Of a stretch of DNA of 64,000 bases, positions 1 through 64,000 are shown one piece after another (within the stretch, counting starts at the first letter, position 1; every line of letters begins with the position of its first letter). Location: positions 1 to 64,000 of the forward strand of contig JAWAQK010000004.1 in the NCBI GenBank assembly GCA_038893995.1, given 5' to 3'. The DNA is from Candidatus Thorarchaeota archaeon. Its GTDB lineage: Archaea; Asgardarchaeota; Thorarchaeia; Thorarchaeales; Thorarchaeaceae. The notes under the pieces are model-generated. The model made no database searches. It worked only from the letters and a program-made list of their open reading frames with translations, and had not been told where the DNA came from. Both the position numbers and the translations under genes were made by a program.

Positions 1-1
1 G

Positions 2-628
2 CCCTCCAACTGGCCTCCATTCACATTTCTGAACATATGGAGCATAACTAGCCCCCACGAACTCAGAATGCCCGTCGACTATCGTAATACGATCGGAGAA
101 TATAGGAGGCACTATAGTCTCGACACTTGGGACAGCAGTCATTTCGTCCATGTGTTCACGCTGCTCGAGAAGGAACGGAAAATGACATCTGAGATGTCAC
201 GGATGGTGAGGCTGCAGAGACCCATGTACTCCGTACCAGGCTCTGACGACCTGGCTGATCTATACCGACGTCTGACGACTGATTCGGGGTCGAAGACCCA
301 GTCGTTCTCTTTCGACCAGATTCAGAAGGAGGTGTTCATGCCAATCCTGTCTGAGTTGGACTCCCTAGTGGTGGAGGACCCTCGCAGCTACTCAGAAGAC
401 GCTGTCAACGCGCGTTGGATCGAGAGGATCAATATCTTTCTGACCAACCACCGCGTATTCCCTCAGAACCTCGTGCCGCTGCCTCACTACTATCCCTTCC
501 TCAGAAAGGCGGTGGTCGATATGATACTGAGAGAGAGAGTCGAGATCGAACAGGCACGACAACTATTTGGCGAATTCTACCGCTGGACCAGCATGTTCTT
601 TGAGCGATTCATGCGCGGACTGGGCTGA
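2..628 (+). CDS. Hypothetical protein, 5'-truncated at window edge
   Basis: The frame of ORF 68..628 is open back to position 2 (PSNWPPFTFLNIWSITSPHELR-M). No recognisable motif. Overlaps the convergent gene by 20 bp. Confidence 0.6.
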   Translation, partial: PSNWPPFTFLNIWSITSPHELRMPVDYRNTIGEYRRHYSLDTWDSSHFVHVFTLLEKERKMTSEMSRMVRLQRPMYSVPGSDDLADLYRRLTTDSGSKTQSFSFDQIQKEVFMPILSELDSLVVEDPRSYSEDAVNARWIERINIFLTNHRVFPQNLVPLPHYYPFLRKAVVDMILRERVEIEQARQLFGEFYRWTSMFFERFMRGLG

Positions 629-1709
629 GTGACGACTCATTCGTCGAAGTGCTTGAGATCGGTGAATCCGTTGACCGTCTGAGACGGAGCGCCATCCGTA
701 CATGAATGAGATACAGAAACGGTCCTGCGATGATCATGCTGAGCATCAGGATGATGCCGATAAGCAGTCCCAGGTCGGAGAATGCTTCGAGGGTCGTGGC
801 CAGAAGTACAAAGATAAGACTCAGGGTAAGTATATGCCTAGCATGTATGGTCCGACTCGGGGGCGACTGAAACGGTTCTTCCGTCGTCGGCGTGTTTCTC
901 ATGACAAGCCAATGCAGTACGTAGATGCACAAGACGACAAGGGACGGCCCCAGTCCTGGATACCTCTCGGGCACCAACAGGAAGAAATAGACTGCATACT
1001 GGGCCACGACCCATGCACTCAGTACAGTCATTCCTCGTCTTCCGAGTAGCACTGACCTGATGCCGAGGGTCTGCCACCTCCTCCTTGTCAGAACGTGTAG
1101 GAGTGCCACTACTAGCATGTTACCCCCAGCGGCCAGGATCACTGTGTCCGTTGTCACGAGCGGACTCAGAGGCATGAATGTGCCTCCGAATATGGCCACC
1201 ATTGTCCAGAGCAACGCACTGCGTCTGTTGATGCTGAGGATACCGCTCCCGTAGAGTGTCTCCCTGCAGCCCCCACTCACGGCTAGGCTCTGGAACACGA
1301 GGACCGGAATGACAAAGGAGAACATGGGATGCCAGAAGAGTACGAGTGTAGACAGCTCAGCCCAGGCGACTCCCAGAACGGTGCCAAACTGGGGCCCCGT
1401 CGAACCAGGGTATCCTGCCCACAGTACCTTCGTGATCCACGACTCGTAGAGGCCAAAGAATACTCCGAATAGATACAGGTGCGAAACTGTTGCCCTCCTG
1501 TACCGCACGGCGAGATTCACCAGGAGCACCGTATGCGTACCGTACAGAGGAAGGGCAACGATGAGTGCAAAGGGATCCACAAACCATAGAGGCGATGATC
1601 CAGAGTAGACCTCTGCATATACCATCGAGAGGACGCTCAGAAAGACTAGCGCAGAGAGTCTGGGAGTCCTTGGCTGTTCTGACACGAGATGCCAAGTGCA
1701 TACTGACAT
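609..1709 (-). CDS. Polytopic membrane protein of unknown function
   Basis: 366 aa with about 9-10 hydrophobic segments, including FGLYESWITKVLW and FWHPMFSF. Confidence 0.75.
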   Translation of the reverse strand: MSVCTWHLVSEQPRTPRLSALVFLSVLSMVYAEVYSGSSPLWFVDPFALIVALPLYGTHTVLLVNLAVRYRRATVSHLYLFGVFFGLYESWITKVLWAGYPGSTGPQFGTVLGVAWAELSTLVLFWHPMFSFVIPVLVFQSLAVSGGCRETLYGSGILSINRRSALLWTMVAIFGGTFMPLSPLVTTDTVILAAGGNMLVVALLHVLTRRRWQTLGIRSVLLGRRGMTVLSAWVVAQYAVYFFLLVPERYPGLGPSLVVLCIYVLHWLVMRNTPTTEEPFQSPPSRTIHARHILTLSLIFVLLATTLEAFSDLGLLIGIILMLSMIIAGPFLYLIHVRMALRLRRSTDSPISSTSTNESSLSPVRA

Positions 1710-1765
1710 AAGTCTATGTCGGCAAGACTCATATCGAGTAGGTAATCACGCTGTGCTCCTGACAG

Positions 1766-2053
1766 ATGTACTTCGTCTACATAATCGAGACTGAGGATGG
1801 TCAGTATTACACTGGTCAGACGAACAACCTCCTCCGGCGTGTTCAGGAACATCTGAGCGGGGGACGGCATTCCGCCGTGTACCTACGCATGCATCGTCCA
1901 AAGTATCTGGTATACATCGAGGAGTGTGAGACCAGAAGGGAGGCTCTCAAGAGAGAGCAGGAGATAAAGCGCGACCGTAGACTCAAGCGCTCCCTTGTGG
2001 GCCCACGCAGAGATCTACTCGAGGTCATAGATTCGGAGAGGAGCTACAAGTGA
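1766..2053 (+). CDS. Stand-alone GIY-YIG nuclease family protein (YhbQ/UPF0213-like)
   Basis: YFVYII...YYTGQTNNL.RR..EH..G and a C-terminal 'ALKREQEIK' helix; 95 aa. Confidence 0.9.
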   Translation: MYFVYIIETEDGQYYTGQTNNLLRRVQEHLSGGRHSAVYLRMHRPKYLVYIEECETRREALKREQEIKRDRRLKRSLVGPRRDLLEVIDSERSYK

Positions 2054-2175
2054 GCTCCTCGTCGGACTCTGGCCTGGAGACTGACGGCCAGACGGACGTG
2101 CTGCCGGAAGCCTCTCTATCCTGCACATTCACAATGTGGTGGTAGCAACTAGTTTCATCAGAGACCAGTGAAGAT

Positions 2176-3363
2176 CTAGAACCTGTAGTATGAGTAGAAC
2201 TCATCTCTGGGGAAGATCCTCTCCAGCGCTGTAGCAGTACTCGGGTCGCAGTCTATCTCGCCGAGTGCCCTCAGTAGAGTTGCTGGTGTCTTTCCTGCAA
2301 CTGTCTCTGAGAGTTGAAATGCATTCAACGTGATGTCAGCACGTGAACTGACGGGGTCACATGCCAGACTCCCATCCTCGGGAGTCAGTAGGTATACTCC
2401 CTCATTCCAGGGGCAGAGTTGATCCCTTATCTCGACCCTGATTGGCTCTGTGGCATCGCGCGGTACATTGATGCTCTCACAGTAACCCCTGAAGTCCAGG
2501 ACGCGCATCATCATGTAGTCTCTCACGGCCGTCTCTGCATGGGCCTCGGCCAGATAATGCCTGAACGGCTCGATCCTGTCAGTGACCCACCGGATCTGGT
2601 GGGCGTTCGCGGAATAGTCGTAGACAAGCCTCAGGATTGACGGGAAGACCCAGTCATGCTTGAAGGCAGTCAGACGAACATTCAGGATGAGGCCTGGTCT
2701 TGCATCGCTGAATGCAAACATCGCGGTACCAACAGGGTCGTCACCGTCCTCAAGGATGTATGCTCTGTGGGACCGCGACATGTCCCGTAGGAATCTGCGA
2801 TTCACGAAGCAGCGTGAACCAAACCGTGTCATTGCTCTCTGAACCTCTACGAACCTGTCGACCTCTGCATCAATATCCGTCACCTCTCTGACTGCAAGGT
2901 CACCTACTGGTCTCAAGGGCCGGAGTCCGCTTCGTCTGAACATGTGCCTGAACACAGTCTCAGCAATGGCATAGTCGAACTTCTCATAGAATGGCCTGTA
3001 GAATGGGTCCAGTATTGAGAGCACTGCTCCCTTCTCATGCATCCGAGGAAATGCGAGTTCAAACAGCTCCCGTACCAGTCCCTTTCTCCTGTATACGGGG
3101 TCTGTTGCAACTGCCCATACCCCAGCATATCTGATGGGGCGTCCGCGAATGATGTCGTCGTCACTCACAAAGAAAGACAGATTGGACACGACAGAATCAC
3201 CCTCTACGGCGACACAGGCCCAATTGTCGCTCGTATGGTCGTTCCAGGCCCTCAACCACTCCATCCTGACGACGTCGTCATATCGACGAAGCGGTTCAAA
3301 TGATCTCCACAAGAGACGAGATGCGGACTCACGGTCGTCTTCTATGGCCTCTCTGATCTCCAT
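2176..3363 (-). CDS. Eis-like GNAT acetyltransferase with C-terminal SCP2-like domain
   Basis: GVWAVATDPVYRRKGL acetyl-CoA motif, PFYEKFDY, MMRVLD, IRDQLCPWNEG. Likely start MEIREA at 3363 (track start 3522). Confidence 0.85.
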   Translation of the reverse strand: MEIREAIEDDRESASRLLWRSFEPLRRYDDVVRMEWLRAWNDHTSDNWACVAVEGDSVVSNLSFFVSDDDIIRGRPIRYAGVWAVATDPVYRRKGLVRELFELAFPRMHEKGAVLSILDPFYRPFYEKFDYAIAETVFRHMFRRSGLRPLRPVGDLAVREVTDIDAEVDRFVEVQRAMTRFGSRCFVNRRFLRDMSRSHRAYILEDGDDPVGTAMFAFSDARPGLILNVRLTAFKHDWVFPSILRLVYDYSANAHQIRWVTDRIEPFRHYLAEAHAETAVRDYMMMRVLDFRGYCESINVPRDATEPIRVEIRDQLCPWNEGVYLLTPEDGSLACDPVSSRADITLNAFQLSETVAGKTPATLLRALGEIDCDPSTATALERIFPRDEFYSYYRF

Positions 3364-3576
3364 GCGTCTGACCGACCGACCGCTGTGCAACTCCCCCTTT
3401 TCTTCTTTCGTACACGCCTCATCATCTCTGACAGATGACAACGCCATCCCCCGGTCCCGCATCCACAGATATCGCGCCCAGTGGCCTGTTCGGACCCGTT
3501 CGAGGCATTGCACGTGACCCAAGTCCCCTCGAAGTCTTATTATCGGGGTGTTTCACCCTCATTCCCCGTGTCTGAC

Positions 3577-5094
3577 ATGAGAGGCCTGGTACTTGCGATC
3601 GATGCAGGGACATCTGGAGTCCGGTCCATGCTCTTTGACCTGGAGGGAACGATAGTCTCAAGATCCTACCAGGAGTTTCCAAGCCACTATCCGAGCCCGT
3701 CCTGGGTTGAACAGGATGCAGAGAGCTGGTGGTCTGCGGTCTGTCAGACAACAAGGGACGTCCTCAATTCAGCCGGGCATCTCCAACGGATCATCGGTGT
3801 GGCAGTCACAAACCAACGGGAGACCATTGTCCCCATAGACAGGAGTGGCAAGACAATACGAAGGGCCATTGTGTGGCAGGACCGACGCACCGTGCCACAG
3901 TGTGACTGGATCCGGCAGACAGTTGGCCCCTCGGAGGTCTACCGCATAACCGGACTCACAGTCGATCCCTACTTCAGTGCTCCGAAGATACTGTGGATAA
4001 AGTCCAACGAGCCTGAGTCATTTGCGAATGCATGGAAGTTCATGCTTGTCCACGACTATATCGTGTATCGGCTGACTGGTAGAGCAGTGACGGACTACTC
4101 CAATGCAAGTCGTACAATGTTGTTCGACCTACGTAGGACTGACTGGTCTGACACCCTGCTTGATGCACTTGGGATTCCACGTGAGAAGCTCCCAGATCCA
4201 GTTGCCCCGGGGACACCAGTGGGTCAGGTACATGAACAGGCATCACATGAATCGGGACTACCAGCAGGCACCGAGGTGATTGCGGGAGGAGGTGACCAAC
4301 AGTGTGCTGCTCTTGGTGTCGGTGTCGTACGTCCGGGGTCAATAAAGGCCACCACTGGTACCGGGACCTTCATGCTGGCATACTCAGATGATGTGATTCT
4401 TGATCCAAGACGCAGAGTACTGTGCAGTCGTCACGTCGTGCCCCATGCCCTTGTGGTAGAGGCCAGCATGTTCACGACCGGATCTGCTCTGAGGTGGTTT
4501 AGGGACAATCTGGGGGTACACGAGCGACTGGTTGCAACAGAACGGGGCCTAGACCCCTACGATGTCATGGTAGAGTCTGCATCTTCGGTCCCTGCCGGGA
4601 GTGAGGGTGTGATGCACCTTCCTCACCTTGTGGGCGCAGGAGCACCGTACTGGAACCCTCGTTCGAGAGGGGCATTCGTTGGACTGTCTCTCGGTCACAC
4701 TCGCAATCACCTGATCAGGTCCATACTAGAGGGGGTCGCATACGAGATACGTACGAATCTCGAGGTGATGCGAGAACTTGGTCTCAATGTGTCTGAGATG
4801 AGAGTGACGGGTGGTGCTGCGAGGAGCGACCTGTGGATGCAGATACAGGCTGATGTGTTGGGTGTGCCAGTCATAAGGACACAAGTCGAGGAGGCCACTG
4901 CGCTCGGGGCTGCCATACTCGTCTGCCATGGTACACGACTCTTCTCGAAACTCACCGATGCTGTCGACTCCATGGTACGGGTCAGGGATAGACTGATGCC
5001 CGATCCCAAGAATCACGACGTGTATGCCCGAGGCTTTGAGACCTACAGGCGTCTGTACGAGGCCCTCTCTCAGGTCGACCTGGCCGACAACTAG
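3577..5094 (+). CDS. FGGY-family carbohydrate kinase (xylulokinase/glycerol kinase-like)
   Basis: AIDAGTSG, EQDAE, TNQRET, IVWQDRR, DYSNASRT, GGGDQQ, LEGVAY, TGGAARS. Likely start MRGLVL at 3577. Confidence 0.93.
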   Translation: MRGLVLAIDAGTSGVRSMLFDLEGTIVSRSYQEFPSHYPSPSWVEQDAESWWSAVCQTTRDVLNSAGHLQRIIGVAVTNQRETIVPIDRSGKTIRRAIVWQDRRTVPQCDWIRQTVGPSEVYRITGLTVDPYFSAPKILWIKSNEPESFANAWKFMLVHDYIVYRLTGRAVTDYSNASRTMLFDLRRTDWSDTLLDALGIPREKLPDPVAPGTPVGQVHEQASHESGLPAGTEVIAGGGDQQCAALGVGVVRPGSIKATTGTGTFMLAYSDDVILDPRRRVLCSRHVVPHALVVEASMFTTGSALRWFRDNLGVHERLVATERGLDPYDVMVESASSVPAGSEGVMHLPHLVGAGAPYWNPRSRGAFVGLSLGHTRNHLIRSILEGVAYEIRTNLEVMRELGLNVSEMRVTGGAARSDLWMQIQADVLGVPVIRTQVEEATALGAAILVCHGTRLFSKLTDAVDSMVRVRDRLMPDPKNHDVYARGFETYRRLYEALSQVDLADN

Positions 5095-6383
5095 GCCTCA
5101 CTGTACACTGCGAGCTTGTTGCCCTTGTCGAAGACCAAGATCTGTACGCCCGGGTCCTGGGATATCCACTGGTCCACCACCCCCTGGGCATCGTTGACCT
5201 TCTGCATGTGTACACTGTCAACGAGATCTTCCTGTAGCTCCGTGTACATCTTGATGGTTGATACACGCTTCAGTAGCTCAGCAAACTTGTATGCCTTATG
5301 TTCGTAGAGGTGATATCTCTCGCTTATCGAGGCGAGTACGGTATCCAGTGGTGCTCTCAGTCTCTGGTAGAAGTTCTCAGTGGCCTCTGGCGGGGCGACA
5401 CCGTCCTTGCACTCGGCCAGGAAGAGCACCTCTCCACCATCCCTGACAGCGTTCTTGGTCAGCTCTAGCGCTCTCTGTGCGTGGTATAGGCTCTTGTCCT
5501 CGGGATACCCTCCGGGCGAGACGATGATCCTTGTCGTGGGTCTGACGGTGAAGCTGGTATTCTCATCAAGTACCTGTATTCCCCTCTCCGTGACTGGCCT
5601 GATGAGTCCAGCATCAGCCCACAGGACCTTGTGATCACTGGATATGACAGAGAGGGTGAATACCCTGGCCCCCCTCGTGATCATCTCCATCGCCTCTCTC
5701 ATGTCATCTGCCAGTGGGTTATTTCTTCTCCTAGGATCGGGGTGGTAAGGATGACGCCCAAACGTGGAATTGGGATCGAGTGCCATAGCATGATTGGCCT
5801 CGATGCTCTCAAAGGCGCAGATCCCGGGAAGGAAGTCCTTCAATGCATTCGAGTATCCGGCAAAGTAGTGTGCCTTCATGTCAGCGAGTACAACGTACAC
5901 GTCATGATGTGCTGCACGCGAGTTGATGATGACTGGTGTTCCACGACTGGTGTCTCCGATTCGGACCATGTTGGTGTCATGGCAGTCATGAATGCTGACC
6001 CTGTAGTCATCTATCGAGGCCTCACTGGCTGCCCTCTCAATCTCTGTCACTATCCTCAGGTTCTCCGGATGGTCGACCTCGTGTGAACCTGTCGCCACTA
6101 TGAATTCGACATGACTTGCATCCGTCAGATAGGGGGTTATCGCGTCGAGCATCTCGGAGTGGGGCTCATTCCTAGTGTGATCTTCGACAAGCACACATAC
6201 ACTTCGCCCAGCAGCGATCTGATCCAATCGGTCGCCGTGTGGGTTCTCAATGACTCGCACGAGCTCTCTGACGGGGTCTGCAAACGGCTTCAGAGAGGTT
6301 GCCGGTTCGATGACACCTGCCAGGTTCTCACGCGGAATGTCGAGCTCAATTCCCTTCAGGCCATAGCTCAGTCTTATTCTCAC
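5091..6383 (-). CDS. LarA-family nickel-pincer racemase/epimerase (DUF2088)
   Basis: DHTR, ATGSH, HYFAGYS..LK..LPG, NH and SPGGYP.D..LY motifs of the LarA superfamily. Probable GTG start at 6383. 4-bp stop overlap with the kinase. Confidence 0.85.
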   Translation of the reverse strand: MRIRLSYGLKGIELDIPRENLAGVIEPATSLKPFADPVRELVRVIENPHGDRLDQIAAGRSVCVLVEDHTRNEPHSEMLDAITPYLTDASHVEFIVATGSHEVDHPENLRIVTEIERAASEASIDDYRVSIHDCHDTNMVRIGDTSRGTPVIINSRAAHHDVYVVLADMKAHYFAGYSNALKDFLPGICAFESIEANHAMALDPNSTFGRHPYHPDPRRRNNPLADDMREAMEMITRGARVFTLSVISSDHKVLWADAGLIRPVTERGIQVLDENTSFTVRPTTRIIVSPGGYPEDKSLYHAQRALELTKNAVRDGGEVLFLAECKDGVAPPEATENFYQRLRAPLDTVLASISERYHLYEHKAYKFAELLKRVSTIKMYTELQEDLVDSVHMQKVNDAQGVVDQWISQDPGVQILVFDKGNKLAVYSEA

Positions 6384-6482
6384 GTCTATCCCGCGTTTCA
6401 GATAGTGGAATATCAGCAAAAAAGGGCTCGGTTGAGGAAGGCAGAGGACCAAAACTGATATCCGGAGGGCCTCTACTGACCG

Positions 6483-6821
6483 ATGCATATGTCCAATTCG
6501 GATGCACCAGGACAGAGTGACTCAATTGGCATGGGCCGCTGGATAGCGGCAGGTTCCGAGCTACCCTGTTCTGTGATCATCTTCGTCTACCTTGGGGACC
6601 TCATAGGAGCCAGTCTGTATGGTCCTCAGGGCAGAAATCTGGGGGCCATGGTGGGGGCCATAGTGGGGTTTCTGTTGGGTGTCTTCGGGGTGTACTCTAC
6701 GATACGATTCTACGAGAACATCGAGAGAGTCTCCTCCAGGAGGCGGGCCTGGCTGCCCCCAATAGAGGAGATCCTCGAGGAACCCGACCTCAGCCGCATG
6801 ACACGGGACAGCCCTGAATGA
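6483..6821 (+). CDS. AtpZ/AtpI (ATPase gene 1)-like two-TM protein
   Basis: G.EL...V.....LG..I.......G..VG...G...VY two-helix pattern; lies beside the ATPase genes. Confidence 0.65.
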   Translation: MHMSNSDAPGQSDSIGMGRWIAAGSELPCSVIIFVYLGDLIGASLYGPQGRNLGAMVGAIVGFLLGVFGVYSTIRFYENIERVSSRRRAWLPPIEEILEEPDLSRMTRDSPE

Positions 6822-6826
6822 GCCGG

Positions 6827-7414
6827 TCAGCTGACAAACTCGGAGTCATCCTTGTCGAGGACCTGTACTACTACCTTTGTTGCAGTCCTTCCAACTACCG
6901 CAATGATCACCTGGATGAGTACCGAGATGAACAGCGCTCCGACTGCAAGTCCAAACAGCACCATCGATATTGAGCCGGACGCAGCAATCCATGGCCCAAG
7001 GTAATACTTGTGCACGAGATACCAGATGTACACGCCGGTTATGCCGACGAATACCACCAGTGCCGCGTAGACGTATACTACGATCTTGACCGCCGGCGAG
7101 TCCATCCTCACTTTTCGAATCCCGGGTCCTACTATCTTGCTGCTGACCGTCCTGGATGAATTCAGGAGGAACGTGAATGCTGCCAGAAATACAAACAGGA
7201 GTAACATGATTCCCACCAATAGCAGGAGGGTCTTCAGGTCGTCAGGAAGGGTAGGTAAGAACTGTTCAAGGAGGAAGAATGCGAGAGAGCCTATTATCAC
7301 TATGATCGAGAAGATCTGAATTACAAAGGTGATAGTTGCAGAGCCCCTGAATAGACTCCCGATATCGATGATCTCCTGAAGTCTCTTGGCTGGGCGTCCG
7401 GTGTCCTCCGACAT
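6827..7414 (-). CDS. Hypothetical four-TM membrane protein
   Basis: 195 aa, four hydrophobic segments arranged as two helical hairpins. Confidence 0.7.
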   Translation of the reverse strand: MSEDTGRPAKRLQEIIDIGSLFRGSATITFVIQIFSIIVIIGSLAFFLLEQFLPTLPDDLKTLLLLVGIMLLLFVFLAAFTFLLNSSRTVSSKIVGPGIRKVRMDSPAVKIVVYVYAALVVFVGITGVYIWYLVHKYYLGPWIAASGSISMVLFGLAVGALFISVLIQVIIAVVGRTATKVVVQVLDKDDSEFVS

Positions 7415-7558
7415 TTACAACCACTGGGCCTGTCGTATCATCCCGCTCTTTTGAACCCTTCTACTATCTGGCGCCTCAAGATCTGCTCGGCAAACTTATA
7501 TTGCCCCCTCCGGACTTGGCTCTCGAGTCCCCACTGGACGTGTGAGAAGGGCCAAACG

Positions 7559-8620
7559 ATGAACTATAGGGCTGTGACAGACTACAGTTTCATCAATGCG
7601 AGGATACGTGGACTGAAGTCCAAGTTCCTCACATTAGGTGACTATGAGCGTCTAGTGCAGTCTGGGACTTACGATGAGTTCATCAAACTGATGACAAACA
7701 CCCACTATGGTCGACTCATTGGCAGAGATTCTACGCAGATACCGAGTCCCGATGACCTATCACTGATGCTGTCCCGGGACCTGGCTGAGACTGTGCACAG
7801 CCTCTCCCGCAGCGTCTCAGGCAACGTTCATGCATTCATGATGGCCTATCTGAACATGTTTCTGGCAGAGAGTCTGAAGTCGATCTTGAGGGGCATTCAC
7901 GCAGGCCTTGACAGATCCGAGATCTTGCGATTCTCAGTCCCGGTGGACGAGGACCAGGCAGCGGCCTTCTCTAGGCTTGCAGGGAGCACCTCCGTTGACC
8001 AGTTCATTGAGGCCATGCCGTACCCCGACATCAAGCTGGCGCTCGTGACGCGTCTGCACCTGTATCACGAGTTCAACTCAACAGCCCCACTCGAAGTGAC
8101 CATCGATGAATGGTTCCTGGAGTCCCTGCTCGAGGCAACGGAGAGACTACCCCGTAGTGACAGGACGCGCCTGCTGCGCATCCTTGAGCCCAGGACTGTG
8201 ATGAAGAACATGCTGGTGATACTGCGTGGCCGATCCCTCCAGATTGCTCCGAGGGCGCTCGAACTGTCCGTAGTCCGGTTCACCCACCGGTCCGACAGGA
8301 TCACGCGCGATATGCTATCACGTTCCTCGTGGCGTGAGATTGTCCTAGAACTGTCCGGACTTGGCCTCTCACAGTTTGCTGCTCATATCGCACGTCTGTA
8401 CGAAGAGCGGCAGAGCACAGTGGATGTCGAGTCGGCTGTGGAGGACCATCTGGCCCAGATGGCAAAGGCGCAGCTTGTGGGATATCCATTTCATTCTGGG
8501 ACGGTCCTGGGGTTTCTGACGCTCAAGTACTATGAAATCCGGAACATAAGGTCCATATCCGTGGGGATCGAACGCGGTGAGTCAGCCGCAAACATAAGAA
8601 GGATGATAACACTCTGGTAA
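7559..8620 (+). CDS. atpC: A/V-type ATP synthase subunit C (d)
   Basis: YSFINARIRGLKSKFL N-terminal motif and C-terminal LK.YEIRNIR.I..G. Likely start 7559. Confidence 0.9.
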   Translation: MNYRAVTDYSFINARIRGLKSKFLTLGDYERLVQSGTYDEFIKLMTNTHYGRLIGRDSTQIPSPDDLSLMLSRDLAETVHSLSRSVSGNVHAFMMAYLNMFLAESLKSILRGIHAGLDRSEILRFSVPVDEDQAAAFSRLAGSTSVDQFIEAMPYPDIKLALVTRLHLYHEFNSTAPLEVTIDEWFLESLLEATERLPRSDRTRLLRILEPRTVMKNMLVILRGRSLQIAPRALELSVVRFTHRSDRITRDMLSRSSWREIVLELSGLGLSQFAAHIARLYEERQSTVDVESAVEDHLAQMAKAQLVGYPFHSGTVLGFLTLKYYEIRNIRSISVGIERGESAANIRRMITLW

Positions 8621-8640
8621 CTCAGGTCGTAGAATCACAG

Positions 8641-9021
8641 ATGAGGAATGCAATGATGAATACACTGAAGCTTTTCGTCACCATGGTATTTGCGCTACTG
8701 GTGCTCGTGTTCGTCTTTCCAGTCCCGGTCCAGGCCATGTCGGCACTGCCTGACGCAGGCCTCGTGCCCCTGCAGACAGAGGGCGATGGCTGGGCGATCC
8801 TGGGCATTGCTCTGGGTGCTGGGCTTGCTGTCGGTATGGCCGGCATTGGTGGTGGACTAGGAATGGGTACTGCATCGGCAGCCGCTCTTGGCGCAATCAC
8901 AGAGAAGCCCGAGGTATTTGGAAAGAGCATCCTGTACGTTGTGTTCATCGAGGCCATCGCCATATACGGCCTTGTGATTGCTTTCCTACTCCTGGGCAAG
9001 ATTGACGCAATACTGGCATAG
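8641..9021 (+). CDS. atpK: A/V-type ATP synthase subunit K (c, proteolipid), single hairpin with N-terminal leader
   Basis: GLAVGMAGIGGGLG...EKPEVFGK...FIEAIAIYGL with the ion-binding Glu. Confidence 0.95.
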   Translation: MRNAMMNTLKLFVTMVFALLVLVFVFPVPVQAMSALPDAGLVPLQTEGDGWAILGIALGAGLAVGMAGIGGGLGMGTASAAALGAITEKPEVFGKSILYVVFIEAIAIYGLVIAFLLLGKIDAILA

Positions 9022-9182
9022 TAATACTACCCGGACCCCTCTGTCTCGGAATAGGTGCCACCGCAGTAGGAAGATTGTCTGGCCGACCAGACTCCGTGGC
9101 AGAAACGTACACCCGTCCATTCGACCAAGACGACGGCACGGGCCGCTGGATCTCCCCAGTCTGAGCAGGTCGCGGGCACAGC

Positions 9183-9794
9183 CTACTCTCCGTTACCAAA
9201 CAGGGTCTCTGCTGCTGTGTTCCGAAGCATGCCCAGCAGACGATCGTACCTGGCCTCGATGGTATTGTCGACCCACTTGTGTTGGTCCTTGGTCCTCACG
9301 ATCACGCCTCCCCGTGTTCTCACGGTGTCCTTAGCGACTGAGATACCATCGACACCCGTCGCGTCCCTGAGGCGACCAACAAACCTCGAATCAAGCCCTG
9401 GGTGGCCCTCCGGAAGGACTATCTCCATCTCACCCCCTCCCAATGCCCTCACGCCCTCAGTCGCCAGTCTCAAGAGAATGTCATTATGCTTGTCCGACTT
9501 GATGAGTTCTATTGCTTTCTCCAGGGCTGCCTGCAGCACCATACTGGTCGCTCTGTCTCTTGCCGCGACTATCTCCTGACGCATCTTGAGCTTCAGGCCT
9601 GCCTCGAACTTCGTCAGCTCTGCACGGGCCTCTCGCTCCATCTTCTCAATTCGCGATCTCTCGACCTCTGCCGCTCTCTTTGTGGCCTCGTCGATAATCC
9701 TCGTCCTGGTCTCCTCTGCCTGCGACAGGATCTCACCGATCTTTTCGTCGGCCTTCCTGTTGATCAGCTCGATTATGCTGTCGATGCCAGTCAT
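9183..9794 (-). CDS. atpE: A/V-type ATP synthase subunit E
   Basis: N-terminal charged helix (GIDSIIELI..KA), C-terminal GGVIV....K.VDNTIEAR motif, 203 aa. Confidence 0.9.
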   Translation of the reverse strand: MTGIDSIIELINRKADEKIGEILSQAEETRTRIIDEATKRAAEVERSRIEKMEREARAELTKFEAGLKLKMRQEIVAARDRATSMVLQAALEKAIELIKSDKHNDILLRLATEGVRALGGGEMEIVLPEGHPGLDSRFVGRLRDATGVDGISVAKDTVRTRGGVIVRTKDQHKWVDNTIEARYDRLLGMLRNTAAETLFGNGE

Positions 9795-9798
9795 GTTA

Positions 9799-10122
9799 TC
9801 AGTCCTCGGACAGGAGGATCTTCAGGAGCTTGTCAACGGCAGGGGCCATCCTCTCCCGTGCCTGTGACTCGATCTTCTCGATCGATCTCTTGACCTCGTC
9901 CCTGTAACGTTTCTCTAGCTCCTCCTTATGTGTCTGCTTCCTGGCTGCAATGAGCGCGGCCTGACTCTCAGCCCTCTGTTCAGCCTCGGCCAATATCCTC
10001 TGTGACTCCGCCTCTGCCTCGGCCTTGGTCTCAGAGGCCTTCCTCTCTGCCTCTGCAACTCTCTTCTTGGCCTCTTCCTCAGCAATGCGGATCTGCTCTA
10101 TGTCGTCCCCGGTGGTTGACAT
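9799..10122 (-). CDS. atpH: A/V-type ATP synthase subunit H/G (peripheral stalk)
   Basis: IEQIR.AEEEA...AE Ala/Glu-rich coiled coil ending 'AVDKLLKILL'; directly upstream of E. Start 10122. Confidence 0.8.
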   Translation of the reverse strand: MSTTGDDIEQIRIAEEEAKKRVAEAERKASETKAEAEAESQRILAEAEQRAESQAALIAARKQTHKEELEKRYRDEVKRSIEKIESQARERMAPAVDKLLKILLSED

Positions 10123-10274
10123 GGTGCAACACTCCAGCCTGGGTCCAGATGCGGGCACCAAATCCTCCAGATAAAGCTTCACTCTCGTCATAATGTTTAT
10201 CAACAGGACTCGGAGGACTACCTTGTCACCCCTCAGGACCCGGAGGTGGGCTATTCACCTCAGGTGGCCACGAC

Positions 10275-12458
10275 ATGCGCCTGTCCATAACGCCAACTGG
10301 GATGCTGGTTGCAAAGATAGTCTCTCATAGGGATTACGAGCGAGAGATACTTCGTTCTCTAGAGGAGTTTGGCCTCTTCGAATTCGTAGATGTTCGACTC
10401 CAGACAGGCACGACCGACGTCAAGAAGACTCCTGAAGAGGAAATGGTATACTCACTACTGGGGAGGGTCACTAGCATGATCACCTCTCTCGGTCTTGACA
10501 CCACCAGGAGCATGGGTCCTCGCGTCGGAGTCGACGATACTAGACTGAACAATGTTCTGACGATGGTCAATGACGTGATTGGAATCGTGGAGCCCCAGTT
10601 GCTTGAGATTGACAAGAACATCGCGGTGGCTACTCTTGATCTTGACCGGCAGCACGGGCTGCGTGACGTCGCGAAGTCCGTGGGACCTCTGAGGCTGGAC
10701 TTGGGCCTACTGGGGGAGAGCGAGTACACCTACACAGTCGCTGGTGTGATAGGCGCAGAAAAGGTGAGCAAACTCGAATGGGCAGTCCGGGAAGTCTCAG
10801 AGGGTTCTTATGCGATCCGTCGTGTCCCGGTCAGCCGCAACAGAGTGGCCGTGGCTCTCAGTGTCCCCATCGAGAGGAAGGACGCCGTTGACCGTGTCTT
10901 CACAGCCATCGGATTCGAGCAGTTCAAGGTTCCCGAGGGTCAGCGAGGACAGCCGGACGAGATAGTCCGCACTGCAACGGCGGAGATCTCACGGATCGGG
11001 ACCGAGCTGAAGCGACTGAGGGCACGAAAGCGCTTCATTGCCAAGGAGTGGGGCTCCAAGATACTCGCCGCCTGGGAATGCCTGAACATAGAGAAGTCAC
11101 GGATAGACTCCAGACGGTTCATTGTCTATACGTCTCAGGCCATGAAGATATGGGGATGGATCCCCGAGGGCACTGAGGAACGACTCAAGACCATTCTGAA
11201 GGAGCGCGTCGGTCCAGTCATCGAGGTCACGTTTGAGCATCCAGAGTTTGCGGAATACGAGGCCCCCACTCATCTTGACAACCCCCGGGTGATGGCGGCT
11301 GCGGAGGGTCTTGTCAAGGCGTACGGCGTCCCATCGAGACACGATATCGATCCTACCAAGATAATGTTCTTCTCATTTCCGCTCATCTTTGGACTCATCT
11401 TTGCGGATGTCGGCCAGGGACTTCTAATTCTACTTATTGGCCTCGCTGCAAACATCTCCGTCAGGAGGAGGCAGAACTGGGGTCCTATTATGGGGTACGT
11501 CCAGACAGGCGCCATCGGACTGATGATGATGGGTCTCTTTGCGATCTTTGGAGGCCTTCTCTTCGGAAGCTTCTTCGGATCAGAGACTGTCATCGAACCC
11601 CTATGGCCGATATTCTCACATACCACCGAGACAGGCCTGAGGAATCCATTCAGGGATGCCCATATGCTCAAGCTATCGATCGAGATCGGAATAATTCAGA
11701 TGACAATGGGCATCATTCTCAATCTCTACGTGCGTCTGAAGCACAGACAGTATAGAGACGCAATCGTTGCTGTGTCCTATCTATGGCTCTACCTGAGCTT
11801 CGTCACCCTCGTCTTCGGAGTGAGCTACAGCAACATCTCGGCATGGTTCAGCACCACCGGCAGTGTCTATCTCTGGGTGCCTATCCTGGGTATCGGACAT
11901 GGTACGGGCAATAATGGTGTGTATCCGCAGCTTCCAGTGAGTCCTCTTGTCCTCCTCATCTCGTCGATCATTGTCCCGCTGGTGCTAATGCTCGTGGCCT
12001 CTGTCAAGGGTGGTATGGATGGGATCGTTCACTTCATCGAGTACCTCATAGGAATGGTCAGCCATACTGTGAGCTACGCTCGTATCTTCGCGCTGAATAT
12101 GGTCCATGTCGTACTGAGTTCAGTCTTCTTCATGGTAGTCCCCGCTATCGTCAACATCACCATCCCCCCAGTTGAGATCCTTGGCATCGAGATAGTACCC
12201 CATTCGGTGTGGCACGAAGGTCACCAGGTCCCACCATTCCTGCCACTTGGTGGTGCAGTAGTCGGAAGTCTGATCGTGGGGATCCTCGAGGGTCTGCTGG
12301 CGTTCATGCATACGCTCAGGCTACACTTTGTTGAATGGTTCAGTAAGTTCTTCCATGCAGGAGGTATTCCCTTCAGGCCTCACCTGGTCATGAGGCTTCA
12401 CACCGTCGCTGCACTGAGCTCACCAGTGGCAGTGTTCCCGCAGGCAAGGAGTCCGTAG
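10275..12458 (+). CDS. atpI: A/V-type ATP synthase subunit I (a)
   Basis: PT.L.N, YGVP...IDPT, FG.IFADVGQG, SYARIFAL (essential Arg), HTLRLHFVEWFSKF. Confidence 0.95.
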   Translation: MRLSITPTGMLVAKIVSHRDYEREILRSLEEFGLFEFVDVRLQTGTTDVKKTPEEEMVYSLLGRVTSMITSLGLDTTRSMGPRVGVDDTRLNNVLTMVNDVIGIVEPQLLEIDKNIAVATLDLDRQHGLRDVAKSVGPLRLDLGLLGESEYTYTVAGVIGAEKVSKLEWAVREVSEGSYAIRRVPVSRNRVAVALSVPIERKDAVDRVFTAIGFEQFKVPEGQRGQPDEIVRTATAEISRIGTELKRLRARKRFIAKEWGSKILAAWECLNIEKSRIDSRRFIVYTSQAMKIWGWIPEGTEERLKTILKERVGPVIEVTFEHPEFAEYEAPTHLDNPRVMAAAEGLVKAYGVPSRHDIDPTKIMFFSFPLIFGLIFADVGQGLLILLIGLAANISVRRRQNWGPIMGYVQTGAIGLMMMGLFAIFGGLLFGSFFGSETVIEPLWPIFSHTTETGLRNPFRDAHMLKLSIEIGIIQMTMGIILNLYVRLKHRQYRDAIVAVSYLWLYLSFVTLVFGVSYSNISAWFSTTGSVYLWVPILGIGHGTGNNGVYPQLPVSPLVLLISSIIVPLVLMLVASVKGGMDGIVHFIEYLIGMVSHTVSYARIFALNMVHVVLSSVFFMVVPAIVNITIPPVEILGIEIVPHSVWHEGHQVPPFLPLGGAVVGSLIVGILEGLLAFMHTLRLHFVEWFSKFFHAGGIPFRPHLVMRLHTVAALSSPVAVFPQARSP

Positions 12459-12463
12459 ATATC

Positions 12464-14779
12464 TCACTTCCCGGCGGTTGCAAGGTAGAGTGCAAACAGC
12501 TCAGCATCTGTCTTGTATACTGGTTCCTTGTCGAGACCCAGTCGCTGGCCGTTGTCCCATATGCCTCTAGCCAGGAGATCCGCTGTGCTGGCCTTTGCAA
12601 ACACGTTCTCAGCCGCCTGCTGATCGCCCAGCTGTTGGAACACCTGAGCGGCCACTGTGTAGTTGCCGACTGCCTCACGCAGGCGGTCACTGGCCCTGCT
12701 GTAGTATTGTCGTGCCTGTATTCTCTCCTTTCTTCTAGAGAGAAACTCCGCCATGAAGTCCTCCTTTGCGCCCTCTATCCTGGAGAGGTCTCCCTTGAAC
12801 TTGAGGGCAACTCCCTGCAGCTGCTTTATCTGATCGTCCACATTATTCTTCTTTCTTATATCTGGGCTGACCACCCCGCCGAGCTCAGCTGACGCAGCCT
12901 CGAAGCAGGCTATTGCATGTCTTATTCGGCGGGCAGTGTTGTCATGCGATTCCAGTGTCCGCTTCACCACCTCTTCCAGACGGGCCTCATCGACTGGTTC
13001 TTGGTTGACGAGTTGAAGGACTCCCGATCTCTCCAGATGTGTCCTGAATGCCCACTGTTCAGCCTGTCTCGCGAAAGACTGTGCCTCCGCCGAGCATGCG
13101 GTTGCCATGGCCAGCTTACCCAGGTCCCTGAGCTGTTCTGCCAGCTTGTCTTCGTGAACAACTGAGTAGAACCTGGCGGCCTCCTCTGCGTTCAGGTTCT
13201 CAAGTACCCGAGACACTATGAACTTGAAACCCTGTTGGAGCTGCGAACTGACCTGGAACTGAATCACATACTTCAGGTTTGCCAAGACCGCAAGGACACG
13301 ATTCCTGAGCTGCTCGACCTGTTCATCTTCCCGCTCGAGACTGAGTAGGATTCCTAGACTGGTAAGGGCACTTCGGACGAAGTCGAGTGAGTCGGCGGGT
13401 TTCTCAACTAGTACGTTCTGAGCACTGTCAACAGCACGATTAACATCTTGGATGAGTCCCTCTTTTCGTATGCTCTTTGCGAGCTCTATCTGGTCGATGA
13501 TCCCGCTGGGATTCATCTGTGAGTTCTTCATGCGTGTCTGAACAAAGGACAGGATCTTCAGATTCTCTCTGATTGCACCTGTCAGCTCACGACTCTTTGA
13601 CAGCTTCTCGGCCTTTCCGAGATCCTTGAAGATCTCATCGAGGACCTTTTCTGCCTCCTCCCTATTATCAACACTCAGCAGCTGCGCAAGCTCTCGAAAT
13701 GCAGCCTCAGACTTGCAGAATAGTGATTGGGCTCTCCTATGGTCTCTGTCAGCAGCTGACTGTCTCGCGTTGCCCTCCAGTGCATCGGAACTCGCAAACA
13801 TCTTCTGCGCCCTGCCAAAAGCGTCTGATGCCGTCTGATAGAGTTTAGCGGCATCCTCCAAGTTCCCCGCGCGCATCTGGACATCCGCAATGTCTGCATA
13901 TGTCATTGCGTTGTATACTTCGCTAAGTCCTGCTGCGTTCTGTTTCCATCTTTGCACTGCGTCGATCTGATCTGTGACTCCGGCCTTCCTCAGGGCATCG
14001 ATGGCCTCGTTGTACAGGTCTGCCGCCTGCTCGAATATGTACGAACTGAGGATGTCTCTCCACACTATCTCGTCGAACGGATTGAACGCCTGTCGGAATG
14101 TGCTCTCAAGATTGACCAGCTCGTGCAGAAACTCGTCATGGAACTCCGCCTCCGCGATCTTGTTGTACCCCCTCAACTTCATTACCTCGGGGTCTTTGGC
14201 ATCTCGAGTCCTCATCATGAGGTCGAGTGCGAGCGATCCGAGTGCAATCTTGCGAAGCTTCATGGTGCCATCAGTGTGGTCCGGCACGGCTGCAAACGGT
14301 CGATCCAGCATCATGATTACTGTCGAGAATATTCCAAGTGCGTTTCTCTTCTTCTCCTCGTTCTCCTCGTCGACAAAGGGCCCACTGGACGCGGTGGCCT
14401 GGTGCAACCATGCCATCACCCTTGACATCCATATGTCTGCACGGTTCCTTTCTGCCTGTGTCTGAAGTTCCTTCACGGCATTCTCGAGCTGGGCCTTGGT
14501 CTCGCCCTCCGCCTGTTTGATCCTCTCTTTCAGGTAGGCGATATCGAACTCCTCGCCCATCATCTCCTCGTTGAATCTGGCCGTTTCTGAATGGAGCATT
14601 GTGAATGCATCATGCATTGCAATTCTCCTTGACTCGAGACCATCCATGTCGTCTACATCGTGCAATGCGAACTCTCTCACGGCCTCTCGGGCTCTGGTAT
14701 TCAGATCCAGCAGTTTCCTGGTGTATACCTCTTCGCCAAGGTCAGACGATGCCTGTTTTCGGACGATTATGTTCGACAA
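12464..14779 (-). CDS. Large all-alpha (TPR/SNAP-like) hypothetical protein
   Basis: 771 aa, Ala/Glu/Gln/Leu-rich helical composition, repeats such as AGNLEDAAKLYQTASDAF and AVGNYTVAAQVFQQLGD. TTG start preceded by GAGGAG. Confidence 0.7.
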   Translation of the reverse strand: MSNIIVRKQASSDLGEEVYTRKLLDLNTRAREAVREFALHDVDDMDGLESRRIAMHDAFTMLHSETARFNEEMMGEEFDIAYLKERIKQAEGETKAQLENAVKELQTQAERNRADIWMSRVMAWLHQATASSGPFVDEENEEKKRNALGIFSTVIMMLDRPFAAVPDHTDGTMKLRKIALGSLALDLMMRTRDAKDPEVMKLRGYNKIAEAEFHDEFLHELVNLESTFRQAFNPFDEIVWRDILSSYIFEQAADLYNEAIDALRKAGVTDQIDAVQRWKQNAAGLSEVYNAMTYADIADVQMRAGNLEDAAKLYQTASDAFGRAQKMFASSDALEGNARQSAADRDHRRAQSLFCKSEAAFRELAQLLSVDNREEAEKVLDEIFKDLGKAEKLSKSRELTGAIRENLKILSFVQTRMKNSQMNPSGIIDQIELAKSIRKEGLIQDVNRAVDSAQNVLVEKPADSLDFVRSALTSLGILLSLEREDEQVEQLRNRVLAVLANLKYVIQFQVSSQLQQGFKFIVSRVLENLNAEEAARFYSVVHEDKLAEQLRDLGKLAMATACSAEAQSFARQAEQWAFRTHLERSGVLQLVNQEPVDEARLEEVVKRTLESHDNTARRIRHAIACFEAASAELGGVVSPDIRKKNNVDDQIKQLQGVALKFKGDLSRIEGAKEDFMAEFLSRRKERIQARQYYSRASDRLREAVGNYTVAAQVFQQLGDQQAAENVFAKASTADLLARGIWDNGQRLGLDKEPVYKTDAELFALYLATAGK

Positions 14780-14790
14780 TACTTACTCCT

Positions 14791-14867
14791 CTTGACCCAG
14801 TCTAAGACCTACTACCTGATGACTCGTACTTAAGAATAGCTCGGCTCTGCCCCTGAACCGGGTCAAG
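14791..14867. promoter_or_regulatory. Inverted repeat (CTTGACCCRGT) bracketing an AT-rich TATA-like core upstream of the 771-aa gene
   Basis: 14791-14801 cttgacccagt and 14857-14867 accgggtcaag are reverse complements at 10/11 positions; tacttaagaata lies between them. Confidence 0.4.
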
Positions 14868-14884
14868 GACACACCGCCCGTGTC

Positions 14885-15271
14885 TCAGGATACCCTGAAC
14901 TTTATCTCTCGTCCATCCCTGTACTTGACGACCTGGCCGTCCTTGGCCATTCTGTTCAAGACCTCGCTCGTGCGTGAACGTGACTTGCCCCATTGTCTGG
15001 CAAGCTCGGCCGCCGTCATACCATCGCTGGCATCCCTCAGGATGTTGATCAGCTTCGACCAGGATGCGTCCTGGAAGAGACTCTCCCTGGCGTCCTTCGC
15101 GACACTATACCTCTCTGCATATGCGCCAATACTGGATGGTGGAGACGTCTGTGCAAGTCTCTCGTTAAGCTCAGTGACCATCTTCCTCAGAGATTGCACT
15201 GTCATCCTTAGCTCGGCAATCTCTGACCGGAGTCTGCTATTCTCGGACTCTTCGGACATCTTGACTCCCAC
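14885..15271 (-). CDS. Coiled-coil + winged-helix HTH transcriptional regulator
   Basis: N-terminal heptad LRSEIAELRMTVQSLRKMVTELNERL; C-terminal GMTAAELARQWGKSRSRTSEVLNRM..DG.V HTH and wing. Confidence 0.85.
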   Translation of the reverse strand: MGVKMSEESENSRLRSEIAELRMTVQSLRKMVTELNERLAQTSPPSSIGAYAERYSVAKDARESLFQDASWSKLINILRDASDGMTAAELARQWGKSRSRTSEVLNRMAKDGQVVKYRDGREIKFRVS

Positions 15272-15276
15272 ACATC

Positions 15277-15621
15277 TTAGAGTTTCCTGTTCTGCCTTCT
15301 CTTGATTGTGTACAGATCGTCGGGGGTCTTCACGGACGACGTACCCTCTAGCAGTGCATGATACTGTTCGGTCCCAATCCCATCCTCACAGCCGCCCGAG
15401 ATCCTGATACATCCCTCAGTAGACTCTTCAATCGTCTCCTCGATCTTACTGTTTCCGAACTCTATCAGGGGCTCCTCGTCCATCATTCTCTCAAAGGGGT
15501 TGAACACGGCCGCCACTGGGACCGCGTTGATCTCATCGCTTGCTGCCTTTACGGAGATTATTTCCTCAAGAATCTCCCGAGTCTGTCGTGTGCATGTCTC
15601 GTTCTTGTGTTCGTATGTCAT
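15277..15621 (-). CDS. Small acidic hypothetical protein
   Basis: 114 aa, fills the gap between trmI and the HTH gene on the same strand with a 5-bp spacer. Confidence 0.55.
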   Translation of the reverse strand: MTYEHKNETCTRQTREILEEIISVKAASDEINAVPVAAVFNPFERMMDEEPLIEFGNSKIEETIEESTEGCIRISGGCEDGIGTEQYHALLEGTSSVKTPDDLYTIKRRQNRKL

Positions 15622-15700
15622 CCCGTGTCACCACTCACTCAGCTGGTCGTCGTCAACAATCGACAACATCATTCTCTCGTGACTGAATATAAACCTTTGG

Positions 15701-16480
15701 TCATGTACCAGCAAGGGCCCTGGCAAAAGTGATGTATCCCGTATGACCCACCATCCATGTGGGGGGCCGAGTCTTCCCCTCCCTGACCATGATCTCCCGC
15801 TGAAGTACCTCGACTGTCTTGACCATCCCCCACTTTCCACTCTCACCGAGAGCACGACATGTCTTCATGACCTGTTCGATCGTTGGACTGTAGCTGACGA
15901 TGTATCTGCTTGGCTTGAGGACAGTGTGCGCGATGTCAAGCACCTCCCACGGAGTTGCCAGGTCAAGTACAACAGCATCCACGTCTCTCTCCTCTATTCC
16001 CTCGCGGATATCCCTGTTGTACATTGTCACATTATGGGTCAGTCCGAATCTCTCAAGATTCCTCCTGGCGTCGTCGAACATGTCCTTTCGTATCTCGTAG
16101 GTGTAAACATGGCCCGTCGGCCCGACAGCTCTGGAGAGTATGCTTGTCAGGGCGCCAGAACCCGTGCCACTCTCAACAACTCGAGACCCAGCGACTATCT
16201 CGGCCTCGACAAGGATAGTCCCTGCATCCTTTGGATATACTATCTGAGTGTTTCTTCCCAATGAGACCTGTATGTCCGTCTGGCTGGGCCTGTGTATCTG
16301 AAACTCATATCCGGAGTGGCTGATCACCTTTATCCCATAGGGACGACCTATGAGTTCGTCAAAATCTATGATCCCTCTGTTGGTATGAAACTTCTCTCCG
16401 GTCTTCACGCGCTTTATCCAGTTTCTCTTTGCATCCAGGAAGATGAGGACGGGTGACCCCTCTTCTATCAGTTCGGGCAT
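15701..16480 (-). CDS. trmI: tRNA (adenine-57/58-N1)-methyltransferase
   Basis: TQIVYPKD, VVESGTGSGALT, YE.R, LDL..PW, SPTIEQV, M..HTGY. Confidence 0.95.
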   Translation of the reverse strand: MPELIEEGSPVLIFLDAKRNWIKRVKTGEKFHTNRGIIDFDELIGRPYGIKVISHSGYEFQIHRPSQTDIQVSLGRNTQIVYPKDAGTILVEAEIVAGSRVVESGTGSGALTSILSRAVGPTGHVYTYEIRKDMFDDARRNLERFGLTHNVTMYNRDIREGIEERDVDAVVLDLATPWEVLDIAHTVLKPSRYIVSYSPTIEQVMKTCRALGESGKWGMVKTVEVLQREIMVREGKTRPPTWMVGHTGYITFARALAGT

Positions 16481-16587
16481 GAGCGCATCTCGTCAGGACT
16501 CGATATTAGAGTTGACGCTGCCGTGTCAAGGTCGTCTGTTCAACAAAGACTTATCCGGTCATCCTGAATACCGACAGCCGATTGATA

Positions 16588-18669
16588 ATGACAGATGGGA
16601 ACGACCTTCCACCAAAGTGGGCCCTCACTGGAGAGGGGTCGTCCGTGGAGGATCATACTGCAGGACTTCAGTCCCGAATAGCCTCACATCTCGAGTTCAG
16701 ACCCCTCGTACCGCAGCCGCTCGACGTGATGGTCGACGAGCATGGCGTCATAGTCGGAAGGTCCACTTCCCTTCACAGCAGATTGGGGCCCGTTGGACTT
16801 GGACTTCTTGGTGCGGTCTCAGAGTCCTCTGACGATCCGATCGCCTCTTTCCTGGGCAAGCCCGTCCTGATAGACCTGGTCAATCCACATGTAGTAATGG
16901 TCTCGGGAAAGAGGGGTTCTGGAAAGAGTCACACGCTGGGAGTCATTGTCGAGGAGATGGCCCGCTCGATGGAGAAGAGAGAGATCGGCGTGTCGGTGAT
17001 AGTTGTTGATGTCGTCGACGTGTTCAGACAGATGGTGGAGCCGAATACAGGAGCGGCAGAGTTGCTTGCAGTATGGGGTCGTGAACCTAGGGGATATCCC
17101 GTCGCAGTCTTCATACCCCGTATGACCTACGAACAGCTACCCGACGATGTCCGTATAAAGTGGTCTCTGCATCCGCTTGCCATCTCGCCGCGTGACCTGA
17201 CGCAGTCGGACTGGAGCCACGTGTTACAGAAGGAGGGGCAGCTATCAACGACAATGGAGAACCTGATTGGTGACGTATTGGACGCCATTAGGACCGGCTA
17301 CGTACTACAAGACGGCGAGACTGTTCCCCCTACGGATGACTTCAGCATTGAGGAGATGATCAGGTGCATCAGGAATGACAGTCGTTTCGATGACATCTAC
17401 AAACCATCCACACGTTCAGCTCTGGTCCAGCGTCTCAGACGCCTCTCTCGTATGGGGATCTTCCTGAAGAACGGAACGAGTGTTCGGGATCTTGCCGTTG
17501 CTGGCAGGATCACCATCGTAGACATGGCGCCGTTGGGCTCCGACGCAGAGTCTGTACTTGCGGTACTGACGAACATCCTGTGTAGGCAGATACTCTACCA
17601 CCGGATGTCGTGGGAGTCTGACTCGGTCGATGTTCATGAGGAACTGCCACCTGTCTGGCTCGTGATCGATGAGGCTCAGACACTCGTTCCTCGGTCCGGG
17701 ACTGCACCTGCGGGAGAAGCAATCGTAAACTACGCCAAGCTGGGTAGACGGTTTGGATGCAGCCTGATACTCTGTACACAACAGCCATCCGCAGTCTCAG
17801 ACGAGGCCATCTCTCAGGTGGACCTCGCGATCTCGCATGCTCTGACACTCGAGGCGGATATCCGTGCCCTTCAACAGCGCGCCCCTGCGCTAATGCCTGA
17901 TCTTTTCAAGGAGAGGACCTTCATCACAAGCCTTCCTCGAGGTGCAGCATTGGTCTTCGACCAGAATACCGAGAACAGACGTGGCTTTCTTGTCCAGGTG
18001 CGACCCCGAGAGTCCAACCATGGTGGCTCTGACAGGCTCTCACTCCTGTTCGAGGACCTAAGGCTGCTCAGGGAGTTGGAGCCTACGAAGACCGACGAAC
18101 ATGTCTATGGTACTTCCGAGTCAGACAGGTCTGGTGTCACCGGAAGCCAGGATATATCAGGCATGACCAGTGATCAGGATGACCAGGGTCAGGGGAGAGA
18201 TATCTCAGTTCACGAGGAATCATCCCATCTCAAGGGGGCAGTTGAGGCCACCACACCTCCGTTCAATGTGGCTGCGGTGTCAACCAAGCGGTTCGGCCCA
18301 CTGCCTGAGGCCCTTCTTGAAGACGCCCTAGTCAGGACCATGCTCTACTCACCGATCTCCCATGAGTTTCTCTTTCCGACGCCATCAGTGCGCAAGTCTG
18401 CTGTCTCGGTCGTTCGCGAGGACGCAGACCCACGAGCTCTACTGTCTGCCGTCGTCAACAGACTGAGATCACGCGGCATGGCTGTTGAGAGCCTGAACAG
18501 TGCGAACGGCATCCCCCTGGTCATGATGATCTCGGATCAGGCCCGGGCAGTTGTCGCCGTAGCTACCAGTGGAAACTCTGTGTGCGCATCGGTCGTGGCA
18601 ACTGGGGACGAGTCTCGTCAGGTGGAGGCGATTACTGATACTGTTGGTAGATTGTGCATAGACCAGTGA
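16588..18669 (+). CDS. HerA/DUF87-family (FtsK-HerA) P-loop ATPase with C-terminal extension
   Basis: PHVVMVSGKRGSGKSHT Walker A, LVIDEAQ Walker B, GRRFG arginine finger, TQQPS. Confidence 0.88.
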   Translation: MTDGNDLPPKWALTGEGSSVEDHTAGLQSRIASHLEFRPLVPQPLDVMVDEHGVIVGRSTSLHSRLGPVGLGLLGAVSESSDDPIASFLGKPVLIDLVNPHVVMVSGKRGSGKSHTLGVIVEEMARSMEKREIGVSVIVVDVVDVFRQMVEPNTGAAELLAVWGREPRGYPVAVFIPRMTYEQLPDDVRIKWSLHPLAISPRDLTQSDWSHVLQKEGQLSTTMENLIGDVLDAIRTGYVLQDGETVPPTDDFSIEEMIRCIRNDSRFDDIYKPSTRSALVQRLRRLSRMGIFLKNGTSVRDLAVAGRITIVDMAPLGSDAESVLAVLTNILCRQILYHRMSWESDSVDVHEELPPVWLVIDEAQTLVPRSGTAPAGEAIVNYAKLGRRFGCSLILCTQQPSAVSDEAISQVDLAISHALTLEADIRALQQRAPALMPDLFKERTFITSLPRGAALVFDQNTENRRGFLVQVRPRESNHGGSDRLSLLFEDLRLLRELEPTKTDEHVYGTSESDRSGVTGSQDISGMTSDQDDQGQGRDISVHEESSHLKGAVEATTPPFNVAAVSTKRFGPLPEALLEDALVRTMLYSPISHEFLFPTPSVRKSAVSVVREDADPRALLSAVVNRLRSRGMAVESLNSANGIPLVMMISDQARAVVAVATSGNSVCASVVATGDESRQVEAITDTVGRLCIDQ

Positions 18670-18716
18670 GATATGGCTTATAAGGCGGAGACACATCCGA
18701 AGCATGGGTGTTTTAA

Positions 18717-19073
18717 TTGAGCAAGACCGCTGTGCGACCCCCGATAAACCTGAAGATTGCATCGATGATGGACTTTGTTCGCATGCTCGTGTCTTGGTCT
18801 CAGAGAGACCGCCCAGCAAGCGTATTCTACTTCTTGCATGAGGGCAGACACATCTACGGCACACTCATCTCCAACCACGGATACTACGAGATGTACGGAC
18901 TTCCGTTCTGGGTGTACACCGAGACCGACAGCGCCCCTGGGGGAAGATTCCTACAGTATCGTTCAAGACCAGAAGAGAAAGTGGAGTTTGTCGACACAGT
19001 CGAGCCAGAGCCAATGACGATGTACCTGCCAGTGATAAGACTTGCCGAGGCCCTTAGCATACTCACTCTCTAG
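18717..19073 (+). CDS. Conserved archaeal small protein of unknown function
   Basis: 118 aa with YYEMYGLP..VY and 'P..RFL.Y....EKVEF...YLPVI' pattern resembling a TACK/Asgard-type uncharacterised family (recalled, not searched). Confidence 0.6.
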   Translation: MSKTAVRPPINLKIASMMDFVRMLVSWSQRDRPASVFYFLHEGRHIYGTLISNHGYYEMYGLPFWVYTETDSAPGGRFLQYRSRPEEKVEFVDTVEPEPMTMYLPVIRLAEALSILTL

Positions 19074-19513
19074 ACCCGTTGCCTAGAGGACCAATATGTC
19101 CCCCTGTGTTCACTCCATCGAACAAAGTCTGCGATGACCTGTGCATGGTCGAACGCAAGATGCTCGGAGAGTAGGCGCGTCGGAGTGAACCATGAAACGG
19201 CCGCTGCGTCATCTCCTGCCTGGGGATGTGTGGCCAGTGGTCGGCCGACGAAAACAACTGTTACGGTGTGACCACGTGGATCTCGGTCTGGACTGCTATA
19301 CACGCCCATTATGTCCGTCAGGTCCACTTCGATCCCAGTCTCCTCCACGATCTCCCGGACTGCGGCATCCTCGACTCTCTCGCCGTACTCCACAAAACCT
19401 CCTGGCAATGCCCAGAATCCGCGAAACGGATCATTCTTTCTGCGGACGAGCAGAACCTGTCCTGTGTCGTCGACTACAATGACGTCTACTGTGAGTGCAG
19501 ATCGAGGTCGCAT
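19070..19513 (-). CDS. NUDIX hydrolase (ADP-ribose pyrophosphatase-like)
   Basis: Nudix box GGFVEYGERVEDAAVREIVEETG, RDPR, LAFDH. Confidence 0.93.
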   Translation of the reverse strand: MRPRSALTVDVIVVDDTGQVLLVRRKNDPFRGFWALPGGFVEYGERVEDAAVREIVEETGIEVDLTDIMGVYSSPDRDPRGHTVTVVFVGRPLATHPQAGDDAAAVSWFTPTRLLSEHLAFDHAQVIADFVRWSEHRGTYWSSRQRV

Positions 19514-19514
19514 A

Positions 19515-20555
19515 TCAGTACAGCTCCCTTGATGAGGCCCTCATGTAATTGATGACGATGAGCCCAGCGAACAGTATGAAAGCAAGCCATATAGCAAAGT
19601 TTACCACGATCAGGTTGGTCTTGTAGAACACCTCTATCATCAGGAAGAGTCCGACCACAGTGATGTTCGAGACCCCGCCCATCGTGGAGTTCTCGGCCAT
19701 CCCGAGAGCACGTTTAGTGACCAATACGACCGCCACGACAGCCATCGAGATGTAGTTTATGTACTGATTGAACAGATATGACGCGTTCAGGAAGGGGAGT
19801 GTTCCGATCGGCGTCGGAATTGGGGGCAGGTACACGCATAGGAAGATCATGAAGAGCGTCGCCTCAAATAGGCGGACACGGATCATTGGAATGCGAGTAT
19901 AGACCATGCCGTACACCCCTCTGTCGTACTCCTGTGCGGCCACCCATATGAAGTGCACAGGGGCGCCCCAGCTGAGGGCATTGACCAGGCACTGCGACAC
20001 TCCCTGCACGACACCCACCCAGAAGCTGGACCAGCTCTCTTGAATACGCTCCCAGACAAGAAGATAGCCTGGTGCAAACTGCAGCAGCACGAAGATCGAC
20101 AGTAGACATACTGCAGAGGCCACGACTACTGCTGCAGCTGCAGAGATCCTCCTCATGCCCAACCTGCCGAGTGCAGCCCTATAGACGACTGTCGAGGCCA
20201 ACATGATACCTCCTATCATGGACACTATCGGTGTCACGAGTGGCAGGACGAAAAAGAGGCTCACGAAGAGAGCGTTTGCACCGTAGAAGACCCTCCACCT
20301 GAGAGGAATTGGACCGGTCGACCGTCTAGCGAGGTATACTGTGTTTGCCATGCGATATCGTCGTAAGTAGATTATGGAATCCCACGTGACCGAGAAGATG
20401 ATGGGCACCACTCCAAAGTGGAACAGTGTGTCGAGGAACTCATTTCCAAAGGGCGTCATCCTGAAGGGTAACATGTGTACCAGGATGAAGGCGTATGCAG
20501 GTATCGAGAGCGCCATGGCCATAACGACCGCCCTGGTCATCAGTACTCTGGTCAT
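19515..20555 (-). CDS. Polytopic membrane protein of unknown function
   Basis: 346 aa with about 9 TM segments; 1-bp gap to the NUDIX gene. Confidence 0.7.
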   Translation of the reverse strand: MTRVLMTRAVVMAMALSIPAYAFILVHMLPFRMTPFGNEFLDTLFHFGVVPIIFSVTWDSIIYLRRYRMANTVYLARRSTGPIPLRWRVFYGANALFVSLFFVLPLVTPIVSMIGGIMLASTVVYRAALGRLGMRRISAAAAVVVASAVCLLSIFVLLQFAPGYLLVWERIQESWSSFWVGVVQGVSQCLVNALSWGAPVHFIWVAAQEYDRGVYGMVYTRIPMIRVRLFEATLFMIFLCVYLPPIPTPIGTLPFLNASYLFNQYINYISMAVVAVVLVTKRALGMAENSTMGGVSNITVVGLFLMIEVFYKTNLIVVNFAIWLAFILFAGLIVINYMRASSRELY

Positions 20556-20636
20556 CGTTACCTCACACCGACAGGATTACGATTCGAATATAAGGCTGAG
20601 CGGACATAGTCCGCGGGTGTAATTGGAGGTCTCTTT

Positions 20637-21422
20637 GTGTTCAGGAGTAGACTCTCTGCAGCAGCCTTTGTAAGAAAGACCAGGCTCATTATCGGGCTTG
20701 ACCTGGCCGCCAATATCACTGGCAAGTCTGGGATCGATCTGAGGGCCGAGACCGACCGCGTGGAACAGAAGGCATTGCAGGTCATAGCTCAGACAGCAGA
20801 CTATGCTGTTGCATTCAAGGTCAACCACCATTTGGTGTTACCCTTGGGACTGTTCGACAGGGTTCAGAGAATCGTGAGGGCCATACATGACCAGGGATTG
20901 CCAGCCATCATGGACTGTAAGATCAATGACATTGGGGACACAAACCAGTGGATTGCAAGATACTACTTTGATGCCGGATTCGATGCTGTGATCGCAAACC
21001 CGCTCGTCGGGTGGAAGGGTGGTCTCGATTCAGTATTCCAGGAGGCACGTGAGAGATCGCGTGGAGTGATTCTCCTGTGCTACATGTCTCACCCCGCGTC
21101 CGATGAGGGATACGGACTGTGGGTCGCCTCTGAGAGGAAACAGAAGGAACACGAGCCCCTCTACCTGCGCTTTGCGAGGTTGGCCAAACAATGGGATGTG
21201 GACGGTGTCATCGTTGGAGCCACTTATCCTGACAAGATACGCGAGGTACGTGATGCCGTCGGTAACGAGATCCCCATATTGAGTCCAGGTGTCGGCGCGC
21301 AGGGAGGCAGCGCGCGCGAGGCAATCAACGCAGGCGCCTCCTTCATCATCGCGTCTCGTTCGATAGTCTCATCCCCCGATCCAGCGGCAGCAGCTCGAAC
21401 ACTGGCGGAGGAGACCCGCTGA
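20637..21422 (+). CDS. pyrF: Orotidine-5'-phosphate decarboxylase
   Basis: IGLD, AFK, DCKINDIGDT (DxKxxDI), MSHP, VGAT, SPGVGAQGG. Confidence 0.95.
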   Translation: MFRSRLSAAAFVRKTRLIIGLDLAANITGKSGIDLRAETDRVEQKALQVIAQTADYAVAFKVNHHLVLPLGLFDRVQRIVRAIHDQGLPAIMDCKINDIGDTNQWIARYYFDAGFDAVIANPLVGWKGGLDSVFQEARERSRGVILLCYMSHPASDEGYGLWVASERKQKEHEPLYLRFARLAKQWDVDGVIVGATYPDKIREVRDAVGNEIPILSPGVGAQGGSAREAINAGASFIIASRSIVSSPDPAAAARTLAEETR

Positions 21423-21548
21423 CATGTTCGGTCACCCACTGCAGGTCGTCACACCATCGATGTACATCAGTGTACATCCGTGAGGAGATCGATGCATCAG
21501 TCACGGGACTCGGTCAGATATACATAAAGCGCCATTGAGCCAGGGTGA

Positions 21549-22868
21549 ATGCAGAGGATTTCTCTCCTGCCGCCCAGAGATCTCCTCAGGAGTCTGGATG
21601 TCATGATTGGCAATGGCTTCGGTTTTGCGAGCTGGACCTCCTTCATCAAGGAGTCTCAGATCAGGGCCCTGTTGAAATACAATGTGAAATACTACTTTGC
21701 GGGTGGAAAGCCTGGCATTGTACCCATTGCTGCCTTTGCGGAGATCCTGCGCACCCTCAGTCAACTCTACGAGGAAAACCCCTCGATGGCACTTGACGAC
21801 CTCAACTATGGTCCCACTGGTGGGCATTCCTGGTTTCAGAAGACACTTGCGAAACGACTCCGCGATGTCAGGGGAATTCCAATCGACCCTGAGACTCAGT
21901 ATGACCATGTCTCGATCACTAACGGTTCTCAACAGGCTCTGTATGCCATACTCGACACGATGATTGACCCGGGCGACATAATCATCACTCCCTCGCCGGC
22001 GTACCTCGGATTCCTAGTGCCTGCAGTCAAGCTTGGAGCCCGAATTGTCACTGTTCCAACGGACCTTGAAGGAATAATTCCAGAGTACGTAGAACGTGCG
22101 ATATACCTGACCCGGCTGAAGTTCAATCGAGACCCGGACATGCTATATGTTGTGCCCGATTCAGACAATCCGAAGGGCACGACTCTTTCGGCGAGCAGAA
22201 GACAGCAGCTATTTGACATATGTGAGAACTACAACATCATGTTGGTCGAGGACTCTGCATATGCAGAGATACAGTTCAGACCTCAAATCAAGCCAATCAA
22301 GTCCCTGGATCGAGAGAACACCAGAGTGTCATATCTGGGAACCAGCAGCAAGGAGGCCGCAGTGTTGAGGGTCGGTTACTCTGTTCTGCCTCAGAGTGTT
22401 CGAGAACAGGTCCTGAAGGACAAGGGGTACCTCGACCTATGCACATCCTCGCTGGTACAGAGGATACTCGACATCTACTACAACAAGTACATCGAAGAGG
22501 CCCTGAGGAATGCAGTTCCAAAGTATAGAGAGCGATGTGAAGCAATGGCAAAGGCGATTGATGAGTTCTTTCCCGCTGGTACTCGGACCGATCCGACGGG
22601 TGGTTTCTTCATATGGTGGCAGAGTGACAGGCAGTTCGATAGTACAGCATACATGATGAAGACGGCGATTCCAAACGACGTCATGTATGTTCCCGGCGCC
22701 CAATTCTATCCTCAAGTCGGGTTCTCACTGACTGATGACGGTGTCGACATTGTACCCAGCAAGATTGAAACAAACACGATGCGCCTGGGTTTCTCGTATG
22801 CATCACCAGAACTCATCTACGAGGGCATAGAACGGCTTGGAAAGATGCTATCGAGAGACATCGGTTAG
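21549..22868 (+). CDS. PLP-dependent class I/II aminotransferase (LysN/ARO8-like)
   Basis: FAGGKP, YGPT.G, TNGSQQAL, NPKG, VEDSAY, GTSSK...LRVGY, GGFFIW, MRLGFS. Confidence 0.9.
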   Translation: MQRISLLPPRDLLRSLDVMIGNGFGFASWTSFIKESQIRALLKYNVKYYFAGGKPGIVPIAAFAEILRTLSQLYEENPSMALDDLNYGPTGGHSWFQKTLAKRLRDVRGIPIDPETQYDHVSITNGSQQALYAILDTMIDPGDIIITPSPAYLGFLVPAVKLGARIVTVPTDLEGIIPEYVERAIYLTRLKFNRDPDMLYVVPDSDNPKGTTLSASRRQQLFDICENYNIMLVEDSAYAEIQFRPQIKPIKSLDRENTRVSYLGTSSKEAAVLRVGYSVLPQSVREQVLKDKGYLDLCTSSLVQRILDIYYNKYIEEALRNAVPKYRERCEAMAKAIDEFFPAGTRTDPTGGFFIWWQSDRQFDSTAYMMKTAIPNDVMYVPGAQFYPQVGFSLTDDGVDIVPSKIETNTMRLGFSYASPELIYEGIERLGKMLSRDIG

Positions 22869-22899
22869 ATCCATCAGTATACATCCGATGTCAGAAATT

Positions 22900-22990
22900 G
22901 ACTGGTGGCCTGGGCTCCGAGAGGTGCTCGGTGCTCCGTCTTTGGAGCGGCTGCACCTCTCAGAGGTCCCGTATGAAAGGCCGCCGGTCT
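22900..22990. other. Long imperfect hairpin in a convergent intergenic region (structured RNA or terminator candidate)
   Basis: gactggtggcct pairs with aggccgccggtc (12 bp, 2 G-U); gagaggtgc pairs with gcacctctc (9 bp perfect); gctcc/ggagc forms the apical stem. Confidence 0.5.
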
Positions 22991-23052
22991 GTCGTAAGCT
23001 GTTGTGATGTGAGATTCCAGTGAGTCGTCCTGACTGGACAGAGGACACACAC

Positions 23053-24399
23053 TCACTCCGATACTATGGCTACATCCCCGACCTCGCCTGTCCGCACTGA
23101 CAGTGTCAGCAGGAGGGCTATCACGAGGAACACCAGCGATACCGGAAACAGGAGTGTCACTCCTTGAATGGACATCAGTAGAGCCGCGGCATCAAATATG
23201 ATACCCGTGATGAAGGGACCAAGTATTGCTGCACTCATGCTGAATCCGTAGTACAGTCCAGTTCCAGCCCCCAGCCGAGACTGCCCCAGCAGTTGCCAGA
23301 CCATGACGATGGAGTTCACATTCACGAATGCCCAGCCGGTACCTGCAATGGCGAGGAGACCCAGGATGACCACGTAATCAGTGGCTGGTATCAGTAGCAC
23401 CAGAGCAACCAACATCAGGACTAGCCCGATCGCTATGGTCTTCTTGCGCCCAATTCGACCCGCCAGGTAGCCTGCAGGGACTGCGAATACTATGAATGAG
23501 ATCGCTATGCCGTTCAACAGGAATGACGCATCTGCAGTAGCGAATCCCAGCACGTTAGCACCATAAGTGGTGAACCACGTCTCAATTGCGTTGTAGCTCA
23601 GAAACCAGAAGAAGATGGCAAGCAACAGAAGCATTGCAGATCTGTCTCTGGAGAGGGAAACCTGTCGTAATGCCTCGACTATCCCCATCTCTCGTTTAAT
23701 CTCAGCTGGTAACGGTGTGGCTGGTTCCTTGATGAATACGAAAAGCAGTACCAGGGCTACCACCATTATGATGGCAGTCGTCAGAAACGTCAATACCGGT
23801 CCTGACTGTTCTGCAGTGACTCCAAGCATTGCCCCGATGACAGGGTCGTTGATCTTGTAGATCCTCGAGGCTATTGCAAAAGCATAGACGGCCCCGATAC
23901 CTCCCATCAGGTTGATCACACCATTAGCCTTGCTCCTGTGTTCTGGTCCCACAAGATCCGGCATGAGTGCCACAACAGGGGCCCGGTAGAAGGCCATTGA
24001 CACGTTGAACACGGTCAGTGCGGCCATCATGAACCAGAACGACGCCATTGCCCATCCGTACGCGATCAGAACGAAGGTGACTGATGCGATAGGGACACCG
24101 ACCATTATGTATGGCATCCTCCGGCCCCATCTGGTCCAGGTCCTGTCACTCCGCGCTCCGATATACGGTTGGAGAAAGAACGCGAATATGTTGTCAAGCA
24201 CCATTATGGCACCAATGATGGTCATCTGAAAATCACCGGTGATGAAGACCGGTAAGAAGTCCTTAGGCAGATAGCTGTTGTAGACACCCCAGCTGACGCC
24301 TGTAGTAAAGAACCCGAGTCCGATGGTCAGCACGTACAGCCATCTCATTCTCTCGGGTCCGCCGGCGTATCCATTGCGCTCATTATTGACTGAACTCAT
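23053..24399 (-). CDS. MFS transporter (maltose/sucrose GPH-SLC45-like)
   Basis: About 12 TMs, QPYIGARSDRTWTRWGRRMPY, RAPVVALMPD, AGRIGRKK. Confidence 0.9.
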   Translation of the reverse strand: MSSVNNERNGYAGGPERMRWLYVLTIGLGFFTTGVSWGVYNSYLPKDFLPVFITGDFQMTIIGAIMVLDNIFAFFLQPYIGARSDRTWTRWGRRMPYIMVGVPIASVTFVLIAYGWAMASFWFMMAALTVFNVSMAFYRAPVVALMPDLVGPEHRSKANGVINLMGGIGAVYAFAIASRIYKINDPVIGAMLGVTAEQSGPVLTFLTTAIIMVVALVLLFVFIKEPATPLPAEIKREMGIVEALRQVSLSRDRSAMLLLLAIFFWFLSYNAIETWFTTYGANVLGFATADASFLLNGIAISFIVFAVPAGYLAGRIGRKKTIAIGLVLMLVALVLLIPATDYVVILGLLAIAGTGWAFVNVNSIVMVWQLLGQSRLGAGTGLYYGFSMSAAILGPFITGIIFDAAALLMSIQGVTLLFPVSLVFLVIALLLTLSVRTGEVGDVAIVSE

Positions 24400-24539
24400 A
24401 CCTTACTCCTCGAGTAAAGACGAACTTGACCGGTCATTGTAAAGACGGGTATATAGACTGTCGGTCTGCCCGACCGGTCGACACAGTTCAACCAGTAGGA
24501 TATGTTGTCTCATCCCGCGTATCGTGGACCCATGTCGAA

Positions 24540-26228
24540 TCAGGGCATGAAGTTCACAAAGAGAGTTGGGCCATTCTTCATGCCGGGGACGTAATTTCTC
24601 TCGTAGGGCCCGAAGACGTCGTGCACGCCCGTATTTATCATCCACTCGACCCACGACCACGATGCCTCTTGTCCAATCTTCTCCCTGGCATAGCTGCCGT
24701 ACGTCCAGCTGAGGTAGTTGAGTGCATCCAGTCGGAGGCCCCTCCTGCCGTCGTCGCTCATCTCTCCGAGACCTGCGTCGAGTGACGAACGCAGTTCCGT
24801 CCATCGTGACATGATGAGTTGTTCAGTTTCCTGCAGGCAGAGATTGATCTCGTCCACATTTCCTGCCTTTCGTGCACGGACCTGTCGCCCAATGATCTTA
24901 AAGAGGTCTGTTGTCTGGAGAACCGGTAGGCCTGCCTCGTTCAATCTCTGCGCCGAGCTCTGACTCCATGGTGTGTTGAAGTAGACTCGCGGATACCTCA
25001 GGACTCGCGGAACAGGAAGGCCAAGTTCGCGAATACATGGTAAGACCTGTGCATAGTACGATATCTCTCCCGGTCCGCCAATGTGACAGACTACGGGTAG
25101 CATGAAGTCTACGAGTATCTGGCGAGTGTCTACTCTTGGTGTAAGCATGAGGACATAGTCAGATAGGTCGGGCTGTCTCTCGTCGTACTCGATGCTAATT
25201 GTCTGTCCACAGACCGGACACGCCCCAGTGAGAATGCCCTTTCCCTGCGAATTGCCCTTCCGAATCTGGACCCTGCTCCGATGACAATCTCTCTCAGGGC
25301 ACTCAAGGAAGAACGGAGAGTAGTCATCTGTCCTCTGCGGCAGCCCTGCTCTATATCCTGCAGACTCTATTGCCCTCAGGGCCCTATTGCTCTCATTGAT
25401 GAATCTCACCCGATTTGTCTCAGTCAGGAGGAACTCCATGCCATCCTGCATCAGCCGTCTGACATCGGGATCAGAGTATGGAATGAGAGGAATTCCGAGG
25501 TCTCCAATGATATTGTAGAGGCTTCCCATTATCCTCTGATGCCAATCGCCCAGGGTGCTTGACTCGAAATACGATGCCCTCACTAGAGCCAGTGCGCTCT
25601 CAAGTCTCTCCTGGAAGAGTACTCTTGTCTTTGGCTCCAGTGTCTTGAACAGAGTCGAGTAGCTGTGCCGGACAGAGTGTTCCACCTGGACATACCACTC
25701 TGCATCAGGGAGTGGAAGTGTACCGGCCGGAGAATGTTCGTAGCCTCTCGGCACGGGAATACTGATCAGGTTCCCCTCTGAGTCTGGTCCAGGTGTCCTC
25801 ACATTTATGAGCTCCGGCTGAACAACATCATAGTCTGCCACAAAGAACACAGGCGCCATCTGTCCATTGGCAAAGTCCGCGACTCTCCTTGCGGTTGCTG
25901 CCTTGTTCAACATGAACACAGGGCCACCCATACACACGGTCTGGTGGGCAGCCTCAACCACACCTGATCCCATGTTGTTGATGCTGACCCTGACCCTCGG
26001 TGTCAGTATTCCAATCCGTTGGCTCAGTCTGAGAAGGACTGACTGTAGCTGTGAGATCCTGCTCTCGTCAAGTGTACCCTGCTGTCCATATGCCTCAAGT
26101 ACCTGTTCCGCCTCACGAGGCACCGCATCAATCGTGATCGGAGGATCGTCGTAGAGGTATCTCGCCAGTTCTGCGTGCTCGCCTCTCCAGATATACGACT
26201 GGTAGAGGCCTGCAATACTCTCAGCCAT
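24540..26228 (-). CDS. bshC: Bacillithiol biosynthesis cysteine-adding enzyme BshC (divergent, with four-Cys insertion)
   Basis: AAHQT...GGP.F.LNKA, PVFF.A.YD, TP.V.TR.....MLP...IGGPGEISYYAQ. Directly downstream of bshA. Confidence 0.82.
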   Translation of the reverse strand: MAESIAGLYQSYIWRGEHAELARYLYDDPPITIDAVPREAEQVLEAYGQQGTLDESRISQLQSVLLRLSQRIGILTPRVRVSINNMGSGVVEAAHQTVCMGGPVFMLNKAATARRVADFANGQMAPVFFVADYDVVQPELINVRTPGPDSEGNLISIPVPRGYEHSPAGTLPLPDAEWYVQVEHSVRHSYSTLFKTLEPKTRVLFQERLESALALVRASYFESSTLGDWHQRIMGSLYNIIGDLGIPLIPYSDPDVRRLMQDGMEFLLTETNRVRFINESNRALRAIESAGYRAGLPQRTDDYSPFFLECPERDCHRSRVQIRKGNSQGKGILTGACPVCGQTISIEYDERQPDLSDYVLMLTPRVDTRQILVDFMLPVVCHIGGPGEISYYAQVLPCIRELGLPVPRVLRYPRVYFNTPWSQSSAQRLNEAGLPVLQTTDLFKIIGRQVRARKAGNVDEINLCLQETEQLIMSRWTELRSSLDAGLGEMSDDGRRGLRLDALNYLSWTYGSYAREKIGQEASWSWVEWMINTGVHDVFGPYERNYVPGMKNGPTLFVNFMP

Positions 26229-26240
26229 TCCCTGTCTCCC

Positions 26241-27410
26241 TCAGCCATTCAGTGCGCTCCTGAGTACCTTCTCGTACCTTGGAACAATCACTTCGGGTGT
26301 GAACCCGTCCAATACTCTCCTTCTACCTGCCTTTCCGAGTCGAGCCCTGAGCCGGTCATCAGTAAGTAGACGAATGACCCCCTCTGCAAGCTCCTCCGTT
26401 TCAAATGTCTCGGTGACAATTCCGTCTATCCCGGGCCTGACCAACTCGGGTACCCCCCCTGCCGGTGTGGTCACGACGGGAAGCTCGCAGGCCATTGCCT
26501 CCAGCAGGACAAGAGGCATTCCTTCCAGATTGGAATTGAGGACAAAGAGGTCTGCTGACGACATCAGCTCGTTCACATTCGTCCTCACACCGATAAGATG
26601 TACTCTATTGCAGAGCCTATGTTGTTCGATCCTCCGCTCGACCTCTGTCCTTGTGGGCCCATCGCCTACCAGCAACAGCCTTGCTTCGGGAACATTATCC
26701 ACAACCAGTCGCATGGCATCGATCAGTTCTACTACCCTCTTCACCCTCCTGAAGTTTGAGACGTGCAGCAATATCCTGTCCTTCCGTGAGACAGTATGAT
26801 CCCGTCTCTCTCTCATCACTGGGCATCCGTCCTCTACAACAAGTTCGACCCTCGATGTGCGACGGAAGACCTTCGGGTCGATGAAGTTTGGAATGACCTC
26901 AATCTCTCTCTCTACGCCGAGTTTCTCAATGGCCATTTTCCTGAGGAAATCCGCAACTGTCGTCACTCTGTCTGCCTCACGTATGGTGTGCTTCACGACT
27001 GGCATGTAGGCGGGATTGGCCCCCAGCATATGTACGTCGCTGCCATGTAGTGTGAGGACGTACGGCACTCCCGTGATCTCTCTTGCAACATGCGCTGACA
27101 TGGCATGGGGAATCGCGTAGTGGACATGAATCACGTCGAGTCTGCTCGTATTCGCGACTTCGACCAATTTTGAGCATAATGTGACTGCATATTGAGTTCC
27201 AACGTCCTCAAAGAGTGGGTACTCGCCCTGGTCCACCAGGTGAACGAACAGGTGCAAGGGACGTTCTTGGGTCAGGCCAAAGGGAGTCCGGTAGGTGATG
27301 AAATGTATCTCATGACCCCTCTGGACCATGTGCTCTCCAAGCCGTGTCGCCAGGTGTCCCGAGCCTCCGACGGATGGGAACAGACTGACACCTATCTTCA
27401 TATACTTCAC
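26241..27410 (-). CDS. bshA: N-acetyl-alpha-D-glucosaminyl L-malate synthase (GT4)
   Basis: MKIG...PSVGGSG..AT.LG, HVHYAIPHA, TLHGSD, HVSNFR.VKRV, E...LVLLEAMA. These are BshA-specific signatures. Confidence 0.92.
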   Translation of the reverse strand: MKYMKIGVSLFPSVGGSGHLATRLGEHMVQRGHEIHFITYRTPFGLTQERPLHLFVHLVDQGEYPLFEDVGTQYAVTLCSKLVEVANTSRLDVIHVHYAIPHAMSAHVAREITGVPYVLTLHGSDVHMLGANPAYMPVVKHTIREADRVTTVADFLRKMAIEKLGVEREIEVIPNFIDPKVFRRTSRVELVVEDGCPVMRERRDHTVSRKDRILLHVSNFRRVKRVVELIDAMRLVVDNVPEARLLLVGDGPTRTEVERRIEQHRLCNRVHLIGVRTNVNELMSSADLFVLNSNLEGMPLVLLEAMACELPVVTTPAGGVPELVRPGIDGIVTETFETEELAEGVIRLLTDDRLRARLGKAGRRRVLDGFTPEVIVPRYEKVLRSALNG

Positions 27411-27469
27411 ATTCCTGAGTCGTACTACAATAGGGTACTGACAACGTCTTATGCGTGGTGGTCCTGCAA

Positions 27470-28162
27470 ATGGTATCGGAGCATCCTCATGCAGGCTCCG
27501 GCGGAGATCGTCCTTCTATCCTGGTCGTCTGCGCCCATCCTGACGACGAATGTATCGGTGCAGGGGGAACGGTTGCCAAACATGCCCACCTGGGCTTCCC
27601 GGTGCATGTATTGTGTCTGACTGGCAATCCAGAACGACATAGAGAACTCTCAGCCTCCTGCAAGACGCTTGGCGTCAGCACGCTACGCGCTATCGAACGC
27701 GGCGATCACGACATAGACTGGTCTCTAAGAGCAGTTGTCGTTGAGGCGATACTGGATGTCCGGCCTGCAGTTGTGATAACACACACTCCTGACGACTACA
27801 ACCGGGCTCATGAGATGTGTCACAGAGTTGTGGTCGAGGCTGTCGAGTGGGCCTCACATGTCACACAGTTCCCCAACGCACACAGGACCAGGCAAGTCCT
27901 CACGATGGAGATAAACACACTTCATCCGCATCCAAACATACTTGTCGATGTCTCTTCATCTTATGACGTGGCCATCAGTGCCCTCAGCGAACACAAGTCT
28001 CAGCTGAGAAAGTCAGACCGATTCTACGAGCGATTCTATGACGCAAGGACCAGGCTCAGGGGAGTACAGGCTGGATGTGAACGGGCAGAGGCATTTGGCA
28101 TAGTTCTCCCAACTCACGCCGGCCCGTTCTACACTATCAACAGTGTTGATACGCTTCTCTGA
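27470..28162 (+). CDS. bshB: PIG-L/LmbE deacetylase, probable BshB
   Basis: ILVVCAHPDDE.IG.GG, VDVS, H.SQ, RG...G...AEAF. Divergent from bshA across a gap of about 60 bp. Confidence 0.82.
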   Translation: MVSEHPHAGSGGDRPSILVVCAHPDDECIGAGGTVAKHAHLGFPVHVLCLTGNPERHRELSASCKTLGVSTLRAIERGDHDIDWSLRAVVVEAILDVRPAVVITHTPDDYNRAHEMCHRVVVEAVEWASHVTQFPNAHRTRQVLTMEINTLHPHPNILVDVSSSYDVAISALSEHKSQLRKSDRFYERFYDARTRLRGVQAGCERAEAFGIVLPTHAGPFYTINSVDTLL

Positions 28163-28163
28163 A

Positions 28164-28556
28164 CTACTCCTGCTCCGTCTCTGATCTCTTTCGTCTGGCG
28201 GCGAGCAATGCCTTTAGTTCGCCCATCATGCCGCCTCCAGGAGAGACTGGCTTCGGAGCGGCCGATACTGGTGCCTTCGCGATTGAGGGTGCTGCCTCGG
28301 CCGCCAGTGATGGTCCTCCTTCTGCAGGCGTCGGGGTGACTCCCCTTGCGATCCTGGACTCGAGAGAGCTGATCTTTGACTCGAGGCTATTCACCTGATT
28401 CTGGAGTGAGCTTATGTTCCCCTCAAGGACCCCGATTGCCTCTACCAGCTTGTGAGTAATTGTACTGACGACCTCTCCAAGCCCCCTGAGCTTCTCCTCT
28501 GTAGGATCCTTGAGTGCCCACTCAAACTCTTCCATGATGAAGTCATCGTCGCCCAT
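28164..28556 (-). CDS. Small coiled-coil + Pro/Ala linker protein with C-terminal Ena/VASP FAB-like motif
   Basis: Heptads IGVLEGNISSLQNQVNSLESKISSLESRI, linker TPTPAEGGP..APKPVSP, C-terminal GGGMMGELKALLAARRKR. Fills the gap between glmM and bshB. Confidence 0.75.
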   Translation of the reverse strand: MGDDDFIMEEFEWALKDPTEEKLRGLGEVVSTITHKLVEAIGVLEGNISSLQNQVNSLESKISSLESRIARGVTPTPAEGGPSLAAEAAPSIAKAPVSAAPKPVSPGGGMMGELKALLAARRKRSETEQE

Positions 28557-28587
28557 GGATACGTCCCGCTAAGACTTCCTCGATACG

Positions 28588-29982
28588 CTATAAAGGTTGT
28601 CTGCGCCGACTTGCAACCTCCACAATTGTGCTCTGGACTATTGGCTCGACGGAGTCGAGGATCTGCCTGAGACCGTCCGATGTCTTTGCCTCACAGGTGA
28701 TTCTAATCACCGGTTCCGTACCCGAGGGTCTCACAAGTGCCCAACCATTTCTCAACACGATCCCCAGTCCGTCGACCTTGGTGACACTGACTATCTCGGG
28801 TACACTGGACGGCAGTCTCCTCTCTAACAACTCCATCACGGGACCCTTGATGTGTTCTTCGCAGTTGAGCTTGACCTTGCTCAGGGGGTACACGGGTATG
28901 TCAGAGATGAGTTCTCCAAGAGTGCGGCCTGACTCAGCCATCAGTTCGAGTACCCTGCATACCGCGAGAAACGGTTCGGGTCCAAGGTGAAAATCGGGAA
29001 AGATGAAGACTCCGCAGGCCTCTCCTCCGAAGCATGCACCAGACTCCTGGATCTTCATGGCCACCTGAATGTCGCCAACGGGTGTGCGTATTGTCGCCCC
29101 ACCACTCTTTGAGACAGTGTCATCGAGTACCTGTGAGCTATCGACAGTCGTGACGACTGTCTTGGACGTGCAATCGCGAATCATCTCTCGCGCAAGGAGG
29201 GCAATGATCCGGTCTCCTCGTATGACCTCTCCAGTCTCTGACACGAAGACGACCCGGTCTGAATCGCCATCATGTGCCACACCCAGCGCGGCCCCACTCT
29301 GTCTTACCATAGTGACAAGGTCAGCAAGGGACTCTTCGTCCGGCTCCGATCTTCTGCCCGGAAAGTGCCCATCGAGCTGGCCGTTGATACTCAGGACTTT
29401 ACATCCAAGCTTACGCAGCAGGTACGGGGTCATGAGAGTACCAACACCATTACCGGGGTCGACCACCACCTTGAACCCCATGGATGCCACAAGACCAACG
29501 TCACAACGGTCTAGGATCGCCGTCATGTGTCTGGAAACTGCATGGTCAATCTGGGTGTCCTTTCCCAGCCGGTCCCACGTCTGGCGCTTGAACTCTCTGC
29601 GCTGCAGTATGTCCTCTATCCGCCGTTCCTGCTCGGGTGTGTAGCCCATGCCATCGGACCGCCAGAACTTGACCCCTGTGTACTCCGGTGGATTATGCGA
29701 CGCAGTCACTATGACTCCTGCAGCGTATCGATCAACTCCGGTCATGAATGCCAGAGTCGGTGTCGGTATCGTGCCCGCACGCACAACATCGACACCTGTT
29801 GACATCACGCCGGCAGCAAATGCATCTGCAATCATTCTCCCCGTCGTTCGGGCATCTTGCGCAAGTAGGATCTTCCCCTCACCAAGATAGGTCCCGAGAG
29901 CCATACCGAGGTCCAGCGCGAGATCCAGGGTGAACTCTGTCCCGTAGACCTTTCTCACTCCTGTCGTTCCAAAGAGGGACAC
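28588..29982 (-). CDS. glmM: Phosphoglucosamine mutase / phosphomannomutase
   Basis: LFGTTGVR, TASHNP (phospho-Ser), DGDSDR metal loop, GGE..G, VRPSGTEP. Probable GTG start 29982. Confidence 0.92.
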   Translation of the reverse strand: MSLFGTTGVRKVYGTEFTLDLALDLGMALGTYLGEGKILLAQDARTTGRMIADAFAAGVMSTGVDVVRAGTIPTPTLAFMTGVDRYAAGVIVTASHNPPEYTGVKFWRSDGMGYTPEQERRIEDILQRREFKRQTWDRLGKDTQIDHAVSRHMTAILDRCDVGLVASMGFKVVVDPGNGVGTLMTPYLLRKLGCKVLSINGQLDGHFPGRRSEPDEESLADLVTMVRQSGAALGVAHDGDSDRVVFVSETGEVIRGDRIIALLAREMIRDCTSKTVVTTVDSSQVLDDTVSKSGGATIRTPVGDIQVAMKIQESGACFGGEACGVFIFPDFHLGPEPFLAVCRVLELMAESGRTLGELISDIPVYPLSKVKLNCEEHIKGPVMELLERRLPSSVPEIVSVTKVDGLGIVLRNGWALVRPSGTEPVIRITCEAKTSDGLRQILDSVEPIVQSTIVEVASRRRQPL

Positions 29983-30177
29983 CTTCTCACCACCAGACCC
30001 TGTTCTGTGGTAGATGAAAAATGTAATGCTCTGAGGGGGGAACACTCTTGAACTCCGGTCAGTCGAGTGACCTCTGGAATCCTGATACTGGTCCGAGAAA
30101 GCTTATTAGGCCCGCATGAGCTACTCGCCAACCGATTACTGGCGGTCAAGACGATACTGGAGAGTCTGGAATGGCAG

Positions 30178-30726
30178 ATGAGTAGTACGTATGATTATCT
30201 ATTCAAGACGGTTGTTCTGGGGGAGGGTGCTGTCGGAAAGACTGCGATAGTCACCAGATTCTCGCATGGTTTCTTCAGGACTGACTACAAGACCACGATC
30301 GGGTCCCAGTTTGCAGTGAAGAGCATCGATGTCTTCACTAAGAGCGGAAATCGTGTCACTGTAAAGCTTCAGATATGGGATGTGGCTGGTCAGTCCCGTT
30401 TTCAGATACTCAGACCGATGTATTATCGGGGATCCAGCGGCGGTCTGCTAGTCTATGATGTCACCAGAAGGCGTACGTTCCTAGTGCTCGACGAGTGGCT
30501 CGAGGAACTGAGGAAGTCAGTCAACAAGGACATTCCTCTCGTATTGGTCGCAAACAAGATAGACCTCCCCGACAGAGTGGTGACTGCAGCAGAGGGCAAG
30601 AAGTATGCCGAGGAGCACGGGATGCCCTACGTGGAGTCTAGTGCCAAGAGCGGAGAGGGTATTCTGGACGTATTCGAGAGTCTTGCGAAGACACTGATTG
30701 AGGCTCGAGAGGCTGGACGCGCTTAG
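30178..30726 (+). CDS. Rab-like small GTPase (Ras superfamily, eukaryotic signature protein)
   Basis: YDYLFK, GEGAVGKT (G1), TIG (G2), KLQIWDVAGQ (G3), YYRGS, LVYDVT, NKID (G4), SAK (G5). No C-terminal Cys. Confidence 0.95.
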   Translation: MSSTYDYLFKTVVLGEGAVGKTAIVTRFSHGFFRTDYKTTIGSQFAVKSIDVFTKSGNRVTVKLQIWDVAGQSRFQILRPMYYRGSSGGLLVYDVTRRRTFLVLDEWLEELRKSVNKDIPLVLVANKIDLPDRVVTAAEGKKYAEEHGMPYVESSAKSGEGILDVFESLAKTLIEAREAGRA

Positions 30727-30771
30727 CCACGCTGTCCGGGCCCAGATCGTCATTGGTCCTATCGGCTGGGA

Positions 30772-31359
30772 GTGTTCATGACCAAGCCGGACGAGTACTT
30801 CCCTGTCAACACAATTCCTGCTCTCTCATGGGCATTTGAGTTGTATCTGAAGAACAACGGCAGGTTCAAGGATGCTCCTGTTGTCGAACTCATACTTCAG
30901 GCTGGACAACATCGCGAATTGCTCAGCAAGAAGGGTGGCCACGAGATCATCGTGTGGATATCGAGGCGTCGCATCTACGTCCGGGCAAGATGCCTCGAGG
31001 ACAAGGACTGTGAGTTCAATGTGGACAGGATTGACGGACGAGACCGAGAGGCCCTGAAGAAGCTGGCGTGGGACAAGATAGACGCGCGCAGATTCTTTGT
31101 GATGCTCCGCAAGTGGATAATGCGGCTCGACCTCGACAATATACTGTTCATAAGGGCGCTCAACACAGTGTGCGATCACAAGGTGAGGATCCCATTGACC
31201 ACGCAGTATGGGCGAACATTCGAGAAGTTTGATGAATACCGACGCAATCGATGGCCCGAGGATGTCACCCCTGACGATATGGACCGCTTCATCGAGGAGT
31301 TGCTGATGCGGGTGTCATTCTGGTTCCAGAGCGCGGCAGCGGTTGGAGCGCTCGTCTGA
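30772..31359 (+). CDS. Hypothetical protein directly downstream of the Rab-like GTPase
   Basis: 195 aa soluble, aromatic-rich, C-x5-C; co-oriented with a 45-bp gap. Confidence 0.75.
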   Translation: MFMTKPDEYFPVNTIPALSWAFELYLKNNGRFKDAPVVELILQAGQHRELLSKKGGHEIIVWISRRRIYVRARCLEDKDCEFNVDRIDGRDREALKKLAWDKIDARRFFVMLRKWIMRLDLDNILFIRALNTVCDHKVRIPLTTQYGRTFEKFDEYRRNRWPEDVTPDDMDRFIEELLMRVSFWFQSAAAVGALV

Positions 31360-31372
31360 GGTGTGATGATGG

Positions 31373-32506
31373 ATGAAGATCGGTCTACTGGTCAATCCCA
31401 TTGCCGGAATGGGTGGCCGTGTTGGCCTGAAGGGTACGGATGGCGTATACGAGAGGGCAGTCAAGTTGGGTGCTGTACCTGTGGCACCCCAGAGAGCACA
31501 GGAGTTCCTCACATCACTGAAGCAGCTCTACACTCATCTTGAGAGGGTCCCCCCGGCGATCGTGACGTGTCCGTCCATCATGGGTCAGTCCGAGGTAGAA
31601 TCAGTGGGTCTTCACCATGAAACTATCGATGTTCAGATTGGCAATCCGACCTCGTCAGAAGACACAAGACGTTGTGTCAATGCTCTCTATCAGGCAGGCG
31701 TGCGCCTCTTGGTGTTCGTAGGAGGAGACGGGACTGCAAGAGACATTGTTGACGCCGTGCAGACCAACAGGCTGGACGATCTCTCAGTGATTGGCGTGCC
31801 CTCAGGAGTCAAGATGTACAGTGGTGTCTTCGTCGTCAATCCAGCGGTTGCAGCAGATGTAGTTCGACTGGTGGACGAGGGGATGACAACAACCACCGAC
31901 TTCGAGGTGATGGACGCCGATGAACAGTCATTCAGGGAGGACCAGTTCGTGGTTCGCCTCTATGGCTTTCTCAGGGGGCCACTTGTACCAGCACGATTTC
32001 AGGGTGCGAAACAGGTCAGCCCCGAGACCGTGGACGAGAGGGAGGCTCAGGAGGCCATCGCACGATATGTCGTAGAGCGGATGGTCGATGGCGACTGGTA
32101 CATACTGGGTCCGGGTACCACTGTGAGAGCTGTGGCGGACCTGCTCGGCATCAGGAAGACCGTACTTGGCGTTGACCTATATCAACGGGGAAAGGTGTAC
32201 AACGACGTCAATGAGTCTCAGATACTCCAGCTTGTGTCAGACTTCTCTCGGGCGTGGATCATGGTATCTCCCATTGGTCATCAGGGCATGCTGTTTGGAC
32301 GAGGAAACCAACAGATCAGTCCTGCCATCATCGAACGCGTTGGTCGCGATCATATAGTCGTCATGATGACTGCGGCCAAGCTACGAGGTATTTCGGGGGA
32401 TCATATCTGTGTCGATACCGGCGATCCCAGAGTGGATGAGATGCTGAGGGGATACATTCGGGTCATCACGGACTATGCTGAGATAAGACTGGTCAGGGTG
32501 GAATAG
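31373..32506 (+). CDS. ATP-NAD kinase-like / AcoX family protein (COG3199)
   Basis: NPIAGMGGRVGLKGTDG, GGDGTARD, GVKMYSGVF, GPGTT, FGRGNQQIS, DTGD. Confidence 0.9.
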   Translation: MKIGLLVNPIAGMGGRVGLKGTDGVYERAVKLGAVPVAPQRAQEFLTSLKQLYTHLERVPPAIVTCPSIMGQSEVESVGLHHETIDVQIGNPTSSEDTRRCVNALYQAGVRLLVFVGGDGTARDIVDAVQTNRLDDLSVIGVPSGVKMYSGVFVVNPAVAADVVRLVDEGMTTTTDFEVMDADEQSFREDQFVVRLYGFLRGPLVPARFQGAKQVSPETVDEREAQEAIARYVVERMVDGDWYILGPGTTVRAVADLLGIRKTVLGVDLYQRGKVYNDVNESQILQLVSDFSRAWIMVSPIGHQGMLFGRGNQQISPAIIERVGRDHIVVMMTAAKLRGISGDHICVDTGDPRVDEMLRGYIRVITDYAEIRLVRVE

Positions 32507-32512
32507 GACCAT

Positions 32513-33277
32513 ATGAGCAAGACCTGCGATAGCTCCAGACCAGTGATCCTGATGACTGACTTCGGGGAGTCTGAGTATGTCGGCATGATGAGGGGCGTGA
32601 TACGAAGTCTATGTCCGTCAGCCGAGATCCTCGACCTCACACATTCGATAACACCTCAGTCAGTAACTGAGGGTGCATGGGTGCTACTCAAGTCGTACAG
32701 ATTCTTCCCCGTAGGGAGCCTGTTCGTCGCAGTGGTCGATCCTGGCGTGGGTAGTGCAAGAGACGCCGTGATCGTCAGGACAAGGGAGTACACCTTTCTC
32801 GGTCCGGACAACGGTCTCCTGTATCCCACTGCAACAGAGAACGGACTAGAGGCTGTCTACAGCATCATTGTACCCACCTCTGTGTCCAAGACGTTTCACG
32901 GTCGAGACGTCTTTGCTGTTGCTGCAGGCAGACTGTCCGCAGGGGCTCCGATTGACACGCTGGGGGTCAGGAAGGGATCTCTTGACGTCCCTCTGATTTT
33001 CCATCTCGAGGGTCCAGAGGGTCAAGTCGTGCGCATTGACCGTTTTGGGAATGTCATCACCAATATTCCTCCGACCGACCGATCCGAGGTCGAGCTGGTG
33101 ATTCATGGTCAGAGTCGAAGACTGAGAGTTGTCGATAACTATGCAGCCGGAAGTGACTCCGAGCTTCTGGTGGTCATAGGAAGCGCAGGAACCCTGGAAA
33201 TAGCCGTCAAGAATGGTCGGGCTGCTGAGCTACTACAGGTCCAGGCCGGCGACATCGTGATGATCAGACCGCTGTGA
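32513..33277 (+). CDS. SAM hydroxide adenosyltransferase (DUF62, SAM hydrolase/halogenase family)
   Basis: TDFG, DLTH, VVDPGVGS.R, GPDNG, TFHGRDVF, IDRFGN, LEIAV. Confidence 0.92.
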   Translation: MSKTCDSSRPVILMTDFGESEYVGMMRGVIRSLCPSAEILDLTHSITPQSVTEGAWVLLKSYRFFPVGSLFVAVVDPGVGSARDAVIVRTREYTFLGPDNGLLYPTATENGLEAVYSIIVPTSVSKTFHGRDVFAVAAGRLSAGAPIDTLGVRKGSLDVPLIFHLEGPEGQVVRIDRFGNVITNIPPTDRSEVELVIHGQSRRLRVVDNYAAGSDSELLVVIGSAGTLEIAVKNGRAAELLQVQAGDIVMIRPL

Positions 33278-33375
33278 TGTACACAGTCATTGATCTCCGT
33301 GCTGAAGTAATGAGACCCTAGCCACTACACACATATTGGCATATGGTACGTCAATGATGGAGGCGACCATCCATC

Positions 33376-33951
33376 ATGGATCGAGAGCAGACCGGACTCA
33401 CATACGTGATATTCCCGACGGAGATGGGACACTGCGGAGCAGTATTCAGGAAGGAACGGGGCCGTCCACTGGCAGTCCGCGTATATCTACCGGCACCTCC
33501 TGACATGGTTGTTGCATCCATAAGACGTGAGTTCCCGGACGCAGAGGAGAACACGGGCCCACTGCCCGAACTCTGTCATCTCATCCAGAGGTATCTTCGT
33601 GGAGAAGACCTAGAGTTTCCCCTCGAACTGATTGACCTCTCAGTGGTTGGACCATTCCAGCGTGCGGTCCTCCTTGTCGACCGTGAGATCCCTAGGGGCA
33701 TGGTCGCGTCGTACGCCTGGGTCGCAGGTAGACTTGGCAATCAAGGCTCACGGGCAGTCGGAAATGCACAGGCGAGGAATCCCTTTCCTATCGTAGTGCC
33801 CTGTCACAGGGTCATACGGTCTGATGGGACACTCGGTGGTTTCGGCGGAGGTCCAGACATGAAGAAGAGGTTGCTACGTCTTGAGGGCGTCTACATTGAT
33901 GAACATGGTCACGTGTCGCCGCCGCAGATCATCCGTCACTACGAGAACTGA
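33376..33951 (+). CDS. ogt: Methylated-DNA--protein-cysteine methyltransferase
   Basis: IP.G...SY, RAVGNA..RNP.PI.VPCHRV active site, GGFGGG..K..LL.LEG. Confidence 0.93.
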   Translation: MDREQTGLTYVIFPTEMGHCGAVFRKERGRPLAVRVYLPAPPDMVVASIRREFPDAEENTGPLPELCHLIQRYLRGEDLEFPLELIDLSVVGPFQRAVLLVDREIPRGMVASYAWVAGRLGNQGSRAVGNAQARNPFPIVVPCHRVIRSDGTLGGFGGGPDMKKRLLRLEGVYIDEHGHVSPPQIIRHYEN

Positions 33952-34131
33952 CCATGTCCCAACACATATGTCGAATGCAGTGTCATTGAACGTGATTTAC
34001 ACCGTCAGGGGTCAGCTGAGCCTTTTCGTGGTCCACAGGACTGTCTCCTTCAGTCCAGCTCCTGATAGCGCGGGCCGTGGCTCCAGTCAGTGGAGGCGGA
34101 AGTCGATAGGCACTCCGGCTCCACCCCTGGG

Positions 34132-35439
34132 CTACAGATCAAACCCGGTCCGACCAGTTCCCCATGACTCGAGGGCCCTGCGTAGCTCAACATGGTCCTC
34201 TGCATACTTCTTGAGGGGTATCTTGTTCATGACTGCATCGATTGCCTGACGGAATGCCCTGGCACCGGCCCTTGGCCCGTCAGGATGTGCGTGAATGCCG
34301 CCCCCCGAGCCGATGACTATGTCTGGTCCCAGGTCTCCGACGACTTCGTCCACCATCCCAGGTGAGATACCTCCGCTAGGCATGGGTGCAGTCTGTCTGA
34401 TGTGATGTAGAGGCATGACCATCTCCCTGGCCATTGCAATGAATCTCTCTTTCAGCAGTGGTGCTTTCCCATATGGGGCCGGAAATACAGTGATGTCAGA
34501 ACCACAGATGCGTGGCAGCTTGCCTATGACGAGGTTGGTTCCCACTCCGGTTATTGGCGAATAGGACAGAGCACCCGTTATGTCCATGTGAGCCAGTACG
34601 GGCACGTTTAGCGATGGGTCCTCACATACATGGCGGAACGCGGAATACCCCACTGCGAGGAAGTTTATCATCAGTGCATTTGCACCAAGCTCTATTGCCC
34701 GCTCTGCGTTCTCGAACATCTTCGGGACCTCGTCCGTGATGTTCACCGTGAAGAGCGTCTTCTCTCCCTTCTCCGAGTTGGCCCGGTCAATGGCCTCCAT
34801 GAATAGTGGGATTCTCTCCTCGATGGAGTTGAAACAGGCATTCGCGAGGAGTTCGTCATCCTTGATTATGTCCGCTCCGCCGGCCGCAGCCTCGTAACAG
34901 AGACTCGCACCCAGTTTGGCCGAAGTATACACACAGGGCTTGATCATATTGTTGAGCAGCGGGCGTTCCTTCACCCCGAGCAGCTTTCTGAGACCCTCGA
35001 TGCCGAACTTTGGTCCCTTGAACTCCTTCAGCCAACTCTGTGGAAACCTGAGGTCTAGGAGCTTTATCCTGCCACCAAGAGATATGTTTCCCACCACCGT
35101 GCTCAGGAGCATCGGTATCTGAGCCCCAAAGTTCTCCCACGGAAAGGCTACCTGAATGATGTACTCTCGTCTCTCGAGGTCCTTGGGAATGCTATACTCA
35201 TACTGGGGGACCTCGTACACGCCGATTACCCTTGCAATATGCCGTCTCCTCACATCGGGAGTTTCTCCTGGCACTGGTGTCCAAGTACCAGTGCTCTGCT
35301 CCACTGCGGCAGCATGAGCTACCTCTCTCGCATCTATGAATGGAGGTAATCCAACATAGTACGTACCTATCACATACTTCTCCGGGTCAATCGCATCGGC
35401 AAGTGCGTCTGGCAGGGAATCGAGTGGCTCTCTGTGCAT
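34132..35439 (-). CDS. RuBisCO-like protein (form IV)
   Basis: EQSTGTW, GPKFG, IKP, GADIIKDDE, SGG, GGGIH.HPDG. The second Lys of KPK and the Arg of HR are missing. Confidence 0.9.
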   Translation of the reverse strand: MHREPLDSLPDALADAIDPEKYVIGTYYVGLPPFIDAREVAHAAAVEQSTGTWTPVPGETPDVRRRHIARVIGVYEVPQYEYSIPKDLERREYIIQVAFPWENFGAQIPMLLSTVVGNISLGGRIKLLDLRFPQSWLKEFKGPKFGIEGLRKLLGVKERPLLNNMIKPCVYTSAKLGASLCYEAAAGGADIIKDDELLANACFNSIEERIPLFMEAIDRANSEKGEKTLFTVNITDEVPKMFENAERAIELGANALMINFLAVGYSAFRHVCEDPSLNVPVLAHMDITGALSYSPITGVGTNLVIGKLPRICGSDITVFPAPYGKAPLLKERFIAMAREMVMPLHHIRQTAPMPSGGISPGMVDEVVGDLGPDIVIGSGGGIHAHPDGPRAGARAFRQAIDAVMNKIPLKKYAEDHVELRRALESWGTGRTGFDL

Positions 35440-35667
35440 CTTGATCGTCAGTTTCTTCGGCCTACTGTCTATTATTTCCTTCTGAAGGGACAGCCGCGCC
35501 CATGTTCTTCAGTCTCCCACTCGCAACAGGGCTGGACGACCTCTATTTGTGACAAGGCCAGCATGAGGGGATTCTGGAGTACACGCGGGCGGAAGTGTCC
35601 CATAGCTTGGTTTATGAGTAGATGGCTCGGCAATCACCCAGAAAACAAAGGGAGCCTTAGATTCACG

Positions 35668-37260
35668 TTGAGACCCATCCTCGAGATTGCCCGGAGTATT
35701 GGTATTCCAGACGATTGCGTTGAACCTTACGGACAGTACATGGCAAAGATAAGCCTCAGGGCAAGGGATGTTCTGAAGGAGCGGCGTGGTCGTCTCATTC
35801 TTGTGACCGCGACAACTCCGACTCCCTCTGGAGAGGGCAAGACTACCAATGCAATCGGACTGTCGATGGCCCTGAATAGGCTGGGCTATAGTGCGGTGGT
35901 CACGCTCAGGGAACCATCATTGGGCCCAGTCTTTGGTGTGAAGGGCGGTGCCGCTGGTGGCGGGAGGTCTCAGGTCCTCCCGTCCGAGAGGATCAATCTC
36001 TTGTTCACGGGGGACTTTCCGGCAGTCAGTGCAGCACACAATCTGTTGGCTGCGATGATCGACAATCACATCTACCAGGGGAATGCACTCGGAATAGATG
36101 TCGTAAAGGTGAGCTGGCCGCGCACCGTAGACATGAATGATCGTGCTCTCAGGGAGATAGTTGTTGCGCTGGGTCAGAAGAACGGCATCCCCCGCGAGAC
36201 ATCGTTCGTGATAACAGCAGCCTCGGAGGTCATGGCCATTCTTGCCCTTGCAAAGGACTATGAAGACCTACGAGAGCGGCTTGGTAGGATTGTAGTCGGA
36301 GCGACCACAACAAAGGAAGATGTGTGCGCGCGGGATCTCAAGGCTGATGGTGCAATGAGCGTTCTCCTCAGGGATGCACTCATGCCCAATCTCGTCCAGA
36401 CCTCGGAGGGCACTCCGGCAATCGTCCACACAGGTCCATTTGCGAACATTGCACACGGTACCAACTCGGTGATTGCCATAGATATGGCACTAAGGCTCTT
36501 CGACTACGTGGTTGTCGAGGCCGGCTTCGGAGCTGACCTTGGTGCCGAGAAGTTTGTCAACATTGTGTCCCGCGTTGGAAACTTCAATATCGACGCGGTT
36601 GCACTCATCACCTCGATTCGTGCCCTGGAGGAGCATGGCAAAGGTGATCTTAGGGCGGGATTCCCCAACCTGGAGGTACATGCCGAGAACATACACAGCT
36701 GGGGGCTCCCTCTTGTCGTGGTACTCAATCGTTTCCCTGACGATACATCCGAGAAGATCGACATCCTCAGGAAGCTCTGTCAGGACCGGGGCTGGCAGTT
36801 CGAGGTCTCCGAGGTGTACGCCAAGGGCAGTGAGGGCGGACTGTCTGTGGCCAGAGCCGTTGTAGAAGCGGCTAGCAAGGGTTCTGAACTGAGAAGGACC
36901 TACGAACTGAGTGACAGCATCAAGTCGAAGATAGAGAAGGTCGCTAAGCAGGTGTATCATGCCTCAAGGGTGTCCTATTCGGAAGACGCAGAGAGTCAGC
37001 TAAGACGACTTGAAAAGCGGGGATACGGCAGCCTGCCGGTCTGCATTGCTAAGACTCAATTCTCGATATCAGACAACCCGAAGCTCAAGGGCCGACCCAG
37101 CGGCTTCGAAGTCTCTGTCCGTGAGGTCGAGCTGAACGCAGGTGCGGGCTTCATCGTGGTCCTGATGGGAGACATACTCAGAATGCCCGGACTGCCCAAG
37201 CAACCTGCAGCAGAGGGGATGAGCATCGATGAAAATGGAGAAATATCAGGAGTCTTTTGA
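35668..37260 (+). CDS. fhs: Formate--tetrahydrofolate ligase
   Basis: TPTPSGEGKTT, REPSLGPVFGVKGGAAGGG, GPFANIAHG, EAGFGADLGAEKF, AKTQ.S, MPGLP. Probable TTG start 35668. Confidence 0.96.
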   Translation: MRPILEIARSIGIPDDCVEPYGQYMAKISLRARDVLKERRGRLILVTATTPTPSGEGKTTNAIGLSMALNRLGYSAVVTLREPSLGPVFGVKGGAAGGGRSQVLPSERINLLFTGDFPAVSAAHNLLAAMIDNHIYQGNALGIDVVKVSWPRTVDMNDRALREIVVALGQKNGIPRETSFVITAASEVMAILALAKDYEDLRERLGRIVVGATTTKEDVCARDLKADGAMSVLLRDALMPNLVQTSEGTPAIVHTGPFANIAHGTNSVIAIDMALRLFDYVVVEAGFGADLGAEKFVNIVSRVGNFNIDAVALITSIRALEEHGKGDLRAGFPNLEVHAENIHSWGLPLVVVLNRFPDDTSEKIDILRKLCQDRGWQFEVSEVYAKGSEGGLSVARAVVEAASKGSELRRTYELSDSIKSKIEKVAKQVYHASRVSYSEDAESQLRRLEKRGYGSLPVCIAKTQFSISDNPKLKGRPSGFEVSVREVELNAGAGFIVVLMGDILRMPGLPKQPAAEGMSIDENGEISGVF

Positions 37261-37276
37261 TTGATGGTGAATCGAG

Positions 37277-38212
37277 TTGACGACCTTTGAGATAGGCCCC
37301 ACAGACTTCTGCAAGGACCGTGTCATCGACGGAAAGGCCCTCTCAGAAGCTATCCGTCAAGAGATAGAGAGGGAGGTGCATCATCTGACCGAGGAGCACG
37401 GAATCCCTCCGAAACTTGCGACGGTCCTAGTCGGTGATGACCCAGGGTCCAAGATGTATGTCCGCATGAAACACAAGGCCTGTCAGAAGGTGGGCATACT
37501 CTCCGCCAACTACGACCTTCCGGGAAACACCACGCAGGATGAGCTGCTGGAGCTGGTTCGGCGACTCAATAACGATCCCACCGTTCATGGCATCCTCGTT
37601 CAGCTGCCTCTTCCGCGACATATCAATGAGGAAACGATCCTGAGTGAGATCGACCCGTTGAAGGATGTTGACGGTTTCTCGCCAAGAAACATCTATCGAC
37701 TCTTCAACGGGGCTGAGATGCTCAGTGCAGCTACTCCTCAGGGAATTGCAGTCATGCTCGACCATCTTGGCATCGAGTTGGAGGGGAAGCATGCCGTAAT
37801 CGTCAACAGGTCGAACATAGTGGGTAAACCCCTCATATTCCTGCTGCTCAACCGGAACATGACTGTGACTATCTGTCACTCCCGCACGAAAGACCTTGCA
37901 CAACATACCCGGAATGCCGATGTGCTAGTCACGGCCATAGGCCGGAGGAAGTCGGCTGAGGACCCGTTCTTCATCACTGCAGACATGGTCAAGGAGGGGG
38001 CCGTTGTCATCGACGTTGCCACTCCTTATGGGGACTGCGACTTTGAGTCGCTGAAGTGCAAGGTGTCCTATATAACGCCAGTACCCGGCGGCGTCGGTCC
38101 GATGACGATCACAATGTTGCTCAAGAACGTACTGGCGTCCTACTCGTTCCAACAGGCTCAGACAAACGTCCTCAGCGCCGATGCTCTCGACTACGGGGCC
38201 TATATCTCATGA
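37277..38212 (+). CDS. folD: Methylenetetrahydrofolate dehydrogenase/cyclohydrolase
   Basis: IDGK, YVRMK (YxxxK), HGILVQLPLP, KDVDG, RSNIVGKP, ITPVPGGVGPMT. Confidence 0.96.
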   Translation: MTTFEIGPTDFCKDRVIDGKALSEAIRQEIEREVHHLTEEHGIPPKLATVLVGDDPGSKMYVRMKHKACQKVGILSANYDLPGNTTQDELLELVRRLNNDPTVHGILVQLPLPRHINEETILSEIDPLKDVDGFSPRNIYRLFNGAEMLSAATPQGIAVMLDHLGIELEGKHAVIVNRSNIVGKPLIFLLLNRNMTVTICHSRTKDLAQHTRNADVLVTAIGRRKSAEDPFFITADMVKEGAVVIDVATPYGDCDFESLKCKVSYITPVPGGVGPMTITMLLKNVLASYSFQQAQTNVLSADALDYGAYIS

Positions 38213-38262
38213 CCACAACCCCAAATCCTTTTGAGTCATAGTCGTTGCATCGCGCCCAGTGA

Positions 38263-39831
38263 GTGCCCTTGAAGATAGTCGAGTGCGTTCCCAATTTCTC
38301 AGAGGGACGGAGAAAGGATGTGATTGACGCCATTGCTGACGCAATAAGAGGCGTTGAGGGAGTCAGGCTGCTTGATGTTGAGTCTGACTACGATCACAAT
38401 CGCTCTGTCTTCACATTCATAGGAGAGCCTGAGAAGGTCAAGCTGGCCGCCCTCAGGGCTGCAGAAGTTGCTGTCGAGAAGATCGACCTGAACCATCACA
38501 GGGGGGCCCATCCTCGGATGGGTGCTGTGGACGTCGTCCCGTTTGTCCCCCTTCACGGCGTCACCATAGGTGAGTGCATCGAGCTGTCGAGACAATTTGC
38601 TCAGGAATTCTCGTCCAAGTGCAACGTTCCCGTATACCTCTATGCCAAGTCGGCCACTCGACCCGAGCGCAGGGAGTTGCCAAATATTCGTGAGGGCGAG
38701 TTCGAGGGACTTCGGGAACTCATTGGCACTGATCCTAGCAAGGACCCTGACTATGGACCCAAGAGGATACATCCCACAGCTGGGTGCACTGCCACCGGTG
38801 CTCGCAACTTCCTAATAGCGTTCAATTGCAACCTCAACACCAGAGATGTGAGAGTCGCAAAGGCATGCGCCGATGCTGTCCGGAGCACTACTGGCGGATT
38901 CGTGAATGTCCAGGGAATTGGACTCGACTTGCCCGAGAAGAACATGGTACAGGTATCGATGAATCTGACCCATCCAAGGATGACCAAGATACATCAGGTA
39001 CTGGAGGCCGTGAGGACTGAGGCAAGGAGATTTGGGGCCACCGTCGTAGAAACTGAGATTGTTGGCATGATTCCCCTATTTGCTGTGCTAGATGTGTTCA
39101 GGTACTACGTTCAGCCTGCCAAGTTCGACGAGTCAATGATACTCGACCTGCACTACCTTGGAAACGGTACATCAGTCGGAAAGAAGGGCTTTACCGATAT
39201 GTCGCTCATAGAATTCGGTGACGAGGTCCGCAGGGCAAGGGCGACACCTGGAGGAGGTAGTGTGTCTGCGGTCATGGGCTCTTATGGTGCAGGACTTGTC
39301 TGCATGGTGACGGGTCTCTCTCTCACAGGCCGCAAGTTCGCAGCAATCAAGGAAGAGATGCTGGAGCTCCGTCACTCGGTAGAGAATGACCGAGGTGTGC
39401 TCATGGGACTCGTGGAGCGCGACTCTGAGGCCTTCGACCAGGTAATGAACGCATACAGACTCCCAGATGACACACCCGAGCAGAGGGCAGAGAAGGAGGC
39501 AAAGATCCAGGAGACAACCATTCATGCGGCTGAGGTACCACTGGAAACAATGCGTCATTCACTCAATGCGCTCCGTGGAGCCCGCATAGCTGCAGAGAAG
39601 GGCAATATCAATGCCATAACCGATGCGGGTGTGGCTGCACATGCACTCGTGGCTGCAATCGAGGGGGCCGCTCTGAATGTCCGCGTGAATCTTGCAAACA
39701 TCAGAGATACTGAGCTGAGGAGCCGGATGAGTGCAGAAGTCGAGGACATCATTGCAGAGGCTCGAGGCATAAAGGACGAGACCATTGCGATCGTGGAGAG
39801 AAGGATGAGAGAGCTGGCCGAGAATAAGTGA
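38263..39831 (+). CDS. ftcd: Bifunctional glutamate formimidoyltransferase / formimidoyl-THF cyclodeaminase
   Basis: VECVPNFSEGR, DHNRSV, HPRMGA.DV.PF, QVSMN, and a C-terminal cyclodeaminase domain with TPGGGS and A.LNV..NL. Confidence 0.95.
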   Translation: MPLKIVECVPNFSEGRRKDVIDAIADAIRGVEGVRLLDVESDYDHNRSVFTFIGEPEKVKLAALRAAEVAVEKIDLNHHRGAHPRMGAVDVVPFVPLHGVTIGECIELSRQFAQEFSSKCNVPVYLYAKSATRPERRELPNIREGEFEGLRELIGTDPSKDPDYGPKRIHPTAGCTATGARNFLIAFNCNLNTRDVRVAKACADAVRSTTGGFVNVQGIGLDLPEKNMVQVSMNLTHPRMTKIHQVLEAVRTEARRFGATVVETEIVGMIPLFAVLDVFRYYVQPAKFDESMILDLHYLGNGTSVGKKGFTDMSLIEFGDEVRRARATPGGGSVSAVMGSYGAGLVCMVTGLSLTGRKFAAIKEEMLELRHSVENDRGVLMGLVERDSEAFDQVMNAYRLPDDTPEQRAEKEAKIQETTIHAAEVPLETMRHSLNALRGARIAAEKGNINAITDAGVAAHALVAAIEGAALNVRVNLANIRDTELRSRMSAEVEDIIAEARGIKDETIAIVERRMRELAENK

Positions 39832-39956
39832 TCATCATGAACACGACGTCAGTGAGTGCAGGCCCACGAGTATGGACCGTGTAGCCTGTGTACATGTTGT
39901 GATAGGCACGGTCTGGTAGCAGGTCGGTTCACGCACTAAGACATATAACCCCTCAG

Positions 39957-40751
39957 ATGGGTCTTAGCCCAGTTCAGATGATCGAGGCCGTCTCACTCAC
40001 CAAGAAGTTCAACGAGTTTGTTGCCGTCAACAACCTGTCCTTTTCAGTCAACAGCGGCGAGATATACGGCCTGCTTGGGCCAAATGGCTCGGGTAAGTCA
40101 ACCACCATGCGTATGCTCCTAGGGCTGTTGAGACCCACTGCCGGAACTGCAAGGATCTCGGGGTTTGACATCCGGACTCAGACTGTTGATGCTAAGAGAC
40201 TCATCGGCTATGTCCCCGAAGAACCCGTTCTGCCAGAACGTCTCACGGGGTGGGAGTACGTCAACTATGTTGCGGATATCTGGCGAGTGCCCCGCGGTAC
40301 CGAGCGTGAGGAAGAGATCGAGCGTCTGCTCAAACTGCTAGATCTGACAGACGCCAGCGATGACCTCATCGAGACATATTCGAAGGGAATGTCACGGAAG
40401 ATAGGGCTGATTGCTGCGCTGATACATAGGCCACGCGTATTGATCCTTGACGAGATACAGGCAGGAATCGACCCTCGGGGCGCTGCCACAATAAAAGAGA
40501 TACTACTCGGCCTCAAGGCACACGGAGCAACCATTCTGATGTCGACCCATATACTCGAGATAGCCGAAAGGATGTGTGACAGAGTGGGAATCATCATGAA
40601 GGGCTCGATGGTTGCAGAGGGTACTATGGCTGAACTCCGAAAGCAGGCAAGGGGAGAAACATCCCTTGAGGAGATATTCCTGAGTCTGACGGGAGGTCCT
40701 GATGTCCAGCTGATTGCAGAGTATCTCAGTAGGAGTGGCGAGAGCAATTGA
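39957..40751 (+). CDS. ABC-2 exporter ATP-binding protein
   Basis: GPNGSGKST, YSKGM signature, LILDE, STH. Confidence 0.93.
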   Translation: MGLSPVQMIEAVSLTKKFNEFVAVNNLSFSVNSGEIYGLLGPNGSGKSTTMRMLLGLLRPTAGTARISGFDIRTQTVDAKRLIGYVPEEPVLPERLTGWEYVNYVADIWRVPRGTEREEEIERLLKLLDLTDASDDLIETYSKGMSRKIGLIAALIHRPRVLILDEIQAGIDPRGAATIKEILLGLKAHGATILMSTHILEIAERMCDRVGIIMKGSMVAEGTMAELRKQARGETSLEEIFLSLTGGPDVQLIAEYLSRSGESN

Positions 40752-42463
40752 ACTTCCGCGACATCATTTTCCTCCTGAAGATTGACATCAGGGAGAACTT
40801 CAGGCTCACAGGGACAGGCGGGAAGAGGTCGAAGGAGCCGTCTTACGGTCGATTGTTCTCGGTGCTCCTACCGTTTCTAGTCGCGGGGACCATCCTTTAC
40901 ATTACCGTTGAGCTCGGAACACTCTTCGGCTGGCCAACGATCAGTCAAGTGCTTCGGGAGAACATTGCAGCTGGAAGCGTCCTGTTCAACGCAGTACTCA
41001 TCTTCTCACTCGTGGGATCGATCGCTTTCTCTGCTTCGAGTGTTGCTAACAGCAGAAAGGTAGAATACCTGTTGATCATGCCGTTTCGCATCCGCACTAT
41101 CTTCATGGAGAAGCTGTTACTATTCGTCCTCTACGGTTCAGCTATCTGGCTAGTCGGAGGAACACCCATCTTCCTGGCCCTGAGCATGCTGTCTGGACAG
41201 GCGATCTCGTATCTCTCTGCGGTGGCGTTCATAGTACTTGTAGTCTGCACAGTGTCCATCGGCAGCTCCCTTGGTGGTATGGTCGGTCTTGCAGTCTCGA
41301 AGTTTCTCGCTGGTCGGAGGAGGCTCAAACAGGCAGGATATTTCATTGCAACCTCTGCCGCAATTGTCCTCAGTACGCTGTGGTACTACTCAATCTACTT
41401 TGACGACCAGGGACCGACATTCTTCACCTTGTTGATCGACTTGGCCAACAGTCTGGGTTTCTCGTCCACATATTCCCCGGGACATGTGGTCAGTACGATC
41501 TCCCTGGGCCTCCTGGTGGGAGTACTGCCCGGACCGTACGGAATGATCTCTGGCACAGTGCTCGTCATCGCGGGTACTGGGCTGCCCTACGTGAATGCAG
41601 TCTTGAGCGAGTCCGCCCACTACAGTGGGTGGTTGTCGGTTGGTTCAGTGCGTGGTTCCAAGAGAACGGGCCCGGTCGCCAGGCATAGATGGTCTCCAAG
41701 GATTCCGTTTCCCGTGCAACTGAACCCTACTGTCAGCGTTTCTGTCTGGTACAACCTCACTAACATACGGCGTGAGGGTAGGATACTTGCCACCTATCTC
41801 CTGGGACCGTTGAGGATCCTGATCTTCTTGTTCATCCCTGTACTGGCCTCTCGGCCTAATGGCGTCCTCTCTCTGATCCTCCCATTAGTTGTCGCATCTG
41901 CGATGATTCCTGTTGCCAGTTCTTACGGGATGTTCTTCGCTGGTTTCGAGACGGTATACGAGGGAAAGAACCTGATGAACCTACAGCTCGCAGCCACGAA
42001 CCTCCAGGACTATGTCAAGGGAAAGGTCTATAGCGCACTTCCATTCTCGCTGGTAGCTTCCGTGATTGTCTCCATCCTATTGGTCACTGTGTCTCCAGCA
42101 TGGTGGATATTCGCCCTGATACTGCCGTTTCTGACTATATCCACCACAATGGTGGCAGGAAGCGTATCAGCAAACGCAGCTGCAAGGAGTGGCAACTTCA
42201 AGGCAGGACGGATGCTCACGCAACAGAGGGGCTCGGCAGTGAGGTATCCAATTGGGCTGTTTGCCACCTTGTCCGCATACGCGATCAACTACGGAATTGG
42301 AATCCTCATCATGGCTGTGGCCGCAGTTGCCATCCTGACCCATCCTCTTCTGGGTTTCGTAGTCCCTCTTATCTACCATCTGGTGTGCGTGCTGTTGACC
42401 AGACACTATACGCTGGCTGCAGGACGCAGACTCGCAGAGAGAGAGGTGACAGACTACCTGTGA
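40748..42463 (+). CDS. ABC-2 exporter permease
   Basis: 571 aa with many TMs, LLIMP.....I...K motif, 4-bp overlap with the ATPase gene. Confidence 0.82.
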   Translation: MNFRDIIFLLKIDIRENFRLTGTGGKRSKEPSYGRLFSVLLPFLVAGTILYITVELGTLFGWPTISQVLRENIAAGSVLFNAVLIFSLVGSIAFSASSVANSRKVEYLLIMPFRIRTIFMEKLLLFVLYGSAIWLVGGTPIFLALSMLSGQAISYLSAVAFIVLVVCTVSIGSSLGGMVGLAVSKFLAGRRRLKQAGYFIATSAAIVLSTLWYYSIYFDDQGPTFFTLLIDLANSLGFSSTYSPGHVVSTISLGLLVGVLPGPYGMISGTVLVIAGTGLPYVNAVLSESAHYSGWLSVGSVRGSKRTGPVARHRWSPRIPFPVQLNPTVSVSVWYNLTNIRREGRILATYLLGPLRILIFLFIPVLASRPNGVLSLILPLVVASAMIPVASSYGMFFAGFETVYEGKNLMNLQLAATNLQDYVKGKVYSALPFSLVASVIVSILLVTVSPAWWIFALILPFLTISTTMVAGSVSANAAARSGNFKAGRMLTQQRGSAVRYPIGLFATLSAYAINYGIGILIMAVAAVAILTHPLLGFVVPLIYHLVCVLLTRHYTLAAGRRLAEREVTDYL

Positions 42464-42467
42464 CATC

Positions 42468-43193
42468 CTATCCGAGAGTCCTTCCTATGACCCTGCCCGG
42501 GGGCACCAGTATGTCTGTGTCAAAGTACAGACCGATCATCGTGCTCTCCACGTGGATCATAGACATGTCGTCGTCTGGGCATCCCTGAATGGTGACCTGC
42601 ACATCTCCCGAGCGACCACTCTTGATCCTGTACTCAAGATCAGCAATTGTGATGACGTCTATGTCATTCCCCTCTCCGGTCACGGATGGCATGATCTTGA
42701 CATTGACTGCCGGTCCGCTGTCTATCCACTCGCCGCTGTCAGTAAAGGTGCACGTAGCACTCATGATGACAGCATCATTCCTGATGGTCCTCGCGCGGAG
42801 GGTGTCTCCATCCCATTCCATCTCGGTCCTTGCCATCTTTCTCGGAAATCCCCATATCTCCCGCCCTGCAGCAAGTGCAACATCGGAATCGACATAGTCT
42901 CTACAGAAGTGCACGCCGACTCTTTCCTCGTCACTCTCCGGGTCCTTGAACAGGCACTGAGCAAGAACAGAAGACTCCCTGAAAGTACCAGTCTCCCTAC
43001 AGGGCTGCTCGGCAAACAGGAGTGCCATGAGATTCATGTCAGACGGACGAAGAGGAGGCGGAAGGACACTCCTCAGGGACTCCTCTGGGGCGTAGAACAG
43101 AGCCAGGAACAGCCGTGCATTGTCATAGTGATATGGCGGCATGGGATACAGTGGGCTCGACAGGGGGATCACTCGCTCCCTCAACTTGGTCAC
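42468..43193 (-). CDS. Acetoacetate decarboxylase-like superfamily protein
   Basis: PPY, VLPPPL, E, A.AAGREIWGFPRK motif. Arg occupies the position of the Schiff-base Lys. Confidence 0.85.
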   Translation of the reverse strand: MTKLRERVIPLSSPLYPMPPYHYDNARLFLALFYAPEESLRSVLPPPLRPSDMNLMALLFAEQPCRETGTFRESSVLAQCLFKDPESDEERVGVHFCRDYVDSDVALAAGREIWGFPRKMARTEMEWDGDTLRARTIRNDAVIMSATCTFTDSGEWIDSGPAVNVKIMPSVTGEGNDIDVITIADLEYRIKSGRSGDVQVTIQGCPDDDMSMIHVESTMIGLYFDTDILVPPGRVIGRTLG

Positions 43194-43270
43194 CTTCGTC
43201 TCTGGTCTCGCGAGTGACTATTGAATCTTGTCACCACTTGCCCCACTAGGGTCCTCGATCGACTGTCCCC

Positions 43271-44152
43271 TCACAACGAGATCTTCTTGAATATCGCCGG
43301 CCACACAAATCCTCCGACCAATGCCACCACCGAGTATCGCAGTACTCGGAGCCAAGCGTATGTGATTGGATCCGTGCTGGATATGAGCGCTGCAAGGCCG
43401 AACATCACTGCGAACACAATGACCAGTCCCACAACAGCTCTCACGATCCGTCTTGGTGTTGTCACATCGGTGCTGAATCCCACGTATCTCTTCTCGAGAG
43501 GCAATGCCACTGCAACTCCCATCATGAGACCGCCGAGGGCCCCAAAATTGTCGCTAGGAGGCAGTGGGACAACGTGAGTGGCAACGACCATCATGACGAG
43601 TCCAACGATGAAGAGAATGGTATAGAGGTGTTCGGTCTTGTATCTGGACAGGGTTTCTTCCAGGGGTTTCTCCAGATACACGAGCAGGATGACTGTCAAC
43701 AGTCCTATGGCCCACCCGGAGATCACGTCACCGACATAATGGACTCCTAGGTAGACTCTCGAGAGCCCTATCAGCGTAACTAGCACCACAGACGACAGGA
43801 TCATCCACCACGTTCGCACCTTGAGGGAGAACCAACCAAAGAGGGTCATCGAGTTCTGTGCATGGCCGCTGGGTGTGCTATACCCCTCGGCCATCTGATA
43901 ACCCGGATAGAGAACTCCCTCCGGCCTGGGATTGGCAATTGCCAGTTTCAGCCAGTAGTTTGATACAACCGACACTAGAAGGACGAATATGGTGAGTATC
44001 GACTCCCTCTTCCTGAATGACCAGTAGCCAACTAGCAGGAGGGCAATGTAGAACATCTCAGAGCCAAGCTCCGTGATGACCTTGAAGAACTCGCCAGCTC
44101 CCGGCAGTATGTCGCGAAGGATATTGGTCAAGTTCGGATCGAACAGGAACAT
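43271..44152 (-). CDS. PAP2-family membrane phosphatase
   Basis: K-x6-RP (KLAIANPRP), PSGH, SRVYLGVHYVGD. Likely start MFLFDP at 44152. Confidence 0.92.
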   Translation of the reverse strand: MFLFDPNLTNILRDILPGAGEFFKVITELGSEMFYIALLLVGYWSFRKRESILTIFVLLVSVVSNYWLKLAIANPRPEGVLYPGYQMAEGYSTPSGHAQNSMTLFGWFSLKVRTWWMILSSVVLVTLIGLSRVYLGVHYVGDVISGWAIGLLTVILLVYLEKPLEETLSRYKTEHLYTILFIVGLVMMVVATHVVPLPPSDNFGALGGLMMGVAVALPLEKRYVGFSTDVTTPRRIVRAVVGLVIVFAVMFGLAALISSTDPITYAWLRVLRYSVVALVGGFVWPAIFKKISL

Positions 44153-44354
44153 GTCACATCCCCACAACAGATTCGTTGAACCAGTGCGAAGGCCTGTATA
44201 AAAGGCATCTGCTACGTTCTGGAACGATCGGGACTGGGGGGTAAATGGAGCAGGTCTACATTCCTGTGGTGTAGGGGAGATCGGGAGATCCCATGTGAGC
44301 CACTCAGAAAGTCTTATAGAGTACGTGCCGTGAGCTGCCGATCGGGGATGGTAT

Positions 44355-45872
44355 CTGGTACTGGAGAGTCTGGAACCGAGGGTGGTCTGGGAGATCTTTG
44401 AGAAGCTGATGACGTCCACTCCAAGATGCTCGAAGCATGAATCGAGGGTCCGCAGTCAGATCGTAGAGTGGGTGAAGAGGCAGGCGTCAAGGAAACATCT
44501 GGACGTCAAGATCTACCAAGATGAGACTGGCAATCTGCTGATCAGGGTGCCGCCGACACCCGGGATGGAGTCCTGTAGGACACTGATACTCCAGGCTCAC
44601 CTCGACATGGTCTGCGAGACTAATAGGCCTGGTGGATTCGACTTCGAGAAATCTCCCATCCCAGTCACGCTGTCAAGTGATGGTGAGTGGGTGACCGCCA
44701 ACGGGACCACTCTGGGAGCTGACAACGGAATCGGCGTGGCGCTTGCACTTGCACTGATAGCAGACGATTCTGAGAACATCGCTCGTGGACCACTTGAGAT
44801 ACTCCTGACGGTGGACGAGGAGACTGGGCTTACAGGCGCCTTTGGAGTTGACCCGAAGGCACTGAACATGACCGGTCTGATAATGATCAATCTCGATACC
44901 GAGACCTTTGGTTCAATAACGATTGGCTCTGCGGGAGGCGGCGACATCAGGTTGACACGAGCGTCTGGAACTGAGAACGTCGGCAAGCCGCTGGAGTTCA
45001 TCAGACTCAGAGTTGCCGGGCTGCAGGGAGGTCACTCTGGTGTCGACATACACGAGCCACGCGCAAACGCCATCAAGATAGTCGCTAGACTACTCTCCTC
45101 TGTGAGGCTGGCAGAGAACCTATACCTATGCTGCTGGAATGGGGGTACAAAACATAATGCCATCCCCAGGGAATCTGAGGCAGTCTTTGCCGTCTCACCT
45201 GACTCTGTGGCAGATGTCCTTGACATCCTGACAAGAGAGCGTAAGGCGATCCTAGATTACTACAGGAACAGCGAGCAGGGTGCGTTGGTACTTGAGCCAG
45301 GGATGGAGATTACCTGGGAGAAGACCCGGGCCAGGTCCTGCTACTCGATCGATGAGTCGTCAAAGATAGTCAACACCCTAAATGCTCTGCCTCACGGATA
45401 TCGTAACTTCTCGCCTGATGTTCCAGGCCTTGTCGAGACCTCCTGCAACGTTGCGACCATCAACACCGAGAAGGATCGAATGACCGTGCTCATATCCGTA
45501 CGTAGTAGCATTGATTCAGAGCTGGAGGCCTTCCGCAGGTCGATCAGTGATATCGGTCGCCTGGGTGGCTGGCAGGTATCACTTGGTAATGCGTATCCCG
45601 GCTGGAAACCTCAGCCCAACAGTCCTTTCCTGCAGTTTGTGAAGGAACACTATGAACGACTGACTGGCGGCCAGGTCAAGATCGAAGCGGTCCATGCAGG
45701 TCTCGAGTGCGGTATCATTGGCAGTCACATTCAGGGGATTCAGATGGTCTCAATCGGTCCAACTGTGAGAGGCGCCCATACTCCGGACGAGCGTCTCAGG
45801 ATCTCCGATGTCGGAGCGATGTATTCATTGCTCAAGGACATACTGCGGGACCTGATCCACTTCACTGGCTGA
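44355..45872 (+). CDS. pepD: Aminoacyl-histidine (Xaa-His) dipeptidase, peptidase M20C
   Basis: QAHLDMV, GTTLGADNG, DEETG, NLDTE, GGHSG, HAGLECG, H.PDE. The conserved N-terminus 'LESLEP' lies upstream of GTG 44382, implying a CTG start at 44355. Confidence 0.93.
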   Translation: MVLESLEPRVVWEIFEKLMTSTPRCSKHESRVRSQIVEWVKRQASRKHLDVKIYQDETGNLLIRVPPTPGMESCRTLILQAHLDMVCETNRPGGFDFEKSPIPVTLSSDGEWVTANGTTLGADNGIGVALALALIADDSENIARGPLEILLTVDEETGLTGAFGVDPKALNMTGLIMINLDTETFGSITIGSAGGGDIRLTRASGTENVGKPLEFIRLRVAGLQGGHSGVDIHEPRANAIKIVARLLSSVRLAENLYLCCWNGGTKHNAIPRESEAVFAVSPDSVADVLDILTRERKAILDYYRNSEQGALVLEPGMEITWEKTRARSCYSIDESSKIVNTLNALPHGYRNFSPDVPGLVETSCNVATINTEKDRMTVLISVRSSIDSELEAFRRSISDIGRLGGWQVSLGNAYPGWKPQPNSPFLQFVKEHYERLTGGQVKIEAVHAGLECGIIGSHIQGIQMVSIGPTVRGAHTPDERLRISDVGAMYSLLKDILRDLIHFTG

Positions 45873-45892
45873 CGAATTGCTGATGACACCAG

Positions 45893-47728
45893 TCAGTTGA
45901 TACTCTGACTGACGAGATCCTGCAGACCGAGGTCGAGTATCCTCTCTCTACTTGGCCAGCCTGTGGTTCGGTCCCACATGCGGTACCTGTACCACCGGTC
46001 TAGGTGTGCATTCACGTCAGGCACGTGTCTCTCCGTGGGGCCGTCAAGGGGTCTCAGGAGTATGTCCGGAAGCCTCTCGTTGGCAGTCGTGTAACCGAAC
46101 TTCAGATTCATCAGACGCATGAGTGTGAAGATCCGCTCTCCTGTCTTCTTCAACTCATCAATCGAATAGTCCCATCCGACCACGAGTCTGAACAGCTCTA
46201 CAATCTCATTGCCTGTGTATGGATAGAAGTTGCAGACCAAGGCAGAGTTTGTCACGCACCTCAGGTCTTGGACTCTTGCAACCACCTCGGCCTCGTTGGC
46301 AAACCTGTCCTCACTGCGGATGTCCAGGCTCTCGTCCGTCATGCCCATCTGCCAATTGTACATGTCCGCTGTCATGTGACATGCACCCCTCGGCGAAGTC
46401 GTGTATGCAATGGCCATTCCTGAGAAACCTCTGGGATCATGCTGTGGTAACTCGAGCCCATTCACGTGTGGTGCAATGTCCTCGTGGCCCAGCTTGGCAC
46501 CGAGGGCTCTGCTTCCCTCAGCCATCAGGTCTCCGATCCCTTCCCTCCTTGCTATCTTGTTCAGCAGGACAAGCGCAGAGTCGACCTCTCCCCACTCAGG
46601 TGTTACGCCGTCGAGATCATCGGATGTGATCATCCCCTGCTTGTACAGATAGTATGCAAATGCAATGACGTTTCCACCAGAGATGGTATCGATTCCCAGT
46701 AGGTCCAGTTCCCGGTTGACATACGAGAGTGCCTCTGGATTGTTATTCAGGATGAGTGAGCCCATGGTCCCCGTGACCTCAAGCTCGGGTCCGGCGAACC
46801 TGTCCATCTTGTACTTACCCTCCCTCACCTCGACAACACGCCCGCAGCCTATCGGGCATCGAAAACAGGCAGTCTTCCCTACTAGGAGCCTCTCCTTGAC
46901 TGTCGAGCCACTGATGTTATACGTATCAAAGTCAGAGACCGAGTAGAATCCCGCTGGGAGAGACCCGAACATCATCGTGGCCATGTCGACGAACCCCGCA
47001 GTACCCAGGTTCGAGTACATGTTGAAGGTAGGCGTATCTCGCTTCTGTTCGTTGAGCGTCTTGCAATAAGTCTCCAGGCGGTCTGGTTCTGCTACGGGCA
47101 CTTTCCTATTCGAACCGTGTACGACGATCGCCTTGAGTCTCTTCGAACCCATGACCGCTCCGAGTCCTGTTCTTCCGGCCGCCCGGTGATGGTCGACTAT
47201 TATGCTGGCATACTTGACCAGGTTCTCGCCCGCGATGCCGATCCTTGCGACACCAGCGTTCCTCAGCCCCGTCTCCGTCTTGAGTTCATCCCAGACCCTA
47301 TGGGTGTCCATACCCCACAGATGTGAGGCATCTCTGATTGCCACATCGGAGTCCTGTATGAGGATGTACACAGGAGCATCCGACGATCCCCTCACTATCA
47401 GGCCGTCATACCCTGCAAACTTCAGGTCTGCTCCCAGGTGCCCTCCAAATGTGCTGTAGCCCAGAAGACCAGTCAGCGGTGATCTTGCGCAGAAGGTGGA
47501 CTTGCTGCCTGTTGGTACGGCAGTCCCACAGAAGGGGCCCGTCATCAGAATGAGAGGGTTCTCTGGGCCAAGCGGATCTGTCGATGCGTCAACCATGTCA
47601 TAGAGTAGTCGACAGGCGAGGCCTGCACCACCGATGAACTTCCGGACCATTTCCGGATCCTGATCTCTCTCAGTCGTCCTCCTGTTGGTCAGGTCTATCT
47701 CAAGGATCCTTCCGGTATAGCCGTTCAT
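45893..47728 (-). CDS. aor: Tungsten-dependent aldehyde:ferredoxin oxidoreductase family protein
   Basis: GYTGRIL.IDL, SPLTG, GR.GLGAVMGSK, CFRCPIGC [4Fe-4S] motif, D.LGID, HDPRG, RGACH. Confidence 0.93.
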   Translation of the reverse strand: MNGYTGRILEIDLTNRRTTERDQDPEMVRKFIGGAGLACRLLYDMVDASTDPLGPENPLILMTGPFCGTAVPTGSKSTFCARSPLTGLLGYSTFGGHLGADLKFAGYDGLIVRGSSDAPVYILIQDSDVAIRDASHLWGMDTHRVWDELKTETGLRNAGVARIGIAGENLVKYASIIVDHHRAAGRTGLGAVMGSKRLKAIVVHGSNRKVPVAEPDRLETYCKTLNEQKRDTPTFNMYSNLGTAGFVDMATMMFGSLPAGFYSVSDFDTYNISGSTVKERLLVGKTACFRCPIGCGRVVEVREGKYKMDRFAGPELEVTGTMGSLILNNNPEALSYVNRELDLLGIDTISGGNVIAFAYYLYKQGMITSDDLDGVTPEWGEVDSALVLLNKIARREGIGDLMAEGSRALGAKLGHEDIAPHVNGLELPQHDPRGFSGMAIAYTTSPRGACHMTADMYNWQMGMTDESLDIRSEDRFANEAEVVARVQDLRCVTNSALVCNFYPYTGNEIVELFRLVVGWDYSIDELKKTGERIFTLMRLMNLKFGYTTANERLPDILLRPLDGPTERHVPDVNAHLDRWYRYRMWDRTTGWPSRERILDLGLQDLVSQSIN

Positions 47729-47740
47729 GACATCAACTCC

Positions 47741-48940
47741 CTAGAAGTCGACTGGTGTACCATCGTACATGCACCTGTAGATCCTGCGCAGATCATCTGC
47801 CTGAACATCTCTTGGTGTCATTGTGATGCTTGAGTCCATCATGGCATATTCCACGAGTCTGTCGAGGCCGTTCTCCAGGTCCTCCGGCTTCACACCTGCC
47901 TCTCGTAGACTGAGTGGAAATCCGACCTGCTTCTGTAGACCCCTGATTCTGTCTGCGAACGCTCTGGCACTCTCGAGCGCGGTACCTCTGGAGGCACCGA
48001 TAAGGTCCGCAAGTTCCCGATAGTCTTCTGCAGCATTCGGACTACCGTCTGCATTGAACTCGACCGTGTACGGCAGTGCTATTCCCACTGCGAGTCCATG
48101 GTGTATCCTTAGGACTGAGCCCATACTGTGGCCAAGTGAGTGGGCGATACACACCTGTGAGTTGCTGAACGACATCCCTGCGAGGCAGGATGCCACGAGC
48201 ATCTTCTCACGGGCCTGCATGTCACCAGGGTCAGCCACTGATCTCGGCAACCATTCGAAGATCAACCGGATTGCCTTCATGGAACAGGCGTCAGAGAAGT
48301 CGTTCTTCCAGACTGACACAAATCCCTCAACTGCATGTGACAGTGCATCCATCCCCGTATTGACAGTCAGATCCCTTGGTAGGTCCCTGACAAACTCCGG
48401 GTCGAGGATTGCAAGGTCTGCGGTCAGCTCCGGGTTGATGGTCGCAAACTTCCTACCGGTCTCGTCCTCCCTCACGACAATGGCCCGTGTGGCCTCCGAT
48501 CCTGTGCCTGCTGTTGTGGGAATACAGACGAGACGGGCTCTGGACCTCAGACTGAGTGTGTCAAATGGTGTCAGTTCTTCAAGCCTCATGTCAGGCCTTG
48601 CATAGAGTACCCAGGCTGCCTTTGCAGTGTCCATCACGCTCCCACCGCCCACTGCCACGATGAGGTCAATGCCCGCCTGTTCCATGGCGGCAGCGGCACT
48701 CCTGACTACAGATACTCTCGGGTCTGGTTCTGCCTCGGCCCAGACCGTCACCTCCCAACCATTCTTCCTGAGTAGCTGGTCGACCCTATCGACCAGGCCC
48801 TTTCCTCTGACGATCCTGTCGGTCACAATGATTGCATGCCGACCTGACAGTCTCTCGATGTCAGACAGAGCATCCTCTCCGAATGCGACTCTCGGTATGT
48901 TGAACCACCAGACCAATGCACACCACACTCGACAAAGCAC
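47741..48940 (-). CDS. Iron-containing alcohol dehydrogenase
   Basis: GGGSVMD.AK, PTTAGTGSE, DALSHAVE, AHSLGH, HG. The true start may be slightly downstream (about 48916). Confidence 0.93.
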   Translation of the reverse strand: MLCRVWCALVWWFNIPRVAFGEDALSDIERLSGRHAIIVTDRIVRGKGLVDRVDQLLRKNGWEVTVWAEAEPDPRVSVVRSAAAAMEQAGIDLIVAVGGGSVMDTAKAAWVLYARPDMRLEELTPFDTLSLRSRARLVCIPTTAGTGSEATRAIVVREDETGRKFATINPELTADLAILDPEFVRDLPRDLTVNTGMDALSHAVEGFVSVWKNDFSDACSMKAIRLIFEWLPRSVADPGDMQAREKMLVASCLAGMSFSNSQVCIAHSLGHSMGSVLRIHHGLAVGIALPYTVEFNADGSPNAAEDYRELADLIGASRGTALESARAFADRIRGLQKQVGFPLSLREAGVKPEDLENGLDRLVEYAMMDSSITMTPRDVQADDLRRIYRCMYDGTPVDF

Positions 48941-48995
48941 ATGAAATGTAGATGATTCATGGCCAGCGGGCTATTATTCTTGTTGAGAGAGTGGC

Positions 48996-50087
48996 TCAGT
49001 CAGAGACACATCGCTCTGCGGTCTGTCGGAGGATTCTGGCAGCCTCGTGGACGATCTGGTCGATGACCTCAGCAACTGTGGGAATGTCCTGTATTCTTCC
49101 CACACACTCTCCCCCAAACATGAGTGCGGTCTCAGGTCTCTTGTCCAGGAGGTCTCTGAACCCCTCCTTTTCCAGATTCAGGATGTCCTCATTCGACTCA
49201 ACGGGTTCTCCAAGGTAGAATCGGGGGATGTCATTGAGTGTCCGTTCAACTATCATCTCAGCTCTCCTATTCCTCAGGAATCTCATTGGTCCAAATAGGC
49301 CACGACCCGCCAGCGTCTGTCGTTCGTTGAGCCTCACTATCGTGTCCTTCCAGATCGGTTCGAAGTCGCTCTCCTTGGTGGCAATGAATCGGGTCCCCAT
49401 CTGGATTCCCTTTGCTCCCATGCATAGTGCTGCAGCAAGCGACGCACCATCACAGAATCCGCCTGCAGCCACAACGGGTCTCTTCACAGACCTGACTACT
49501 GCTGGCACGAGGACCACAGAGTGTACGGGCTCCCATGAGACATGTGCGCCTCCCTCGTGCCCCGAGGCGACTACTATGTCTACGCCAGCCGCCTCAGCCT
49601 TCTGGGCATGGTACACGGATGGTACAACATGTGCCCAGATCAGTCCATGTTTCTTCACATCTGCCCAGGGTCGGGGATTACCCGCCGAGGTAATCAGGAC
49701 GCGGAGCCTCCTTTCCACGTCTGAGTCGTTGTTCCTGCATTCGATCGTCTGCTCAACAAACATCTTGGATGCCTGTATGAACTCGGCTGCGACAGGCACG
49801 TTGACACCGATCACGCCCTGGGAAGTCCGAGTCTCCCTCACCACCCTCTCGATAGACTTCTGAAGTAGTACCCGGGGTGGGTCGGACCCGAATAGCCTTA
49901 CTGGGTCAATGGGGGCGGCCTCTGGTAGCAGGCTGGCTGCCATTCCTATGCTGCTTATCACGCCCAGCGCGCCAGCTCTTGCAACTGCGATTGCAAGGTC
50001 CTCTGTCTTGTACGGCCCCATGCCTCCTTGCAGTATCGGATGCCTGATTCCGATCAGGTCGCACAGCTCAGTCCGTATTGACGGCAT
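48996..50087 (-). CDS. FMN-dependent nitronate monooxygenase / FabK-type enoyl reductase family
   Basis: PILQGGM, GHEGGAH, VVAAGGF.DG, G.QMGTRF.AT.ES. Confidence 0.9.
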   Translation of the reverse strand: MPSIRTELCDLIGIRHPILQGGMGPYKTEDLAIAVARAGALGVISSIGMAASLLPEAAPIDPVRLFGSDPPRVLLQKSIERVVRETRTSQGVIGVNVPVAAEFIQASKMFVEQTIECRNNDSDVERRLRVLITSAGNPRPWADVKKHGLIWAHVVPSVYHAQKAEAAGVDIVVASGHEGGAHVSWEPVHSVVLVPAVVRSVKRPVVAAGGFCDGASLAAALCMGAKGIQMGTRFIATKESDFEPIWKDTIVRLNERQTLAGRGLFGPMRFLRNRRAEMIVERTLNDIPRFYLGEPVESNEDILNLEKEGFRDLLDKRPETALMFGGECVGRIQDIPTVAEVIDQIVHEAARILRQTAERCVSD

Positions 50088-50092
50088 GGTTC

Positions 50093-50509
50093 CTATTCAT
50101 CCAGGAATCTTGTGGGCACCCTCACTGCAGTCGCCACGAGCTCGGCCGCGGCCTTTGTCGCACGCATGACCTTGCCCATGTCTCCGGTGAGCTTGAACTT
50201 GTTGGCCATCAGCCCCTTGATCGGATCTATCTTTCCTGCAAACAGCTGCTTCCAGTTCTCGTACGGCCCTGAATAGGTGAATGCCGCCTTGTCTCCGGGG
50301 CCAGCAATCCTGGCGCTTCGGCAGACTCCATGCCAGAGGTCCATGTATATCATCATGGGCTCCTTGACGAGCTTGCCATCAGCCTCTATACGAAAGATGA
50401 AGTCACCCTCCCAGGTGGCAGCTGCCTCCTTGTAGGCAGCGTTCTGATTCAACAACTCGACGTATTTCTGGACCCACTCTTCTGATGGAAAGAGAAGCTT
50501 CTCGGTCAT
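50093..50509 (-). CDS. Stand-alone SCP2 lipid-binding domain protein
   Basis: FPSEEW, W..L..GKIDP.K.LM..K.KL.GDM..VM typical of SCP2. Confidence 0.88.
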   Translation of the reverse strand: MTEKLLFPSEEWVQKYVELLNQNAAYKEAAATWEGDFIFRIEADGKLVKEPMMIYMDLWHGVCRSARIAGPGDKAAFTYSGPYENWKQLFAGKIDPIKGLMANKFKLTGDMGKVMRATKAAAELVATAVRVPTRFLDE

Positions 50510-50657
50510 CCCGAATCACCTGTACCGGTACTGATACAGCTCGTAGGACAAAAAGATTCTGGAGGTCTGCGTCCAGGGAGTGAAGGATCAGATGCAGTGC
50601 AGCTCCGGATGCCCATACATGATCGACAGTCCCACGGCTGGCACAAGATGCCAGACC

Positions 50658-51329
50658 TCAGTGCCCCACTCTTCTCAACGACTTTCCATCGATGAGTGGC
50701 AGTCCCATTGCCTGTGCGATCTGCATATAGTCCTTGAGGCGTCCTATGGTCTCAATCGAGTGGGAATCGCTGCCAAGGGAGAAGCTGCAGCCGAGGTCTC
50801 GTGCTCTCTCCAGGAAGTCGCGATTACCTATGCCGTATCTCAGATTCAGTTCGATGGCAACGCCGTGGTCCGCCAGGATGCCTGCTACTCTCTCCCCATC
50901 TTCTGCCCTGTACGACGTCAGCATCGCGCTCCAGTGGCCAAGGATGTTCGGGCTGTATTTCCTGAGTGCCCTGTCGACTGCAGATGCCCATACCTGAGAC
51001 GTACAGCTGTGATGGATCGAGAATATGACCAGGTCAAACTGTTCGAGCCCTCCGGCCACCGAGGCTATCTCACCGTTGAGGTCAACATCGACTTCCACAC
51101 CATCGAGGAGGGTGACAGTCGGCCACTGAGACCTTGCCTCCTCAATCAACTGCCGCCTCTCCAGGATCACGTCCTGACCCCCCTCCCTGGCACCGAGTGA
51201 CGGCCAGAAATGATCGGTCAGGGCCACCGCCTCTAGCCCGACTATGGCTGCACGCTGTGCCACAGCCTCAACAGAGTTGTTGCCATCAGAGAAATGCGTG
51301 TGCACATGAAGATCCTGCGTCGCTGGCAC
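50658..51329 (-). CDS. PHP-domain phosphoesterase
   Basis: DLHVHT.FSDG, LTDH, GVE, S.H, ILGH, ELN, GSDSH. Confidence 0.92.
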   Translation of the reverse strand: MPATQDLHVHTHFSDGNNSVEAVAQRAAIVGLEAVALTDHFWPSLGAREGGQDVILERRQLIEEARSQWPTVTLLDGVEVDVDLNGEIASVAGGLEQFDLVIFSIHHSCTSQVWASAVDRALRKYSPNILGHWSAMLTSYRAEDGERVAGILADHGVAIELNLRYGIGNRDFLERARDLGCSFSLGSDSHSIETIGRLKDYMQIAQAMGLPLIDGKSLRRVGH

Positions 51330-51370
51330 ATCTCCCTCGGGTTGATCTGAACATCAGACATGCAGTCAGG

Positions 51371-52507
51371 CTATGTCCACTCAATTCGGGTCCTGAAGTC
51401 GGACACGGCACGGGGTAGTTCCGCCCTTGACTCCAGCGCTCTGTCTGCCCTGAGTATCACCGCTCGACCAGGTCCACTGTGTTCAGCATCAAATCTCTTT
51501 AGCTTGGGGCACGAGAAGAGCGGGCTCACGTCAACGGAATCGAAGGGATTGTCGCGAAGGTCAAGCACCCGGAGTTCCTCTAGGCCGCCCAATGGGTCTA
51601 GACCTATCTCTCTCAGACGGTTCTCGGCCAGTGATAGTTCTCTGAGGGCATTACACGACCTCAAGGGGGTCAGATCTATCCGTTCTATGCGGTTTCCATC
51701 AAGATGTAGTTCTTCTAGTCGGCTGCATCTCTGTAGCGGACGCAGGTCTGCATCAACGATCTGGTTGTCTGAGAGAAACAGGTATCTTATCGAGCCTGCT
51801 TGCCCGAGTGGCGTCAGGTCTACCTCTTGGAGCTCGTTTCCCCTGAGGTTGAGATACTCGAGGTGCCTGCAATCGCTGAGCGGTCCCAGGTCGATTTTCC
51901 TCAGGAGGTTCCTCTCCAGCTCCAGCCTCTTGAGCTCCGGACAGCCCCGGAGTGGGCTGAGATCGATCCCAGTCAGGCGATTGTTGGTCAGTCCGAGATA
52001 CGTGAGCCTTGGGCACTGGCGGAGAGGTTGAAGATCCACCTGTTCGAGCTGATTGTGTGTCACTCCCAGATATCGGAGGCTCTGACAGTCAACTAGAGGT
52101 GCCAGGTTCACAGAACGCAGGGCGTTGTCTGAGAGATACAGACTCCTCATATTGACACACTCGGACAGAGGTCCCAGGTCTACTGTCTCTATCAGATTAG
52201 ATGAGAGATCAAGCTCCGAGAGCTCTAGGCAGCTGCTCAGTGGCCTGAGATCAATCTTCTCAAGCTGATCCCATCTCAGACACAGCTCTCTGAGACTGGA
52301 GCATTCTCGGAGTGGACTCAGATCGACCTCGACAATTGGGTTCTCAGCCAGCGTCAGCCTCTCGAGTCTGCGGAGATGTCTCACCGGAGACAGATCAATA
52401 CTCTTGATGTCCATCTGGACCAGATTGATCTCCGTGGCGTCAACATGAATCTTGATCTCCTCCCCGTCAGAGTCAGTAGTGGAATACTTCAAGGTGACAT
52501 AGTCCAT
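51371..52507 (-). CDS. Leucine-rich repeat protein (22-aa Cys-containing repeats)
   Basis: 13 successive (D)L-x-P-L/V units of consensus LxxLxLxxNxLxxVDLxPLxxCxx; no signal peptide. Confidence 0.95.
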   Translation of the reverse strand: MDYVTLKYSTTDSDGEEIKIHVDATEINLVQMDIKSIDLSPVRHLRRLERLTLAENPIVEVDLSPLRECSSLRELCLRWDQLEKIDLRPLSSCLELSELDLSSNLIETVDLGPLSECVNMRSLYLSDNALRSVNLAPLVDCQSLRYLGVTHNQLEQVDLQPLRQCPRLTYLGLTNNRLTGIDLSPLRGCPELKRLELERNLLRKIDLGPLSDCRHLEYLNLRGNELQEVDLTPLGQAGSIRYLFLSDNQIVDADLRPLQRCSRLEELHLDGNRIERIDLTPLRSCNALRELSLAENRLREIGLDPLGGLEELRVLDLRDNPFDSVDVSPLFSCPKLKRFDAEHSGPGRAVILRADRALESRAELPRAVSDFRTRIEWT

Positions 52508-52717
52508 TCAAGTATCTTTCCTGAAGGCTCCGCAGGCCCACTCAGATTAGTACTGGTTCTCCCTTAAGTTTAGTTCTTACAAGTCCTCACCGCTCTGATG
52601 CCAGCTGGCCGATGCTGGACAAGACCCTCGATCATGCCCCGTTACATTCACAGTCCTGGCGGTGGGCTGTTCCCCAGCCACAAGAGTTATGGAGAGCATC
52701 TCTATTCACCGAGGTAC

Positions 52718-54082
52718 ATGCGGGTTGACGCACGACTACTCCCGAACGGTGTCTCGGTATCCTTCAAGGGAAATGAGTACCCCATACTATATCCGGACGG
52801 TGTCTGGTCCAGTGTTCCAGAACAGACGAGAGTTGCGCTCCGCGACAATCTCGCAGTCATGGCAACAATGCATCTACCCCTGGTATTTGGGGAGGACCAC
52901 GTGACCTACGGCACGGGCCGGCCTTATCTGGAGCCATACCTCTACATGAACTTCATCAAAGACATCCCTTCCTGCACGGAGATTGATGGTACCGACACTG
53001 CGGAAACGATTCGGAGATTCTACAATACCAGGTACGAGTTTGAGCACTCGGACATAGTCGTTCCATCGCCAGATCCTGTTGACTCACCCCACAGGGCCAT
53101 TGTGGGTCTCAGCTTTGGAAAGGATAGCCTCCTCACGTACGCCGTGGCTGACGAGATTGGACTAGAGCCTGAGAGCGTCTATGTCATCGAGGAGAGCATG
53201 ACCTATGAGCAGAAACACAAGACGGCGCTGGCCGCGGAGTTCAAGAAGGAGTTCGGGAAGGAACTGAAGACCCTCATTCATGACACTGGCAGGCTCAGAG
53301 ACTACGATCATCTGGGCCTACCACAGTCTGAACTTGGATGGGGTCTCCAGACGAGTGAGTATGTCCTGGAGCTGCTACCGTTTGCCTACTATCTTCATGG
53401 TAAGTATCTTCTCTTCGGGAACGAGCAGACCGCCTCTGCAACCTACATGAGCAATGATGCGAGTGGACCGTGGTTGGTATATCCCTGCTTCGACCAGTCT
53501 CACGAGTGGACTGTACATCTCGACCAGGTTTCGCAGGCCTTCTCAGGACGCTCAGTCAGGACGGGGAGCCTGATCGAGCCACTTATGGACATGATGATCC
53601 AACGGATACTTGTGAGGCGTTATCCCCAATATGCCAAGTACCAGATGAGTTGCTTCACGATCGACGAGCATGGTCGTGACTATCGCTGGTGTCACCATTG
53701 CTCGGTCTGTGCAAAGATGTATCTCATGTGTGTGGGTGGCGGCGTCGATCCGGCCATGATTGGTCTGAGAGAGGACATGCTTGCATCATCCAAGAGACAT
53801 CTGTTTTCTCTGTTCGGAGGCAAGTCTGACATGCCATACCTGAACTCAGAGGCCGCTCGTGACGAGCAGATATTTGCACTATACTCCGCAGCCAAGAAGG
53901 GAGTGCGTGGTGACCTGATCGATGAGTTCAGACATAGCAGTCACTTCAAGGAGGCACAGGCACGGGAGGACGACCTCATGAAGAAGTTCGTTCGACTGTA
54001 TGAGCCAATCTCACTGCCCAGGGAACTTCGGGACCAGGTGATGTCGATCTACCGGGAGGAGCTGGCACTCTTTGAACTCTGA
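52718..54082 (+). CDS. PP-loop (adenine nucleotide alpha-hydrolase) protein, MurL/QueC-like
   Basis: GLSFGKDS PP-loop, GNE..A, SC...RWCHHCSVCAK Cys cluster. ATG 52718 follows GAGGT. Confidence 0.7.
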   Translation: MRVDARLLPNGVSVSFKGNEYPILYPDGVWSSVPEQTRVALRDNLAVMATMHLPLVFGEDHVTYGTGRPYLEPYLYMNFIKDIPSCTEIDGTDTAETIRRFYNTRYEFEHSDIVVPSPDPVDSPHRAIVGLSFGKDSLLTYAVADEIGLEPESVYVIEESMTYEQKHKTALAAEFKKEFGKELKTLIHDTGRLRDYDHLGLPQSELGWGLQTSEYVLELLPFAYYLHGKYLLFGNEQTASATYMSNDASGPWLVYPCFDQSHEWTVHLDQVSQAFSGRSVRTGSLIEPLMDMMIQRILVRRYPQYAKYQMSCFTIDEHGRDYRWCHHCSVCAKMYLMCVGGGVDPAMIGLREDMLASSKRHLFSLFGGKSDMPYLNSEAARDEQIFALYSAAKKGVRGDLIDEFRHSSHFKEAQAREDDLMKKFVRLYEPISLPRELRDQVMSIYREELALFEL

Positions 54083-54141
54083 TGGGACTGACCTGGCTGA
54101 GTGCTCAAGGTTATATGTCTCACGAGGGGGTAGGACACACA

Positions 54142-55137
54142 ATGAAGATTGCTCTTGTCTTGAACACCAGAAGATCAGACTCTGAGTTCGAGGTGGAGTA
54201 CGATCCACCTCACACGATTGAGTTGATACGACATGGGATAGAGGCCACGGGTCATAAGTACGTATTTATCGAGGCGGATGAGGACCTCTATGCCAGACTC
54301 AGGCGTGAACGTCCCGACCTGGTCTTCAACCGTGCAGAGGGTATCAGGGGGGAGAGCAGGGAGTCTCATGTACCTGCGATTCTCGAGATGCTCGGCATAC
54401 CTTACGTGGGCTCAAATGTCCTGACCACCGCAGTCTGTCTCAACAAGGCCTGGACCAAGAAGGTCCTCATCTACCATCGGATACGCACACCGGAGTTTCA
54501 GCTGGTCCGGAGCGTTCGTGAGTTGGATGTGAAACGCGTCAGGTATCCCGCCATCCTGAAACCCAACGAGGAGGGGTCCTCGATGGGTGTCAACGAGGAT
54601 AATGTGGTGCACGACTCTGACCATCTGCAGGCGAAACTGAATGAGATGCTGCGCATCTACGATGGCGGCGTGATAATCGAGCAGTTCATTGCCGGGCGCG
54701 AGTTCAGTGTAGGCGTTCTAGGCACACCGCCTCACGACGCCGAGGTATTGCCGATACTAGAGGTAGACTTCTCCAGGATGCCCCCTGAAGTGGGAAACGT
54801 ACTCGGGCAGCGCGCTAAGACCGTACTCGACTCATTAGACCACTATGTCTGTCCCGCAGAGACAGACACGCGGCTGAGGAGACGGATCGAACGTCTGGCA
54901 CTCGAGATATGTCAGCACCTTGGAGTCGTTGACTTCTGTAGGATCGACCTCAGGATGAATGACAAGGGTGAGATATACTTCCTCGAGGCGAACCCCCTGC
55001 CCGGGATGGACTTCGACATGGAGGAGCGTGACTTCTCGTTCTTCCCATTCATGGCAATGAAGGCGGGCTATACCTACGATGAACTCATCCGCCGGATCCT
55101 GGAGTCCGCATGTCGTCGGTACGGACTAGCGTTATGA
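54142..55137 (+). CDS. D-Ala-D-Ala ligase-like ATP-grasp protein
   Basis: DLVFNRAEG..G..RE..VPA.LE.LGIPY.GS, NK, KP..EGSSMG, EQFI.GRE, RID.R, LE.NPLPG. Confidence 0.9.
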   Translation: MKIALVLNTRRSDSEFEVEYDPPHTIELIRHGIEATGHKYVFIEADEDLYARLRRERPDLVFNRAEGIRGESRESHVPAILEMLGIPYVGSNVLTTAVCLNKAWTKKVLIYHRIRTPEFQLVRSVRELDVKRVRYPAILKPNEEGSSMGVNEDNVVHDSDHLQAKLNEMLRIYDGGVIIEQFIAGREFSVGVLGTPPHDAEVLPILEVDFSRMPPEVGNVLGQRAKTVLDSLDHYVCPAETDTRLRRRIERLALEICQHLGVVDFCRIDLRMNDKGEIYFLEANPLPGMDFDMEERDFSFFPFMAMKAGYTYDELIRRILESACRRYGLAL

Positions 55138-55173
55138 CACTGACAGACGCAGTCGTTCACGAAGTGGTCATCA

Positions 55174-55737
55174 TTGAGGATTCACAACAGTAGTTGCAGT
55201 TCATCGCGGGTCTGGTGCGAGCTGGAGCGGTCTCTCTCCTCACTCCTGGGCCGTCCTGTCCGACTGTGGTTTCCGACAAGGTGGTCCCAGAGAGTACTCG
55301 GGTGCTTTCGACAGGCCGACTCGGTATTTCGAGAGTCACTGAGGTACAGTCAGGAGGAGATCTTGGACCGACTCCATAACGACGATCTGGTCCTCATGTT
55401 CGTGATGGCGGGCCGGCAGGTGGAGGGTGTCCTGCTTGGATACTCGTTCGAGGCGTCAGAGCGGAGGGTCTTCTACCTTGACACAATTGCAGTACGTAGA
55501 AGGGGACTGGGACTGGGTACGCGTCTTCTGTGCTCGCTCATTGAATGGTCGATGATGTCTGGCTTTGAGAGCCTATTGCTCGATACCGAGGATGCTGACG
55601 AGAATGGATTTCGGCTTGCTGACTTCTATGGCAGGTTTGGATTCACGCGCGTCTCAGAGGACGAGCATGGGGATATAACGATGGAGCTTGACCTGAGAAG
55701 CAAAGGTCTCCCTCCCCGGTGCCGGGGTGATGGGTGA
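55174..55737 (+). CDS. GNAT acetyltransferase
   Basis: YLDTIAV..RG.GLG..LL and FY.RFGF motifs. Confidence 0.8.
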   Translation: MRIHNSSCSSSRVWCELERSLSSLLGRPVRLWFPTRWSQRVLGCFRQADSVFRESLRYSQEEILDRLHNDDLVLMFVMAGRQVEGVLLGYSFEASERRVFYLDTIAVRRRGLGLGTRLLCSLIEWSMMSGFESLLLDTEDADENGFRLADFYGRFGFTRVSEDEHGDITMELDLRSKGLPPRCRGDG

Positions 55738-55758
55738 TCTAGTGCGGGTCAGCCCATG

Positions 55759-56763
55759 TTACGAGAAGTCTCTGCCAGTCAGAATAGCGACGAACCGTCC
55801 CTTGACGGTGACCTTGTTGTCTGTCAGGGCAGACAGTACAGCAAGCGTACTTGCAGAGGCTGGAAGGACATTCAGCCCCTCTTCTTCTCGAAGAAGCCTC
55901 GCAAATTCAATCATCTTTGTATCCGACGCGTAATCGGCAAACCCATCTGACTCGTAGATAGCATCCAGCGCCTCTTGTCCATCAAACGAGTGCCAGTTGG
56001 TGAGAGGCTCGTTTACCTTGCTCTCCTTGATCTCGTCCCTCGACAGGTCAATGAGCGTTCTGCTCTTGAGCAGATATGACTTCACGATGGGATTTCCTCT
56101 CCTCGTGCTAGTCGCCACCATACGCGGAATCTCCGATATCTTGCCGGACTCGTAGAGCCTCTTGAAGCCTGTGAAGATGCCCGCAAATGTGGTCCCATTG
56201 CCGACAGGACAGAATACGTAGTCTGGGGCCCGCCTCAGATCTCTAAAGATCTCGTATGCTATCTCAGCATACTCGTTGATCGACAGTTGTTTGACACCGT
56301 CCACCCCAGGATTCGCGTTGAACCATCCCTTGTCCTCGCATATCTCAGAGGAGAGCTTGACCAGGTCCTCGTATTGACCCTCCTCATAATGGATTATGGC
56401 CGACCCCTCGATCATCCTCCTCAGTCGGTCCCTAGGCACATGATACCCCTTGGGAATGAAGATATGTGCCTCGAGCTCCCACAACTTGGCCGCATATGCA
56501 AGTGCAGCACCGAAATTACCGCAGGTCGCGGATGCTATGGCCTTGAATCTGTTGTTCCAGGCCATCTCTGCAATTGCAAGAGCGATCCGGTCCTTCTGTG
56601 TTCCCGTAGGATTGCCGAGCTCGCACTTGAGGTAGAGCTTCTCGACCCCTGCGCAGCGGGCCACATTTCGTGCATCCACCAACAACGAGGACCCGGCTAC
56701 GTCCTTGAATCTCGCCTTGGGAGGTTCTCGTCTCAATCGTGTGCCGTTATGGTCACTTGTCAT
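55759..56763 (-). CDS. Fold-type II PLP enzyme, threonine-synthase-like
   Basis: LK.E..NPTGTQKDR (PLP Lys), ATCGNFG, PVGNGT, EG...PAS, ILTG. Confidence 0.88.
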   Translation of the reverse strand: MTSDHNGTRLRREPPKARFKDVAGSSLLVDARNVARCAGVEKLYLKCELGNPTGTQKDRIALAIAEMAWNNRFKAIASATCGNFGAALAYAAKLWELEAHIFIPKGYHVPRDRLRRMIEGSAIIHYEEGQYEDLVKLSSEICEDKGWFNANPGVDGVKQLSINEYAEIAYEIFRDLRRAPDYVFCPVGNGTTFAGIFTGFKRLYESGKISEIPRMVATSTRRGNPIVKSYLLKSRTLIDLSRDEIKESKVNEPLTNWHSFDGQEALDAIYESDGFADYASDTKMIEFARLLREEEGLNVLPASASTLAVLSALTDNKVTVKGRFVAILTGRDFS

Positions 56764-56901
56764 TTCTTGGTGTTCACTTCTTCCCAGACCCTCAACTCAC
56801 CAGGGGTCTCATCGACGATCGAGGACTTCATTCAGTCCGTGATTATAAGCTTATTCTATGCTACACAGCACTCGTCCAGGCCCTTGGGGACATTCCTTCG
56901 G

Positions 56902-58224
56902 CTAGCCTAGGGAGCAACCATTGTCGGATGAGTGGCTCGTCCTGCTGAGTCTCAGGGCTCTTGCAGAGCACTCGGCAGCTCTGACAGTATCTCCGATTTC
57001 CTCAAACAGTCTTGCGGCTACCTCCCAGGTACGCCGTGCCTCGTCATCTCTGTGAAGTCGCTCGAGCACTAGGGCTCTCCTGTAGAGAGGTTCTGGATTG
57101 TCAGGTGCAATTGCAAACGCATCGCTGAAGTCAGACGCAGCCTCTTCAAGTCTGCCCGATATCTCATGCACGATCCCTCGGCCGTAGGCAGCCTCCCAGT
57201 TGCGGGGCTGAAGACTCCGCGCCGTGTGATAACACTCCAGGGCTGTGCCCATGTCGCCCTCCAGAGCCAGCACCTGTGCCGTCTTCACCCACGCCTCGAC
57301 ATTGTCTGGGTCTGAGTTGAGCACTTTCTCGTACGCCGACGCTGCCTTATCATAGGCCTTCAGCATCCGGTGTGCATCACCTTTTCTCATCCAGATGGTC
57401 AGATCGTCTCTTTTGATACTGACTGCTCGTTCATAGAGCTCTACGGCCTTCTCATACTCCCGCTGGGCCAGATAGGTATTGGCAAGTTCGGCCAGCAAGT
57501 AGGGGTCATTGGGACTGATAGAGACTCCATCTGTCAGGATATCTCTTGCCATGTCTGATCTGCCCTGCTGAAGATAGAGCCTACCGAGCTCAAGGTAGGC
57601 CGGACCATAGTCAGTCTTGGACCATATTGCTTTCCGGAGCCAAGTAGTGGCCTGCTCGAGCCTGCCCATTCGCGCCATCAGGACTCCCCGGAGGTAGTAG
57701 ACCATGAAATTCTCAGGATCTATCTCTGCCGCTATGTTCAGATGACCCTCACAGAGGGACAGCTCGCCGGTCGCAAGGTACAGACGCGCCAGAGCTATAT
57801 GCACAGAGTAATCGTCGGGATCCAGTTCAAGTGCACTTCTGAATGATGATCGCGCCCCATCAAGTCGGCCCTCACTGTAATACGCCCACCCCATGTTCAG
57901 CCAGGCAGTACTCATCTTTGGATCTATCTCGACGGTCTTACGGTAGAGTGCGATGGCCCTGTCGTAGTCGCTCTCCAAGAAACGGAGATTTGCAAGCCTG
58001 TACAGGAGTGTCGAAAGACGGGGGTCACTCTTGAGTGACTCAAACTCTTGCTCGATCCTAGACTCCAACTCATCTATGTCTTTCTTGACCTCCGGGCGGG
58101 TGATCAGACGATGTACAGTTTCGGGGGATATCTCCAGGTCGATCCCGATCTTGTTGAGGTCCATCATCATCGTTGTCAATAGGTCGGGCGTATTCCAGTC
58201 ACCCTCCTTCTTGCGGACTAGCAT
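56902..58224 (-). CDS. Tetratricopeptide repeat protein
   Basis: About 10 consecutive 34-aa TPRs (e.g. AWLNMGWAYYSEGRLDGARSSFRSALELDP). Confidence 0.93.
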   Translation of the reverse strand: MLVRKKEGDWNTPDLLTTMMMDLNKIGIDLEISPETVHRLITRPEVKKDIDELESRIEQEFESLKSDPRLSTLLYRLANLRFLESDYDRAIALYRKTVEIDPKMSTAWLNMGWAYYSEGRLDGARSSFRSALELDPDDYSVHIALARLYLATGELSLCEGHLNIAAEIDPENFMVYYLRGVLMARMGRLEQATTWLRKAIWSKTDYGPAYLELGRLYLQQGRSDMARDILTDGVSISPNDPYLLAELANTYLAQREYEKAVELYERAVSIKRDDLTIWMRKGDAHRMLKAYDKAASAYEKVLNSDPDNVEAWVKTAQVLALEGDMGTALECYHTARSLQPRNWEAAYGRGIVHEISGRLEEAASDFSDAFAIAPDNPEPLYRRALVLERLHRDDEARRTWEVAARLFEEIGDTVRAAECSARALRLSRTSHSSDNGCSLG

Positions 58225-58281
58225 TCGATATCTTATGAATGTTCACACCCTGCAGAGTCCCCCACACAGATCGTAGGCGCA

Positions 58282-61200
58282 TCATGTGACGACTTGGACC
58301 GGTCTGAGACTGGAAACTCTGTGTTCTCCTTCACCAGTGTCATACTCGATTATCCCGACCAGTTCTCCTGTTGAGCCGGGTTCCAGCTCGAATGCAATCT
58401 CTGCGACGACGGACGTGCCCGGCTCAACTGTTCCGATCGTCTTGCTGACTATTGACTCTGTCAGACTGGGAATCGCCAGAGTCACCTGCGCATTGTTCAT
58501 GGCGACACTCGACTGATTTCTCACGACGATACCGAATATTGTTCGGCCCTCTCGAATCTTGTAGTCCACAACGACATCCATGCCTGGTTCGAGACCCGGA
58601 CTCATCGGCTCGCTCATGGTGAGATGCTCCTTCTTGGCCCTCCTGCCTCTCGTACTTCTGGCGACTGCACCGAGTAGTGCTCCGATGGCGATCAGGACTG
58701 TCAGGTGCAGTCCCCAGTGGACCTTGGGATCAGGGTCGAGCGCATCAATGAGCCCATCCCTATCCGAGTCGGGACTCAGAGGGTCGGTACCATATAGGAC
58801 TACCTCCTCGTAGTCCGTCCAGCCGTCCCCATCCGTGTCAGGAGTCAGAGGGTCAGTACCATGACGATGCTCCAGTCCGTCCGATAGTCCATCCTGGTCG
58901 GTATCGCTGTTCGTCGGATCCGTCCCAAGGACAACGACCTCAAAGTAGTCGCTCAGAGTATCATTGTCTGTGTCTATTCTCCTGGGGTCGGTACCCCGTG
59001 AGGCCTCATCATAGTCGCTCAGACCGTCTCCATCAGTGTCGAACCTCAGAGGACTCGATCCATAGACATAGACCTCATCGTAGTCAGTGAGGAGGTCTCC
59101 GTCAGTGTCCGAGTCAGCAGGATCTGTGCCCAGGTCGACCTCCTCCGGGTCTGAGAGCCCGTCAGCATCGGTATCCCACAGAAGCGGTGAACAGCCATAT
59201 CGATGGACCTCATGTCCATCCAGCAGTGAGTCCTCATCGGTGTCAGGGTCAAGAGGGTCTGTGCCCGCCTGCACCTCGTCTCCATCGTTCAGATCATCAT
59301 CGTCCGAGTCCGGATCTAACGGATGAGTATGATGCACCCGGAGTTCATTGAGGTTACTCAACCCGTCATAGTCCGAATCCCAGTCCGAATCGAGGATTCC
59401 GGGATGAGTCATATTCGTCAGTGGGCTGGTGTTGGTCAGAAACACCTCCTCATAGTCAGTCAGCTGGTCGTCGTCCGTATCGGTCTTGACAGGATTCGTG
59501 CGGTAGTTGTTCACTTCACTGCCATCATTCAGTCCGTCCTTGTCAGTATCGATGGCAAGCGGGTCTGAACCATGTATCTTGACCTCATCGTAGTCGGACA
59601 GACCATCCATGTCCGTATCTCTATTGATCGGGTCTGTGTGATAGATCTTGACCTCCTCTCCATTCTTCAGACCATCTCCATCCTCGTCGTCCAGAAAGTC
59701 CATTATGCCATCTCCGTCCGTGTCTCTGAGTCTCGGATTGGTCCTGGTCAGCACACATTCCTCATAGTTCGTTAGAAGATCGAGGTCTCCGTCCTCATCG
59801 CCATCAAGCACACCATCATTGTCCGTATCCGCCACTGATGGGTCTGTGAGTGTGAGTGTCAACTCCTGAAGGTTTGTGAGACCGTCGAGATCCTTGTCCC
59901 AGTCTGCGTCAGACGTGCCATCCCCCTTTGTGCTGTACAACAGGGGATTCGTGAGTGTCTGAGTGACCTCCTGATAGTCGGTCAGTCCATCGCCATCGGT
60001 GTCACGACGCAATGGATTCGTAGCATGAATCTGGACCTCTTGATAGTCAGTCAGCCCATCTCCATCGGTGTCCCGCTTGTTCGGATCTGTGTTATGGAGA
60101 TAGACCTCATGATAATCAGACAGTCCGTCGCCATCAGTGTCCGGATTCAACGGATCCGTGTTGAAGACCTTGATCTCGTCGTAGTCAGAGAGTCCGTCGC
60201 CGTCTGAGTCCGGAGTGTTTGGCAACGTGTGGTATAGACGGACCTCGTCGCCATCGCTGAGCCCGTCTCTATCCGAGTCTTTCTGTCTCGGGTTGGATGA
60301 GTATACCCTTGTCTCGTCAAAATCAGTCAGTCCGTCCTCATCTGTGTCTCTCGAGAGAGGGTTGGTGTTGTAGACATTGACCTCATCAAAGTCAGAGAGG
60401 CCATCCCCATCCGTGTCGTAGAGTGTGCAGTTTGTATTGAACAAGTAGATCTCTTCGAAGTTCGAGAGTCCATCTGCGTCATTGTCATCAAGAAAATCGA
60501 TGATGCCATCTCCGTCAGTATCTGGGTTGAGGGGGTCTGTGTGCGCGTTCAGGATTTCGTCGCTATCAGTCAGTCTGTCGCCGTCGGTGTCTGAACTTGT
60601 CGGCATTGTCCCATATAGCCTGACTTCGTCAGCGTCGTTGAGGCCGTCACCGTCAGTGTCCGCAAGGAACGGATCTGTACTCCACCGGACCTCCTCACCA
60701 TCAGTCAGACCATCATCGTCTGAGTCTTCGTCGAGAGGATCAGTATGATAGACATACACTTCGTCATAGTCCGATAGTCCGTCACCATCTGTGTCGTTGT
60801 TCCTAGGGTCTGTTCCAATCCGGACCTCATACCAGTCATCCAACAGGTCTTGATCGCTGTCCTTCCTACTTGGGTCCGAATTGTGTATGTGCACCTCGTC
60901 ACCATCGGAGATACGGTCTCCGTCCGAGTCCCAGTTTGTCGGGTCTGTGTCCCAGATGTACACCTCTTCGTAGTCTGACAGACCATCATAGTCAGAGTCC
61001 GCCACTCTTGGACTAGTGTGATATACGTGGAACTCTAGGTAGTCGCTCAGACCATCGTCGTCCGTGTCCTTGTCGGTTGGGAGAGAACCAACGATGTGTA
61101 TCTCCAGTCCGTCCGGTAGGCCATCCCCGTCAGTGTCACTTGACAGGGGGTCTGAGCCCCATCCGTATATCTCCAAACCATTAGCGACCCCGTCCCCGTC

Positions 61201-64000
61201 ACTGTCAAGGTAGAAGTCTGATGTCCCATTCCCATATGTACTCCACAGGGTAGCATTGGTCCCGAGGACCATGATCTCCCAGTAGTCTGAGAGTCCATCA
61301 CCATCGGTGTCCTGTCTGGTCGGGTCCGATCCATATTCGACCTCCGCTAGATCATAGACCCCATCTGCATCGGTATCGGCCCTGAGCGGATCGGTCTGGT
61401 ACTGCATCACCTCAAGGCCATCCGAGAGTCCATCGTCGTCAGTGTCACTGTCTTCCGGAGACGTACCGTACACGTCAATCTCCTGACCATTACTCAGAGA
61501 GTCGCCGTCGGAGTCGTAGTCGTAATCGGAAACTCCATGAGTCATTGGATTGTTTGGATCAGTTGAGGTGTACGTGACCTCTACGAAGTCTGTCAGTCCG
61601 TCCCCATCGGTGTCCCGCTTGTTCGGATCTGTGTTATGGACATAGACCTCCTGATAGTCAGACAGTCCGTCGCCGTCTGTGTCTGGTTTGAGCGGACTTG
61701 TGTGATGTGCATTGACTTCTGCACCGTCGCTCAGACCGTCTCCATCAGTGTCGGCGTTGAGTGGATCCGTCTTGTAGGTATTGACCTCTCCCCCATCATT
61801 GAGGCCATCTCCGTCGGTGTCAGGTCTCAGCGGATCAAGTCCTGCAAGTATCTCGAACCGGTCAGTCAGTGAGTCGCCATCAGTGTCTGCAAGGAGGGGG
61901 TCGGTATTATAGATGCGTATTTCATTCAGGTTCGACAACCCGTCGTGGTCTTCATCGTCCTCTGCGTCGCCTATCCCATCTTGGTCTGAGTCTCTTCTGA
62001 GTGGATTGGTTCCAGTCTTCAAGACCTCCTCTCCATCTGTAAGCCCATCACCGTCAGTGTCCCGGCTCAACGGATCCGTACCGGCGAGGTATTCTGCCAG
62101 ATTTGATAGACTATCAGAGTCCGGATCTTCAAACGCGTCTGATATTCCATCGTCATCGGTGTCGTCGTACAGTGGGTCCGTGCCGGTCATGATGACTTCG
62201 AACCAGTTGACGAGGCCATCTGAATCAGAATCATACATGTCGTCACGTGGTTGACCAGTCCCATGCGAGTATGGAATGAGCGGGTCCGTCTTTGTGACGT
62301 ATAATTCAATACCATTAGTCAAGCGGTCCTCGTCAAAGTCTTCATCGTAATCATTGATGGAGTCATCGTCGCTGTCAGGATCGAGAGGGTCTGTCATGAG
62401 TACAAGGACCTCATGGCCGTCCAGAATCCCATCCTCGTCTGTGTCGGGTCTTCTCGGATGCGTGTTGTATGTCGCGAATTCCTCGTAGTTGGTGAGTAGG
62501 TCCAGGTCGTGATCTTCATAGTCATCTCTTACCGAATCTAGGTCGGTGTCCTGAAGGAGTGGGCTGGTCAGCGTGAAGTATATCTCGTATCCGTTAGGGA
62601 GTCTGTCCCCATCGTAGTCCCAGTCGTAGTCATTTACTGTGCTGCTGAAGGTGTGAGCGTTGGTCGCATTGAAGACCGGATACAGGTTCACTTCTTGTTT
62701 GTCGCCTATACGGTCGCCGTCGGTGTCCCACAAGAGGGGGCTCGTATGGTAGATGTTCACCTCGGTTCCATCGTCAAGGCCGTCATTATCGGTGTCAGCC
62801 CTTGTTGGGTTCGTGTGCCATACCATGACCTCATCGTAGTCTGACAGTGAGTCCAGGTCTGTGTCTCTGACAAGAGGACTGGAACCCCATGTCTTGACCT
62901 CTGCTCCATCAGAGAGCCCATCATCATCCGTATCGTTATCGAGTGGATCTGTCCTGTATGTGAATATCTCTTCGTAGTCACTCAGTCCGTCATCATCTGT
63001 GTCTGCATCCAGAGGATCCGTCAAGTAGTAGACATGCTCTTGGTAGTCACCGAGTCCGTCATCGTCTGAGTCGCTGTCTGTTGGTGAACTGTGGACGATC
63101 ATGACTTCCTCATAATCATTGAGACCATCACCATCTGTATCACGCAGAAGTGGGCTCGTCTTGTAGGTCTTGACCTCGTCACCATCTAGTAGTCCATCTC
63201 CGTCCGTATCGGGATTCAGTGGATCTGTTCCTATAGCAATCTCCTTCCAGTTGGACAGATTGTCACTGTCCTCGTCGTCGTAGTAGTCCGACACTCCATC
63301 ATTGTCCGTATCGACACTGTTTGGATCTGTCCTTGTGAGCCTGACCTCCTGAATGTTGGTGAGGCCCTCGCCATCGTTATCATCTGCATCGTCACTGAGC
63401 CCGTCGCCGTCGCTGTCTGGATCAGTCGCGAGGGTCATGGTGACATTGTTCTCCTCGTAGTCAGTTAGTCTGTCACCGTCAGTGTCAATCGAGTTCGGAT
63501 TTGTACCGAGATAGACCTCCTGCCAATCTGTGAGTAGGTCGCCGTCCGAGTCGACCATGTTGGGATCAGTGTGATAGACTATCACCTCGCTGAAATCATC
63601 CAGTCTGTCGCCGTCGGTATCCAGTAGCAAGGGGTCTGTGTTGTACTCCAGATACTCCTGTCCATCACTCAGTCTGTCACCATCGGTGTCCCAGACATCC
63701 CAGAGGGTGCCAACTATCAGGTTCTCAGCTGCATCGGCCAGCCCATCCCTGTCATAGTCTCTACCGTAGACATCCATCTTGGATGCGCCACGTGCAAGGG
63801 CAATCTCAGACCCAAGTACTGAGTCGATGTTGCCCGTCGACAGTACTCCTTGAAAGCCCTGAATCGTGAGCTCGGAGACGAACCCTCCCGTCGAATTGAG
63901 TACGGTGATGCGATCCTGTGTCGAGACTAGAACTTGGTCTGAGCCCATGTTTCCAATGTCAGCAACATCGAATCTAAGGACAGATGCAGTCGCATTCGAA
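58282..64000 (-). CDS. Giant acidic single-pass surface protein with DxDxDG (TSP3-like) Ca2+-binding repeats; 5'-truncated
   Basis: The frame stays open past ATG 63948 to the window end. Roughly 70 repeats of [10 protein letters not shown]....TDPL..; TM helix [19 protein letters not shown] followed by basic [10 protein letters not shown]; about 100-aa C-terminal beta domain. Confidence 0.92.
60062..61674. repeat. 71-bp near-identical direct repeat pair within the giant gene (60062-60132 and 61604-61674)
   Basis: ccatcggtgtcccgcttgttcggatctgtgttatgga is identical for 37 bp, followed by 34 bp with 3 mismatches. Confidence 0.85.

Follow-up and report, generated by a model that had tools for sequence, protein, structure and literature searches.

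A candidate bacillithiol-type gene cluster with a divergent, putative zinc-ribbon BshC-like ligase in a Thorarchaeota genome

Bacillithiol is a sugar-cysteine antioxidant that has so far been measured only in bacteria. Eukaryotes use glutathione, and the gene cluster described here bears on which small thiol is used by their archaeal relatives, the Asgard archaea. In Bacillus subtilis, B. anthracis, Staphylococcus aureus and Chlorobaculum tepidum, bacillithiol synthesis relies on three enzyme types, BshA, BshB1/B2 and BshC. The mycothiol pathway (MshA-MshB-MshC) follows the same logic, with a GT4 glycosyltransferase, an LmbE deacetylase and a class I synthetase-like ligase. The cysteine-adding reaction of bacterial BshC has not been reconstituted in vitro (PMC5790435).

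As an earlier note on this DNA suspected, Asgard homologues have already been noted bioinformatically. Indeed, Rawat and Maupin-Furlow reported BshA and BshC homologues in 2020 and concluded, as is done here, that Asgard archaea may make bacillithiol, which had been detected in no archaeon; their work used InterPro counts only, without BshB, gene order, phylogeny or the zinc ribbon (PMC7278568). NCBI also already names such Asgard proteins BshA or BshC. A 2025 survey of RefSeq found no archaeon with the full bacillithiol gene set (PMC12719100), a result with which the gene sets predicted in Thorarchaeota and in Heimdall-related families conflict. The core idea being published, the present analysis is a refinement and not a discovery. 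Its new part is a divergent zinc-ribbon branch of BshC, on which nothing was found in the literature on Thorarchaeota bshA or on a link between BshC and tRNA synthetases.

The window, i.e. the whole stretch of 64,000 nucleotides that was analysed, comes from a Thorarchaeota genome, in agreement with the 'Asgard-like' host proposed earlier. At 24540-28162, it carries intact and adjacent ORFs for a BshC-like protein, BshA and a PIG-L deacetylase. The bshC-like gene (24540..26228, minus strand, 562 aa) encodes a putative cysteine-adding amide ligase of a zinc-ribbon, mainly Asgard branch. It starts exactly 12 bp after the stop of bshA (26241..27410, minus strand), which encodes a GT4 N-acetylglucosaminyl-L-malate synthase of 389 aa from a GTG (386 aa from the ATG at 27401). 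The BshB-like PIG-L/LmbE zinc deacetylase gene (27470..28162, plus strand) is divergent; its start was taken as the ATG at 27470, as called in the protein collection, giving 230 aa (235 aa from the GTG at 27455). The 59 bp between the two divergent starts (27411..27469) form a putative shared promoter region; two short motifs common in other Thorarchaeota spacers are absent from it. The clustering described by the earlier note, with bshC and bshA 12 bp apart and a deacetylase gene divergent across about 60 bp, is thus borne out by the ORFs. The family matches are not due to chance (E-values of 1e-111 for BshA, 6.5e-15 for PF10079 and 1e-18 for PIG-L).

Of the 48 Thorarchaeota loci in which the upstream DNA is long enough, 47 show the same order and strands. 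The G+C content of the cluster genes (0.54-0.55) and their GC3 (0.55-0.61) match those of the genome (0.54) and of the neighbours, so that nothing in the composition points to recent import. On this basis, and because BshC is present in all 59 genomes of the family, a recent transfer was rejected.

BshA is the only one of the three enzymes that reaches its own equivalog cut-off (TIGR03999, 373.4 bits against 273.7; next family, 142.5). Its best PDB matches are all BshA structures (E 3e-79), and it keeps the GGSG, HYAIPH, TLHGSD and SNFRRVKR motifs. The motifs that we take to lie on the acceptor side are those of bacterial BshA, except for a Thr>Ser change in HGxD, and EGMP replaces ESFG at what is presumably the donor-sugar site. 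By the earlier note, a GT4 enzyme outside the BshA clade would have refuted its reading; this one, besides passing TIGR03999, groups with BshA and not with other GT4 enzymes in a tree whose bacterial rows are mostly Bacteroidota and whose outgroup branches are long. In the same tree, devoid of Firmicutes rows, the monophyly of the Asgard BshA has a support of 60/50, and neither donor nor direction of transfer is claimed. Family membership argues strongly that BshA would make GlcNAc-malate from UDP-GlcNAc and L-malate.

The deacetylase is encoded by the only PIG-L gene of the genome. It passes PF02585 (68.5 versus 28.2) but falls below the cut-offs of BshB1 and BshB2 (TIGR04001, 80.4 versus 182.5; TIGR04000, 67.4 versus 195.25). 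Its model superimposes on 2IXD, 6ULL and 6P2T with Z scores of 29-30, versus 25-26 for Dac, so that by profile and predicted fold it is nearest to BshB1. A Dac identity was rejected on scores. The H23-P-D25-D26, R56 and H114 residues are each kept in 51/51 Thorarchaeota copies; the corresponding Arg, conserved in LmbE/PIG-L deacetylases (R53 in BshB), has been called essential (PMC4101496). However, Y110, N111 and A113 replace R109, H110 and D112 of BshB, with Y and N at the first two positions in all 51 copies and A (or N) at the third. Loss of such residues strongly lowers the activity of BshB and MshB, and Arg109 of BshB has been proposed to contact the substrate (PMC4101496). With scores far under the cut-offs and altered motifs, the putative name bshB rests on resemblance.

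The same holds for the putative bshC. The protein passes the gathering cut-off of PF10079 (55.8 versus 27 bits), but reaches only 63.6 bits with TIGR03998, whose cut-off is 265.8 and with which bacterial-type controls score 386-563. Its model (pLDDT 90) matches B. subtilis BshC (YllA, PDB 4WBD) over 460 residues (Z 37.6, rmsd 2.8), and the predicted fold is unambiguously that of BshC. Like YllA, with which it shares 17% identity, it harbours GGP and GGPGE and lacks HIGH and KMSKS, but it belongs to a separate clade and carries AHQ and DYDV instead of GQQ and EDHD. A family profile search gave no match to the C-terminal BshC coiled-coil family.

The BshC-like protein also displays a Cys4 insert (C310-x4-C315...C337-x2-C340; 25209..25301, minus strand), probably a zinc ribbon, whose position corresponds to that of the zinc ribbon in class I lysyl-tRNA synthetase (LysRS1). 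The Cys4 pattern is found in 120/120 Thorarchaeota homologues, whereas bacterial-type BshC are devoid of it, and hhalign aligns the insert to the LysRS1 ribbon (E 8.9e-5, probability 60%). LysRS1 (PDB 1IRX) is also the second-best fold (Z 22.6, rmsd 3.3, 297 residues) and the closest synthetase fold, versus a Z score of 11 for CysRS; the ribbon and the RVD motif that follows it both align. Unlike LysRS1, the BshC-like protein has neither HIGH/KMSKS, nor an anticodon domain, nor a match to PF01921, and the genome encodes its own LysRS1 elsewhere. A LysRS identity was ruled out on scores. Such a divergent BshC, keeping a synthetase ribbon, shows which residues are invariant family-wide and points to a synthetase-like donor.

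Thorarchaeota synteny by itself says little, because all the genes between NAD kinase and pyrF form a block that is syntenic throughout this group. The zinc-ribbon BshC, BshA and the deacetylase orthogroup (E<=1e-72) co-occur in families f1, f5, f12, f14, f25 and f26 in various arrangements, i.e. in five Asgard families besides the Thorarchaeota and independently of gene order; outside Thorarchaeota, the three genes remain together or co-occur though all other neighbours change. Exceptions to the co-occurrence of BshC with bshA and a bshB-type gene are found in families f22, f9 and f24. Among the families searched, the deacetylase orthogroup is absent from those without BshA. The same BshC branch also occurs with a GT2 or without BshA in other Asgard families, so that zinc-ribbon BshC does not depend on GlcN-malate. 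A Bathyarchaeota cluster combines the three genes with two of the DinB family and one for a thioredoxin-like protein (WCGDC), which suggests a thiol context.

Altiarchaeota, other archaea and Anaerolineae have a second Cys4 BshC-like clade. Its genes lie within glycan gene clusters (other archaea and some bacteria), where they adjoin genes for PIG-L or polysaccharide deacetylases; the clade lacks GGP and GGPGE, which the Asgard branch keeps. An Asgard-only zinc ribbon is excluded by this clade and by the Bathyarchaeota protein, which falls in the Asgard branch. The Asgard branch and the glycan clade are set apart with supports of 98/98 and 100/100, and a tree rooted with LysRS1 places the former as sister to bacterial BshC (96/88) rather than to the glycan-cluster branch, on an alignment that is weak and visibly wrong after the ribbon. 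The zinc-ribbon branch is apparently old in Asgard archaea and paired with different glycosyltransferases. A bolder and rather unlikely reading would make it the LysRS1-like ancestral form of BshC, vertically inherited since before the Thor/Heimdall split, sister to a bacterial BshC that lost the ribbon, using an aminoacyl-tRNA-type donor and, being paired with BshA, with GT2 or with none nearby, yielding thiols other than bacillithiol. If true, it would give archaea their first demonstrated sugar-cysteine thiol and offer a way into the BshC mechanism.

Genes, motifs, folds and distribution together indicate that the cluster probably encodes an archaeal bacillithiol-type pathway whose product would be bacillithiol or a close analogue; the chances that it is bacillithiol itself are only slightly better than even. 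The earlier note proposed such a product from a complete bshA/bshB/bshC set. This stands as the best reading, and BshA is a true family member, but the deacetylase and the ligase only resemble BshB and BshC, their folds superimposing on 2IXD/6P2T and 4WBD despite scores under the equivalog cut-offs, changed pocket motifs and, in the ligase, the Cys4 insert. Other differences from the bacterial systems are the archaeal host and the location of the three genes together in a single divergent cluster. BshA would join L-malate to UDP-GlcNAc with retention, giving alpha-GlcNAc-malate. The zinc deacetylase (ligands H23, D26 and H114, catalytic D25, substrate Arg56) would then, with moderate confidence, remove the acetyl group and, with similar confidence, the BshC-like protein would link cysteine to the freed amine by an amide bond, yielding Cys-GlcN-malate or a close analogue. 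In the cytoplasm, such a product could buffer the redox state, bind metals and scavenge electrophiles. Since the BshC-like protein lacks HIGH and KMSKS yet has a class I LysRS-type catalytic fold and a zinc ribbon, a pre-activated cysteine (Cys-tRNA or Cys-AMP, from CysRS or a partner) is favoured over self-adenylation; Cys-tRNA as the donor is a tentative proposal, with the balance somewhat against it. In favour of the pathway, the genome encodes glmS, glmM, glmU, CysRS and an Fe-S fumarase, which can supply malate, and no GCS2-type gamma-Glu-Cys ligase was found in it. Against the pathway, no LDH/MDH-family gene was found. The redox system of bacillithiol in bacteria comprises a reductase (YpdA/Bdr), bacilliredoxins (BrxA/B) and S-transferases (BstA); no YpdA/Bdr above cut-off, no BrxA/B and no DinB_2 were found in this 91%-complete genome, which also speaks against the pathway, although DinB_2 genes are present in 27 of 30 related Thorarchaeota genomes.

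The same chemistry could yield a new bacillithiol analogue if the acceptor were an alpha-hydroxy acid other than L-malate, or if another sugar were used. The Thorarchaeota-wide changes at substrate positions of the deacetylase, among them the one equivalent to Arg109, the EGMP and HGSD variants of BshA, the divergent BshC pocket motifs and the lack of a detected MDH all fit this reading, which corresponds to the 'analogue' share within the best explanation. It is nevertheless unlikely given the BshA score of 373 bits, well above cut-off, the kept SNFRxVKR and HYAIPH, a source of malate through fumarase, and a sister family (f12) in which the same cluster carries the canonical DYHPDH. Mycothiol is ruled out (MshA 53 bits and MshB 34 bits, far under cut-offs; MshC fold, Z 10).

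Slightly less likely still is the addition by the BshC-like protein of a non-cysteine amino acid or another acyl group to GlcN-malate, giving a product that is not a thiol, such as an osmolyte or an aminoacyl-sugar. The glycan-cluster clade implies that this fold is not confined to thiol synthesis, and the proximity to LysRS rather than CysRS and the undetected redox partners point the same way; against this count the separation of the Asgard branch from that clade, its bacterial-type GGP and GGPGE, the Bathyarchaeota neighbours and the DinB_2 genes of related Thorarchaeota. It is improbable that the three genes are mere neighbours within the conserved block, the deacetylase being impaired or acting, Dac-like, in chitin/GlcNAc catabolism and the GT4 glycosylating a lipid or glycan. 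Dac is indeed the second-best structural class, a homologue is called diacetylchitobiose deacetylase in one source, and the block is syntenic, but the association of the three genes outlasts the change of neighbours outside Thorarchaeota, the deacetylase orthogroup is missing, among the families searched, from those without BshA, and the metal ligands are invariant in 51 copies. The bacillithiol-type gene set is conserved in Thorarchaeota and several Heimdall-related families.

Two other genes lie near the cluster. The archaeal phosphoglucosamine mutase gene glmM (28588..30045, minus strand; TIGR03990, 510 bits versus a cut-off of 439), which could serve precursor supply, is the second gene past the deacetylase gene. 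The earlier note located it correctly, but its proximity was rejected as functional support: glmM neighbours the cluster only in Thorarchaeota, as part of the long syntenic block, and was found beside bshC in none of 22 non-Thorarchaeota loci. On the other side, convergent with bshC, lies a gene (21549..22868, plus strand) resembling those of PLP-dependent multiple-substrate or 2-aminoadipate aminotransferases (PDB 3AOV/1X0M, E 2e-46). Its link to the bacillithiol-type pathway is unproven; it is found directly downstream of bshC in 61/61 other Thorarchaeota loci and in four loci labelled Hodarchaeales.

The cluster is a real and conserved but divergent variant of a known pathway. It comprises three intact ORFs: a bshC-like gene (26228..24540, - strand, 562 aa), bshA (27410..26241, - strand, 389 aa) and the gene of a BshB-like PIG-L deacetylase (27470..28162, + strand, 230 aa). 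As the earlier note had claimed, bshA and the bshC-like gene lie 12 bp apart on the same strand, and bshA diverges from the deacetylase gene across about 60 bp (59 bp measured between starts). The nearest homologues carry the name Candidatus Thorarchaeota, in agreement with the proposed Asgard-like host, and the base composition of the three genes agrees with that of the source genome (2.33 Mb, 91% complete). The claim that all three bacillithiol enzymes are present holds for BshA, which exceeds its cut-off, but only partly for the deacetylase and the BshC-like protein, which fall below the equivalog cut-offs.

BshA reaches 373.4 bits on its equivalog family TIGR03999 (cut-off 273.7; runner-up family 142.5), and its five PDB matches with E<1e-20 are all Bacillus or Staphylococcus BshA structures. 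It keeps the motifs GGSG, HYAIPH, TLHGSD and SNFRRVKR; thorarchaeotal BshA displays EGMP where bacterial BshA has ESFG, and Asgard BshA has Ser in place of Thr in the HGxD motif. In a tree whose bacterial rows are mostly Bacteroidota, this GT4 enzyme, on whose place in the BshA clade the earlier reading had been made to depend, lies among BshA proteins. Thorarchaeota form one group (100/100) and are joined at 89/98 by Asgard family f12. Two further groups are recovered, one Heimdall-related (99/97) and the other of bacteria with Asgard family f27 (91/80); monophyly of the Asgard rows receives low support (60/50).

The only PIG-L gene of the source genome is that of the cluster. Judging from sequence and model, its product putatively acts as BshB does, yet it fails the family test, scoring under both the BshB1 and BshB2 cut-offs. 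Its sequence has HxDD+H, the defining motif of LmbE enzymes, and an Arg equivalent to R53 of BshB (PMC4101496). Profile comparison and the structure model (pLDDT 93) agree in placing it closest to BshB1 structures (Z 29-30, versus 25-26 to diacetylchitobiose deacetylase). R109, H110 and D112 of BshB are replaced by Tyr, Asn and Ala, the first two in 51/51 thorarchaeotal copies, whereas the deacetylase of sister family f12 has the canonical DYHPDH.

The BshC-like protein passes the threshold of the BshC superfamily PF10079 but obtains 63.6 of the 265.8 required by TIGR03998, the BshC equivalog family. Its model (pLDDT 90) matches B. subtilis BshC best (Z 37.6, 460 residues); class I LysRS 1IRX comes second (Z 22.6), ahead of other class I synthetases (10-13). 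A C-x4-C...C-x2-C insert occurs in 120/120 thorarchaeotal homologues; other Asgard families have it with three or four Cys, and bacterial-type BshC is without it. Profile comparison matches the insert to LysRS1, at the Cys4 ribbon and RVD motif of that enzyme (E 8.9e-5). HIGH and KMSKS motifs were sought in this protein and are not present, and separate LysRS1 and CysRS are encoded in the source genome.

A homologue search among 1.84 billion representatives yielded three BshC groups in the tree. One zinc clade is mainly Asgard (98/98); the second zinc clade (100/100), often encoded next to deacetylases within glycan clusters, comes from Altiarchaeota and further archaea and from Anaerolineae; the third group is bacterial BshC (100/100), within which Asgard family f27 is nested. 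Most members of the second clade lack a Pfam or NCBIfam name; at comparison loci L144, L146, L148, L149, L150 and L151, they display an HQPN motif and adjoin PIG-L or polysaccharide deacetylases. In a LysRS1-rooted tree, this glycan clade splits off first and Asgard and bacterial BshC are sisters (96/88), a topology under which the zinc ribbon would be ancestral in the family; as the alignment is weak, this is a lead. No publication that treats the zinc-ribbon BshC branch turned up in a literature search. NCBI already names these proteins BshA and BshC, as the earlier note had suspected, and a RefSeq survey with C. tepidum queries reported no archaeon with the full set (PMC12719100), a miss that the divergence of the Asgard enzymes could explain.

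Among 251 Asgard genomes, whose counts are patterns rather than statistics because kin are not independent, zinc-type BshC occurs in 59/59 genomes of its own family, in the majority of genomes from f5 (labelled Heimdallarchaeaceae), f12, f14, f22 (labelled Hodarchaeales), f25, f26 and f18, and in a few from f9 and f24. BshA accompanies it except in f22, f9 and f24, and the deacetylase orthogroup occurs in f1, f5, f12, f14, f25 and f26, the families having both. Families f9 and f24 have a GT2-BshB1-BshC operon (L115:5797-9358, L116:216-3301, L117:6077-9505) that contains zinc-ribbon BshC without BshA and may be directed to another product; an amidohydrolase-like gene in convergent orientation comes next. 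The f27 operon bshC-bshB1-bshA (L140:5162-8564, L143:5287-8684), bacterial in type and entirely above cut-offs, was probably acquired separately from bacteria. A Bathyarchaeota cluster (L160:4291-11399) combines a deacetylase, an amidohydrolase, zinc-ribbon BshC, a thioredoxin-like protein (WCGDC), BshA, two DinB-family genes and a MerR regulator. In f22, zinc-ribbon BshC (14/16 genomes; L102:6266-7960, L103:6454-8130, L109:5825-7504) stands alone, neither BshA nor an orthologous deacetylase being found there, and its gene adjoins the same PLP aminotransferase gene as thorarchaeotal bshC. This gene is convergent with bshC in Thorarchaeota (in the window at 21549-22868, +) and in Hodarchaeales-labelled genomes (L102, L103, L105 and L109). 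The BshC of the latter is not sister to that of Thorarchaeota, and the pairing may reflect either old synteny or a tie to cysteine-conjugate turnover.

The order bshB<-bshA->bshC-> is kept in 47/48 thorarchaeotal loci with enough DNA, and so is the whole surrounding block. Outside Thorarchaeota, the three genes remain adjacent in differing orientations while every other neighbour changes, including glmM, which does lie two genes away in the window, as noted earlier, beyond one 130-aa coiled-coil gene. That the three are unrelated neighbours is very improbable. [quoted passage not shown] The source genome encodes glmS, glmM, glmU and an Fe-S fumarase; no LDH/MDH-family gene or GCS2 ligase was found in it at 91% completeness. 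An analogue built on another acceptor, itself a bacillithiol-type thiol, seems unlikely.

A non-thiol aminoacyl sugar is a slightly poorer candidate than that analogue. Neither YpdA over cut-off, BrxA/B nor DinB_2 was found in the same 91% complete genome, and 27/30 relatives have DinB_2 genes. For the thiol, we would favour cysteine transfer by the BshC-like protein from a pre-activated form, because ATP motifs are absent while the synthetase ribbon is retained; the cysteine donor of bacterial BshC is likewise not established (PMC5790435).

The thorarchaeotal exception in gene order is L083, on closed chromosome CP070658.1, where a truncated bshC (7001-8386) matches only from residue 108, with neither bshA nor a deacetylase gene within 7 kb upstream; this suggests a rearrangement or an assembly error. 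Other thorarchaeotal bshB-bshA spacers (e.g. L035, L037, L046, L050, L062, L098) have two short motifs in common, a CTAATCAAGGTTTGG-like one (21/47) and YTTAAR (40/47), probably divergent promoter elements; the window's shorter spacer has neither. An MFS transporter gene (23053-24399, -), 140 bp downstream of bshC on the same strand and before the aminotransferase gene, occurs at the cluster in this genome only (0/87 other loci). The coiled-coil, Pro/Ala-rich protein gene (28164-28556, -), kept in place across Thorarchaeota, ends 1 bp from the deacetylase stop, and its product has only weak family matches. Further on lie a Rab-like small GTPase gene (30067-30726, +; 67-88% identity across thorarchaeotal loci) and, in gene calls read by eye, a RuBisCO-like protein gene (34132-35439, +), after which come genes for formate-tetrahydrofolate ligase, FolD and a glutamate formiminotransferase-like protein.

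Follow-up and report, generated by a model that had tools for sequence, protein, structure and literature searches.

Does the Thorarchaeota DNA analysed here, a stretch of 64,000 nucleotides that we call the window, encode an actin-filament regulator built like the Ena/VASP proteins of eukaryotes? The original prediction held that it does, in the form of a minimal oligomer that would carry the F-actin-binding (FAB) motif of the Ena/VASP EVH2 domain behind a coiled coil. The protein in question, P0001, has 130 residues and is read from a minus-strand ORF (Table 1). Its gene is genuine and belongs to a family without published description: P0001 has 338 homologs at E<=1e-3, and a TTTATAG box precedes the family gene in 9/9 Thorarchaeota loci shown. 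With this box ~33 nt upstream of its ATG, the gene probably has its own promoter; a scan for sigma-70 promoters and terminators at the gene came back empty, with a model that does not cover archaeal promoters. In the source genome, the phosphohexomutase gene upstream ends with a stop codon that overlaps this box. The expectation that the protein would be found annotated only as hypothetical, and would be undescribed, was borne out: the named homologs are Thorarchaeota hypothetical proteins, no curated Pfam family covers P0001 or 33 of its orthologs, and literature searches returned no description of the family.

Table 1. Features of the P0001 locus, and proteins of other Asgard genomes that carry the same end helix (positions in the window unless a locus is named)
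Feature	Position	Strand	Basis and remarks
P0001 gene, member of an unnamed pan-Asgard family	28164..28556	-	ORF; homolog and profile searches
N-terminal acidic/aromatic helix, aa 3-16	28509..28550	-	AlphaFold2 and alignment
Coiled coil, aa 20-70; a/d positions mostly Leu/Ile/Val	28347..28499	-	AlphaFold2 and heptad count
Disordered Ala/Pro/Ser linker, aa 73-106	28239..28340	-	AlphaFold2 and composition; variable in the family
FAB-like end motif, aa 107-124: Gly run, amphipathic helix M110-A120, basic R121-R124	28185..28238	-	Alignment and FAB comparison
Archaeal TATA box TTTATAG, ~33 nt 5' of the ATG	28588..28595	-	Sequence; function inferred
Upstream neighbour, PGM/PMM-family phosphohexomutase	28588..30045	-	Pfam and locus comparison; constant neighbour only in Thorarchaeota
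Convergent downstream neighbour, PIG-L family deacetylase (BshB-like)	27455..28162	+	Pfam and locus comparison; constant neighbour only in Thorarchaeota
Arf/Rag-like GTPases with the helix	L182:1099-2523:+, L183:2543-3805:-, L184:1296-2543:+, L185:564-1841:-, L196:2382-3863:-, L197:2279-3385:-		
Recombinase-like proteins with the helix	L052:1-1686:+, L057:58-1749:+, L058:109-1749:+, L075:1348-3045:-		

The neighbours of the family gene are constant within Thorarchaeota and other ones in different Asgard classes, so that gene context is uninformative on the function of the family, and a functional tie of P0001 to the flanking bacillithiol/PMM genes was rejected on the same ground. The bacillithiol-type cluster that adjoins the gene (24540-28162: BshC-like protein, BshA-like glycosyltransferase and divergent PIG-L deacetylase) has a gene order conserved in Thorarchaeota. 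Divergent from the PMM gene lies a gene for a Ras-family (Rab-like) small GTPase (30067-30726, plus strand), followed by a 195-aa ORF without Pfam match (30772-31359, plus strand), and a RuBisCO-like protein (34132-35439, minus strand) adjoins a formate-THF ligase/FolD cluster.

Asgard archaea are close prokaryotic relatives of eukaryotes, and the family, usually in single copy, occurs across most of their lineages. With P0001 as query, one copy was found in 72/76 genomes of its own taxonomic family, together with weaker matches in Loki-type and other Asgard families; the profile of the protein family matches 227/301 Asgard genomes (E<=1e-5), though some of those weaker than ~1e-10 may be coiled-coil proteins of other kinds. 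Ortholog sequences were inspected individually in Loki, Hel, Freyr/Jord, Odin-sized and other genomes, with some of these lineage labels inferred, and orthologs are present in L. ossiferum and in P. syntrophicum MK-D1. One Helarchaeales-like genome carries two tandem, diverged copies (L049, G297:C202:82-973). The sole named match outside Asgard, Bathyarchaeota protein P0117, sits on a contig that is probably mis-binned, as judged from its Thorarchaeota gene order over 4 kb and from 51% identity. All other named matches are Asgard, within searches that went beyond Asgard to a limited extent.

The structure predicted by AlphaFold2 from a 33-row alignment comprises three helices (residues 3-16, 20-70 and 110-128), with pLDDT below 50 at residues 79-97, in what would be a disordered linker, and a monomer without defined packing (pTM 0.39). 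Coil, linker and end motif, the three parts first described, are all present, but that description overlooked a fourth conserved part, the N-terminal helix, which is strongly conserved in Thorarchaeota and alignable in other Asgard orthologs. The long heptad coiled coil is evident, with 12/14 hydrophobic a/d positions over residues 23-69. At residues 61-66 it contains a K-variant of RhxxhE, the Arg form of which is a known trimerisation motif (PMC5940361); (R/K)hxxhE is found in 23/29 orthologs versus 2.3 in shuffles, which do not keep heptad order, and trimeric coils are numerous among the top PDB matches of the N-terminal profile of the family. The coiled coil of P0001 probably forms a parallel oligomer; as to its order, we infer a trimer and claim nothing firmer, because the shuffle control ignores the heptad order. 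The linker, which had been described as rich in Pro and Ala, is indeed so (9 Ala, 8 Pro and 4 Ser in 34 residues), and it is Pro/Ala-rich rather than polyproline because no two of its prolines are adjacent: prolines stand singly throughout P0001, form runs of no more than 4 in Thorarchaeota homologs, and reach runs of 5 only in Loki/Hel orthologs. Among 120 Thorarchaeota homologs the linker varies freely and the end helix is invariant or nearly so. Searches of Pfam, PDB sequences and Foldseek with P0001 or the family gave generic coiled-coil matches only, and a search of the ESM Atlas returned three archaeal clusters without names, with no named match that was usable for the P0001 tail. On its architecture alone, P0001 is very likely a homo-oligomeric adaptor with tethered helices.

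What would the tethered helix be for? One conceivable use is internal to the family: the end helix might fold back on, or cross-link, the family's own N-terminal helix or coil, in autoinhibition or self-assembly, making P0001 a small subunit of a larger helical complex in the manner of BRK1 or CCDC53. The N-terminal helix is acidic and the C-terminal one basic, both are conserved, and P0001 resembles BRK1/HSPC300 (of WAVE) and CCDC53 (of WASH) in having a short N-terminal helix plus coiled coil at a similar length. The CCDC53 Pfam family also matches 4/33 members (best 8.6e-5), at a level so weak that it is indistinguishable from generic coiled-coil noise. Against this idea, which we consider improbable, CCDC53 (PF10152, cut-off 24.6 bits) reaches its cut-off in 0/101 Asgard genomes (best 22.4 bits), neither BRK1 nor CCDC53 ranks among the best 60 PDB matches to the N-terminal profile, the predicted monomer offers no packing of the kind required, and the same helix is found on other proteins, as described below.

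The end motif occupies exactly the residues, and the nucleotides, that had been claimed for it. M111, E113, L114, K115, L118, A120 and R121 are invariant in the 120 Thorarchaeota homologs, and G112, L117, A119 and R122 are nearly so; the helix is amphipathic and basic, with a hydrophobic moment of 0.36, and occurs once in the source genome. Outside Thorarchaeota, S-L/A-R usually precedes it in place of the Gly run. A profile made without any Thorarchaeota sequence nevertheless retrieves the P0001 helix as the only match in the source genome (E 0.001), so that the helix is homologous across Asgard archaea, and the conservation of the motif in orthologs, proposed earlier as a check, thus holds.

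For the comparison with known actin-binding motifs, the FAB, GAB and N-WASP/WASP queries were taken from published papers, and the FAB sequence given with the original prediction agrees with the published one (PMC10340426). P0001 and FAB are identical at 11/18 aligned positions. As a query, FAB places P0001 at rank 1 of 5,768 ORFs in the genome (score 56, next 36; 40 versus 36 with the glycines left out), and 0/60 shuffled FAB peptides reached the real score anywhere in the genome. By HMMER the match has a per-genome E of 0.036, uncorrected for the number of eukaryotic motifs that could have been chosen for comparison; E ranges from 0.01 to 0.5 in 12 other Thorarchaeota genomes, these pairwise matches being helped by the Thorarchaeota-specific Gly run, and the FAB query found no family match outside Thorarchaeota genomes. 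In the reverse direction, FAB scores above all 806,717 background windows, non-coding frames included, on the Thorarchaeota and mixed family profiles, and above all but 2 of them on the non-Thorarchaeota profile. On a second Thorarchaeota-free profile FAB stands at 5e-6 to 2e-5 (~4 of 817,393 background windows score higher on the core profile), versus 1e-3 to 1e-2 for WH2 helices and N-WASP C. Because of the rank, the shuffles and the background-window scores, we regard the likeness to VASP FAB as beyond chance. It is real for the motif itself and, of the motifs compared, is peculiar to FAB, as a similarity found post hoc over 14-18 residues.

How far does the likeness to Ena/VASP extend beyond this motif? 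In human VASP, GAB spans residues 223-239, FAB 259-278 and the tetramerising coil 343-380 (PMC10340426, PMC3003327). P0001 shares with EVH2 a FAB-like helix with a basic tail, to which a disordered Pro-rich linker and a Gly run lead up, and a coiled coil for oligomerisation. Unlike Ena/VASP, it has no EVH1 domain (the 130 residues are all helix and coil in the AlphaFold2 model, and Pfam finds no match), no GAB (a GAB query ranks the ORF 25th, on linker sequence) and no polyproline. Its coil is N-terminal, of heptad type and probably trimeric, in contrast to the C-terminal, right-handed tetramer of VASP, to which it has no Pfam or PDB match, and no profile-level homology extends beyond the motif. 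An LKK-type pattern occurs in 0/120 Thorarchaeota linkers and 0/33 linkers of the mixed set A2. WH2 (PF02205, cut-off 23.1 bits) has no match in P0001, in the 33 orthologs or in the Heimdall-class long forms discussed below, and passes its cut-off in 0/83 Heimdall-class genomes, with none at family genes. The anticipated match to WH2 or VASP profiles is thus missing from Pfam, and the proposal that P0001 has the same parts list as EVH2 does not stand, since P0001 lacks both a G-actin-binding (GAB/WH2) motif and polyproline.

This bears directly on the strongest version of the original prediction, that the protein is a minimal actin elongation factor or nucleator of the Ena/VASP type. The FAB likeness and the oligomerising coil favour it, as does the GAB-like-then-FAB-like order in the Heimdall-class long forms. 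However, barbed-end elongation by VASP needs GAB, elongation is not enhanced by VASP mutated in GAB, and in the assay conditions of the same study no F-actin binding was seen for VASP as a monomer or dimer (PMC3003327). Since P0001 has no GAB, a role as elongation factor is unlikely; we give this version, counted as one part of the case for actin, very little probability.

Other known systems resemble P0001 to varying degrees. The VCA region of WASP/N-WASP consists of WH2, a central helix and an acidic tail (sequences from PMC6624021). P0001 has in common with it an amphipathic helix, basic at its end, behind a Pro-rich linker, and the Heimdall-class long forms have acidic stretches. Unlike this region, P0001 has no acidic Trp motif, no Trp in its tail and no WH2 Pfam match, the N-WASP C query ranks it 87th, far below FAB, with a background fraction of 1e-4 to 7e-3 on Thorarchaeota-free profiles, and WH2 helices reach ~1e-3 on such profiles. 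A precedent in design is arcadin-2, the crenactin regulator of Pyrobaculum (PDB 5LY3), whose C-terminal helix, carried on an unstructured linker, binds the hydrophobic groove of crenactin (PMC5173319); in P0001, too, the C-terminal helix is conserved and is carried by a linker that is unstructured and not conserved. It differs from arcadin-2 in giving no sequence match in PDB profile searches and in its genomic setting, arcadin-2 being encoded in the crenactin cluster and actin lying beside the family gene at 0/101 family loci (flanks 1.5-3 kb). By analogy, the mode of action of P0001 may be that of the FAB-plus-oligomer half of VASP or that of arcadin-2.

Evidence of another kind comes from the occurrence of the same helix on other proteins (Table 1). 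Arf/Rag-like GTPases of Loki-type genomes (369-494 aa) end in it, mostly after a short coil and Pro linker. Tyrosine-recombinase-like (integrase-like) proteins (PF00589) of Heimdall-class genomes bear it on a Pro/Gly tail, one of them (L052) with an LSKAP motif upstream of the helix as well; these proteins could tether DNA to the partner of the helix. A 697-aa protein of MK-D1 (L205:673-2766:+), low in complexity and membrane-anchored in appearance, has an internal Pro linker and a copy of the helix, and a Heimdall-class protein of >500 aa has it at the N-terminus (f22 genomes, L053, L059, L063, L065, L067, L070), with no Pfam family in the part scanned (L053). One further protein (L045:2393-2992:-, genome G142) combines coil and Pro linker, but a small helical domain takes the place of the family helix at its end. 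Because the same helix recurs on GTPases, integrase-like and other proteins, the pattern speaks for a docking peptide of general use that has one conserved partner.

Two readings other than actin draw on this recurrence. By the first, the end helix would be an amphipathic polybasic membrane anchor, the oligomer would tether or sense membranes, and the same tail would replace a lipid modification on small GTPases. Eukaryotic small GTPases carry polybasic membrane anchors at the C-terminus, and the helix, amphipathic and basic, stands at the C-terminus of small GTPases here too; on the other side, invariance at the level of single residues, including Glu113, Gly112 and Ala119/Ala120, is more easily reconciled with a protein interface than with a lipid surface, and the helix is short and only moderately hydrophobic. 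We find a membrane anchor rather improbable. By the second reading, the helix docks on a protein other than actin that several Asgard clients share. This might be a Vps4-type AAA ATPase, bound at its MIT domain in the manner of MIM1, or a trafficking or GTPase scaffold, and the FAB likeness of the helix would then reflect convergence of short basic amphipathic helices. Its presence on the GTPases, the MK-D1 protein, the integrase-like proteins and the large Heimdall-class protein speaks for such a partner, as does the ending E-L-x-x-L-F-x-R-L-R of the Jord/Freyr/f22 versions, which we take to resemble the MIM1 of ESCRT-III; the source genome also encodes two Snf7 proteins and a MIT-domain protein. 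P0001 itself has the general layout of ESCRT-III, with a helical N-terminal part, a flexible linker and a short C-terminal amphipathic helix. It differs from ESCRT-III in having no Snf7 match (PF03357 matches two other genes of the genome), and the Thorarchaeota helix presumably lacks the MIM1 pattern. Moreover, the two ESCRT-III tails of the genome are acidic and do not match the motif, ESCRT or GTPase genes form no conserved neighbourhood with the family, and a non-actin partner leaves unexplained the LKK-type motif and the polyproline runs of other lineages. A non-actin partner is nonetheless a distinct possibility, to which we return with the in vivo data. As for direct membership, P0001 was rejected as a member of the Ena/VASP, WH2, WASP, ESCRT-III or CCDC53 families, defining features of each having been looked for and not found.

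The longer forms of Heimdall-class genomes go further than P0001 towards known actin regulators. Protein P0163 (L082:1462-2253:+), found in 11/12 genomes of its taxonomic family, has the head of the protein family, polyproline, a helix with LKKAP motif, a FAB-like helix, an acidic stretch and a second end helix. Members from two further Heimdall-class families have an L(K/S)KAP motif 16-24 aa ahead of the same helix, and a looser variant occurs in one additional member. Across the Heimdall-class members of several families, a helix plus L(K/S)KAP motif thus stands 16-73 aa before the end helix, which is the GAB-then-FAB order of VASP and a likeness to EVH2 that P0001 does not have. We treat the GAB-like motif as a lead only, because it has no WH2 score in Pfam. 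The Heimdall-class long forms are better candidates than the Thorarchaeota protein for a VASP/WASP-like actin regulator. Further long forms (L072:1240-2289:-, L078:835-1812:+, L079:811-1818:+, L094:1081-1962:-) were noted, and long forms of this class show coil, Pro-rich arm, LKK-type motif, FAB-like helix, acidic stretch and second end helix. Thorarchaeota and Heimdall profilins bind VASP polyproline weakly (PMC8410842). A conserved ~740-aa protein of f22 genomes (L156-L165, 9 genomes) has an internal helix whose WH2 score, up to 19.5 bits, narrowly misses the cut-off, with no LKK motif after it, and was rejected as a member of the family.

Is actin, then, available as a partner, and does it associate with the family in vivo? 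Asgard genomes encode actin, as had been assumed: 20/20 high-quality genomes tested do so, and the source genome encodes actin and gelsolins, its only actin lying on another contig than P0001. That actin gene, at L051:1495-2631:-, is ~2 kb from a gene for a two-domain gelsolin (L051, L130; contig C33, 12989-16681). The profilin family PF00235 had no match in the source genome, by a search whose control was uninformative. In L. ossiferum, the neighbour upstream of the ortholog is an Elf1-like protein (UYP45915, 24.0 kDa) that matches GNAMCCOK_02218, and from gene order and this mass the ortholog itself, encoded at L137:3001-3456:+, would be GNAMCCOK_02219, equivalent to NEF87_002201. The latter was detected in 16/16 L. 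ossiferum proteomes at a mean log2 of 18.5, compared to 21.7 for actin and 17.4 for profilin Pro2 (bioRxiv 10.1101/2025.11.30.690169; PMC13716822). In the cross-linked Lokiactin pull-down (Suppl. Table 2), GNAMCCOK_02219 is absent among the co-IP rows listed, which run from a log2 ratio of +10 to -1.06 with 841 rows beyond, and so it was not enriched with the Lokiactin antibody. Gelsolin is enriched at 3.97 and profilin at 1.07 (bioRxiv 10.1101/2025.11.30.690169). This non-enrichment is the strongest evidence against actin, counts also against an Ena/VASP-type elongation factor and favours a non-actin partner. It is softened by the noise of the experiment, in which the Elf1-like neighbour reaches 1.36, above profilin, by the rows beyond those listed, and by the weak binding to be expected of FAB alone. 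An Arf protein enriched in the same co-IP (38.1 kDa, likely L220) was considered as a carrier of the helix and rejected, since it is without the helix.

Taking these observations together, we tentatively favour actin as the likeliest single partner of the P0001 helix. For it speak the near-invariance of the helix beside a freely varying linker, the FAB likeness, the GAB-then-FAB order of the Heimdall-class forms, the five-Pro runs of Loki/Hel orthologs, the presence of actin in Asgard genomes and the precedent of arcadin-2; against it speak the co-IP, the lack of an actin neighbourhood and of a WH2 or VASP Pfam match, the confinement of pairwise FAB matches to Thorarchaeota, the absence of the helix from the co-IP-enriched Arf, the missing profilin match in the source genome, and the helix on GTPases and integrase-like proteins, which need not involve actin. 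A non-actin partner seems to us quite possible, if doubtful. The coiled coil would join the chains in a parallel oligomer, probably a trimer, and in the predicted structure every chain presents a single copy of the conserved amphipathic, basic helix at the end of a flexible tether of ~35 residues. The end helix would dock on a conserved partner protein, a role to which its invariance points. Let us assume that this partner is actin. The hydrophobic face (M110/M111, L114, L117/L118) would then be set on Asgard actin and the Arg/Lys tail on the acidic surface of actin, in the way put forward for VASP FAB. Lacking both a G-actin motif and polyproline, the Thorarchaeota form would act through weak, avidity-dependent contacts, as a side-binder, cross-linker or tether of filaments and not as a processive polymerase. 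The Loki forms with polyproline and the Heimdall-class long forms with the LKK-type motif may add profilin or monomer binding.

One may extend this scenario to the family as an archaeal forerunner of the eukaryotic FAB or WH2-C module, in which the short form would bind or cross-link actin filaments, Loki lineages would have added polyproline and Heimdall-class lineages a G-actin-type motif, coming near to the layout of VASP/WASP before eukaryogenesis, and the same helix would couple GTPases and DNA-binding proteins to actin. Taken as a whole we regard this extension as unlikely, though not negligibly so. Irrespective of the details, the FAB-like helix family, conserved, expressed and mostly single-copy, together with the GAB-like motif of the eukaryote-proximal Heimdall-class forms offers a cheap and direct test of the origin of WH2/FAB-type regulation. 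If the partner is not actin, the helix common to this family, the Arf/Rag-like GTPases and the recombinase-like proteins would point to an Asgard hub.
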